DNA from: Geosiphon pyriformis uo1
Taxonomy: Eukaryota > Fungi > Glomeromycota
Direction of reading: 5' to 3'
Assembly (NCBI GenBank): GCA_016748015.1
Contig: JAAOMT010000534.1
Coordinates: 76,654-140,653 of the forward strand
DNA length: 64,000 nt
This document shows positions 1-64,000 of the stretch, piece after piece (position 1 is the first letter of the stretch; the number at the start of each line of letters is the position of its first letter). The position numbers were made by a program, and so were the translations under genes. Under the pieces are notes generated by a model. It did no database searches and was not told the DNA's origin. It saw only the letters and a program-made list of their open reading frames with translations.

Positions 1-43
1 AAGAAAACTTTTCAACGAAAACAATACTCTTTATTTTTTCAGC

Positions 44-140
44 TTACCTACCTACCTATCTACCTACCTACCTACCTACCTACCCTACCTACCTACCTAC
101 CTACCTACCTACCCTACCTACCCTACCTACCCTACCTATC
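44..140. repeat. (CCTA)n microsatellite
   Basis: Imperfect tandem ccta/cccta/tcta run just upstream of the first gene. Confidence 0.9.
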
Positions 141-204
141 CATCCAATAAAAGAATTTAAAAACCACCCTCAATACTATTTACCCTGGAGTTTTATCATT
201 AAAT

Positions 205-1198
205 ATGTCTTCAACTTCTTCTTCCCCATCTTCTTCACCACAAGCTTTTACCGAAGACTATCAACAGAAAGCAAGAGGAACTCATGTTCGTGTTCAAAGA
301 GTCAAGGTGACTCCAGTTCAAAGACAAAAATCACCAAGTGTACCGTATGATTCTCCAGTTTTAAACAGAAACTGTACAAGGTGTAAAGAATCTTCCAATT
401 GTGTCAAAGTTTTATCAAGTAAATTGGGAAGAATCGAAGAATTGGTAAATACCTTGGAAAGAAAAACATATCGTGATCAATCTATGCATGATCCTGCAAA
501 GGTTAATATCAAAATTTAATTCTTTGAATCGTTGAAATTATTTGGCTTTTTGTTTAATTTTAATATCAAAGACTTTAAAAATTATTCACTAACTAAAAAT
601 TTTTAAAACTTAAATTTTTGAATCCTTTTCGGGAAATATTTAGAAGGCACAAATTCAAAAATGGAATGCAATTCGCAACACGAATCTTTCACGTCGAGGT
701 TTAGATCTGTCAACTATCAGTTTTGATGATCTTCAAAAATTAGTAGCCGTCGCCACCAACATCCCATTCCCGTCTTTACCTGCCCCACCAAAACCACATT
801 CAATTGAATCAATCATCTCACCACCCACCCCTACATCGCTATCAACAACAACAACAACATCAATAACAACAACAAAAACAACAACAACAACAACATCATC
901 ATCATCATCATCATCATTATCAACATCATCATCATCATCGTCAAGCAGAAAAGCATCTATTGCAAATATAACTAATAACTTCATATCTAATGAACAACGC
1001 ATCATTTATTCGGAGCCTCCACAATCAGAGTTCAACTCTGCTCCAATCGCTGTTGCATCAAGCGCAACACATCCTCAAGGATGTCGCCCTCCTGTTCAGG
1101 CTGCAATCGCACTTAAAGCAGAAGCGTTGCGAAAGGATTCTGGTTTCAGTGAAATTGAGAATGGCTCTACCCAACAACAAACTCCAAAAATTCGATAA
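205..1198 (+). CDS. Hypothetical protein, ~283 aa, with a CxxC...C + coiled-coil segment and a Thr/Ser low-complexity tract
   Basis: Exon 1 205-501; intron 502-643 (GT..AG; alternative acceptor at 646); exon 2 reads KAQIQKWNAIRNTNLSRRGLDLSTISFDDLQKLV...TTTT..SSSS...QTPKIR to TAA at 1196-1198 in a continuous frame. Confidence 0.75.
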
Positions 1199-1914
1199 CT
1201 GCAATGATTGGCCATTGAAATTAAAATTTCCCTGATTACGAGCTATCTTGCAAAAATCATGTAATCCCTGGGCTCTTAATTAATCACTCTCCTTGTTTTT
1301 GTCTCGAATATCCTTTGTCTTCGAGTTTAATTTTTGTTATTCCTTTTCACCAAGATATTTTCTCTTATCCAAAATAGTACAGATCGCATATTTGTTTGTT
1401 TTTTTACTTCATCCCATCCCATCCCATCCCATCTGATGGAGTTAAACCATAATTTCATTCATCATTATACCCAAATTCAGTTTATGACACGCACTTCTGA
1501 TCATCCTCTATTTTGAAAATATTGGTAAAAAAAAAAGGGCCATAACTATGATTGTGAGTGATGATTCGCTGCCTACTTTGCCTCTCATTTATAATCGAAT
1601 TTCAATGTTTTATGTGACAATTTCTATTCTTCATTATGAATTGGAGTTTTTTCTCACAGCTTATATCTCCTTTTCACATATCGGATTCCTAGAGACTTTC
1701 ATACGTGGCAAATTGCCTTTTCAATTTTGTGTATTCTTCAAATACCCATCAGTGATGGTGATAAAATGATGATTCTATTCATTGAGCGGAGACGATAGAC
1801 TTGAGTACTCGTTTTCTCAACCCTTGTTAATAAACAAATTTATAATATTTGCACATATCAAAATTTTATCTATTTACTTTTTAGTTTGATAAGAGGTAGG
1901 AAATCTCCCTTGAT

Positions 1915-2038
1915 GTGATGAAAAACGAACGTATGATGACAGCCTCTTTTGAAGAGGCAAAAGCAACAGATTGCGGAACTGAGGCTTTGGGCACATGATT
2001 TGATTGGTGCTCAATCCGAGATCAATGATTACCTCTGA
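1915..2038 (+). ncRNA. Possible box C/D snoRNA-like RNA
   Basis: RTGATGA at 1915-1921 and 1933-1939; CTGA at 1979-1982 and 2035-2038; hairpins GCCTCTT/AAGAGGC (1942-1958) and TTGGGCAC/GTGCTCAA (1987-2014); no guide target established. Confidence 0.25.
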
Positions 2039-2485
2039 TAGGCACTCTAAATCGCCTTATCTGTTCGACGTTCAGTTTCTGCTGTCACCGATATATCATG
2101 TGGGGAAAAATTTTCGGGGGGAAGGGGTTTTGGTAAGGGTTACCTATCTAAAATCGTCTGATTCTTTTTAAGTTACAAATGAAATATTGTAATCTTATAA
2201 TTGTAAAATAATAAAGTATTAATAATAAAATAATAATTATAAAGAAGGCTCAAAGACCTCATTATCTGGAGTTTTACGCAACAAATGCAGATTTGTTTTT
2301 GGTTAATCTAATATAAAAGTAGTAGCGCCATTTGAAAGAAGACGTGAAATTTAACAGTGAAGTGGAAGTGTTAAAAAGGGCCGTGTGAGCGTCAAAAGTG
2401 GTTGAAAGTTTAAATGCTGAAATGAAATCCCTGCTGGTTATGGATGATTATCAGTGGGAAACAAGTTTTAAAATATCAACAATTT

Positions 2486-2488
<3 letters not shown>

Positions 2489-2553
<65 letters not shown>
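2489..2553. repeat. (AAT)n microsatellite
   Basis: Perfect AAT run. Confidence 0.95.
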
Positions 2554-4649
2554 CTAATTACATTGTAGATAAATTATCAAAAAATTGTTTTTTCTCATTC
2601 TCATTTTTTTTATTTGAATAAACATAAAATATTAAAATTTTGGGGATTCAATCAATCATGTTTTTGTTTTTTTTTGGTATGCTTGTTAAAACAAACAAAA
2701 AAACCATAAATTTTTTATACAAAAAGATAGCATCATCATCATCATCATCATCAAAACCTTATTTCAATATTCTGGTTTGTTAAAAAAACTTCAGTGTTAT
2801 TCGGAGTTGGGCGGACCTTGAATCCGGAATTGTGATTCAAAAACTTGAATTTCTTTTTTCCGAGTAGATCTCCCGAAATAATTACTATCTGTATTTTAAA
2901 TCTCTTTACACTGTTCTTATTGAAATAAACAGTAAGAATTTTTCCATAGAACTTAATTTTTAGGAAAAGTTTTGATTTTCACATCTTTAATCTATCTTTC
3001 TAGTTTTTGATTCAAAATATTTGGTATCAGTCCGATAGTTCACAAAATCCCAAACTAGTTGCGCTTGTTTAAAGAAATCTTTTTCTAAAATTTTCATAGC
3101 AATTTTTTTGACGTTAACTATAGTTATTTTTAAATTTTAGACCAGTCTGGAATAATTTCCTTAAGAGCGTGACCCAAATTTGGTTTCAAGTTACCACATC
3201 ACGAACTTCTTTTTAATCGAATGAGTCACACCAGTCCAAAAAAACTTGTGGATAATGAGAATCTGGGAATTGAACAATCAAAAACTTCTATTAGAATATT
3301 ATGTCATCAGAATTGAGGCTTGCATTTTTTGAACATACGCACGTTTTGAAACAGGTTTTATACATTCGTAAAAGACAGAGATTTTCATGGCTGGCTAACT
3401 AGACAGTCGGTTAGAGACGAAATAAAATATATATCCTGTTGCCAATCTTGAGTGATTTCTATACAAGTATTTATATTGGGTGCCAATCTATTTTTTAAAT
3501 TATATCTCAAATTTTATTTATGATATAACGACTGACATTTATTGCTGATATCTATTTTCCCTTCCTTTTTTTAGACAACTTATTTTTGGATCCTAATATT
3601 CTATGATAGGCTATTTTTTACTGAAAAGGAATTTCCTTCCTTGGCATTAAAATTTAAATTAAAAAGAAAATATTTTTGCATTGAGAATTCTAAATTTGAA
3701 AGTATTACGACAGTAAGCGATATATTAAAGATAAATATATTTAATGAATAAAAGGTTTTTTAAAAAACCTTGATGTAATTTTTATAAGTTATTTTTGAAA
3801 ATATGGTTTATACCAAAGATTTTCTATAAAAATATGATAAAAATAACTTGAAAATTCTTCACAGGAATAATATTTTTAGGCTAAATTTTACCTGATGTTA
3901 TTAAAATACTTTTTAAAATTGAATCAAAAACTCATTTTTTTAGTAGCTGTGATAATTTTTCTTTCTATATGTGCAGAAAAGCTGTAGAAGTTTGAGAAAT
4001 CTGTGGAATGCAGAAAGGCTGATGCAGTTAAAAGAAGAAACAATGGGTCAAGGATTTTGAGGGAGTAAGAAAAGTGGGAGACGCAAGCATAAAATTTGTA
4101 ATAATGACTTCGTAACTCAGGTGTTGGGAGGAGGGGAATTTACAAAACTGTTTACATCCGTTTATACATTTATCCATTTGAGGGAATGTTTGATACAATG
4201 TTACCATCTATTTTTTTTTAATAAATTATACTTCTTTAATATGATTTTACAATCTTATAAACTCTTTCACAAACACTAGCTGCAGTGAAAAACGTGTTTA
4301 CCAGACTTAAAGCTGAAAATTCTCTTTTGCAAGCCGAAAGAAATGTTAAATGCCAAGGTAAAGAGGCCACACAATGCAAGTACTCCTATTATTCTATATC
4401 ATACAACATTCACAGTTTTTTTTAGAAAAAAACTTTATCAAACTTGCAATTACGAAAGAGGATAATACATTTTGTTTTCTGCGTTTTAGTGTAATTTAAC
4501 GGATACATTATTAAAAAATTTTGAGTAAATATTCATTCTTGCAATTATCATGTTAATTATTTATGTTATTTATTACTTAAGTATAAACTTATAATAACAT
4601 ATCATAATAGAAATTAAAAATAGTTTTTTAATTTATTAATTATATAAAA

Positions 4650-5450
4650 GATTAATAAATAATATAAAAACAATAATAGATTGTTTATAAAATATTTCCA
4701 AAACATTTCAAACTCAATCTAAATTACAGCAAAAATTATATTCTTAATAAAATCAAGGTAAACCTATAAATAATGGCAAAATAAAAATTAATTAAAACTT
4801 TAAATGAAAAAAAAATTAGTATTGAATAAAAATTTATTTTACTTTTAAAATTGTAAAATATTTTTATGAGCAAAAATAGATTTTAATATGCTTAAAATTG
4901 TTAAAACATTATTTAATCAACAATATTCTAATATTAAATAAACTTTTAATATTAAAAAAATATTATAAAATAACAATATACAAGCAAATAGTAAAAATCT
5001 TAATATTTAATAAAAAACTTATCTATTGGTTATATTATATTATTCTTAAAAAAATGTTTAAAAACAACCAGAAAAAAAAGCAAAATAAAATTATTAATAA
5101 TATAACTCTTGTACTAAATGTAAATACAATTATTCTTTTTACTTTTTAAATAATAAATACAAATTGTGTTTAAACTTTTTCAAAAATTGAAAACTAATTA
5201 ATTTAATTTTTGATAAAAAAATCAAAGCTGTACAAAAAAATTGATATTAAAAATTTATTAATATTATTTAATAATACTACAGATTTAAGCACTATTATTA
5301 AATGCAAATAGTATTATTAAATAATACAATTATATTATTGGTTATATAAGTTTATTTTATAATATACAAAAAAAAAGAAACAAAAGCTATAAAAAATGTT
5401 TATAAAATAAAAAAATTATAATATTATTATTATTTATTTTTAGACAAAAA
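4650..5450 (+). pseudogene. Highly decayed relic, possibly a Crypton-type tyrosine recombinase
   Basis: Weak residual motifs NGKIK (~4771), FKNNQKK (cf. SKNNQRG, ~5056) and IIGYIS (cf. ITGHxS, ~5334) in the expected order; each needs back-mutation to match. Confidence 0.25.
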
Positions 5451-5849
5451 TTAGCTTAAAATTATTTAAGAAATAATAATTAAGTCTTATTAAAAGCACA
5501 AAAACAAATAAAAAACTAAAACTATTATATTAAAGTTAAACCAAAAATTTTTCAATTAGTTATTGAAAAAACGCGATTTTTAAATATTCAATTTAAAAAA
5601 CAAAGAAAAAAAATTCATTAAAAAGTTGTAAAATAGTAAACATAAATTGAAATAATATTGTCTAAATATTTAATTAATATGTTTTTTATAAGATATTTAT
5701 CATATTATTTTATTTTATTAGAAGAATTTTTTTTTTTACAAATAAGACTTAAATACAATCTAATACAATACATCAAAAAAACTTATATTAAAATAAATAT
5801 GAATTATATATTGTTTATATGTAATTAATTACTTGACCAGTTAAAGTAA

Positions 5850-6069
5850 TATTATAGTTTTATATTAATACTAATATTATTATTGACACCTAAAAAAAAT
5901 AAACACAACTTACACATATCAAAACAGATACCAAAAATCTTATTCAGACTCAACAGTCTAATAATGCCATCAGAAAACAGAGATAGCAAACCAAAAACAT
6001 CAAGAACCAAAGAATTATTATACAGAATCAAACCATTTTTTTTAATAAAGCTCTGTATTTAGCATACAC
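5850..6069 (-). mobile_element. LINE copy 1, 3' end of ORF2, separated from its body by the Gypsy insertion
   Basis: Minus strand reads VYAKYRAL..NGLILYNNSLVLDVFGLLSLFSDGIIRLL..FGICFDMCKLCLFFLGVN; it joins in frame to the sequence at 15551 and is homologous to the end of LINE copy 2 (~22800-22950). Confidence 0.8.
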
Positions 6070-6827
6070 TATTACCAATCAAAATTTGAGATATTATTTA
6101 GCATAAAATTATTTTTATAATTCTTATTATTAATTAAAATATATTATTATTTTAATTTATCACTTATTATTATATTAAATTATCCAAAATATCATTTAAT
6201 TAATAACCCGATTTGTACAGAACACAAATATAACCAAATTATAATGATTAGATTATGCAATACACCGAATTATATAATATTTAGAATTTGCCAAAATATT
6301 TAGTAATTCGCCAAAATATTCAATAGTTCACCGAAATAATCTATAGTTCATAAAAATAACTTGTAGTTTGATAAAATATATCTTTAATTCACTAAAATAT
6401 TAGAAAAAAAAAGTGCTAGGTTATAGAATAATATTACAACAAGTTGTATAAAAAAAAAGCTTCTCTTTTCAAAAAAATGTATTTTAACTAGAACCAAAAT
6501 TTTTCTTAGTACTTTCTATACAAATTAATTTCAATAAAACTTACTTTAAAAAACATCAGAATCCTTAATTATTTTTGTTTTGAAATTGATTAGCTATCAA
6601 TTTCAGTAAACATTAGTAACTTTTACTGCAAAGTAACTATACAAGTAATTAGTATAGAATTGGTCATTTCATTATAAGTTTAACAACATATATGGTCCAA
6701 AGTATAGAGAGATGTTTTGAAAGAGAAATTAATTTATCAAAGATTTATTGACTTTTATTAACAGCAGAATTACCAGCAAAATAGCATTAACAATATTTAA
6801 AAAAGGGTAAAAAAACTTTCAGTAATA
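6070..6827 (+). repeat. 5' LTR
   Basis: Starts TATTACC (ancestral TG..), ends ..CAGTAATA (ancestral ..CA); aligns along its length with 14584-15550. Confidence 0.88.
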
Positions 6828-6899
6828 TTTAGTGCTTTCCCAGAAATAACACAGTAACAATTAAATCAAAGTGGTAATTCTATTAAACATAATAACTCT

Positions 6900-8500
6900 A
6901 GAGTATTAGTTAATTTACATCTATTGCAAACAATGATTTAAAATCCGAAACAAAATCACAGCTTTTAAGAAAACACTTTTTTAATATATCAAAAATCAAA
7001 TCAATGACTATTTTTTTGGAAATTCTAACATTATAAGTAAAACTTTGTTGAAAATTTAATTTGCTATTCAAATAAAAAATTAGAAAATATTAATGCTAAT
7101 GCTTATGCTACTTATTTTAAAGAACTTAAATACAATATTATTTAGTTTTGTGGAAAAAAATACTCTGTTAATTCACAATTTGTTCTTGAATTTAAGTTTC
7201 AGTCTGAAACTAGTAACAAAGACAAAAAAAACATCTAACTAGTTTATATAACACTTAATATACCAAAAACAATTTTTTAATACTTGTAAACACCTAAACA
7301 AGAAACTAATTCTAAATTATTACTTTTAATTATACTTTTTTTAGCCTTACTTGCTCAAGTATAAACACTTAATTTACTTTATAACTGATTTTCAAGACCA
7401 GAAAACTTTACCAAAAGTTCTATTTAACAGTCAAAACTAATCTATACTAACACTAATTTTTTTGATTTTTTAGTAAAGAATAAGAGTAAATATTTAGAAA
7501 TATTAGTCAACAAAAAAAACATTCTTAAATTTATTAAAAAAGAGAAAAAAAAAACAAAGAAACAAAAACCACAGATCACAAAAAATATAAAGAAATAGCA
7601 ACTACTTATATTGCAAAAATTTCTGATTTTTCCAAAATAAACATTAATACTAGTCTTTAAGAATAACTTAACTAAGTTACCAAAACAGAAGAACTAATAA
7701 ATAGATTACAAAAAAAATATTATAAACAATTTCTTATTTTCTTAAAGGAATTACAAGTAAATAGTTCAAAAATCTGGTCATTTTTTTTGCAGATTGGCAA
7801 ATTTTTAAAACTGCTTTTCTTAAACAGTTTATTAACAACAATACTTTAATTACTCTTTGAAATTATTTTCAAAATATTAAATAAAAATTATCTAAGTTTG
7901 TTATAATTTATATTGAAAAGTTTAATAAACTTTTTAAAAAAATTTGCCAACTAAAAACAAATGCTTATTATTCTGATATCCAAGTTTTAAATCAATTTAT
8001 TACTGGTCTAAAAAATAAATTTATTAAAAATGTTCATCTATATGCTTCTGCAAATTAAGCTATTGCTATTTAATATGCTAAAAACTATAAAATAGTTATA
8101 AAAAAAGCAAACTACACCAAAAAACCAGTTTAACAGCTAAAAAAAAATCAACCAATTTATTTAAAAAATTGAAACATATTTTACTAATTAACAGTAGAAA
8201 TATTAACTACTATAAAGAAAACATTAAAAAAATATATTATTATTTAACAACTATTAATCTTAACAGTTAAATTATTATTATTGTAAAATTTTTGGACATT
8301 AAAAATGTAATTGCAAAAAATACAAAAAAACCAACAAAGAAAGAATAATTAAAATTATTTTCTTTAGTAATAGCAGTTATATTATTTATTTTTATTTGTT
8401 TATTATTTGCCAAAATTTCAGTCTACTTATTATTAATTTGCTTTACAACAACTACTATAATATTATCAATTACTTTTAGTTAAAAAATTGGTTCAACTTA
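6900..8500 (+). pseudogene. Gypsy gag relic
   Basis: Position after the PBS; residual FKTAFL.QF, ..FNKL, QVLNQFITGLK and a decayed knuckle (Y YCKIFGH.K.NC, ~8275-8315). Confidence 0.65.
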
Positions 8501-8849
8501 ACTAATTTACACTACAAAACCATTTTTTGTCAAACAACAACAGATTTAGTTCTAATAATTAATTAATACTTAATAACAATAATTAATAACTATCCAGACA
8601 TTTTTAAATTTAACCAAGTTATCTTACAATGTCAAAAGACCAGAATTTTTACTATATAATACTCTTAAAAGATAGAACTACAGCATAACAACTAAACTTT
8701 TCTCTCAATAATAGTACAATTTTATTAGCAAAAATAGCCAAAAATACAAATATTTTTAACATTTTTTTATTCGAATTAAAAGCCAATAAATCACTTTTTT
8801 TATTCAATAATATTGTTGCTTCAAAACAAAAAGCCATTATAATGATATA

Positions 8850-9180
8850 TACTAAAACAAAAATTAAAAAAAAATTAATTTAATTAATTTTAAACAATAA
8901 ATTTGCTGAAAGTATTATTATTTACTAGTTGATATAATGATTAAAAAAATATTAACCAATCTGTTTAAACAATGATTGTAATTGTTAATAGTATAAAAAA
9001 AACATCAGTAAAAAAATTAATAATTTTTTTTTACAATTAATAAAATCATTATTCTAATCAAAGTTTTTATTAGAAATAATTGGTTTTTTAAAGCCAATGC
9101 CAACTTAAATTGAAAAATACAAGAACTAAAATTTTTTATCAAGAACAATATATTAAAGTACTTGTCACTTATAATACTTT
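8850..9180 (+). pseudogene. Gypsy aspartic protease relic
   Basis: LILNNKFAESIII (cf. LILDSGSAGSII) and IRNNWFFKANANLN (cf. LGNDWL). Confidence 0.7.
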
Positions 9181-10189
9181 TAATAAATAATAAAAAAAAA
9201 CACTAGTTTTCGAATTTAAAAAAAAACTTCAATAACTAAAACTTATATGACACTTAATTATTGGTTTAATTGGATTGAAAAAACAAAATAACTTTTTAAG
9301 ACTTCCAAATTACAATCAATATTATCATAGTTTAAAAAATTTAATTAACTAGCTATATCTATATTAATAAATAAATTAGTTAACAGTTAGTATGTTTTGT
9401 ACTTAAAATTAAAACCAAGAAAACAATTATTTTATATTTTACTTAAATACAAAGTTTGCAACAATAAGCTTTTATTTATGAGAGCTTATATATTATTAGA
9501 AAAAAATATAAAATACACACATATTACTATTATAAAGTCTGTTATAAAGAATAATTTAATAATCTAAAATAAAGTAAAAAATAAAACAATATATCTTATT
9601 TTATATGTAAAAATTGCTATTAGAAAAATGCAACTGAATTAATATTGCAATAAAAGAAAATATTTGTAATTAAATCTGTTAATAAGTACTTTTTATTTTT
9701 GAAAAAGTAAAAAAAGAAACATTATTTACAGCAGTCTATAATAGTGTTCTAACAAATTCTATTATTATTTACATAATGCTAACATGATTTATAAACTAAT
9801 TATAGTTTTTATTAATAAAAAATTCTAAAAAAATGTTTATTAAATAAAAAAACTAAGTATATTAAATATACAATAAAACTAATAGAATTTAATTATAAAG
9901 ATAAAATAGAACTTTATTATATAATTTCTAATTATGTTTATTTATTAAAAAAATTCAAATTCAATAGTTAGAACAAATAAAATATTTAATTATGTAAAAA
10001 ATGCATTATGCTCTGTAATAATATATAATGTCTTAAATATTATACTCTTAACATATTATTACTTATTGAAAATAATTAAAATAAAATTGAATTTAAAAAA
10101 ATTTGAAAAAAAAGTCTTAAAAATTTTGATTTATTTTATTAAAAACCAATTTACTTTATCTCTTAAATATTTTAACAACAATAAGCAAG

Positions 10190-10580
10190 GAATTAAATTA
10201 AAAAAAATCTATAAAATTAATACAAGATATGATTTTTAATATTCAAAAAAAGATATTTTTATCTTAAAACTAAAATCACTTACAAAAATTAACTTATAGA
10301 TTGCTCTTAAAATTTTATCAAGAACAATAATACAAATTGCTTTCTAATCATTACTGACAAGCAAAAAAATCAATATTAAAAAAAATCATTGATATAAAAT
10401 ATACTAGAAAAATTACTGTAATGTTCTAAAATAAAATTAAAAAACTTTTTGCAATTAAACATACCAAAAAAATTATTTAAGTTATCTATTTACTCTTAAT
10501 CAACATTTTGGGTTTGCAATTAGTTAAAAATTGAAAAAAACTTGGCAAAAATAAAAAAAAATTCAAGATTTTGGATTAAT
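10190..10580 (+). pseudogene. dUTPase domain relic inside Gypsy pol
   Basis: All five dUTPase motifs in order after back-mutation: NTRYDF (DAGYDL), QIAF*SLL (QIASRSSL), IIDIKYTRKI (IIDAGYTGEI), KKII*VI (EKIAQAI), QDFGL (QGFGS). Confidence 0.8.
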
Positions 10581-11049
10581 TAAACAATTTATAATTTTAG
10601 TAAATATAATTTTCAATATATAAAATAAATTTTATCAGATTTAAGATTATTATAAACAATTATTATCTTACTTTTTAAATAAGTTTAAGAAACATATACT
10701 TGTTTAACACCTATTATTACTCAACAAATTTTTAAGTTAAATAAATAAATTTACAAAAAATATAGAATTTTAATTCCAAATATTTATTTGTTAAATAAAA
10801 TCAAAAAATTTAAGATCATATTTTATAATTTCAACAATTATTTCATTATATTAAATAATTATTTAGAAATTAAAATTATTTACTATAATATTTTTCAGCA
10901 AAAATTATCTTAAATAATTTCAAACTTTGCAAAAATAATTGAACATTTCTTTTAAAAATTCAATTCAATTCTTAGCACCAAAAATTATTATATTGTTATT
11001 AAAAAATTATTTTAAATCAATATGGAACAGTTAGAACTATAACAATAAA

Positions 11050-12350
11050 AACAATTCAAAGAATTAATTACAAAACAAATAAATATATTTACTAAAAATA
11101 ACAATAATTTGAAAAGAAATGATTTGGTTTAATATCAAATTTATACAGATAATATTAAACCAAAACAACAATAAGCATATTAATTTACATTGGAAAACCA
11201 CCAATTTATTCGAAAAAAAATACAATAAATGTTCAATAATAGGTTTATTTAATTATTAATAAATCTTTGGATTTTACTAGTAATTTTATCAAAAAAAAAT
11301 ATTTTTGTGTTGACTACTGTTAACTGAATAATATTACAATCAGAAATGTCTATCTTTTACTACAAATTAATGAATACTAGATGCTTTTGGCAAATCTAAA
11401 TACTTTTCAACATTGAATCTAAAAAGTAAATATTGACAAGTTGTAATAAACTCTAAAAAGCATTTTAAAACAGTTTCTATTATTCAAAAAGAAAATTACG
11501 AGTTTAATATAATGCCTTTTGGATTATATAATACACTAGTAATATTTTAAAGACTTATAAATATTGTTATACTAAACTTCCTTAAAAATCAGTAATTATT
11601 TATTTTGATAATACTAATATTTATTTAAAACTTATTTAGTTTACTTGTAAAAAGTTTTTTAATAATTATGAAAAGCAAAATTAAAATTAAACATAGAAAA
11701 ATGTTATTTTAAAAAGACTAACTTGGTTTTTTTAGAACATATTATTAAAAAAAAAGAAATCAAATCTAATTCAAAAAAAATTAGTATTGTTAAAAACTTT
11801 AAAGTTCTTTAAAACACCACCAAATTAAGAAGATTACTAAATTAGTATTTTACTATCAAGAAATTACAAAGCCATTTAAATATTTAATTAATAAAAATAT
11901 TGAATATAAATAAACAGTTAAACAACAATAAGTTTTTGAAACTCTTAAAGAAAAGTTTACAATAGTTTTAATTTTTTCTACTTAGATTTTAACAAAAAAT
12001 TTTGACTAGTTATAGATGTTTTTTATACTGTATTTAGTGCTATTTTATTTTAATTAAATAATAATAACAATAAGTAAATAATTATTTATGCCAGCAGAAT
12101 ATTAAAACTAACAAAAAAAAATTACTTTATTACTAAATTAAAGATAGCAACAGTAATTTAAGCTCTTTATCATTTCAACTTATACTTTAAACTCAAAAAA
12201 TTCGATATTATTATTGATAATATTGTATTTAAATAGCTACAGAACAAAAATACTAAACTAAATATAAAACAAATCTAATAAACAAAATTCTTACAAACTA
12301 TTAATATGTTATATATCACAAACCAAAAAAGCTTTACACAAATATTAATT
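11050..12350 (+). pseudogene. Gypsy reverse transcriptase + RNase H relic
   Basis: FCVDY..LN; YFSTLNLKSKY*QV; YEFNIMPFGLYNTLVIF*RL (11497-11556); IYFDN at 11598-11612 (YxDD); IYASRILKLTKKNY (RNase H). Confidence 0.88.
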
Positions 12351-12579
12351 GTTTTTTTAAAATAAAACAATATTAAAAACTACAACTGCTATCTAACTTA
12401 ATTAATAACAGCAATCAAACAATAAAACAATAAACTCCAAAAACTACAACAATCTCAAACAATATTTAAAAATATTACAACACCAAAAAATTGGTTTTCA
12501 AGTAAAAAACATTAATTATAACAACAAACAAAACAATATTTTTTACATAATAATATTATTTATTATTAAAATTACAAAA

Positions 12580-13750
12580 ACTTATAGAGTAATCTAAGAA
12601 CATAAAAAAAAACAATTCTATATAACATGTATTTAAATTTTTTATTAGCATACTTTAGAAGAGATAACACAATTCAAAAAACTATTTTTGGCTTTAAATA
12701 AAAAAAATATTTACTAATATATTGAATTTTATAATAGTTGTCAAAAAAAAGAAAGAACATATTTTATAAAATTCCTAAATTCAATCAAAATTGAACAACT
12801 TTTTAATTAAATTAATATTAATTTAATTAAACCACTACTTATTACAACTCAAAAAAACTAATTTATTGTAGTTGCAATAGACTATTTAATAAAATAGCCA
12901 AAAATAAAAGCAATTTAATAAACAGATACAAAATAGTGGCAAATTTTATCTACAAAGACATTATTGTAAACATAAATGTTTAATTAAACTTTTATTCAAT
13001 CAAAAAAACATATTTTATAACCAATCTGATACCAAAAATTTGTAAAAAATTTAATATTAAAAAACTTTTATCTTTGTTTTATTATCCACAAATAAATAAA
13101 TTTGTAAAATATTTCAACAAAATGCTTTGTGAATTATTAGCCAAAGTTTTAATGAATTTTGAGTAAAAATAGAATATTTTTATTCCATCAGTATTACTAA
13201 TATATAGAATATTAAAACAAAATATTACAAAACAAACACTATTTAATCTAATTTATAAAAAAACAGCAATATTATTAATTAATTTTACAGTAGAATTTTA
13301 TTCAATCCAACCAATTACAAAGAACAATTTTCAGAAAACATTACAAAAAAAAGCCTATATACTTCTTAGTATACTAGAAAAAAATAACATATTACAACTA
13401 TTTATATAGAATATTTTTAAACTTAACAAAAAAAACAGCACAATAATAAACTGCTATCAGTTATTAACGAATTTAAAGTTAAAAATAAAGTTTTTTTTTT
13501 ACATAGAACTAAGACTAAAAAACAATAAAGTAGAAAATTTAATCATAAATAAGATAAACTATTTTTTATACACGAAATTTTAGGAAATAAATTATACAAG
13601 TTAAGACTTAATAATAAGGTTTTAAAGAAAGTTGCATATAGTAACTAATCTCACAAATTAGTACACAACTCCTCATGATTAATCTTAAAAATATTCTCCA
13701 AAATTTAAAACCAATAGTTATTATTAAACCATTTCTAAATCTGAACATTT
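12580..13750 (+). pseudogene. Gypsy integrase relic
   Basis: HHCC remnants; IVVAIDYLIK*PKIKAI (~12865-12915); YYPQINKFVKYFNKML (cf. YHPQTNGLVERFNKTL); decayed GPF/Y motif ~13550-13600. Confidence 0.85.
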
Positions 13751-13897
13751 AAATTTAAATTTTTTCTATAGTTACTTCTTATATTTAAAAACAATTTCAC
13801 AAAAACAAAACAAAAACAGCACAAAAAAACAAAACAAAAATAACATAAAAACCTTACTAAAAATAATTTTACTTATACAAATTTTGCATTAATTATC

Positions 13898-14570
13898 ATG
13901 ACTTTTTTCAAAACATTTAACAACTATCTCAAAAATTAATTTTAGTCTTAAAAACACTACCCGAATTATCTATAACTATTACTAAAAAACATATTAATTA
14001 TATACAGACAAAATTAGTTACAATTTTACTCACAAATTTACGAAATTACCACTCTTGTAAAAGAAACATAAGAAGTTAATCTGGAATTTACTTATTAAAA
14101 CTTTTAAAGCAAGCTTTAAAAAAGAATTTAATGTTCATTTTTATTAACATTCTACCAAATGTCACAATTTAACAAAAACTTTAATAGTGTCTTAATGAAC
14201 AAAACAATGAATATTCTTCAATTTATAGATATTTCTATATAGAAAAAACTCTTTACAAAAGAAAACTGGAGCTTAAAACAGCAAATTTTACAACTAAAAC
14301 TATTTAAAAACAACTTTACGATAAATTTAAGATGACAACCAGATTGACAAACATTCATTACAAACTTAAAACAGCTTTTAAACTTTATAACCTATTTTAT
14401 ACTTGTAAAAATGTTTTATAAAATCCAATTTTACAATCTCTAAAGATTTAATACATTAGAAAGTTCACAAAATTAAAATTTAAACAATTTTTAGACCAAA
14501 TTTCTTCAATAATTTTGGATTACTATCTGAAAATTACAAACAGTACTTGGATTTTAATAGAGCTTAGTCT
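13898..14570 (+). pseudogene. Extra ORF between integrase and 3' LTR, function unknown
   Basis: ATG ACT TTT TTC at 13898; long readable stretches, e.g. FYDKFKMTTRLTNIHYKLKTAFKLYNLFYTCKNVL..FLDQISSIILDYYLKITNSTWILIELSLK, ending at the PPT. Confidence 0.55.
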
Positions 14571-14583
14571 TAAGGAGAAGTTA

Positions 14584-15550
14584 TATTATCACTCGAAATT
14601 TAAGATATTATTTAGCATGAAATTATTTTATAATTTTATTATTAAATAACATATATTATTATTTCAATTTATCACTTTTTATCTTATTAAATTATCTGAA
14701 TTATTATTTAATTAATAACCCAATCTGTACAAAACACAAATATAACCAAATTGCAATGATCAGATTATGCAATATACCGAACTATATAACATTTAAAATT
14801 CACTAAAATATTTAATAATTCACCAAAATATTAAACAGTTTACCAAAATAATTTATAGTTCATAGAAATAACTTGTAATTCAACGAAATATATTTTTAGT
14901 TTGCCAAAATATTAGAAAAAAAAAGAGTATTAGATCATAGAATAAGAATTATAACAAGTTGTATAAAAGAAGAGCTTTTTTTTTTAAGAAAATTTATCTT
15001 AATTAGAATCAATATTTTCTTTGTATCTTCTATACAAATCAATTTCAATAAAACTTACTTTAAAAAACATAAAAGTTTTTTACTATTCTTGTTGCAAAAT
15101 TAACTATTCTATATTAATATTTTAAAATTAATTAGCTACCAATTTTAGTAAATATTAATAACTTCTAAACCTAAATTCGAAATGACTTTTTTAATATATT
15201 TTTTTTCTTTAATTTATTTATTTTTTTTATATTATTAAATAGTTTACAGTTGAAATTTTTTGTAAAAAAATTGACTTTTACACAAAGTAATTACACACAT
15301 TTTGAAAAACTAACAAATGAAATTTTTTTGTAAAAGAATTAATTTTTACTGCAAAGTAATTATATAAATAATTGGCATAAAATTGGTCATTTTATTATAA
15401 ATTTAACACCATACACAGTTCAAAGTATAAAGAAATATTTTGGAAAAAAAATTAGCTTATTAGAAGTTTATTAACTTCTATTAACAACAGAATTATCAGC
15501 AAAATAGCATTAACAACATTCAGAAAAGGATAAAAAAATTTTTAATATCA
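14584..15550 (+). repeat. 3' LTR
   Basis: Starts TATTATC, ends ..AATATCA; ~210 bp longer than the 5' LTR. Confidence 0.88.
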
Positions 15551-18500
15551 ATACCAACTAAATCTTATTATAGTAAGTTTTTTTAAAACTATATACAAAA
15601 TTCCCAATTTTGTTAACAGCCACTTTAATATCTTTAAATACCACAAAAGTTTTTAAATATCAATTTCTAAATATAAAGTTTTTATTTAAAATAATATATA
15701 GTATGATACTTAAATTATATATTAAAAGCAACTAAAAAACACAAAACATAAATTAGCAAAAACCATTTATAAATTTTTATAATTTAGCATAAGTATTTAA
15801 TAAATACTAATAGATAACAGAATTTATTATACAAATAAAAAAATAATTTGAAAGTTTAAGCTTATTACAATACAAAAACAAAACACTTAAGTAATTTTAA
15901 TTAAAAAAGTATTTACAGATAGTTACAAATAGCCAATAATACAATATTTTTATAAAATATATATATAAATCTGTAGTTTTACTACTTATATATTTAGTAG
16001 TTATGTAAAAGTCAGAATATTAAACCAAAAAAACTAGATTTAATTAATGTTTTTTAGCAAAATTCTATTCACAATAGCAGCACTAAAACTTATTTTTTAC
16101 TGTATATAACAAATAAACTAAAAGATATTACAAACAAAATAACAGATATTTCCAAAAACAGCCATATTATTAGTTTTAATATAGTATTTATTAATACATA
16201 CAAAAAGTGTACAGCCAGAAAAAACAACAATACAAACTAGTATATTAGTTTTCTTATTATTTACTATATTAGAGTGTTTTTTAATTTTATATTAAATTGC
16301 CTAAAAACTTTTATTATTAATAATATTTATAATATAATATTTTTTAACTAATATTAATTATAAAAATTAGAACACAATATTTTTAATTCAAATAAATATA
16401 TATTAAGTGCTGTTTAACTATTAAAATAAATAATCAAAATACCAAAATCAAAAATATACTTTAGTTTTAAAATAATGATTTAAAGCTTAGCAAGTATTAA
16501 CAAAAGTAAACCCACTATTTTAATACTAACAGCAAAATTAACATTAGAAAAAAAAACAATAGTATTATATTTTATACTAAAAATGTCTAAATCTATCAGA
16601 AAATTATTAGTATATACTTTAATTGTGTTTAAATTGGCTGTTATTAGATAATTTTTTAAACCAAAAAGTTTTTTTAAGCTGAAAATATCTAAAGATTCAA
16701 AAAAACAAATTAAAAATAATATACTATACTGCATATTACTATTTAAAAATTCATCTGTTAATTTAAATCAAATGAAAATAAAACACTTAAGTAATTAGTT
16801 AATATTAAAAAACACAGAATATTTTATTTAAATATTAAAAACAAACATTAAATTATTTATAAAAAATAGATTAAGATCTAAAAATAACTTGACTATATTT
16901 GCTAAAAAATTGTTTGCAAAACTAATTTTTAATTTAATTAGATATTGCAATAAATAATCAAAAAACCAACTTAAAATTTGCAAATTCAAAAACTTATAAT
17001 TGAATAAATAATTCAAAATACTATTAATATTAAAAAACGAAACTACAACAGCTATTTTATTCTTAGTTTGAATTTGATTAAATAACTTTAACTCATATAA
17101 TATAGAATAATAGATGGCTTTATTTAGAAAATTTTTTGGCAAATTAGATTTAGTTTTCAAATATTTTTGAATTATAATGTCTTATTTTTTTACATAAACT
17201 TACAAAAATAAAACTAAATTGCATCTTATAACTAATTATAAACTACAAAACAGCTAACACCAAATACAGAAACCATTTGTTTGTAATAATTTTCTTTAAA
17301 ACTATATTTACAAAAAACTTAATATTCAAATAAGTTTTTATTATACTGGATTTTAAAAAACTGTTTATTAATAAAAATATATTCAAATATCTATGTAATT
17401 TACTTTTTTTTGCAATCGAAATAGAGAAGCCACTAATAGATAAATATGTTTTTTTTACTTTTTTATTAATTAAAATAGTCATAATTTTATTATTATTATT
17501 TATTAAAATATTATTGATCAAAAAAAATTTACTTATAATATATAAAATATGCTAAATAATAACTTAATTACTACTTATTAAAATCATATTATTAATTAAA
17601 GTACCAGCAGCAAAAAATAAAATTAGATTAATATGTAATTTATTTCTACTAGTTTTAGTTACAAATTTAGTATTTATATAATAACTGCACAACATTTTTT
17701 GTCTTTTAATCTCATACAAAAGAAGATTATAAAATATTCTTCAAAGAAATAAAAAAAACTTTACTTTGGTCTAAGCTATTATTTATTTTGTATCTATTTG
17801 TTAGGTCGAAATTTGTCATAACATAAATAATTCTATAATTGTGTATATTTTCAAAAACTTTACAAACTTGTTACATATCTTAATTCAGATTAAATTGTTC
17901 TTTAATAATATTAACTTACAGAATTATATACTTTATATATATTTTATAGAACCAATTAAAGTTTATAATTCTTTTTCAAAACATTTTTTATCACAAAACT
18001 AATTATAAAAATTAGAAATTAAATCATAGTGCTTTTTAAAACTAAAAAATTGTTTCTATAGAGAACATTAAACTTATTACAAGCTAAAAAAATTCTATTA
18101 AAAAGAATCTTAAAAATTTTTTTTAGCAGTTTTGATTGAAGCAATGAATTATATATTAATCAAAAATTTTTTTATTTATAAGATTTAAAAATTATAGACA
18201 CCTAAATTTTTTTTCAAAACTATAGAACGAACTTATATACCAAAAAAAATTTAATAAATTCAAAAGCATATACAAAACTAAATTATTATAATGTTTTTAC
18301 AATTTATTTAAAATATCAAATAAGCCAACAGCTTTGTTATCTAAAAGCAATCAAATCATATTAAATATTTTATCAAAATTAATAGCATTTATAATTTTAG
18401 AAAAGACACTATTTTTTATATGTTTTAAGAATAAATATTGATATTGTCAAAAATTTAAAATACTGTACAAAATCATTTTTTTTATTTAACTTTTTATAAT

Positions 18501-21500
18501 ATGATTTACTTTTAACTTAACTTCAATAAAATTTAAGACTAATTTATTACTTATTATTAGATAATTAAAAGCCATTCTATAAAATAGCTTTTTCAAAATA
18601 CTTTTAATTATGCATTTTTTATTGATTGTAAAATTTTTTATATACTTAGAAATAAATAATTTAATTTTAGTCTTTTGGTTTTAATAAATTTAGAAGCATG
18701 ATAAAACTTCTTGGCACTAAACAACTTGAATTAAATTTTATTAAAAAAATATTTATATTTACTAGAACTTGAATTTTTTTAGTTTTAGTTTTATTAAAAA
18801 ACAATCAGCAATTTATTAAAAAAACAAACTTAATAATAAATTTATTTGCAAAACCTTAACAATTTTCAATACCAAAATCTTCAACTTATGTAATTTAGAA
18901 AAAAACTTAATATAGATATTATTATATTTTTTATGTTATACCTTAAAGAACATTTTATTTGTCAAAAAACACACAATCTTTTTAATAATATTTTAAAAAG
19001 CATTTACATTTAAAAACTTATTTAAAATAATAATTTTTTAACTAAATAATATAAAATTAGCCGATATAGTATTCTTAAACTTAGCCTATTTTGTATTATC
19101 TGTACTTTTAACATCATATTTTTAATAGTTTCTGTTTATAGATTTGCAAATAAAAAACAACTACATATTTAAAAAACTTTTTAAATTAATAAAAACAAAA
19201 ACAACTTAATAGTTCATGCCAAAAAAATTGCAGATATTTAACATATTATGATTAAAAAAACTTGTAAAAATAAAAATATAGTCTATTGTTTTTTTAATAC
19301 TCTTGAAATTTTTTCAAGTAAAAACTTTAACTAGTATACTTTTAATCAAAAAATTAACCAAATTAAGATCCAAATATTTTTTGAAACTAATATTTTTTCA
19401 AGAATTATTTTTATTAAAATCATTATCTAAAACTACAAAAAAAATTCATTAATAGTTTTAACAATCAATACATTAATGTTTTTCATTTAATTAAAACATA
19501 TAATTATAGTTGTATTAGCATATAAATTTAAATAGATATTAAAAGTTTGTTTTTAAAAAGTAACTTAATTTACAAAAACCAACTATTTATTTTAATAATT
19601 TTATATATATGTTTAGTCAAATTATTATTTATAAGAATAGCAATACTAATATTTAAATAACTAGAATTCAAACCAAAAATATAGATTTATATACTATTAA
19701 ATTTATTTATAATTTATAAACAAATTTTGCTCTTTAATTTTGTTTTTGTAACAATTGAAATTAAATTATCTTTATACTTATATTATCTAACAATATTATT
19801 TTTTTTTGCAGAATTATTTATTTTATATATACTCTATATAGTAATTTTTCAAACAAACTTAGTTATTAAAAAAAAAGATGTACTATAAGCAAGAACCAAA
19901 CTATTAAATCTAATTATTAAACTTATAACTATTGTAAACAGACTATTTAATTGAAATTTCAATTTAACAATATTTAAAAATCTTAAAAAACTAATAATAT
20001 TATAGTTTTATTATTAATAAATACACTTAAATTTTTTTTTATTACTATCTTATTTATTTAATTCTATAAGAAAAATGATTATTAATGACTAATATTAAGA
20101 ATTTAACTAGAAAATTTTTAACACAAATGTTTCTAATCTCTTAATCAACTTGTTAATATGTTTTATAAGATTAATAAAACTGTGTTTTAATTTAGCAAAT
20201 TAAAAATTCAAATTTTAAACACTAATAAAAAAGATATATCTGTATTAATATAATTAAAACTAAAAAAAAAACTTTAATTAAAAGCATACTAACAACAAAA
20301 ACCCAAAATTTATTATTAAAAGCTATTAAATATAAGATAAAAACCAACTTTTTTGCATAAATATTTGTTAATCTAAACTGAATAAAACTTAACAGTAGAG
20401 CTTTTTTTAATTGATAATATACTTATTTGCAACTAATTTACAATTGATAAAAGTATGTTTAACTTTATTATAAGATAAACAAATTATTAAGATCAAATAA
20501 AATTAGTAAAATATAATGCTTTTTATAAAAAACATTACAATCACAGTTTTAGTTAAACTGTTTTTTAAATTAAAATATATAGTAGTATACTTAACACAAA
20601 AATAGTTAACAGAATTATAATTAATTATATAAGTTTTTTTACTAATTAAACCAATAAAATTTCAAAAATCATAAACAGTTGTATCTATTAAAAAATATAA
20701 AACAAAGCTTTATATATATTTTTAGTAACTTATAATTACTTATTAATATCAATTCTAATTATATTAATTGTATTTTTTCTAATAAAAATAGACTATTAAA
20801 ATATTAAAAATTAGTTTTATTTTAATTATTTATTTTCATGATTACTTTTTGTTATAATTTTATCAATTATATTTTAATTGATCTAATAGCATTATATTTA
20901 GCTAAAACAATTTGTATAGCTTTTATAGATTTTTTTACAGAAATTTTTTTGATTATTATTGTTTAATTTATTTAATTGTTTACTGAATATTTAAAATTAA
21001 TATTTATTATAATATCTGAATTATTTTACCAAATTTTGAAATAATAAAAGTTTTTTCCAAACCATTTACACTAAAAAACAAGTTTTTAATAATCTTTAAT
21101 TTTTTCTGATATAATTTTTTAATTACTGTTAAAAAATTAATATCCAAAACAAAAAATTTTTAAACCAGAATATTGATTAATAGCTTTAGAAAAAAAGGTA
21201 AAAAAAGAGAAAAAACCTCTTAAAATATTATTTTTATTATTATTGTTAATATTAAAGTTAATTTACTCAAAAAATTTCCAAAATACATACTTTATAACAA
21301 TTTTTTTGGCTTTTTAAAGATTATATTGATATTTTTATGCTCTAATTTCTTAGCACTTTTAAGTTAAAAATTCATTTTTTCTATAAAAAACTCTTTATTT
21401 ATATTTATACTCTTTGTATTAATAATGTTTTCAGCTTTAGAACCAGTTATTCTACCAGTTTTAAACATATTTTAAGAAGTATTAATACCAATTACAAAAA

Positions 21501-21700
21501 CAGATTTTTTCAAAACACTACTTTTGTATTTTTTTTAGTAAATAAATTCAAAATTATTAAGCTAATACTAGATTTTTTCTTGGCTTCTTTTATATTTAAA
21601 CTACTGTTAACATTAGCAGTTTTATATTCAAACAAAAAAAATTTTGAGATATCTAACTAAATAGTAAGATATAAACAAAAACAGAAAAAAAAAGCATGAA
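15551..21700 (-). mobile_element. LINE copy 1 body: ORF1 + ORF2 (APE endonuclease, RT, RNase H), dead
   Basis: APE start ~19860 (..LISIVTKTKL, cf. TETKL); RT NSLDQSKV..RIFYNLLLYEIKR (cf. DGLDQGE..SPLLWRIFYDPL) and FAAGTLINNMI (cf. AFVDDT) ~17580-17780; RNase H IKVYTNNF..LAKL (cf. VYTDGS..AEL) in the 16480-16734 ORF. Confidence 0.85.
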
Positions 21701-22699
21701 AAAAAATCTTATTGTTGATAATAAAACTATAATAAAAAATTAGGTTAATTTAAAACTAATAATTTTTTTAATTTATAATAAAGTTGTATATATAGTTAAA
21801 CTATTCGAAATTTATATACTATATTAGTATTATTTTAATTATATTAATTATTTATTTATATTAAATTAATTGATTAATTAAATTTAAGCTTAATTATATT
21901 ATTTTTTTAAAAGTTAATAATTTAAATAATCAGATTTAGAGAATTTAATTTAAAACATTAATTGTATATTAATAATATTAAGTGTAATTATAATTAATAT
22001 ATTTAGAAGCAAATTTAATTATATTTTTTGGTAATTATTTTTAAATATTAAATTATTCAAATAAAAATATATAAAAATTTTAAAGCATAATAAATCTTAT
22101 TGTTATTAAATATTATATTTTAATTATTAATTTTTATTAATATTTTTTAATTTGCCAAGATTTTTTTTATTCAATTTAAATTTTAATTAAATTAATTCTT
22201 AATTTTTTACTTTTTTATTGTCAGTTAATATTTATTAAATTAATTTTAATGATATGATTTTTTTATATAATTTTAATATTAATTTTTATAATATGTGTTG
22301 TAATTTTTGCATAAAAATACTATAATACTAATCAAAAACAACTTAATGAGATTAAAAAAAAACATTTTAATCAAACAAATTTTATTTAATATATGATTAA
22401 AAACTAAAAATATTTAACTTATTTATTTAAAACTTTATTAATTAAATTATTGAAATAATAAATTTAATAAAAAAGAAATAAATCAAATAAAAAAGCTAAA
22501 ATTTATATAAAAAATTAAAAGCAAATAAATATTTTTCACTATAATAATATATCCTATAATTTTGTATTAATTACTAAATAAAATATGTATTTATTATTAA
22601 GAATTAATAATATTTTTAATCAATTTAAAAACTTAACTTATTTTATTAAAAATAATTTTTTATTTTTACAAATAAAACTTAAACATTATTTAGCCTACT

Positions 22700-23620
22700 A
22701 CATCAAAACTAAATAATTTAAATTAAACATAAATCATGTATTTTTTATATATAACCAACTATTTAAGCTAATTAAAACAACATTATTAATTTATCTTAAC
22801 AAAAACTTTATTATTAATATTTAAAAAAAATGTGCACAATTTATGCAATTCAAAATAAACATTTAAATTTTTTGTAATTCCAAGCAATTTTACAATATTA
22901 TTAAAAGCCAAAATAATAAATCACAAACAAAAAAATTATAAAACTATTATAGAATATTAAATCATTTTTTTTTATAACTACTCTGAATTTAAATTATATT
23001 AACTATATTTTATAATATATTATACTCAGATTATATATAAAATTTACATCTTATCAATAATAATTTTAGTAATTCCAAAAATAAAAAAATTTTAAATATT
23101 ACTTCTTAAAAACAAAAACTTTGTGCAAAACAATATATAATAGATTATTAAATATACACAAAAAAACAGCTGTAAAATACTTAATAATAACTAATACAAA
23201 CTTAACATAAATTTTTACAGAGTTATATATAAATTTAATAGTCTTTTACAAACCCCAAAATTCATCTTACATGAAAATAATAATCAGAAAACTCAATTTT
23301 ACCACAATAAAAACACAAAATACTGTAATAATATTTATTATATAGTTATTTTCAAACATTAATAGACAAATAGCAGTACAAAAATTTCATAAAATAAGAA
23401 TGCAAGTTTTTATAGATTTATTTATCTGTTTTGAAGCCATATGCAAATTAAAATACTAAATCAAAGATAATTTAAATCAATTAATGTTTTTAATTAGATT
23501 TTTTTAATTATTTTAGCTTTAAAACCAGCTTTTTAATAAACATAAGATATAATTTTAAAAACATTTTAAACAAAATACTATGGATTGACAAAAACAGTTA
23601 TACTACTAATTTTAATACAT
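22700..23620 (-). mobile_element. LINE copy 2, 3' part of ORF2
   Basis: Decayed C-terminal domain YFMK..ILCFYCGKIE..; terminal IVKLLGITKNLNVYFELHKLCTFF is homologous to 5860-6000. Confidence 0.7.
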
Positions 23621-25738
23621 ATTTTTATAAATATAAATAAAAAGTAGAATTTTCTTTTATTTTTTCGTATTTTTATAATTTTTTTCTAAGTAAATTTTGT
23701 TTTTCTATACTAAAATTTTCTTCTGCTAATTGCTTTTTAAATCTAATTACCTTTTTTAATGTTTCATATGCTTCTCTAATTGTAATTATAGCAGGTGGAG
23801 ATTCTTCTAATTTTTCTTTCGAGTCATTAATTGTATTGGTTTTAATTTGAGCATTGGCTAAAACCATATTAACAATCTTATTATCATCAAGAATATTTTC
23901 AGTTGTCAATAATTCATCAACTGCTACAGTATAATCTTCGAGATTTTTGACTAATTGTTGTGCATTTGATGGTAAATTCTTAAATATATCCATAGAAATT
24001 GATGTTTCGGATTCTTAAATTTCTAATTCTTGATTATAAAAAAGAATATCCATTTTTTGCTAACAGTTTTAAATTGTAACAGGTGTTACTTGAAACCATG
24101 ATTGAACAACATAATCAATTGCTTGTTTTATGTTTAATTTATTTCTAAAAAATAAATTAATATTAGATAAAATTATATAATATATAATGATAATAATACT
24201 GTATATATTATATTACTTAACTATTCAATATTAATTTTTTGCTCAAATTGATGTAAAATATGTTGACAATATAAGTACTTATATTTGCCTTTAAAAAATT
24301 TGATAATGTCAACATCCATTGGTTGAAGATGTGATGTAGTATTTAGAAGAAAATAGTACAAAGTAATATTGGTTAATTGGAATAAATCTTCTTCAATTTG
24401 AGTATGATGAGAAGTTGCATTATCAACCAAAAGTAATATATGCCGATTTTGAATTCGAAAGCCTTCATTGATATATTTGAGCCATGCTTTGGAATTGAAT
24501 TTGTAAATACAGGTAGGTTAGAAGTATTAATTCCTTTAAAGCATCTTGGATTTTTTGCATGTCTAATTACTAAAGGTTGCAATTTGTGAGATCCAGTTGA
24601 ATTTATAGCAAGAAGAATTGTAATCCGAAATTTATCCTATAAAAAACCCAATTAATTTAATATAACAATAATATATAACGATAACAATTGGTAAATATAA
24701 TATACCAATTTTTTTTCTGCATTTCGACGTTTTACAAGTGTTTGATTTGGTCCCATACGAAAAAATAATCCTGTTCATTAGCATTATAAATGTCTGCAGG
24801 ATCAAATTCGGATATAATGGTTTTTAATTTTCTTCATTTTTCTGGTAAACTTTCAATTGATACACTTCCTGGTTCCCCATGAAATCGGTAAACATGTAAC
24901 TGGTTTCGTTTTTTGAATTTTTGAACCCATCTATTTGAGAATTGTATTTCATTTTCGTGCATACCAAGAAGTTTGGCAAATTCTTTTCCTTTCTCTTTAA
25001 TTAGTTGATCATTGAATTTGATAGTGGCTGTAGTTACTTGTTCTATCCAATAACTTAAAGCTTGGTCTAATAATGGAAATTTAATGCTTTTGTGTCGAAT
25101 AGATCTTTCTGAGATTTCATCAATTTCAATATTCAACCACTTTGCATGCTCTTTGATTATCTTGGAGACAGTTGGATGAGAAATATGAAGTTCTGGATAT
25201 TTATGATTGAAGTAAGCTACAATATTATCATGTTTCATGCCATAGTGATTTTTGGAATATTGACAAATTTCTTTACGAAGAGCATTATTAACTGCTACTT
25301 GTTTTTGTTTTTTGAATAAAAGTTCCGACATTGTGATAATTTAGCAAGTCTGTTAGAAAATGTGCCTATAACATTAATATTAGATTTGGTTTTAGCAAGC
25401 CTGAATTAGAATACAATAGGGGCTAAGTGGTTGTACGTGAAAACAGATAAGATCAAAAAGAATAAGTCCAATGTAAATCGATTTAAAAGAAAGTTAGAAT
25501 AAAATTAATTCAATACATTCTAACTCTTCCCAATTACCAATTAACATCTAGCACGTGATATTTATTCTTATATGAAGGTAAATTTCGAATAAACATTTGA
25601 TAAAATTATGTTCTTGTTCCTCTATAGATTGTTCTTATGTAAAGGGAAAATTGTTAATTAATCAATTGGTTCTATAAAAAAATGTTCTTTGCAAGAGATT
25701 GTTCTTTTATTAAGAGTTCTTTTATGGAGGTCTGACTG
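23620..25738 (-). mobile_element. pogo/Tigger-family (Tc1/mariner) DNA transposon, truncated at the left
   Basis: Right end reads TA|CAGTCAGACCTCCATAAAAG on the minus strand (CAGT terminus, TA site at 25739-25740); encloses a CENP-B-like transposase; left TIR not found. Confidence 0.85.
23673..25331 (-). pseudogene. Tigger/CENP-B-like transposase (HTH + DDE_1) with two introns
   Basis: FPLLDQALSYW..IKEKGKEFA..FSNRWVQKFKKRNQL..HGE; IYNANE (DET>NE); RITILLAINSTGSHKLQPLVI..NPRCF; LLLVDNATSH; HLQPMDVDII. Introns 24637-24705 and 24145-24216; stops and frameshifts present. Confidence 0.88.
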
Positions 25739-25740
25739 TA

Positions 25741-26350
25741 TATACATATTTTATAAGACCAGTTACAATTCATGACTTTTTTTTATATATTCTTCACCAC
25801 ATATTTTACAGCAAAAACAGAAACTAAGTAAAAGTACTTTTAGAACTGAAAAATTATTATTATAAAGAACATCATACTGGTTGTATGCAAAAAAATTTTT
25901 ATCTAGGAGAATTTTGGATAAGTTTTTTTTTATTATTTTAATTAAAATAATAAACTAAATATTAATAAGTATTTTATTTTATTTTACTTATATAATTTAA
26001 GAATCATTAATATTTAAGCTTTTTTTAGATCAAATAAAAATTAATTAATTCATTCTAACAATAAACTCAAAACTATTTTATTATAGTGCTTTTACAATTT
26101 ATTTTTAATTCTAAATGTTTAATTTTCTTTATAATATTGTCAAAAGTAGAGTTATTAACATAATTAAGTAAAACATATTAATTATATTAAAAAACAAATA
26201 TTTTAATTGGCTTTGATATTGCTTTTACAAATTAGTTTTTTAATTAAAAAAATTTCTATTATTAAAAAAAACTTGATCTTAAGAATTTAATATTTAGAAT
26301 TTATTAAAAAATAGGTTTGCAAATAAAAGTTATTCGGGTTATTTAATGTT
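25741..26350 (-). mobile_element. LINE copy 2, RT N-terminal fragment
   Basis: Minus strand: MILKLYK* (MIPKPYEW), LSKILLD, NNFSVLKST (GDNFSVLKGT), EL*LVL*NMY (ELWLVLQDMR), ending at the pogo terminus. Confidence 0.75.
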
Positions 26351-29010
26351 TAATCAATTTAAGTGTTTGAAAATAATAAGTATTAGTTTAAAAAAAGTTT
26401 ATTTAGTAGAAGCCTTAATTTTTACAATAAATTTATTAAAAATTTGGGGTTTTTTGGTATTATTAATAATAAATCTGTGTATTTTTCAGATATAGATTTT
26501 GGTCACATGTAGAAAACACGTAAATTACATTTAATTTAAGACATTTAGATTGTTATATCGTATTAGATAGTAATTGGGCTTACATATTAATAATAATAAT
26601 AAAAAATATAGATATAAAAGTTTTTTATAAAAAATTGTCTAATATTTTAAGTTATTTAAATATAAACTACATTTATTATAGTTTAATAAAAAGTTCAAAT
26701 TATATTTTTTTGTATATTTTTAATTTTGTTGTAAAAAAACTGTTATTAATAACTGTTTTAATAAGTAAATTGTTTTAATTAATAGATTGTTAACAAATTT
26801 GTCTGTTTTATACTTGCTATATAATATTATTATTATTAATTACATTTAAATAATTATTGTTAAGAGTTTTGTTTTTAAGTATTGGTTTTTTTATTTGTTT
26901 TTAATGTTTAAAAATATCGTTAAAACTAGTTTGTGTATTGTAAATTTTGTTTATAATATGATTATATATTACAGATTAAATATTTAATTACTAAATTTTA
27001 AACTAAAGACTAAATATTAAAAAAATTAATTATTAATAATAAATTAGTTTAAATTAATGTTTATAATTTAGTTGTTTTTAGTTTTAAGAAGTTAATTTTT
27101 AAAGAAAGTTTTATAAAAGACTAGCTTTTTAGTTTTGGTTTTATTGTTAATTTATAATTGGTTTTAAATATTTTTGTAAACTTACAAAAATTATTAATAT
27201 TGTAAACATATGACTTAATTAGCTTAAGTAACTAGTTATATATAAGAAATATACAAGTCATATTTATTTGTAAATTTTTTATATTAAATTGTGCTTATTA
27301 AATAAATAAATAAAAATTAAAAAAAATTAAAAAACTTTAATATTTGTAAAAATATTAAAATTCAAATTTTTTTTATTTGATACAATTTTTTTAGAAATAT
27401 TAATTGCAATTATAATTAAAATAATCAAAACAGATTAATTAATTATATTTCTTGATAACTATTTTTAAAACTTAATAGTAAATTTAAAATATTGAATTGT
27501 ATTAATAGAAACATACATAAATATTAAAACATAACAAAATTTGTTGTTATTAGATTAAAAATACAGTAATTATTTAATTTTATTGATGTTTTTAAATTTG
27601 TCAAAATTTTTTGTATTCAATTTATAATTAAACTGATTGCTAATTTCTTATTTTTTTATTGTTAATTAATATTGTTAGATTAAATTTAATAATATAAACT
27701 ATTTTTATCAAATTTTAATACTAATTTCTATAATATATATTGTCATTTTTTGTATAAAGAGCTGTTAGTTTTTATTTGTAATAACAGATAATTCTGTTAA
27801 TAATATGTTTTTTAATAATATAATGGCCTTTTGGAAGTTTTAAGTTTCTAATATTAAGTTTAATATAAATAAAACTGTTATATAAATAGCTAATATAATC
27901 TTTAATATCAATAGTTTAAAAATAATTTTACATAAAATAACTGTTTGAGTAAATTTATTTTTATAAATTCAATATAGTTTAGTCTTAAATGGCTTAGATG
28001 GCTGGTTATATATAAAAAATACATAAATATTAGCTGTTTGTAAGATGTTATAATTTTATCTTATAGTTAGTAATAGAATTATATATTTGTTAAAGCATAA
28101 TAAAAAAATAAATTGATCAGTTAAAAAAACAATTTTGCATGTAAATATTAAGTTTTTGTAGTATTACAATTCAAAAAACTTGGAATTATATTTTTTGAAT
28201 TTTTTGTGCCAGCAATAAACTATTTTACTTTCAATAAAAGCTGTTTAAGTATAATTATGAATATCATTTAGATACTATGTTAATAAAAATTTTCAAAATT
28301 GTAAAATTGTGGCAAATCATTTAAAGAGGCACTGTTTGCTTTTCCATATTTTGGAACTAAATAATTATTTTTGAATTTCCTGGAAATCATCAATGTTTAT
28401 GAACTGAGCAAAATTGCCAAAATTTTGCTACAAAATATTTGTCTGGCCAAGCCATAATGTAAATATTTGTTCAATGTACAAAAAAATTCGGGCATTCTTT
28501 CTTTTTTAAGGTCAAGAGTACATGAATCCAAACTTTTGTTAAATTCATTTTTTCTTTTCAAAATATTGTACATTTTTGATTTTTCTATTCCAATTAATTT
28601 GCTAATATATTATTTAAAAATGTTTCATTGGCTTCTCTAATTTGACAAAGTTTAATTTTTTGAGCCAGAGTGAGATCATTGTGTTTTGGTTTTTGAGTTT
28701 GTGATGAATTTTTAATATGTGAAATCTTTCTTTTAAGATTGAGATATTAAGTTGTTCTGTCAAGTCTCCATAATTATCAAAGTAAATGGTTTAATTTTTT
28801 TTACACTATTTCAATAAATATTTATAAATTTTTAAGTCAATTAATCCGAAGTTTTGATTTATCTTCGGATTAATGAGTGACCATGTACCAGCGAAAATTG
28901 GGATCTACACTTTGTTTCAAAATACATGTACATGTATACAAATTTTAAGTCGAGGATTTACTGATAATTAAAAGTCCTTTAAAAGTTTGAAATAGATTTT
29001 ATTTTCGCCA

Positions 29011-30514
29011 ATGAAATTAATTTTAAAATTATCATTTTTGTCAGCTTTTTTATTTTTCGACTACATTTCATCCCATTCTGGAGTTTTGCCAAAACCAAAC
29101 CTATCAAAGCTTCATTCCATAAATGAAATTAAGCATTGGAATAATGCAAACCAATGTTTTATTGAAAAATCAAAGGGGATTGATTCAACTTTTTCGCCTC
29201 AAAAAATAAATCGATGGTCAAATATCTCACATTTTCAGGGTAAAAATTTTATTCCAATGACACACAGAACAATAAAAAAATGCAATATAAAATCACAGAG
29301 ACTTGATAAGTTCAACTTGAAAAATTTTACCAAATTCAAAAGAAATGAATTAAAACCACCACCCAAACGGCCCATCAGACCTGATCCATCACAGCCACCA
29401 GTATTCCCACTCCCGCAGAAAAAATTGGCTTACAAACACCAAATTCACTTTATTCGACAAATGGCGCAATATGCAAATTTCGCTTATTGTTTTCCAGAGC
29501 ATAATGAAATTGGAAAAGTCATTTGGGACCAAAATGTTATTGGTAAGTTTTCTTATTGTTTAATGAATGTATTCTCTGAATATGGATGAAATCTTGAAAT
29601 TAACTTATTTTGAATTTCCTTATCAGCCGATGCATTTCAGAGAACCTTGGAAGACACAATAATTATTGCCTACTTTCAAGGTCCTCGTTATACTAGAGAT
29701 GAATGGAAAAAACGACCAATTGATCTTTTCCCTATTGAAGTGGATAAAAATCTCCCGCAAAGACCTCTCGTGGACTCAGTGTGGCATCAGCATGTCCAAG
29801 AAATGATGCCTTCTCTTATCCATAAATTTAAAAAGTTTTGGCGAAATAAAAAAAACGAATTTCCTTGGAAGATGTATTTTGTTGGGCACGGAATTGGGGG
29901 AGGTATGAAGCTTCAAATAATGTAAATTTTATATGTTTTGAAACTCATTTATCTTTTTATGAAAGCATACGCAATTCTGGCAGCCACCTATATTCAAAAA
30001 TTGATGGTCCAAGAATTTCAGATGGATGTCTCTAAAATTTCAGTGATAACTTTTGGCGCGCCACGAGTTGGAGATTTCTATTTTGTGAGATTCTTGAAGA
30101 GAACATTCAATTATGATGGATTTATTCGCGTCACTCATTCAAATGATTGGATACCACGAGATTTTATGGCGAAAGGAAATTTTTTACATTACTACAGAGA
30201 ATTCTGGATTGAAAATCAGGATTGCGATTGCAATTTGAGTGTGCAAAAAGTAGAAGATGTGATATATAACTGTTTCGGAAGGAAATCTCTGCTTGATTTT
30301 GATGAAAACAATGTAAGGGATAAATTGTACCATACATATACTGTTTTTGGCTTGGGTTACCTTGTGAAAACTCACTGCTCTTAATTTGAAGGAATGTAAC
30401 TTAGGCACCGTGGATTCATTAGAAAATAAAGAACATGATGTTCATCTTGGCCCATATCTTGGAACAACCATGGGAAATTGTGAAGGGTTTGCGCTCGGCA
30501 AGGAAATGTATTGA
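29011..30514 (+). CDS. Secreted class 3 lipase-like protein, predicted catalytically inactive (GHGIGG)
   Basis: Exons 29011-29542, 29627-29902, 29966-30312, 30392-30514; signal peptide; AQYANFAYC, FVGHGIGGAYA, VITFGAPRVGD, RVTHSNDWIPR, HLGPYLG. Confidence 0.9.
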
Positions 30515-30943
30515 ATCTTTGCTTCTTTCTCTCAGAAAAGCTTTGGAAGGTGTTTATCTTTTATTGCAAGAAGGTTTGGCATCTTTCAGCTAAGTTTTTA
30601 TTTTAAAAAATAAGATAAAAAGGTTTTAATTAATTATGCTCTTAGAAAATTGACAATATTATTGAAGACGGGAATTTTCGTTAGCTGGGAGCTCAAAAAA
30701 GAAACAATTTATTATTTTCAATTATAAAAAACTTTAATATTTTGACTCTAATACATCACACTAGTCCGAGATTTTTTTACTAAAAGTTAAAAGAAAGTAA
30801 CCGAATTGAATCAAGTAAAGCCGCCCCATCGTCATTACTTTTAAGCCGCCTGGACTTTATTCAAAGTTCTCAAATGAAAACATTTCATAGAGTCTTTCTC
30901 CCTCATTCACTCAATTCAAACTCAGAATTATTTTAGAGATCAT

Positions 30944-31510
30944 TCAAAAATTTTTCATCGACACAACACCAAAACTTTTTGTAGCAGCAATAACTACTCT
31001 GGGAAAATAAAATTGACAGAACCGAGTTAAGGTATACGGATAAAATCGGCAATAATTATATGGATTGACGGAAAATGACGAAATTCCGGAAACCCCAGAA
31101 AGTCCATAGCGTCTTACAATGAACCGTCTGAATCGTCGAAAACCAAAGAGTGCCCCTCTGCGGCGAGCTGCTAACCTAGGGGCAATACCAACCCGACGCA
31201 TTCTAAGACGTGGCCTTCCAATTCTAATGCGCCTTATACGGATTGCTGATCCGTCAACTTCAGGCTCGGATATTTGATTGTCAATATTTAACGTTTGGAA
31301 TGCCTCACCCGCGTCATATTTCTGAAAGTCGTCTTCAAGAATATTTAATACTCCATCGTCTATATCTTCCGCAGGTTCAAATATTTCGCCAAACGTAGTG
31401 TCAGTGATAGTTTGAGAGCTTGGAAAAGAGAGAGTGGACGAAATAATAACAATTATAACCAGAAAAAATTGGAGAAATTGGAAAAAACTAAATTCGCGTA
31501 CGCAAATCAT
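30944..31510 (-). CDS. Small secreted protein: signal peptide, acidic region, Arg-rich/aromatic C-terminal half
   Basis: Single 188-aa ORF with GC-richer coding composition and hydrophobic N-terminus FFLVIIVIISSTLS. Confidence 0.8.
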   Translation of the reverse strand: MICVREFSFFQFLQFFLVIIVIISSTLSFPSSQTITDTTFGEIFEPAEDIDDGVLNILEDDFQKYDAGEAFQTLNIDNQISEPEVDGSAIRIRRIRIGRPRLRMRRVGIAPRLAARRRGALFGFRRFRRFIVRRYGLSGVSGISSFSVNPYNYCRFYPYTLTRFCQFYFPRVVIAATKSFGVVSMKNF

Positions 31511-34137
31511 TTTAACACGAAAAAGTAAATAAATTCTTTCCTAAGCTTTGTCTTCTTTGATTTAAATGAATAAGTGAGAGTGCTGAGAAATTGGTATATA
31601 GCTTTTTCTATAACTATTGGCTTATTATGAATTCATTTTATGCGTAATTTAAATGGGCGAATACTTTCAATTACAATCTTGATAAAGTGTCAATTTAATA
31701 GCCAAGATATATTTAAGACGAGCTGTTAAAATAAACTCAAATATCAATCAAAGAGTTTGCTTGCTAAATTGTCATTTATTCATCGTGTAAATGGTTCTTA
31801 ACTCATCCGGTAAATACCTTTAGTTTTAACTTTAAACTCAAGTTTAAGACACAGAAAGGCATGGTCTTTGCTTTTATCTGGCTGTCTCGACCTGTAGAAT
31901 TAATTTAAATCTTGATGCTTTGTGAAAACTTTCATTTATCATCTTAAATATTTTGCAATTAACGCGGCTTACGTAGCGAAATAAACTCAAGGGTCCGGCA
32001 AAAGTAAAAGCCAAATTTAAGATACAGTAACCGTAAATGCATCAGATAATCGATGATCAAAAGCAAACTTCTGATATCATTCATAGTGTTGTTTCGTCGA
32101 TTGTGAAAGAATTTCAAAAAATCGAAAAGTCCAAATGAGCATATTAATTTTTGAAAATTGAAATCATATCTCTCCAAGAATGCACTTGCTAAGTTTTCTA
32201 TAGCCTTTTTTCAATTCGATCAAGGCTTTGACATGTACTAATTTGGGATGCTATAAGTTTAATGTGGACACACAATATTCCGAAATTTATGGAATCTTGT
32301 AAAGGAAGCCTCGTCTATGAAGGTAATTTCATTACGACAAGAAAAGTAATTACCTTGGCCCAATTTGTAAAAGTAAATAAGATGTGCCCAAGCAATTATT
32401 CTCTTCACAATTGGCAAGTTTGACCGTTTTCAAGTAAGCCGGAGAACATTTTTCAAATAATATAGCAAAATTCAAATAAGATTTTTTTCCCCATCTTGGA
32501 CATGAAATATTTTTACACTGTACATCCCTGTTAGTAGCTCGCAAGTAATTCAAGAAAGAGGGAGCTTCATCAAAGATCATTGGCGATAGGGAATCCCATT
32601 CACTAGTGTCATTTCATCACCTTACACTATAACATAAATAATAAGTGATTAAATAGATTTTAAATGATAAAGACTATTTTTGAGAATCGTTTGGGGGATA
32701 AAATCGGCGGGGAGTAAGAAATTACACTGTATTTGAGTCCTAGAACAAGTAATGTCAAAAAATATTTAGACCTGTTTGTTAAAAATTTTCGGTCAAATTT
32801 GATAATGCAGGAGGAAAAGATCTAAATAAAAGTTATTCGACAATATCTGAAAAGTTTCCCGTTTAACAGGTCCACAAATATTTCCTTGGCATCATTAATT
32901 GCGTTAATCTATGGCTTATGAATGTTTCTTCTAAATACATCTGATTGAGTTACGATCTTATTAAATTGCAAATCTTAATCAGAAATATTCAAACACAACA
33001 ATTTGTTGATTGTACCAGACCTCCCAAAATCACAATCTCGTACTTGCGTTACTGTTCAATATTAGATTGCTATTTATTGGACCTAAAATTTTACACAAAT
33101 ATGGGAGGTTTTCTATTGGAACAGCAGAATTCAGGGTTGGGAGATGAATAAAGAGCTTATTTTTTGAGAGTTTTCAGGTACCTATTTAGTGTTGCTATAA
33201 CAGCAACCCTAAATAGCCTTTCAAGGCATTTTTCAAAGTTCATGGTATAAAAACTTGAATTAAACATACAGTAATCTTAGAATTGATTAGAATACCAAAC
33301 TTAATGTCTGAATTTAGAATAGGAACAAAATAAATCGGATAAATCTAAATTTCCTAGAAGAAAAAATTTCATCATCGAATGCCTACCTATTATGAGCAAA
33401 GAAAAAAATTTTTGTCCATGAATTCCATCGTGGAAATTTACTCTCCTATTTTTATGTTTGGGATTTCTTTCGTTTCTTCTTATTCGTATTGGATTGTGTA
33501 GATTCGAGTTTATCCAGTTAAAAAGAGTATATTGGCAAATATCATTTAATCAGTTTTTTAGAAAGAACAGGAATATAAAGAGCTTTATTTTTCGCTATGC
33601 TTAATTCTGAATAGCAAACTGGGAATCTCGTTATTTTAAATTCAAACAAAAATTTAATTATTTTTGGCTTGGACTTGAAGCCCTTTTGTTTTTCGTGATT
33701 ATTTGTCTTTTTTTATGGCCGTCAAATTCATCAATGAAAGATAAAAGTTTAGGTATCTATCGGAATTTCCAGAGATCTCAATCCTAATCAATGAAAAACA
33801 TTTGGAATAATTTGTCAAGTCTAGATACTTACAGATATATTTTTGAAATATCTTTCTGCTCTGATTTTTACTATAATATTACAAGCAAAAAGTAAATTTT
33901 AATTGAAAACAAAATAAAATTTCAACGATTTTAAAATCCAAGTTGCATTTTAATCGATAATATTAGATTTGAATAGTTTAAAGCTTATAGAATATTTAGA
34001 GTTTCTAAACATCATGTTAAAAGGGCATTTCAATTTTCCAAAAGATTCACGTTAAGGCTTCGAAAGAAACTAAAATTTTTTCGAATTTATTAAAAGATAT
34101 CTGGGATATTTTATCATCACTCATTTTGATGTTCGAA

Positions 34138-36487
34138 CTATGCTTCAGGATCAGCATCTTGCTCGGTCCCTCCTGCCGGGTCAACTTTTTTGTTTAGAGG
34201 ATAAGGACCTTGATGAATTTCAAGTGTAGCCGTTTTACATCGACTGTAGACTCGCAAGCCCAAGGTTAATTGCCATCCACCATTCTGTCGAAAATTGATA
34301 TCTTCATGATTCTCATCATCATCGTCTTCATCATCATTCTGATCACGGCCTGTTGGAAGCGAATCAATTCGTCGTCGTTTTACTTGCGCTGCTTCTGTAT
34401 CAGCAGATGCGGTGACATTTGCTAACCAGATTGATTGAATGCGTGGGACAATTTCATAAACACCCCCTTCGAGATCTACTTCGTGATTGGTACTTCGGTA
34501 ATTTTGTGGAGTCAAGAAGCTCCGGGTGAGATATGTTTTTTCGCCTGGTTTATAAACTCGGAAACGAAGTTCACATCTTTTGAAGGCAAATACTTAATAA
34601 GGTTATGATGAAGAAGGGAAATAATCGAGGAGCACAGAATTATTAAAGAAGCCTGTTTACTCGAATTTTTGGGTTCCACGTGCGTATCGATCATCTGGCT
34701 GTTGAAGGAGAATTACTACGTTTGAGGCTTCTGGCAGGGTCAAGATAAATTTCCCGTCAGATTGTGGTTCAACATTATACTTTATCCAACCAGATAGAAC
34801 ATTCCATGAATTATCAAAGATTCGACACTTGTAAAGACGATGAAAGTGTTTTAACAAATCATCATATGACATCCAGAAAGCACCGTCATTGCCAAATTTG
34901 TGATCCAATTTTGCCATATATTCCGCAGTCCATTCTTCACTCTTATCACTCCAAGCACCTTCGAACATATTTTGAAGATGAATCGTTTGGATGAATCAAT
35001 TAGAAAAACAACAAACGGTAGATCAGACTTGAAAATTCAAGAGGAAAGTTTACCTTCCCACTCATTTTGCCCATGAGGGTTTCGAACTTTTACCAATTTT
35101 TGGCCGTCAACTTCTATAACTTGTAAAATACTGTATGCATGACCTTCAACTATTCCCATGGGTTCCAAAGTTGGGTCAACTGAACGGCCGAGTCCGAATA
35201 GAACACTTTTATTGACAGCTGCTAATTCTTCGTGCCAAAATTGGTTAGGGTTCATTATGTCTTCACTATGGAAAATAGTGTATACTCCTCCAGTTAAATC
35301 TTCCAGCCCTAGATGAAAAAAGGTTAAAACACAGAGTTCAGGTGAAATCTTTTGGGAAAAAAATGAATTTACATACCTTCACCGGCTTCACCGCCAGTTA
35401 TGCTCTCATAATCCCCATGAATCTTTGCAAAGGCTTTCTCTATTAATGGCAGCCATGTTTCGTTTGGATCCAAACATTGCCTGGGAAACATGAATGTTAG
35501 GAATCATGAGTTTCCGGATAATAACAAATATTAAATTTGGGGTTCAACCTACGCAAATGCAAGTTTGTTCTGATCATTAACAAATAATTGATCATCAACT
35601 ACTGTGGATACCCAATCCCCGTCCTAAAATCAAAAATTATTATATTAGGTCTAAAATTATTTAAAAGGGATCGAGTTCAAGTCTCATACAAACCTTAAAG
35701 AAGATAAAACCATAGACCTGAAAGCGAAGAAAAAATTTCAAAATTTTTTAAAAGAAAACTCGTGGTTGAATTTTACAAAAGAATTTTTACTCGATCTGTA
35801 CCCCAACTTCTTCATCTCTAGCGACGCAAATTGTTTCCAATAAACCAGGGATATTGGCACAAGTTGAAATAGCCGATAAAAACCAGCAATCCCCAACCTG
35901 AAAAAAGAAATTTAACCACAAATCCGATGAAAAGCATTTAATTTTATTGAACAAAACTCATTATGATTTAGAATATTTTACCAAGCCTTGAACAATATCC
36001 CCTGGATGAACACCATCAGCGTAAAATCTAGGGCTCGACATAATTCGGGGGATTCTAGCGACCTTCAAATTTCCATAATCTGTAGTTTTTGCGTTATATA
36101 GTGCGGCCTCTTTGTCAGTTAAATCGAATTCTCGATCCCGAAATTTTCGATTAAGTTGGCGGCATTCTTTGGCAATCTAAATAGAGCAGGTTCAATGGCG
36201 TACATCCAGGAATTGAATTGAATTCAATAGAAAATACAAACCCTATCAACTTTCTGTCTGGTAATATTTTTTGCTTGCTCAAGATTAAAAGTAGCAGCAA
36301 CACTAATCGAATTATGGGAGGTCAAGTTCTCCTGATTCTTGATCACTCGAGCAAGTTGATTTTGTTTGATGGTACTGGCAGGAATCGTAATTGAATCATT
36401 AAGCCCGAGATCTTGAAGGTTCTCGGCAAGATCTTCAATTGGTTCTTGCGAAATTTGTTTCTGTTGAGGGTTTTTTTTGCTCGGCAT
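34138..36487 (-). CDS. Calpain A (peptidase C2 CysPc + domain III-like), catalytic triad intact
   Basis: Multi-exon; DIVQGL|VGDCWFLSA (Cys 35886-35888), ETWLPLIEKAFAKIHGDYE, EDLTGG, GHAYSI, VRNPHG, GAWSDKSEEW, DGAFWMSY. Confidence 0.92.
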
Positions 36488-36548
36488 GATGACAAGTTTT
36501 TTCAAAAAATCACCCGTATAAGGCAAGTTAACATTAAAGCCTTTTGAA

Positions 36549-36924
36549 TTTTATAAGGATAATGTATAAGGGGTACAGGTCCCTTTAAGGGTCCGTCAAT
36601 TTCTTAGGGTTTCTTCTCACATCTGCACAGATTTGGTAAGATAGTCTTCAATTTAATACAGCTAACCATTTCGAGTTCAGAAATTAGGCAAAGCCCAAAA
36701 ATATTTTGTGACCAGACTTATTTTACTTGGCCAATTAATTTGTACAAATTTCTAACAGGATGAATACCTGATCTATTTGAGCCAAATTGTGTTCTTTGTT
36801 CATTGTGTACCTTTGTTATCAACGAAATTATTATGCTCTAAATTGGGCGATATCAAAATGCATTGTGCATTTTTCGAGGTACCTTATTCTACACGTAAAG
36901 TTTAAAGGATTTGCACCTATAAAA
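36549..36924. promoter_or_regulatory. Divergent promoter of calpain A and pseudocalpain B, with outward-facing TATA boxes
   Basis: TATAAAA on the minus strand at 36549-36555 and on the plus strand at 36918-36924; ATGs at 36487 (-) and 37011 (+). Confidence 0.5.
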
Positions 36925-37010
36925 CCAATTACCGTTAAAAAATCCACAATCACCAAAAAGTTTCTCTTAGAGCTCAAGATCATAGATCTTTTACATAATT
37001 TTGTATCAAA

Positions 37011-39375
37011 ATGCCGAGAAACAAAAAGAACAGAAAACCAAGCGTAATTGATAACGATGATCGTATCGCTGAAACCGCCAGCACAACTGGTGTTGAAGAA
37101 GCCGCTTCTAAAACAAAACAAATACGTCAAGCTAGAGCCAAGAAGCAACGAGATAATTTGACGTCACAAAACATTGTTAATGTTGCTGCCACTCAAAATC
37201 TTCAACGTGCTATTGAGATTACCAAGGAGAAAGTTGCAAGGGTATACATGAGATTGTTAGATACATTTTATTGAAAATAAATGATTCACAATTACTTACC
37301 AATATTTGCTAAAATATTAATTTAGATTGCCAAAGAATTTCGTCAACTTAATCGAAAATTCACCGATTCTGAATTCAATCTCGAAAATATCGACGAAACT
37401 CTTTACAATGCCCATGAATTTAATTGGGGTGGTGTTATACCAAAACGTATATCTAGTTTTTATAAAGGGTCTAAATTTTATGCCGATGGTCAACATCCTG
37501 GCGAAATTTCTGAAGGAACGGTATATAGATTTCCCAATTCTTCAATGATTTCTTATATTGCGGAGGTATCATTAATTGTTGATTTATTCTCTGTCTTAGA
37601 TACATGATGTTTGGTTCTTGGCTGCAGTATCAATTTGTAGAAATATTCCCGGCTTAATCGAAACTATTTGTGTTGATCGAGATGAAGAAGTTGGGGTAAG
37701 TTTTTTTATTTTGAAAGTTTATTTTTAAAAGCGCACATAGTAAATGACCAAATCTTCCAAATCTTAGGTCTATGGGTTCATTTTTTTTAAGGTCAGTTTT
37801 GCTACTGTAAGCAAATCATTCAAAAAAAAGTTTTTTTTTGAATTTTTTGACTACTAGGATGGTGATTGGATTTCGACGGTAGTCGACGATAAATTTTTTG
37901 TACTTAAAAATCCTAATGGTGTTGTTGCACCATTATTATCGTAAGTTTTCGTTTTATTGGTCGAGCTGTTCAATTAGTTTTCAGGCATTTATATTTCATT
38001 TTTGCAAAATTTAGCGAGTGTAAAAATCCGATGGAAACATGGTTACCATTACTTGAAAAAGCTTTTGCTAAAGTTCACGGCGATTATGAATCCATCATGC
38101 AGGGAATTGTGGGGCAAGGTAGTAAACAAAATTATATTTGAGTGAATTAAACCTTTTGTATAAACCAAATCAATTTCATATAAAACTTTATCGCTAAATT
38201 TCTAGGTCTCGAAGATCTGACTGGAGGGGTTTATACAACCTTTGTTACCTCTGATATTATGGATCGAGATCGGTTCTGGCAAGAAGAACTATCTTTTGTA
38301 AATACGGATCGACTTTTTGGCGTACAACGTGCTCCAGGTACCACTACTATTGCAAATGGCTTACTGGATGGATTTTCCTATAGTGTTCTCCAAGCAGTAG
38401 AAATTGATGGCCACAGATTGGTAAAAGTTGGCAATCCTTATATTAACAGGGGTGAATGGACTGGTAAGCATTTACTGATGAGGCTTGAGATTGACTATAT
38501 TCCATCCTAATCAAAACTCAATTCTTTGCTTAGGCGCTTGGAGTGATGGGAGTGAGGAATGGACATCAGAAACTATGGCCAGATTGAATCACAAATTCGG
38601 GAAAGATGGCGCCTTTTGGATGAGTTATGAAGATTTACTCTACTATTTTAGCTCAATTGGCAAATGCCGAATTTTCGATTCGTCTTGGTTTGTTCATTCG
38701 GCCTGGATAAATTATAACATAGTTCCCATGTCTAATGGAAAGTTCATCTTGAAGCTTCATGAAACAGAAAAAATTATTATAGTCCTTCAACAGCCAGACT
38801 CTCATTACTTTTATGAGTCTCCCCAATATATGTAAGTGCTTTTATCTTGTTAAATTATAAATTCATTGCATTTTGCTAATCTCAAAGAATTGCTCTTTAT
38901 ATTTAGATATCATTTAAGCTTTCGTGTATATAAACAAGGTTCCAAATCGTATTTGATACGAAGTTCATCCACTACATCGCCACTGGATAATCGAAGTATC
39001 AATATTGAAATAGAATTGGAAGCTGGAACTTATGAAATTATACCTCGTATTATTCGTACCGAGTTTAAAGAGCAAGCAGCTGGACACAATCCCAGAGTAG
39101 CTCAAAAGAAACAAACAAGGATTGAACAATTGGAGCATGGCCGAGATGCTAATGATGATTCTGATGATGAAAATGAAAATAACCAATCGCATAATGTACC
39201 ACAGTGGGAACTGAAATTGGGATTAAGAGTTTATAATCGGCGTGAAGGGGCTACAGTGTCCACTTATCAAGGACCTTTTCCGTCAGATGAGCAGGATCCA
39301 AGTACTTTTGAAGAAGATCAGGATCCCGAAACCGAGACATCGACTGCCACAATAAATGGGGAAGCTTTAGAATAA
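37011..39375 (+). CDS. Calpain B, intact gene, predicted inactive (Cys>Val, His>Phe)
   Basis: EISEGT|IHDVWFLAA (GTT 37609-37611), DGFSYSV (TTT 38373-38375), VGNPY; all other calpain motifs and splice sites intact. Confidence 0.9.
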
Positions 39376-40015
39376 TAGTTTACTTCAATGTAGGTTATGA
39401 AAGATTAAAAATAATTTTTTCGTGAAGGCCTTGAATTCATGATTAACTTAGCTAAATTATTTATAAATGAAATGAATAATCTTTTAAGAAAATACTCATC
39501 AAAATTTTCAATTTCGATATAATGGAACATCAATTTTTGAAGTCCTGATTAGCGATTACAACTTGAGATTTGCTCTCTTATTTATTATCAATATTTCGAT
39601 TTAATAATAAAGAACTTTTCTTGATAAGGATCTAGCTTTTTTTTGTGACATGTACATTTTTATCATCCATCAAATAATTTTAAGTGGTTTATTTACTAAA
39701 TGTGCATTCGACGATTATACGGGGCGCAATTACTATTTTTATCAAGGCCAATTGTGCAATGGTTACATTTCATCTTGGAAAAATTTCGTAGATACAAGAA
39801 GATATTAAATATGTCGTGTTACGTGTTTGTCAACCTCTCTAATTTGTGAAGGGAGATGTTAAAAGGAGGGTAGAAAATAAAGGCAACTTTTGCAAACCCT
39901 TTTTAAAAATAAACTTTAATTACCTGTTCCTTTTTGTACCCATTTAAATGATATATAAAAGAGTACTGCCAATAAAAAGCTTTAATTTTGGGAAAATTTT
40001 TAAACAAAATAATTA

Positions 40016-42328
40016 ATGGCATCAAACACAGAGGAAATCGAGATTACGGCGGCGAGGATAACGAAGAAACAACGTCAAGCACGAGCTAAAAAACAACGCG
40101 AAAATCTTACGGCACAATCAAATTTTAGCGTCGCTGCAACTTTGAGTTTTGAACGTGCGGTTGAGATTACCAAACAAAAAGTTGCTCGCGTATGTTTAAA
40201 TCTTTATTTAGCACAAATGAATTAACACTTATCATCGAACTGAATTCACCCATTAATTAAACTTTGGCCTAGATCTCTAAAGAATCCAGATATTTTAATC
40301 GAAAATTCACTGATCGAGAATTTGATCTCTCAAATCTTAACGAAACTCTTTATTGGGAGCACAAATTGGATTTCGGGTCTCCAAGTGATAAACGGATCTC
40401 TGCCTTGTATCCAGGCTCGAAATTTTATGCTGATGGAGCTCATCCAGGTGAAATTGCTGCCGGAGTGGTAAGAAGTTTTGTATTAATTTGGACGCATCCT
40501 AAACAGGTTTGAATTAAGACTTAACGACGAAATTTTAGCTCTGGGATATTTGGTTTGTTGCTGCAGTCTCAGTTTGCAAGAATATACCAGGCCTATTGGA
40601 AAGAATATGCGTGGCACGCGATGAGGAAGTGGGGGTAAAATAGGATTTGTTTTTACGTATGTTTTGGAACAATGCAATTGGCATCTCATACAATTTTTCC
40701 CAATTGTCGATTTAAAGGTTTATGGATTTATCTTTTTTAAGGTTCGCAAAATTACTTAACAGTTACAATCATTTGCTTCCCATTTTCTCTAACTTCGCGC
40801 TATTATTCTTTATAAGGACGGGGAATGGGTATCAACTGTTGTAGATGATAAAATATTTGTTAGCCCTTCACCGACAGGCAATTTAACTCCCACATTTGGG
40901 TAAGTATTGAAATTGCTTTCTAATGAAATCATGTCTAAAGATTGTTTTGCAAATTAAAATCATAATTTTTGATTCTTACCAGAGAATGCAAAGATCCGAA
41001 GGAAACTTGGTTCCCGCTGATCGAAAAGGCTTTCGCAAAGATTCATGGTGATTACGAGTCAATTTTCAACGGTGTTGTAGGCCAAGGTATGAACTTGATT
41101 TATTTACAATTTCGAGATTTTCTTGATCAACTGAATCTTAAAAATCAATTATGCAACTATAGGCCTTGAAGATTTAACAGGAGGCGTATGCACAACTTTG
41201 ATCACCTCCGAAATTATGAACGTGGAACGTTTTTGGAAGGAAGAATTATCAAATGTGAACCAAAATGTTCTCTTTGCCGCCCAAAGAGATCCTGGAACAA
41301 CCGCTGATGGCAAAGGTTTAGCTGATGGTTTTACCTACTGCATTTTTAAAGCAGTTGAATTTGATGGGAAACGATTATTAAAAATGGGCAATCCTTTCAC
41401 TAGAGGATCTGAATGGAATGGTAAACAAAAATTCAGATATTTTTTAATTATTTTTTAAAGAGTTTCAAGGAAGTATTATTTACTCAGGGCCTTGGAGTGA
41501 TGGAAGTGAAGAATGGACATCCGAGACTATGAGTTTATTAGATCACAAGTTTGGAAAGGACGGGGCTTTTTGGATGACTTATGAAGACTTACTCCTTTAT
41601 TTCAGCTCGATTGGAAAATGCAGACTGTTTGATTCGTCTTGGTTTATTCATTCCGCTTGGATTAATTACAATGTTGTTCCCAAATCCAATGGTCATTTCA
41701 CTTTAACTCTCCCTGAACCTGAGAAAGTTGTGATTATGCTTCAACAACCAGATACCCACTATTTTAATGAGTCTGCAAAATTAACGTGAGTTCCCGAAAA
41801 GTTTTATCAAGTTAACAATTTCATCTACATTTCTAAAACAACCTCATTTTCTTCCCTATTAATTTTAGCTATCAGTTGAGTTTTCGAGTATACAAACAAG
41901 GTGCAAAGACATACTTACTACGAAGCCCATGGACACTTTCACCTCTCGACAACCGTAACATTAACATCGAGGTTGAACTCGAAGCAGGGACTTATACCAT
42001 CGTCCCTCAGGTTTTACGGGTTCCTGCTACAGCAGTAGCCGCTGCTCCAACGATAGATCAAGCTGCAATATTAAAGAAGGAGAGACGTATTACAAGGCTT
42101 GATAGCGGACGAGATGCAAATGATGATTCAGATGAGGAAGGTGATGCAGAGTTAATTGCCAAGAAGACTAGTGATTTTGAATTAAAGTTAGGTCTAAGAG
42201 TTTATAATCGGCATCAAGGAGCTACTCTTCAACCCTACGAACAAGAGTTTCCTTCTGGAGAGAGCCAGACTGAATACGATCAAGATCCCGAAGCTGAGAC
42301 AACAACTGGGAATTTGAAGCCTGAATGA
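40016..42328 (+). CDS. Calpain C, intact gene, predicted inactive (Cys>Ile, His>Phe)
   Basis: EIAAGV|LWDIWFVAA (ATT 40548-40550), DGFTYCI (TTT 41330-41332), MGNPF; TATATAAA at 39952-39959. Confidence 0.9.
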
Positions 42329-44129
42329 TTAATTTAATCGACTTCTCATTTTTTAAATACTTTTTAATGACAAAATTAATTAAAACACCAACTACTCTAT
42401 ATTTGATTAAGTCTTGTTATTTTCCGGGAAAAGTTTAACTTTGATTCGAATTTGAAAATTCTTTTATCTTTATAAAAACTGCGATCAAGCAATTCGTAAA
42501 AAGATCTTGGTTAAGATTTTAATAAAAAATTTTATGCTCGATCTTGAGGAATAATTGTAAATTTTACAAATTGTGGATTGGTTTCAAAAATCCCGTGTTT
42601 TCAATGTGAGATAAGGCAAACAATTCGAAAAAAATATGCTGAAATCAGAGGGGTTGGGAGACATCGAAGAATAAGTGAGATGAATCAATTTTTAAATGGG
42701 GTAAAATGCTCATCACAACATTCTATTTCCCAAGAAGAATGTGAAGCAAGGATTAATATAAACCAGTACTTGTTGAAATTAAAATTCTCATTCACATAAT
42801 ACTAATTCTTCACAAAGTTACCAGATGACCGGATTGAACTTTCAAGCGTGAAAAATGTACAGCACTTCACATATTGTTTATCGAGAAAATTATTTTGAAA
42901 ATTGCCCTGAAAAAAGGTTTGAAGCAAATGTTGGGTGATTAAATAATCTTTTGAAAATTATAATGACTTTTTTTTGAAACGATAATTTGATTATATTGTA
43001 AAGATATTTTATGAAAATATTTTAGTTAAAAATGATATCTATTTCTCAAAACTTTTCAATGGTGAAGCTTCCTTATTTTTAATGGAAAAGATATAATTAT
43101 AATTCCAGAAGGAAATTTATTTATTTGCAATTTTTTAAGTCTGCGAAAGCGAATATTTTTTAACGAAAAATTTTTAATAAGCATCAACACACGCTTAAAC
43201 TTTAGTTTTTAAAATACAATTGACGCGTTAAAATTCTCAAGACTCACTAAACCTTCAACTGATCTTTTTAGTCGCTAGCGATCTCTTACGCTATTAACCG
43301 TAACTATAATCTTAATCAATATTCGAAATCCTATTTGCAATATTTCAAAGTATGAGGATGTCGGCAACAGTTTCTATAGATTACAATTGTTCATTAATCA
43401 AGATCACTTGGGGGAGTTGACAAACTTTAAAGATTTCGGGATAAGAATTAATTAGAGCTTTCCCAGAAAAATCAATTAGAAGGTATAATATGACCAACAG
43501 GTCCATTGTAAATTTTTAGATGGGGACGATCTTCCTGTACATTGTCTATCACTTTTTAAGGACTGATTATCGTTAAAATACGATCTAATCTGAACCCAAC
43601 AACACGAAAGATTAAAAATAACCCCGATAGATTTCAAAATTTTATGGGGATAGATTTTTGCTTGCAATATCTTTCCAAGTCGTGTCATGCCAAAATATTT
43701 ATATGGAAGACGAGTGGGGATCCCTCACAAACAATTCCTACGCAATAGTTTGTAAAAAAGCCAAGAAATCTGCACCAAACACTCTTCTTCTTTACTGACA
43801 TGTGCTGCTTCAAATCATTACATTTTTTAACATGCTTAACATAAAATGAGTTTCGCTCTCATTGATTCGTGAATGCAGGAAATCTGGAGATTGCTGTAAT
43901 CTAGAATATTTTCAATAGAATAAGATATAGGATCATGATGTCATCGTATAAGGATATTTGGTTCAAAAAAATAGTCTTAGTATTTTTTAAAAAATTTATG
44001 AGGGGCTTCTATAAAAAGAGTTTTGTCAAACATGCTGTAAAAATGTTGAAAATTTTAAATTCGTCTTCCTTGAAGGTCTCCATTTGTATCCATCAATTTA
44101 ATTGTTAAATTTCTTTACATTTAGCCAAG

Positions 44130-46606
44130 ATGTCAAGTGAAAACACTACATATTTTTCTAATTGGCAACCAATTCAAGAAACTGGGCTCAAAAACATAAA
44201 ATCCTCTCTGAGATTCCAAAATTCACAATCTGCTACAAAAAAAGCACGAGAATATAGAGCTAAAGCAAGTTATCGTGACCTGACTTTGAAAGATGTAGTG
44301 GTCGGTCGAGCAACTGCTAACCTTGAGCGTGAAATAAAAATTACCAAGCAGAAAGTTAACAGAGTTAGTTTTATTTAGAAAATAAACATTAAAAGTTTCC
44401 CACTTCACAGTTGTGCAAAGATGATTAAATGAAAATCATCCTTTAAATTTTTATCTGCACTCTTTTTTTTTGATATCAGATTGTAAAAGAATGCAGACAA
44501 CTTAATCGGAAATTCCGAGATCGAGAATTTAGTCTTGAAGATGATCCTTTTGGCGCGCTGTTCTGGAATTTTCAACATCATAATGGTTATTTGCCCGATG
44601 GAAAGCATTTGTATATTCAAAGAATACCCGATTTTTTTACAAACCCTGTTTTTTTAACAAACGGTATCTGTTCCGGAGATGTCATGCAAGGAAGAGTCAG
44701 TAAATAAATTTATTCTCCAGCTAACTGGAATTCAGGAGGATAAAAACTCATTACATGTTTATTCTGGATTGTCCATAGATTGGTGATTGCTGGGTCCTAT
44801 CTTCTGTGTCAACTTGCTCAAATATCAGAGGGCTGATTGAAAGGCTTTGTGTAGCTCGTGATGAACAAGTTGGGGTAATAAGAGGTTTGAAAATTCTTAA
44901 TTTAATCTTGAAATTCAAATTCACTTTTATATTTTTATATGCACTTAGGTTTACGGATTTGTGTTTTTCAAGGTGAGAGCTTGAGCTTTTAATGTTTCAA
45001 ATACCCATACAGAGATTGAACTGATGAATTTTCAATGAAGGATGGCGATTGGATATCGACTATCGTTGACGACCAATTATTCTGCTGGAATGAACCCTTA
45101 GTTCCAGGCAGGCCTGAACTTTTTTCAGCGTAAGCCTAAATTTAAGTAAATTTTTTCATGATTTTCTAACTTGGCTAGGACTGTACCAAAACATGTTGCA
45201 ATATTTCTAGGTATTGCAAAAATGAAAATGAAACATGGTTGCCATTGCTCGAAAAAGCATTTGCAAAAGTCCATGGAGATTATGAATCGATTGATGGTGG
45301 TTTGACAGGTCAAGGTAAACTGCAATTATGTGAAGTATTTTCACTTTTTCATAGGTTATTTTCTAATCACGCTCTCTTACAACGATAACTAGGTTTGGAA
45401 GATTTGACTGGTGGCGTATATACCTCATACAATCTAAAAGATATTTTGGATAAAGATAGGTTTTGGCGTGAGGAATTATCGCAGGTTAACGTAGATCGTT
45501 TATATGGTGCCGAAAGATATGGTTTTGGTGAAAATCAGCTAGGTTTACTCGATAGTCACGCATATAGCTTTCTGAGAGCAGTTGAAATCAACGGGACAAG
45601 ATTGGTTCAAATTCGAAATCCTCTTGGTAGAACTGAATGGAAGGGTAAAAGGAAATTAATAATTACTCTTTAGAATTTGATGTGCCAGGTTTCAAGTTAA
45701 ATTTTATCTTACATTATTTAGGTCCTTGGAGTGATGGAAGCGAAGAATGGACTCCGGAATGGATGATGGCTCTTGATTATAGGTTTGGGAATGATGGCAC
45801 GTTTTGGATGGCCTATGAAGATTTACAAAAGTTCTTCACCCAATTGGGAAAATGCCGAATTTTTGACCAATCATGGAATGAACATTCCGTTTGGATTAAT
45901 TACAACGTTGTGCCGAAATCCAATGGTCAATTCAAAATTTCGCTTTCAGAAGCGGCTAAGGTTATTATTGCCTTACAACAACCTGATCAAAGATATTTTC
46001 ATAGAGTACAGACTTATAAGTAAGGGGATTTTTGTTAATCCAAATATGTTCCGTTGCTCGGGACAACCAACTGACTCACATTCCTCTGATGACATGTGTT
46101 TTAGTTACTCATTGAGTTTTAGGGTGTTTGTTGAGGGATCCCAGACCTATTTAATTAGAAGTCCTTGGATTGTTAATTCGCTTGACAATCGTAGTGTCAA
46201 CTTAGAAATCCTTCTTGAGCCCGGTAACTATGCAATTATCCCAAGAATTTTACGCAACAAAGTTCCCCAGCCAGCCCCAACTCCACCTGAGCCACACGAA
46301 AAAAATTTCTCACCACTTGAAATAGTCCCTAAGGTGACTGAACCTAATCTGGCCGAAGAAGCAATAAAACAAAAACGAATTGGTAACCTCTTTCAAGGTC
46401 GTGATGCAAATGATGATGGCTATGAAGAGGATGATCAGCGGAATCACTCTATAGAAAAGAATGAACCTTGGGAATTAATTTTGGGTTTACGAGTATATAC
46501 CCAAAGTAATGGATTGACTCTCACGTCCTACGAAGGATTCTATCCAGTTACTCCAATGTTTGGCGCCTATACTGAAGAAGAAGAAGAAGAAGATCCTGAA
46601 GCCTAG
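44130..46606 (+). CDS. Calpain D, catalytic triad intact
   Basis: DVMQGR|IGDCWVLSS (TGC 44788-44790), DSHAYSF, IRNPLG, GPWSDGSEEW; TATAAAA at 44010-44016. Confidence 0.92.
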
Positions 46607-47821
46607 ATGAAGCAAGTGATAATCATGGTTGAAAAAATAGACAAGATATGTTTTAATTGTATAGGTATTATATTGCTATAAAATTTGTGTAAATTTAAAG
46701 TATTTGAGATATTTATTATAGACCCAAATATGATTTCGATCAAATTTAACTGTTGTATAAGATGCAATAGAATCTATAAAAATGTTTATTCGAAAAGTTA
46801 CCCTTACTAGTCTTTAAGAGTTTTTTTTTACCTGTCAATGTGGCGTACTATATCTGATAAATAATGAATTACGTGGTGAAAAAAAAATTATAGTTTCCAA
46901 AATATTTACATTAGTACTTAAAATTTATTTTTCATGAATGAACATAATGGTTATATTAGCTAATCTCTAGTTTCTAGAATGAAAATTATAGGGCTAATTT
47001 CATATAAATTGAAGTTAGAAATTTAAATTGCGTTTTTGTTTGAAACATTTTAAGGAAATATACCATATTTTCATTTACTTTAATGATATTCAAAAAATCA
47101 TGTGCTTTATATTTTGACCTAAGAAACGAAATAAATCAATTTAAATCATTCTAGCTATAATAGATTTAATAATAATAATTCACAAAGAGTCACCTAAAAG
47201 TGAGGATATAATTTTATACATTTTTGAATTATTTGGGAATACATAAATTTTATATATTCTAACAGAATATTCAGTATTAGATTCTACATAAAATTTTTTG
47301 AAACATCTTTCCAAAATTTCAATGTTTGAAGTATTCTACAAAGGTGATAACTTTACAATTTTTGTTTTATTTATTATATATTAAAAAATGAAATAATTTA
47401 AAGTGTATGGAAAATTAAAAGATAAATTTAAAAAAACCAATTTCGAAAAATTATTGTCCATTTAGGATGACGCTTTTTTCAATTGTTCATAAATATTCAC
47501 AAGATTAAAAAAAAAAAAAAAGGTTTCTCCACGTTCTCATTTTAAAAGAATGCATCATACCCTTATTCATTAAAGGGCCCCGCATCATAAGAATTAACCC
47601 TTAAATATGTGAACCTTTTTTCCATTTTACCGAAAATGATTTAAAATAGAATTTTTGATCGACATGTGGGAAATTTACTGCTTTAATTGAGGTTACAGTT
47701 TTTTGGATGCTGGTAAAGAGTACAAATTGACGGCTTATTTCCCATTAATTTTTTGAAATAGAATAACTAGCTATAAAGACTTATTTCAATACACGGGGAT
47801 ATTTTTTTTGAAGAAGCTAAT

Positions 47822-48036
47822 ATGTCTTTGCAGGAATTTAGTTTTTTGGATTTTGTAAGTATATATATATAATAAAAATTTCAAAAGTTGATATTTAATA
47901 AAAATTAGTTTTCAGTACTAACTGAGAATTTTTTTGCAAGGTTGAAAATGATGAAGGTTCAGTTTCTACTAAACGAAACGATCGTCCGTTTGAGGTTGAA
48001 TGGTCGATAAGGTACTTAATTGAACTGAAATTTTAT

Positions 48037-48123
<87 letters not shown>

Positions 48124-49150
48124 AAGAAATCAGACTTCTAATAAAAATTTCAGATTTTTTAATTCGAATTATTTTTGATTGGAAATTTATTCGTACTTTA
48201 AAGAATTTGGATTTGGTTTAACACACTGAACAAATTAAGTTGTAATATTATTATATAATCAGTCCCGATAATAATAATAGTAATGATGATAATGATGATG
48301 ATGATGATGTTACGAAATACCTTGCACTGGACTGTGAAATGGTAGGCATTGACCGACACGGTGTTCAGTCAGCTCTCGCTCGTGTCAGTATTGTTGATTT
48401 CAATGGGGAAATAGTTTTAGATACTTTAGTTCATCCAGGAGATAGAGTAACTGATTATCGAACAGAAATCACAGGATTGACTGCTAATTCTTTTCGGAGA
48501 GGTATGTAAAATAAATAAATAAATGAATAAAATTAATTTTGGAATTTTTCATAAAATTTTATCATTTTCTTTAGCCAGAATATTTTCATCAGTTCAAAAT
48601 CAAGTCAAACAAATAATTAATGGGAAAATCGTCATTGGTCATTCCCTTTATTTCGATTTCCGGGTATATTAATTAATTTATCTAATTTCTCATCAATATC
48701 CAATTCATATTTAGCAAGTCTGCGAGGCCCATTTTGATTGCCTTTGAAATTGATTCTTGAATAAATTTTTAATTACTCTCTCTACCTACCTCATTTCCAT
48801 TATAGACCTTACGGTTACAACATCCACGTGAGTTAACACGTGATACATCACTCTACCAACTATTCCTAGACCTTTTTCCGAACAGGCAAACACCTTCATT
48901 GAAACGCCTCGCTGAAAGGACCTTGAAAAAAACAATTCAAGAAGGTGTACATGATTCAGTGACTGATGCACAAACTGCGATGGAAATTTATAGAAAGTAT
49001 CAAACGGAGTGGGAGCACTGGATTGAAGTTAATGGGGCCCAAGCAATGTATACTGGTGTGAATTATGGATGTTTTATTTGTTACTCTGAGGATCATGTCA
49101 AAAAGAATTGTCCAAACCGGATGAGGAATGGAATACGACAATGGGGATAA
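47822..49150 (+). CDS. DEDDh 3'-5' exonuclease (REX4/ISG20-like) with C-terminal CCHC zinc knuckle
   Basis: Exons 47822-47854, 47941-48011, 48263-48501, 48575-48663, 48806-49150; [73 protein letters not shown]. Confidence 0.9.
48038..48120. repeat. (GA)n microsatellite in intron 2 of the exonuclease
   Basis: Near-perfect GA run. Confidence 0.95.
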
Positions 49151-50622
49151 AGACTCTAAAACCCCAATTACATTGAAATATAAATGAAATTTTGGTTTTA
49201 AATAATTAGAATTACGACAAGAATTAATTCAAAAATTATTTCTAAATCGTAAAAAAAAAATTAGGACTATTTCATATTTTATTGGAAAAAGAATAAAAAT
49301 TTTGGGAAGACTGATATTTTGAAACATCTTAAATCTATAATCAATTATTTTTAAATAATTTTTTTTATAAATATATATGAATAGGTCTGTTTCAAAACTT
49401 TTTAAAAATTTTAAAAAATATTGATTTCAAAACGGTTCATATTCTTAATCAAACATTTGAAAATGTTTTTTATCTATAGTTTGGGTGAACTTGTATTAGT
49501 TCCCTGAAACATTTTTATTCATTTTTCTAAGTGTGTAAAAATTTTCAAAAAAAAAGTTCTTATTTCTAAGGGATATTTAATTTGCTCAATATATATATAT
49601 ATATGTATCTTGGGAATTCTAATTACACCCTTAATTCAAAAGATTTATAATTGCTATGTTAAAGTTTACAATGCAGGGTCATAATTTTTCAATTAAATTT
49701 GCGAATTCGATATCTAATTTTGTCAGGAAAATTTTTAAGTTCATCTTTTAAAAATTAAAATTAATGAAAAACATTAAAAAGATTTCTATATATATTTAAG
49801 TATTAGGGAAAAACTTTTAAAGTTGGCTGAAATTAAATTATCAAAAATGTAAAGGTAAATTTCTCACACATCAATGTTTCATTTTTATCTTTCAAGCGTT
49901 TTCAGTTAGGGTGTTTGCTATATCATCGGACGAAACATATTATCTTAAAAGAGTTGTTTATCCATGTTTTGGATTTACAAAATAAACTTGAAATTATCCT
50001 TATTACTAGAAAGTAATTCATATTTGTTAATCCTTACTTATATTACTACATTTTGGAAGGTTCAACAAAGGATTTGAGAAGATAGCTCACTAAATTGTTT
50101 ACCCCACAAACCTTATGAACTAATCATTAAGTAATAAAAAAATGATGAAACATAATTTGACTTTGTTCAGGGTCGGGTATCTCGATCTTCCCTAAATTAT
50201 CTTTTATGCTTAAACAGTCATTATTACTTCTCTTATAGCCTATAAAATTAATTAGCGCAATTATTTTATTAATTTTTCTAATTATGAATTTTAACAATTT
50301 TTAAAAAATAATTCCTGTCCAACTAACAAGATTTCTCTCAAAATTTAGGTTTTAAAGCGACAAATTAAAATTCTTGATGCTGCTTTGTTAAACCCTTTTA
50401 AACTTTAAAGGATAATGAATTCTGTGATTTTTCACATGCTATATAATTTTGTCAGGCTCCAAAATTCTTCCTTATATAAATCAATTAGTAAAATCCCTTA
50501 AAGTTTAAGTAAAAGGATTATACAGAGAAACTCGCGTAAATCAAAACTCCTTAACAGTAGAAAAATTATAAATTATAAATTATAAATTAAAATTCTAAAA
50601 ACCAAATTAAGCTTACCAAATG

Positions 50623-51906
50623 TTAACTAGAAATAACATCAGGTCCCATCATAATACCAAAGTATGGTCCATTATGAAGATTAAACCTTGGACTCTTAAA
50701 CTGATTGACACAAAACTAAAATTTAAGAGTGAAAACAAATTATTTCAACAGATTGAAAATCTTTTCAATCAGAAATCATAACTTTAGTTTATATACCTCA
50801 CTCTCGGCCCAAAAATATTCTCCAAATTGAAATTGGCTGGGACCATAACAGAAAAATATTTCAATTTCTTCATCACATGTACAATCTGAAGATATCCAAA
50901 CTTCTGATAATGGATGAGCTAAATCTTTCAAATCTAAAGATTTCTCAGGCAGCCTAGGCACATAATCATCGTATAGCGTTATACGATAAATATGAAATAA
51001 TTCAGCGGAATGAAGGCGATTGAGGAATGCAGCAAAAACTCTGTTGCCTATTCTTGGTAGTCCAAATGTAACCGCCCGCAAAGGATACTTATAATTTGGT
51101 GCAATGGTTTGCAAATAGTCAAGGAGAGCAAATATAGCATAGACTAAAGCAATTTCCAAAAATTAAAATAAAATATCGGCTATTTAGTTGAGATTAAATT
51201 CAGAACGGTAAAAAGTTCTTTGCTATAAAATTTTTACCTCCCCCTACGCTATGTCCAATGGCAGTAATTTTCTTTATAGTATGTTTTTTTAAACCATCTC
51301 TAATCATACTCAAAATCATGAACCCAAATCCTTGGTACTTTTTATACCAATCTGAATCAACTAGTGCTCCTTTAGGACTTAGAGGACCAAGTTTAAGCGT
51401 GAAATCGATTAGTTTTGGCTGCCTTGACAACCATTCTTCTTGAGTGAGAGTCTCTCCACTTATATAAAAGAATAACTCCTCTTTAACCACCTCAATTTTA
51501 GCTGCATACAAAATAAAATTCTTAAGTTTTTGAATCCGACATTAACTTTGATTTATATTTAAAATTTACCGTCAATGCCTGGAGAAATGTAATTTTTTAA
51601 ATTTTTAATTTGATAACTTTTCTTTGCATATTCTGCATCAAGTCGAAAATCAAAAACATTGGAATCAACTAGTTGCTTTAATCCATGAGTAAACTCTGAT
51701 CTTTTTTGGAATTCTATTTGAAATTCTCTTATCAGTGAGGCATATTTCATAGAATTAAAAAAATATATATATTCAGAAATAATAAAATTACCATTAAATT
51801 GAAAGGATGAACCATTTTTCAATAGCTGGATAGATTCAACGCAAAAATATTTTAACGCGACAAAAAAATACACTAATTTTAGGAATATCAAAGTAAAATA
51901 TTTCAT
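50623..51906 (-). CDS. Secreted class 3 lipase-like protein, GHSVGG nucleophile intact
   Basis: Exons 51906-51570, 51501-51238, 51143-50797, 50715-50623; signal peptide MKYFTLIFLKLVYFFVAL; IGHSVGGVYA, VTFGLPRIGN, RITLYDDYVPRLP, HNGPYFG. Confidence 0.88.
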
Positions 51907-52669
51907 TTCAAACGATATCATGAACAGAAAGTAAGATTTACAGCTGATATTTCTCAAGTGAATTTATTATTAAAGAATTTATAATACAACGGGCAAAATA
52001 TATTCCGATTTATATTAATTTCCAAGAATTTATGAAACTCTCTTTATGAAATATTTTTGAGATTTTCAAAAGATTAGGCTAAAAAATTTTTGGGATTTTA
52101 TGCGATGGTATTCGAACACGAACTTCTTAAAAAAAATTATAGTAAATTCTGTTCTAAATTTATATCGAGTAAAAAATTTTTTTTAACTTTTAATTTTGAT
52201 TGTAACTTATAACAAATTTTATATAAGTTTCACTTTTTTCCAACATGAAAAAGGAGCTCAAAACAAAGCTATCAAAGCATTTTTGAGTCCTTAATGAATA
52301 TTTTGTGACGTAGCACTTTTAAATACTGATGAAATTCCGATGTTTAAGTAAAATTATTGCACACAAAAACCCTTCAATATGATAATGAAAACTTGCTCAT
52401 TAGACTCATATCGAAGCCGAGATATGGACTTAAATAAAGCTGTTCAAATGCTAGGTTACCATAATCTTGTTTAATAAATGTACCAGTTTGAATAGGGAAC
52501 TAACAACAATAGCAACAATAAAAACTCTTGCTTCTTTAATGCTATCAGGATATTTTACTAAAATAGTTGGTTTTGTTTCCAAAAAAGAATAAAGAACCAG
52601 AAAGTTTATAACCTTCTAGCTCCCAGGTCAAGTAAAATTGTAATAAATACGATCAGATGTACAAACTTA

Positions 52670-54016
52670 ACTGGGTGTCCCGAGAAATAAAATTTTGTTA
52701 TTCATGTTTGATCATCTAGATTTCACTGTTATATCATCATATCACTGACCTATCAAAGTTTTTTATTTTAAAAACATTAATTTTTTTAAATTTTAATTTT
52801 ATGTATGTTTTAATGAATTTAATGCAATTTTTGTCAAAACATAAATAATATTTATTTAAAAAAATAGGTAGTTTACAATTTTAATATCAATAATTTATCT
52901 ATTATAATTTTAATAATAAAACTTTGTGCTATGAAAAAACCAAGTAGGCTATAAGCGTTACTTCTCTCTGTTCATAGTAAAATTTTTTCTTTAGTAGCAT
53001 TAACAATTAGTATAAAAGAGAAATTTTTTAGTTCACTAATTAGTTATGTAATTTGCAAGAAAAAAAATAAAGGAAAAAAAAAAACAAAAAAAATAAATCA
53101 GCAAAGAATTTAAAACTACTATTATTATATTCAAAAAACATATTAGATTAATTAAAAGTAGCTTTTTTAAAAAAAATTGGTTTAACTAGTTTTTTTGTAT
53201 AATTTCAATTTATTTAGATTTTGTTTTTGAGAGATTTACCCACTAAGACAAAATTATTAATCTTAAATTCAACTTTTAATATTAAGACAATTAATATTTT
53301 AAAATAGAATTCAATTTTAAAGTAACTTTTAAAAAAAAACTTGAAGAATATAAAAACAATTAAAAACAACTAAGAATTATTTATTTTTAGAAAAAAAATT
53401 ATTTTACTTAATCTAAATTTAAAATATTTTTATTCAACTGTTATCTCTTTTATGTGTAATTTTAGTTATAATAAATTAAGAAAAGTAAAAAAAAAAAAAA
53501 TCTTTTTTTTTTACAATAATTCAAATTTTTAAACCATTTTTTACTTGATTGAAATCTGCTCAGTCTGGAATTTTAATGAAAAGTAAAAATAATTATTTTT
53601 TATAATAGTTCAAGTTTTAATATGATTGAATGTCAAAAATTTATAAAAAAAAGTTTATCAATACATGTAATATGTGTACAAATTGCTATTAATTTTATGA
53701 TTAACTATTATAAAATTAATAATTGCATCAAAATTTATGTTTTATTTACTTAATATTTTTTAATTTAATTTATTAATAATTAATCTTATAAATATAAATA
53801 CGAAATCAGACAATAAATACAAATCAATTGTGCATATAAAAGATTATTTTCAAATATTTTTCATTCTCAATTTAATATGCTTATAATTTCTCAATTTAAC
53901 ATAGAAAATTTTTTTATAACAGCTATTATGATTAGACTATAGAATTATCAGCCAATCATTAATTGGAGGTATAAGATAAAGAGGTAGCAAGATCACTGAT
54001 TAATTTGGACACCTAT
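52670..54016. mobile_element. Isolated AT-rich island, possible decayed DNA transposon/MITE
   Basis: Composition like the hypermutated block; short inverted ends GGTGTCC (52674-52680) and GGACACC (54007-54013). Confidence 0.3.
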
Positions 54017-54300
54017 TCAGAACTAAAATCTGTGAGCAATATGATAAATCAAAAAAACTGTATCAGATCAATAATTCACTCTTTTCGTTAATTATATTTT
54101 CAACGCTTTTACCAAAACTTCAAGTTAGTTTAAGGGGTTTTAAAGAAAAATTTGTTTACAATTGAGAGATTTCATCGCCAGATTTTTTTTTAGAAATCTA
54201 AAAACCCCTATTCAATCCAATCATCGTGATTGTGGTTAAATACCGATTCGATTGAGGTGCTAGTAATATAATACGGTCGACTGATTCAACATCTACTCTA

Positions 54301-55087
54301 CTATTCGAAAACTTGATCCCAATTAATTTTTTTTATATTGCCAAATTCGACTTGGATGCTATACGAAATCATCTGATTATTTTTTCCTTTCACAGGTATT
54401 ATTTGACAATCCTTGATAGGATGCAAGGCCGATATATACTCCTGAATCTTTGTTCGAGCTTTTTCAACTTTCAATATTTCGAATCCCACGGTTCGAAATT
54501 CATGAGCGATACGCATCATCGGTTCCGAGCTTTTTCCACTAAGAGACGGTACCAAAAGGCCAGGATAAAAATGTATTGCTTGTACAGGAACAAATTGTCG
54601 TTGCGATTGTTCCAAAAGTTTCACGAGCGTTCTTTTAAAATCTTCAACGACCATAGAGACGAATTTTTCATCTAACGGTGACATGATCACTGGTGGGCAA
54701 TCGATTTGAAAATATTCAAGTTCCTCTTGAAGTGGTGAATGAAATGATTCGGCGATTTGTTCCCAAGGTATTTTACCTTTTCGATAGAATTCCATAATGT
54801 AATGGAAAATATGGCCATCACGATCAAAAAAGTATTCTTCATCTCTGTCGGGTTTTAACATATCTTTGTTTCTCTCTGCAAACATTGTTCCTAGCAGCGT
54901 TCGAGGATATTCAGTCAAAGTAGATCGAAAGGTTTCATACTAAAAATATTTTTCAGCCATTTCGTGAGGATTTAATCGATATTTCTGTACTAAAAGTTCT
55001 ATAAACAATCTAAAAGTTGAAGCTCGGAATTTTCGTTGTTTCTACCTTTGTCCCACCAATATTTAATACTATTCGATCTCGACTCAT
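54301..55087 (-). CDS. BTB/POZ (KCTD / potassium-channel T1-type) domain protein
   Basis: Exon 1 55087-55046 MSRDRIVLNIGGTK; exon 2 from 54939 YETFRSTLTEYPRTLLGTMF..EYFFDRDGHIFHYIMEFYRKGK..EELEYFQI. Confidence 0.92.
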
Positions 55088-56310
55088 TTTATAGCCGTTC
55101 AAGCAAAATACCGAAAGTTTTTCATAAAATTTTAACAATGAAGGGGAGATAATTGGAGAGAAGGAAATTCAGTTGTGGACATGATCTGTCCTAATTATTT
55201 TTTTTATCAAATGATCGCAAATTCAATCAAGATATTGCGCGGTACGCCCAAGAACTTTCACACTGCTATTTAAAAGCACTAATTTAATGAACAACATTAT
55301 TACCTGGGATAAATCCATCCCATGTAATATTTTGTGTCATGTGCAAATCATCTGATTTAAAAAGAATATATAAATCCAGATCATCGGAGCTTAATTCACA
55401 AACAAGCCACCATAAATAGGAATTTCTTTGTGCAAGACTATCTCGAGAGTAACCTAATAAGACGGATTTGGATCATATGCTCTTGGAGAAATAAATAATA
55501 TTATTTCCGGAGAGATGGACTTTTAAGTATTTTAAGTCCAAATAATGAATATAGAAAATTATTTCTTTTCAAAAGGTTCAAGTTATTTGGAAAGCTTAGG
55601 TAGTACCAAAAAAATTTCGAATCGCGTAATAACCTTTATTCAAGCTAAAGTTTAAAATACTGTAGATTTTAATCGGTTTATAATATTTATTTTGAGTTTA
55701 CATCTAATTCAGAATCAGGTGACCGCATTCCTCTGACAGATTCCATCTTTTTGGTTGGCAAACGACGTTCAAAATCTGAGAGGACTCTTGCGGATTTACT
55801 AAATCACTATAATGACCATTAGTAACCACATTATGATAAAAAAATCTAAAAAGGTTGTGTATAGCAGAAATAACATATTTTTTGAAGAGTTCTCAATATT
55901 CTTAAATTAGCCGAGAAATTAATTGCGATTGGCTGGAAATTGAGATTATTAAAGTTCATTCTCTAGGCGTTATAAATAATTTCAAGAATATAATTATCAT
56001 CTTATTGAGAATTTTTCCATTTGTGACAAGTTTAAAGATTTAGATATGTTTAAATTAAAAAAAAGTTCAAGATCTTAATTGTATCAAGATTTAGTTTAAA
56101 TGGAATTTTACCTGGACTTATTTTTACATTTAACTTAAGCACCAAAATATAGGGAAAAAAATTGGTCAAAATCAATTATAATTTAAAATAATTTTTTTTT
56201 TGAAAATAAATAAATAAATATTATTTTTTCAAATCATTCATTTTTTTTATTTCTAGTCTAAAAAAGGATATTTTTAATTTTTCTAATTTTGAGTAATCTT
56301 TTTTGATGAT

Positions 56311-56440
56311 TTTTATTTATATTAAATCTTTTCAAGTATTTTCATGTGTATATTAATTGATGTTTTTTTATTTATATTAAATGTTTTCAAGTATTTTCAT
56401 GTGTATATTAATTGATATCCTTTTATTTATATTAAATGTT
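56311..56440. repeat. 55-bp tandem repeat, ~2.4 copies
   Basis: TTTTATTTATATTAAAT.. recurs at 56311, 56366 and 56421. Confidence 0.85.
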
Positions 56441-58836
56441 TTTTTTTTTTAAAAAAAAAAAAAACAAAAACAAAAACTTATTAAAAAATAACTTTATTTT
56501 ATTTTTATTTTTTTTAAATCAAACCTTATTAGTATTTCTATATAACATAGAAAATTTTGGTATGACCTTTATTTTACATTGTGGGAGGTCATCTGACGAT
56601 TGATTAAGGATTCCTTATTTCATTTTACTTGACATACACACACACACACTAACAGCTCAATGATTATGACAAATAACCATAGTGTCTCCTTTAGATCTGT
56701 GAACTTAAATCACAGGATGAGGGGTACCAACCATCTTCATTCTTTGAAAATGAGGATTTCTTCCTAGGAGGATATGAAAATAATTCATTTATAATTCATC
56801 AAACGGGGAATTATCAATCCATTTCTAATTAAAAATTAATATTCCTTAAACCCTTTTTTTCACCCTTTTTTTTTGCCAAAATTAATTGTATTAACGATCA
56901 TCGTTATCTGGCGAAAAAGTTGTGCGTCATTCATTAATTAATAATTGAGACTTACCATTTCATTCATGCTAATACTAATCACGAATCATTTCCCAATGTT
57001 TCATCAATGGAAAAATTTAAAATGGAAAATTTTTATGTTGGTTACGATATCCCGGGTTTTCAATCATGTTTAACGGTTACCTAAGTTAAAAGCACAAAAA
57101 TAATTTATTGGGTTGTTGCCAGGTAGTATCTTGATTATGGCATTAAATCATTAGTTTCAGAGTTCGGAGACATGAAAATAATCAATGTTAGACAACAGCT
57201 TTATATTAATAATGTAATAATAATAATAATAGTAATAATAATAATAATAATCATCATAATAATAATAGCAATAATAATAATCATAAAATCATAATAATGG
57301 TCAAATTTAAGGGGGTATTATGTTGATCGGTATTAATTACATGCGCATCATGCTTCTTTCATGGGTTCCTTTAGCTCCCTTAAAAAAGATGATCAACTTT
57401 TCTTTGCCTATTTTGTGTGTGCCTTTTGAATTTAACATGGCTATGAATCGAAAAAGATTGTTTTAATGACGCGAGACTATGGAAATCAAGTATAATGAAT
57501 GCTGCTGTCAATGATTCTGAGTAAGGTATAAAGTTAATCGAATAATATTATAATAATAACAATAATAATAATAATAAAGTAAGAAAATCGGGATTTTTCA
57601 TTTGAAACCTACCCATTCATTTACTTACTCCTATTTTTTTCTACGAACGAAAGAAAGAAAGAACGAACGAACGAACGAACAAACAAATAAAATGAAAGTA
57701 TACGCAATATTAAGAAAGAACTAGAATATTGTTATTGGTTCTTCTTTTTCAGGAAATTGAAATATCCTTTTATCATTCTAAAAATGGTGTATAGAAAAAG
57801 TATTCAGGTTTTTTCCAACTTTTTAAGAATAATGATTAAAAATATAATACAAGTTTCAAAGGAGAAAAATATCAAGATGTAAATGAATAAAGGGAAAAAA
57901 AGGGATACTATCAAATCTCTCATTCCGAATGAAAAAACCGGTTAAAATTTTCAATGGGAAAAAAAAAATAAAATACCCGTTTTAAAATTTTTGTACCGTA
58001 CCCCGCCGATATGTCGATTCTCTTTTTACTCCGATTTTTATGGAAAGTTCTGAAAGTTGAATTTTATGAAAAAAATTCAACAAAAAGTAGTTATTATGAT
58101 GTTTATCATTTCTTTTCGGAAAAAAATTTTAGTTTTTTATTAATTTTGATCATAAAAAAGAAAAAAATAACACCATTCAATTTAAATTTCAATGAAAAAT
58201 TAATGTTCTATTAAAAATATTAAGGAATTTCATTTTTTATTTTTGAAACTTGTGAAAAGATGATTGATTGATTGATTGATTTTAATGTTAGATATGAAAT
58301 TTAAATTTTAAAATGAAAAAATAAATTTGGAAATAAATTTTCTAATATTCATAACTTTATGAAAACTGATAAATGACAAAAATACTAAACATATATTTAC
58401 AGATATTATGAAAACTTTGAGAACAAAAGTTTTTTGTTTTTTAAAATATCATGCTAGGGTACACACTATAAGAAAATGATGATGATGATGATGATGATGA
58501 TGATAATGAAAACGATCTTGGCCTTTTGTTTGCATTTTGTTGGCAAAATCATTCCATAGACTGTCGTTCATGAATAAGGCAGGCTTCAAATAATTTCTCG
58601 AGAGAGTGTGTGTGTATAAGGAATTGAATATGGACAAAAACTAAATGTACACTTCAGGTTTTAAAATCTGATTAGCAAAGGTTATTTAAATAAATAAATT
58701 CTATATGTATATATGAAAATTAATGAGAATGCAGAAGATAATCTAGAGGTGTAAATTATGAAAAAGTCTATCAGGATGGATGGATGGATGGATTGATTGA
58801 ATGAATGATTGATTGATTGAGCCTTTTTTTTAATGT

Positions 58837-59364
58837 TTAGGAATATGAGATTCGAGAATTTCCAACAAACATCTCATCATATCTTTCCATCTCCAACTCA
58901 GTACCAATTAGATTTTTTCGATGTCCGTAATTGGCATCATCAATCCAAACACATTCATCCAAATTTTCGAAACAAGGAAAGCTAACATAGGACTCTTCGG
59001 AGCTAGAATCACTATCCAAATCGAAACTTAACATTGATGAAGCGGAAGAACTAACGATTGAATTTGAATGACGATTTGATGTTGAGGCTGGAGTGGAACA
59101 TTGTAATATTAGATTATCTGATGAGGATTGTAACGAGGCTGTTGATGATAACGAGGCATCACTTGTTCGTCTTGGTTCCGAGACAGACCAACCGTTACTT
59201 AGATCATGGCGTGAACGTCGTGGAATTATTGTCGGGGAGTAAGAAAAGTCTGGAGTACGACGTGATTGTATTGTCAAGTTCACCGATTGTTGTTGCGATG
59301 GTGACGAAGTATTTGATTGAAGATTTGAGAAAGGTTTGGAAAAGATTGCAAAAATGGTGTCCAT
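58837..59364 (-). CDS. Ser-rich, probably disordered hypothetical protein (~175 aa)
   Basis: Single ORF from ATG 59364 (MDTIFAIFSKP); coding-like composition; RRTSDAS and SSEESYVSFPCFE motifs. Confidence 0.7.
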   Translation of the reverse strand: MDTIFAIFSKPFSNLQSNTSSPSQQQSVNLTIQSRRTPDFSYSPTIIPRRSRHDLSNGWSVSEPRRTSDASLSSTASLQSSSDNLILQCSTPASTSNRHSNSIVSSSASSMLSFDLDSDSSSEESYVSFPCFENLDECVWIDDANYGHRKNLIGTELEMERYDEMFVGNSRISYS

Positions 59365-60065
59365 ATTAAGAGAGTAAGATTTCTTTGAAAAAGAGGACAA
59401 ATTATATTGATTCTTTGAAAGTTTTTATTTAGGGTAAAATGCTAGGATGGATGGATGGATAGATGGGAATTATTTTGAATTTTTGATAGCAATACTAAAA
59501 CACTAGCATTGAGACAATTAATTTGAATTATTTTTCGAAAGATATTGACATTTATCTTTTTCTCATAGAGAACAAAAAAAAAGCGAAAATCGATCAAAGT
59601 AAAAATGATGGAACAAATTATTCAAAATTCTTTTTTTCTATCAGCAACAAACCATTGAAGTTTTATACAAGTTCGGGTCACACAAACTTCTTTTTTAATT
59701 ATTAATTATTATTAAAAAAAAAAAAAAGAAAATTGGTTTCTATGATGATCATATTTAATTTTGTTATTGGTACTCCGGTGTAGCAGTTACATCGGTGATT
59801 TGCTTCAATAACGGCAACCACCACAGCAAATAGTTTGTGCCAGTTATTTTGTAGGAATTTTTTTTTCACCCATTTTTTAGCCCAGTAAAAACTTATCACA
59901 TTAGGTGTATAGTACTGTATTTTTTGAAAATCATCAAAAGAAATATATATATTTATGCTAATCATAACCACCCACCACCACCACCATTACCATCACAATC
60001 CCTTTAAACATATACACATATACGTAGACGTAAACGATACATATATCTATACATACACATACACA

Positions 60066-60096
<31 letters not shown>

Positions 60097-60630
60097 CACT
60101 AGAGTTTTTTGAACACTCCTTGGGTAATAGGATGAAAAAGAAAAAAAGGCTTTTACAATTCAAAAACTGAAATCAATATTACATATTAATTGATTTTTAA
60201 TGATGAAATATATAAATAGTTTGAGTGCATGATAAAAATAAAATGATTCAAGTCTAAATAATGATGATGATGATGTAAAAAAAATGACAGAGAAGAGCCT
60301 AGTATAAGGAGATCCCATACAACAACAATTACAATTTTTTTTTCTTGTGTGTATTACATTTCCCTTTCTACTCTTTAGTTTTTATTTACACAAAGATTAG
60401 AATATGGTTCAATCAGCAATCAGCAGTTTGCTATTGTCACTGAGCTAACCGAACTCTGGTATAAACAAATAAGCAGATTATGCAGCTCTTTATATTTCGA
60501 TTGAAGTTTAAGTCTCAATCCCAAGAGGTTGGTCTAAATGATTCCAATTCTATTTTAACGGTTTCCTTAACTTTATTTAAAAAATTAGCCCAAAAAAAGT
60601 CATGAGGATTAGTTTAGTAACCATAATTTC

Positions 60631-60635
<5 letters not shown>

Positions 60636-60665
<30 letters not shown>
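60636..60665. repeat. (CT)n microsatellite
   Basis: Perfect run. Confidence 0.9.
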
Positions 60666-60666
<1 letters not shown>

Positions 60667-62640
60667 ATTTCGCAAAAATAAATTAGTCAATCTAAAAGAT
60701 GATTGAAATGAAATAATATATATATATATGTATAAAAAGAAGATTATTTGAATTTTTGAATGGGAAATTTGTGATTTGATAAACTCATCATTGTTTTAAA
60801 CTTTTGATCAAAAATCTATCCCAGAATAATATTTGATAAATGATCAAAATACAAGCAGTCCCACGAAACATGTTATAAAAATTCTAAAAGCATGAGAAAT
60901 TTTAAAAAAGCACGGTACGGTTTGAACCGAAAAATATCTCTTTTGATTTTATTAAAAAAATCCTCTCTCAGTTATCTTTTCGGAAAATCCGGAATGAAAT
61001 AAAATCATGCATAATAATAATAATAATAATAATAATCCATGGAAAATATTTTGGATTGCTGATCTGGAGTTATCTGAAACTGGTTCCGGAATCATTCATT
61101 CCCGATAAGATCATTTAGATATTCATTCATTCATTCATTCATTCATTCGAATCGTGAGTTCCCCCCATTTTAACATTATGAGGCGGTTGATCAAATTGAA
61201 ACTAATGTAGGCGTACTTGATTCTTTCTTTTCTCTTTTTTTTTTTCTTTTGTACAACTATCACTTCTTGTTGTTGTTGTTGTTGTAGTAGTTGTAGTTAT
61301 TCTTGTCGTTGTTGTTGTTGTTGTTGTAGTACTTTATCCCCTTCCACTCTCATCAACTGTAAATAAATTATCTAAAACCAACATGCAAATATATCTTTTA
61401 AAAAAGCTTTCCATTTCTTATTCAAAAAAAATTGATTTCCTTTCGTGTTCAAAAGACTAGGAGATACAAATCATGCGTCATCATTATTATCACCTTTGTA
61501 ATCCTACAGCACTCAAATCTAATGTATTAATATGTATTAAAATTAATCATGCGGTAATATCTGATATCTCAAAGCTGTAAAATAATTCCACATGAAAAAC
61601 TCATATATTTTTAGATGATGAGTGGTGAATATGGGGGAGTAGTGTGTTACAAATCTGAAAAATCAAAGGCTACCTTCGTTTTTTTTCTCATCTGTTCTAC
61701 TGATTATGCTGCTTGGGCAACTTGACGCGCTGTTAACTTGTTCCCTTATAGGCAAAGAAACAATATAATTCCAAAAAGAGACTAGAGGATTGTTCTTTTA
61801 TTTTCCAATGTTCAAACTTTACCAATAATAGATGAATTTTTATGCAGTTGGCGAAATTAAGGCATAACCGGATAATGGGCAAAATTACCGAACAATGATT
61901 TCAAAGAAAATCTTCAACAACAACAACATCAACATCATCATGATTTGCCATTTACTCGATCACTATTATTTATCAGGGTATCCCTGTGTTGACAAGTTCT
62001 TAATCAGCCACATTCTAAATGAATAGCCACAGCGGGGCGTTATTATAAGAGAAATTGATTTAGGACAACTGAATTTAATTCATCCTTTTTAATTCATCCG
62101 CCGGTATTACAGAAATATAACGAATGAAAATTGAAACATTTTTAACTAATCTCTAGTAATTCATTCCAAAATGAATACTGCCAAACAACCCATCATTTCA
62201 ACAACGCATTCTCCTTTGTACCACAGAAAAAAAAGGAAATCATTTGATCATCATGATGATGATGATGATGATGATACGTTTTCGAAAAGATTAATTTGTC
62301 AAAAAAGTGATTTACCCCGTTGCTAAAAAAAGTGAAAAAGAAAATCAAACAAAGTTTTTGATTAAACTGATTAAAAGAATTGTGGTAAATATTAAATTTT
62401 TTGAACAAATCAAGGAATTTAAGAAGGAAACTCAAAGAGAATGTTGAAAGAATCGGAAAGTTAAAAGAATGTGAAAGAGCCAGCAAAAGGTCTAAAAACA
62501 GTCAATGTAGTAGAGGGAACACAAGAGATGATAAAAGAATCAAAATTTTAAACTTTAAATAACAGCCTCAAAAAATTCAATTATATAGTGAACAATTTAA
62601 TTTGTGGTAGATTATACTTGCGCGCGATCATTTGGAAAGA

Positions 62641-62644
<4 letters not shown>

Positions 62645-62687
<43 letters not shown>
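62645..62687. repeat. (TG)n microsatellite
   Basis: Perfect run. Confidence 0.9.
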
Positions 62688-62688
<1 letters not shown>

Positions 62689-64000
62689 TGTTTTTTTTTA
62701 AGAAAAAAAACAAAAATGCAAGGAGTGAAGGGGAAAGAACTTGGTTGAAAGGAGGAATGAAAATAATAGATTATAATTTAATTGAGCAACAAAAAGAGCG
62801 AAAACAATTTAACGCCGCCTGACGAAAAGGACATGTTTTTTTGACAAAGAAAATTCTCTAAAAGTGATTAATGAATATTGTACTGATCATGATTTACTTA
62901 ATCTTAGATTAAAGATAAAATTGATGATCAAATTTCGGAGAAAGAAGTTTCAAAAAAAAAAAAAAAAAAATTTTAATTGTTAAGCTCATGAAGGAAACTC
63001 TTCTAGCAACTGTTACGGCTACACGTTTTATAAATTATTCTAAAAATGTAGATATATATGTCTCGAAAGGAAGGTTTGATTTTAATAGAGAGAGTTTAGG
63101 AAAGTCGAAACGGCTGTGCAGAAAAAAAAACACTATCAATAATTTATTATCGGCTATTAGCGATCAGATATTAATAATATTATTAATATTATTAATAAAG
63201 GATGAACTGATAGTTGTTAAATGATCGCTGATGCCTATTTTTTATAGGGTGAATTTGTCATTTGAACAATTATTGGTTACCGGGTTAACAAATAAAAAGT
63301 TAGCAACCACTCACTTTTGGTTCTTTTTCAAACGGTCACCACCTATTGAGATAATTTGATTCGAACTAATAACCTAGTTTAGATTTATTTATAAGAAACC
63401 CAATCTAACCCAATCAAATAAGCATCTGGATTCCAGGCACAGAGAACAAAACCTTTTTGAACAAATTAATGAATGAGAGGGCACGGATATTTTAGATCTC
63501 ATTGACCTGATTCATTTGTTATCCTTTTTGTGAGAAACGATTTTACTATTTTTGGAGTTTATTTCGGAACCCAACATTTATTGAAAATAGAGATAGAAAT
63601 ATATTTTTTTGAACATTTTTTTTGGATTCCTAAAAAGTTTCCATTAAGAACAAAGCCTTATTGATATTGAAAATTTACGATAATTTTTCTTTCTTTCTTT
63701 CTTTCTTTGATATATAATTACATTTATCAATTCTATTTAGTAGTAGATTCACAAAACAATCTCCGTTTTCGACTCCAAAATAATAGGGAGAATTTTTTAA
63801 AATTTGAAAAATTTGAATAAATAAATCTTTTTTGTTCAAAATATTATCAAATAATACAATTCAGTGGATAATTTAATCTTGATTAAAAAGGACAATTTTA
63901 AAATTTCCCCGAAATATCCTTGATAGATTAGTAAACATCATCATAATCATCATCATCATCATCCCTATAAGGATAATTTTGAAATCCTCATGGTGGTGAT

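Follow-up and report, generated by a model that had tools for sequence, protein, structure and literature searches.

Two putative dead calpains in a four-gene calpain-family array of Geosiphon pyriformis

Four tandem calpain-family genes, G9A89_001559 to G9A89_001562 (here A, B, C and D), are present in Geosiphon pyriformis, and two of them, B and C, appear from their sequences to be catalytically dead by every canonical residue but the asparagine. Our comparisons further support the view that both were retained by purifying selection long after this inactivation. The best overall explanation, which we consider probable though by no means secure, is a lineage-specific array with a retained dead pair, which may share the substrates or partners of its neighbours A and D and bind them but not cleave them.

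Gene structures and catalytic residues

A preliminary description had placed a four-gene calpain cluster at positions 34138-46606 of the window, by which we mean the whole analysed stretch of 64,000 nucleotides, and four Peptidase_C2 genes were indeed found at these coordinates. Each gene has nine exons, with eight intron positions common to all four, all 32 introns are bounded by GT..AG, and the spliced models of A to D agree residue for residue with the deposited proteins P0003, P0151, P0152 and P0159, respectively. Gene A, modelled by spliced alignment, encodes 575 amino acids on the minus strand at 34138..36487, with exons at 36487-36242, 36176-35982, 35897-35802, 35717-35694, 35623-35553, 35480-35377, 35308-35054, 34958-34661 and 34576-34138. 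The putative dead calpain gene B (585 amino acids; plus strand, 37011..39375), supported by a spliced contig, has exons at 37011-37241, 37326-37520, 37600-37695, 37768-37791 (a 24-nt microexon), 37858-37940, 38015-38118, 38206-38463, 38534-38831 and 38907-39375. Its counterpart C (563 amino acids; plus strand, 40016..42328), likewise covered by a spliced contig, has exons at 40016-40189, 40273-40467, 40539-40634, 40718-40741 (again a 24-nt microexon), 40817-40899, 40983-41086, 41163-41420, 41488-41785 and 41869-42328. Gene D, also modelled by spliced alignment, encodes 604 amino acids on the plus strand at 44130..46606, with exons at 44130-44363, 44480-44695, 44779-44874, 44949-44972, 45041-45129, 45211-45314, 45393-45644, 45722-46019 and 46105-46606.

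The divergent ATGs of A and B are separated by a spacer of 523 bp (36488..37010), which, we infer, could be a shared promoter region. The TATA boxes that had been assigned to the four genes can be found, as a TATAWA motif lies 62-120 nt 5' of the ATG in each (at -68 in A and -93 in B), but they are weak: about 0.7 occurrences per 300 nt are expected by chance in the AT-rich spacer, the observed density does not exceed this, and the motifs were therefore not used as evidence. No tandem repeats were detected in the left part of the window, where AT content is very high.

The active-site motifs reported for A and D were recovered, namely QGLVGDCW, GHAYS and RNPHG in A and QGRIGDCW, SHAYS and RNPLG in D, so that the catalytic triad and the oxyanion-hole glutamine are intact in both proteins (Q145, C151, H302 and N322 in A; Q148, C154, H310 and N330 in D). 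In B and C, the reported loss of glutamine, cysteine and histidine was seen as E140/V146/F301/N321 and A121/I127/F282/N302, respectively. By this set of residues, complete in A and D and reduced to the asparagine in B (E/V/F/N) and C (A/I/F/N), the latter two are calpain family homologues and not peptidases. Alignment to calpain-9 and calpain-3 places F301 of B on the catalytic histidine, V146 on the cysteine and E140 on the oxyanion glutamine; the plus-strand codons concerned, identified by codon reading and alignment, are GAA at 37512..37514 (Glu140), GTT at 37609..37611 (Val146) and TTT at 38373..38375 (Phe301), and the retained Asn321 is encoded at 38433-38435. The corresponding plus-strand codons of C, identified by codon reading, are GCC at 40459..40461 (Ala121), ATT at 40548..40550 (Ile127) and TTT at 41330..41332 (Phe282), with Asn302 retained at 41390-41392. 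Further active-site losses in B and C affect the glycine preceding the cysteine, replaced by histidine or tryptophan, and the arginine of the RNP motif, replaced by glycine. More than one step is involved in these codon changes (TGC to GTT or ATT, CAT/CAC to TTT, CAA to GAA or GCC), in agreement with the earlier statement that they do not represent C>T/G>A decay.

Transcription and sequence constraint

Spliced transcript contigs show B and C to be spliced exactly as in the models, and all of their joints are GT..AG. The B contig has 1770 nt, starts at 36993 and contains eight such joints and no mismatches, and the C contig has 1550 nt, extends over approximately 40020-42190 and also contains eight. 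A D-like contig, seen as the loose end NPLGRTEWKG, occurs in the same run (X1). This evidence consists of the assembled contigs of one run and carries no levels, strand or isoform frequencies. Alternative splicing that restored the active-site motifs would have spoken against inactivation, and no sense-strand alternative exon of B or C encodes DCW or HAY. An antisense CHAYS word at 40613 was rejected as a chance match and not a restoring exon.

The B and C proteins are 64% identical and share the stretch YEDLL.YFSSIGKCR.FDSSWF.HSAWINYN singled out in the preliminary description. Their genes are as diverged at silent sites and in introns as had been claimed: the two agree at only 50 of 143 fourfold sites, and the identity of their introns (0.555) is about that of shuffled sequences (0.542). 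The nonsynonymous divergence (dN) is 0.265 and dS is saturated (NG86), so that omega can be given an upper limit (~0.27 for a dS of 1 or more) but no estimate, and constraint was instead judged from fourfold-site identity, from introns compared with shuffles and from the retention of conserved columns. Out of 148 family-conserved columns, A keeps 141, D 135, B 125 and C 120, which corresponds to 81-84% in B and C, and the losses common to these two cluster at the active site. Outside the triad, B and C share the derived substitutions R90T, P126S, Q194K, L207P and R421H. The frames are intact and the splice sites are kept in spite of randomised introns and fourfold sites, which upholds the claim of long selection and argues against neutral evolution of B and C, within a comparison of B with C in one genome, since no orthologue was found elsewhere. 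Being intact, spliced, transcribed and under purifying selection, B and C are thus to be regarded as functional pseudoproteases and not as pseudogenes in decay. They combine the features by which pseudoenzymes, in this case dead calpains, are recognized, namely the fold of the enzyme, loss of catalytic residues, expression and purifying selection.

Domains, predicted fold and relatives

All four proteins score far above the Pfam cut-off of 23.8 bits for PF00648 (Peptidase_C2), with 239.7 bits for A, 175.3 for B, 170.2 for C and 200.6 for D, and single exons likewise exceed it. Peptidase_C2 is the only family matched above cut-off, and Calpain_III was seen at sub-threshold level only (E=0.001 in D, E=0.16 in C). 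As stated beforehand, neither EF-hands nor MIT domains were found in A-D by Pfam: no EF-hand family matched at E values up to 1, the classical C-terminal PEF domain is absent, the proteins ending shortly after the C2-like domain, and the N-terminal MIT domain, a trait of PalB/Rim13/calpain-7, had no match. The His-bearing exon of B, used alone in phmmer, had no match among PDB sequences; matches to calpain structures were obtained with a four-sequence exon profile and with the full-length protein. An AF2 model of B (pLDDT 79.7, pTM 0.81) begins with two long helices, and its top Foldseek match is m-calpain (3bow_A, E 1.5e-25), over 543 aligned columns that cover the core and the C2-like domain; against protease-core chains, TMt values were 0.74-0.85. 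The fold predicted for B thus joins a PC1+PC2 calpain core to a C2-like (CBSW/domain III) beta-sandwich. In all four proteins, a helical region at the N-terminus precedes the CysPc core, and the C2-like beta-sandwich that follows carries an acidic loop. The glutamate of the calpain-3 motif DGEFWM, which we take from mu-calpain core structures to be a Ca2+ ligand, is aligned with alanine in B and with alanine or threonine across A-D; it is the one ligand position compared.

The four proteins belong to a fungal and oomycete CysPc-C2L family and are 40-55% identical to its representatives in Glomeromycota, Mortierellomycota, Pezizomycotina, chytrids and oomycetes, and they share the C-terminal motif W.L.LGLRVYS with fungal non-PalB calpain-like proteins. 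In the phylogenetic tree, the Geosiphon genes form one clade with moderate support (88/90, not starred), within which B and C are sisters (100/100), indicating that inactivation predates the B/C split. Measured from root to tip, the branches of B and C do not exceed those of A and D. No dead orthologue of B or C in another species emerged from word searches, for which A and B served as queries, or from a census of the residues in 257 proteins. The complete Gln, Cys, His and Asn set is kept in 152 of the 257 aligned family proteins and most of the others are fragments; elsewhere, only scattered single substitutions occur in unverified gene models, such as Neolecta irregularis OLL24391.1 with GNSW.

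Absence of the cluster from relatives had been named in advance as a result that would count against a functional module, and the cluster is in fact not conserved: A-D form a Geosiphon-only clade, and no counterpart was found in other species, among which Ambispora was the closest relative in the sample. Three Ambispora loci were checked and each contains one calpain gene, although the contigs are short (17-29 kb) and a more distant paralogue is possible. A neighbouring gene for 580 amino acids at one of these loci (L006) was considered as a second calpain and rejected, as it is not calpain-like by tblastn. In Mortierellomycota, tandem copies of the family exist (adjacent tags BGW42_007136/007137), all of them catalytically intact. 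The Geosiphon genome contains seven calpain-family loci, the two dead copies among them. Two other loci of this genome, C664 and C668, encode more distant calpains with a GNCW motif and may be PalB-type genes.

Possible roles of B and C

The four calpain-family genes form a tandem array that is specific to the lineage of Geosiphon pyriformis. The history that fits our results is that one early duplicate lost the catalytic set (glutamine to glutamate or alanine, cysteine to valine or isoleucine, histidine to phenylalanine), that the dead copy then duplicated to give B and C, and that both have been kept intact while introns and silent sites became randomised. B and C appear to have preserved the calpain fold, most of the positions that line the cleft or are conserved in the family, and the accessory regions seen in A and D. 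That they bind substrates or partners which A and D also bind, leaving them uncut, and so act in the same pathway as a competitive protector, trap or scaffold, is a tentative proposal to which we give slightly less than even weight. A narrower and plausible version of this idea would have B and C act on A or D directly, through a heterodimer or as an inhibitor decoy. Vertebrate CAPN6, in which only the cysteine is replaced (by lysine), is non-proteolytic, and its action on microtubules does not depend on other calpains (PMC3563603); that a dead calpain can work without its active paralogues was counted against the binding idea.

The closest competitor, unlikely in our estimate but deserving of attention, is that B and C have been neofunctionalised independently and now serve as structural or binding proteins with no link to A and D. 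CAPN6 on microtubules (PMC3563603) and the cytoskeletal calpain-like proteins of trypanosomatids (PMC7912814) are precedents, and the five substitutions shared by B and C outside the triad could mark a new surface. However, the pair stays nearer to the family consensus, to judge from the conserved columns kept, than a wholly new role predicts, and no domain has been gained according to Pfam.

Less likely still is the dedicated module put forward in the preliminary description, in which B and/or C contact A and/or D, or decoy an inhibitor or effector, and control activation in the manner of cFLIP and caspase-8. The tandem adjacency of A-D, the divergent spacer common to A and B, the shared domain layout of all four proteins and the presence of B, C and D-like contigs in one run agree with it, as does the crystallisation of calpain-3 protease cores as multi-chain assemblies, noted from PDB entry listings. 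The module that mediates classical calpain dimerisation (PEF) is nevertheless absent from A-D, and the Mortierellomycota arrays of the same family are also tandem with every copy intact, so that the adjacency of A-D reflects their origin and not necessarily their function. Geosiphon has a unique intracellular Nostoc symbiosis. A bolder form of the module, a control system evolved in Geosiphon in which B and C, through heterodimers or by competing for substrate, gate or buffer the proteases on either side, possibly linked to Nostoc, and which would be the first calpain module of its kind in fungi, seems to us more doubtful again.

That B and C are slowly decaying pseudogenes transcribed by chance, as their lost catalytic residues and the lack of orthologues in other species might suggest, is strongly disfavoured, because their frames are intact over 563-585 codons where an unconstrained AT-rich frame would almost certainly have acquired stops, 16 of 16 splice-site pairs are kept beside randomised introns and fourfold sites, and their branch lengths are not raised. 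Equally improbable is residual proteolysis through a non-canonical or relocated nucleophile: relocation of catalytic residues is known, in general terms, from some pseudoenzymes (PMC10211241), and the asparagine and the next tryptophan are kept, but cysteine and histidine have both become hydrophobic (Val/Ile and Phe), the oxyanion glutamine is also lost, and the alignment shows neither cysteine nor serine in the adjacent motif positions.

The retained dead pair resembles several known systems. In insects, the dead calpains CalpA/B2 and A/B4 of Rhodnius prolixus and CalpC of Drosophila are clade-specific duplicates of several independent origins and have biological roles (PMC11387712). Like these, B and C were duplicated in one clade, lost active-site residues and were retained; the insect proteins, however, belong to the classical-type CalpA/B lineage, in which some lost EF-hands or gained MIT domains, whereas B and C are of the CysPc-C2L type without PEF and are known from one species, by sequence. 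With CAPN6 they share a CysPc core followed by a C2-type domain and the replacement of the catalytic cysteine, but B and C have lost glutamine and histidine as well and lie between active paralogues. The trypanosomatid calpain-like proteins form a large lineage-specific expansion in which the triad is missing from most members, and these are nevertheless expressed and functional (PMC7912814); lineage-specific expansion, loss of the triad and expression recur in B and C, but that massive expansion and its kinetoplastid-specific N-terminal domains contrast with two dead copies among seven Geosiphon loci. A study of M. oryzae calpains deals with fungal calpains in general (PMC4977516). The family of A-D is that of the fungal non-PalB proteins annotated as 'Calpain catalytic domain-containing protein', from which B and C differ by loss of the Gln/Cys/His/Asn set. 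In the pairs caspase-8/cFLIP and rhomboid/iRhom, a dead paralogue modulates the pathway of the active protease, as shown experimentally (PMC6451368, PMC3149277); the concept is alike, but the folds are unrelated, and regulation by B and C is conjecture.

We found no report of dead calpains in fungi in the literature, in line with the earlier impression. The kind itself, however, is established in animals and protists (PMC11387712, PMC7912814, PMC3563603): dead calpains from lineage-specific duplication are known elsewhere, and the Geosiphon pair is thus a fungal addition. The practical weight of the finding is limited, as Geosiphon is not genetically tractable and the pair comes from one genome only.

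Dead calpains are a recurring and poorly understood result of calpain duplication, of which B and C offer a clean natural example, with what appears to be one inactivation followed by duplication, and both copies long kept beside active relatives in a family of seven loci. If B and C do modulate A and D, the array would provide a compact system for learning how a protease family gains a built-in competitor or regulator, and pseudoprotease biology would extend to early-diverging fungi.

Gene structure and catalytic residues of the calpain cluster

The window spans 76654-140653 of contig G000:C384 in an AT-rich assembly of 128 Mb from Geosiphon pyriformis, a glomeromycotan fungus. Matches to Peptidase_C2 (Pfam) fell on the exons of four genes at window 34138-46606. 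Gene A (34138-36487) lies on the minus strand, and B (37011-39375), C (40016-42328) and D (44130-46606) lie on the plus strand; A and B are divergent, with 523 bp between their start codons. The intron boundaries of B and C were taken from transcript contigs, A and D were modelled with a purpose-written spliced protein-to-DNA alignment, and homology searches were made with single exons first and then with the full-length deposited proteins. Each of the four models agrees exactly with its deposited protein, G9A89_001559 to _001562 (P0003, P0151, P0152 and P0159), bearing out the four calpain genes of the preliminary description. The eight introns coincide in position and phase across the four genes, and one of the nine exons of each is a microexon of 24 nt (35694-35717 in A, 37768-37791 in B, 40718-40741 in C, and 44949-44972 in D). 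The microexon, retained by every one of the paralogues, encodes VYGFIFFK, eight residues within a conserved motif, and these residues are identical in two Ambispora genes (10816-10839 of locus L004 and 7495-7518 of locus L006); the B and C transcript contigs confirm the use of the microexon.

Codons were read and aligned to calpain-9 and calpain-3, which confirmed that the oxyanion glutamine, the cysteine and the histidine are intact in A (Q145, C151 and H302) and D (Q148, C154 and H310), whereas the corresponding residues are E140, V146 and F301 in B and A121, I127 and F282 in C. The asparagine is present in all four proteins (N322 in A, N330 in D, N321 in B, and N302 in C). With an exon profile against PDB sequences, G-H-A-Y-S of calpain-9 stood opposite G-F-S-Y-S in B and G-F-T-Y-C in C, and its RNP opposite GNP in both; in the alignment of calpain-3 with full-length B, the oxyanion glutamine corresponded to E140, Cys129 to V146, and the histidine to F301. 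Each catalytic codon change involved at least two substitutions, except CAA to GAA.

All four proteins, the active-looking A and D among them, read G-[KN]-D-G-[AT]-F-W-M (for example, at window 38534-38831 in B), with alanine or threonine in place of the glutamate of calpain-3 DGEFWM, a Ca2+ ligand in classical calpains; judged from this motif, the Ca2+ dependence of the whole fungal CysPc-C2L family appears uncertain.

Peptidase_C2 was the only Pfam domain above threshold in A-D, Calpain_III being sub-threshold in D and C, and neither EF-hands nor the MIT domain were detected by Pfam in any of the four, as had been described before. An AlphaFold2 model of B built from 40 homologues (pLDDT 79.7, pTM 0.81) had full-length m-calpain (3bow_A) as its best Foldseek match, over 543 columns, and protease-core chains matched it with TMt values of 0.74-0.85. 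In the predicted architecture, a helical N-terminal region is followed by a calpain protease (CysPc) core and then by a C2-like sandwich whose acidic loop is disordered.

Expression and selective maintenance of B and C

Contigs assembled from one public sequencing run (X1, contig set of 46 Mb) were aligned to window 36800-42600. A spliced contig of 1770 nt covers 36993-39365 with zero mismatches (B), and another of 1550 nt covers about 40020-42190 (C); each skips eight GT..AG introns and includes the microexon, whose 24 letters show in C partly as 14 letters between two joints. That X1 might be DNA was rejected, since sixteen introns are precisely removed and the run behaves as a transcriptome; as assembled contigs of a single run, it shows presence and splicing, not levels or rare isoforms. 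At the DxW exon, B and C are spliced as modelled, and no alternative DCW or HAY exon by which splicing could restore these motifs was found in any sense-strand frame within B or C. Expression of D is likewise probable, because another X1 contig, with 90-95% likeness, has a loose end reading NPLGRTEWKG that matches D. At window 40050, 31 nt from its end, the contig of gene C has T in place of the genomic C (Ala12 to Val); an assembly error at the contig end or allelic variation between nuclei could account for this.

At the protein level, B and C share 64% identity, and every other pair among the four proteins 47-52%. The comparison of B with C gives a dN of 0.265 with saturated dS, identity at only 50 of 143 fourfold sites, and an intron identity (0.555) on a par with that of shuffled introns (0.542), in keeping with the silent-site and intron divergence reported earlier. 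Both reading frames, of 563-585 codons, have outlived this neutral change together with every splice site, which rules out free decay of B and C. Conservation was scored over 148 columns that reach at least 85% in 36 family members from outside Geosiphon; A retains 141 of them, D 135, B 125, and C 120. Losses common to B and C cluster around the active site (D137E, Q140, G144, C146, H301, A302, R320G, and G325), many with the same replacement and others changed to different residues, a pattern that points to a single remodelling before B and C diverged rather than to general erosion.

Phylogeny, distribution and neighbourhood

Word searches with A and B found the family in Glomeromycota, Mortierellomycota, Pezizomycotina, chytrids, oomycetes, and Closterium. 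In a census of 257 proteins, B and C were the only members with the glutamine, cysteine and histidine all replaced.

Sporadic catalytic-residue changes occur in the same family in proteins of other fungi, of the Ascomycota (P0139, P0108, and P0131/P0286). Single catalytic substitutions were seen in unverified gene models from Neolecta, Friedmanniomyces, and Neohortaea: Neolecta irregularis OLL24391.1 reads GNSW, His is replaced by Tyr and Asn by Ser in a protein of Friedmanniomyces endolithicus, and the Logan-derived P0131 (485 aa), which falls in one 90% cluster with a protein of Neohortaea acidophila, has serine at the cysteine column within a poorly aligned motif.

In a maximum-likelihood tree of 30 proteins, B and C were sisters (support 100/100), A-D formed a Geosiphon-only clade (88/90, not starred), and this clade was sister to the Ambispora copies (85/67). 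Paths from clade base to tip were 0.67 for B and 0.77 for C versus 0.71 for A and 0.95 for D, those of B and C being no longer than those of A and D. The B-to-C path (0.72) exceeded that between orthologues of two Ambispora species (0.44), suggesting that the B/C split is old. Three Ambispora loci carry one calpain gene each, with no second one in flanks of 6-10 kb, so that conservation of the tandem cluster in relatives was not seen. The only further relatives in the Geosiphon genome are two distant calpains of the GNCW type, located on other contigs, and a more divergent fifth copy on the contig of the cluster, about 130 kb downstream (about 2200-3960 of Geosiphon locus L001, or about 247.7-249.5 kb of G000:C384), which keeps GDCW, GHAYS, and RNPWG; two in-frame stops remain in its rough model, probably from misplaced exons.

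The calpain cluster is flanked by class-3 lipase (Lipase_3) genes in opposite orientation, at window 29011-30384 (plus strand) and 50776-51957 (minus strand). The left lipase reads G-H-G-I-G-G where the nucleophile elbow of the right one is G-H-S-V-G-G, and it may thus be a second enzyme homologue without its catalytic serine. Further left, window about 4000-28000 (~24 kb) has a G+C content of 14-26%, mostly below 21%; its GC skew is negative for the greater part, to about 24 kb, and no tandem arrays were found at a TRF score of at least 150. An ORF with a BTB_2 domain (potassium-channel-tetramerisation type) at window 54301-54918 (minus strand) has no evident link to the calpain cluster.

Possible roles of the pseudoproteases

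Our results demonstrate that B and C are pseudoproteases which are expressed and maintained by selection, and which originated in the Geosiphon lineage through tandem duplication. Of the earlier interpretation, long selection on B and C stands, and the expectation of a cluster conserved in relatives does not. A freshly inactivated duplicate shares the binding properties of its parent. Given these parental properties, and since B and C keep most of the surface conserved in the family and the same accessory regions, the most economical mechanism would be that they bind substrates or partners shared with A and D without cutting them, as competitor, protector, or scaffold. The main alternative, by analogy with the dead calpain CAPN6 (discussed in PMC3563603), would be a role independent of A and D, and the narrower version proposed at first would place B and C in a direct regulatory complex with them.

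Full-text literature searches on calpains turned up no dead calpain reported from a fungus, and a study of Magnaporthe oryzae calpains (PMC4977516) does not discuss the catalytic residues. Catalytically dead calpains have been described repeatedly elsewhere, including in trypanosomatids (PMC7912814). B and C therefore add a fungal example of a kind already known, not a new kind.
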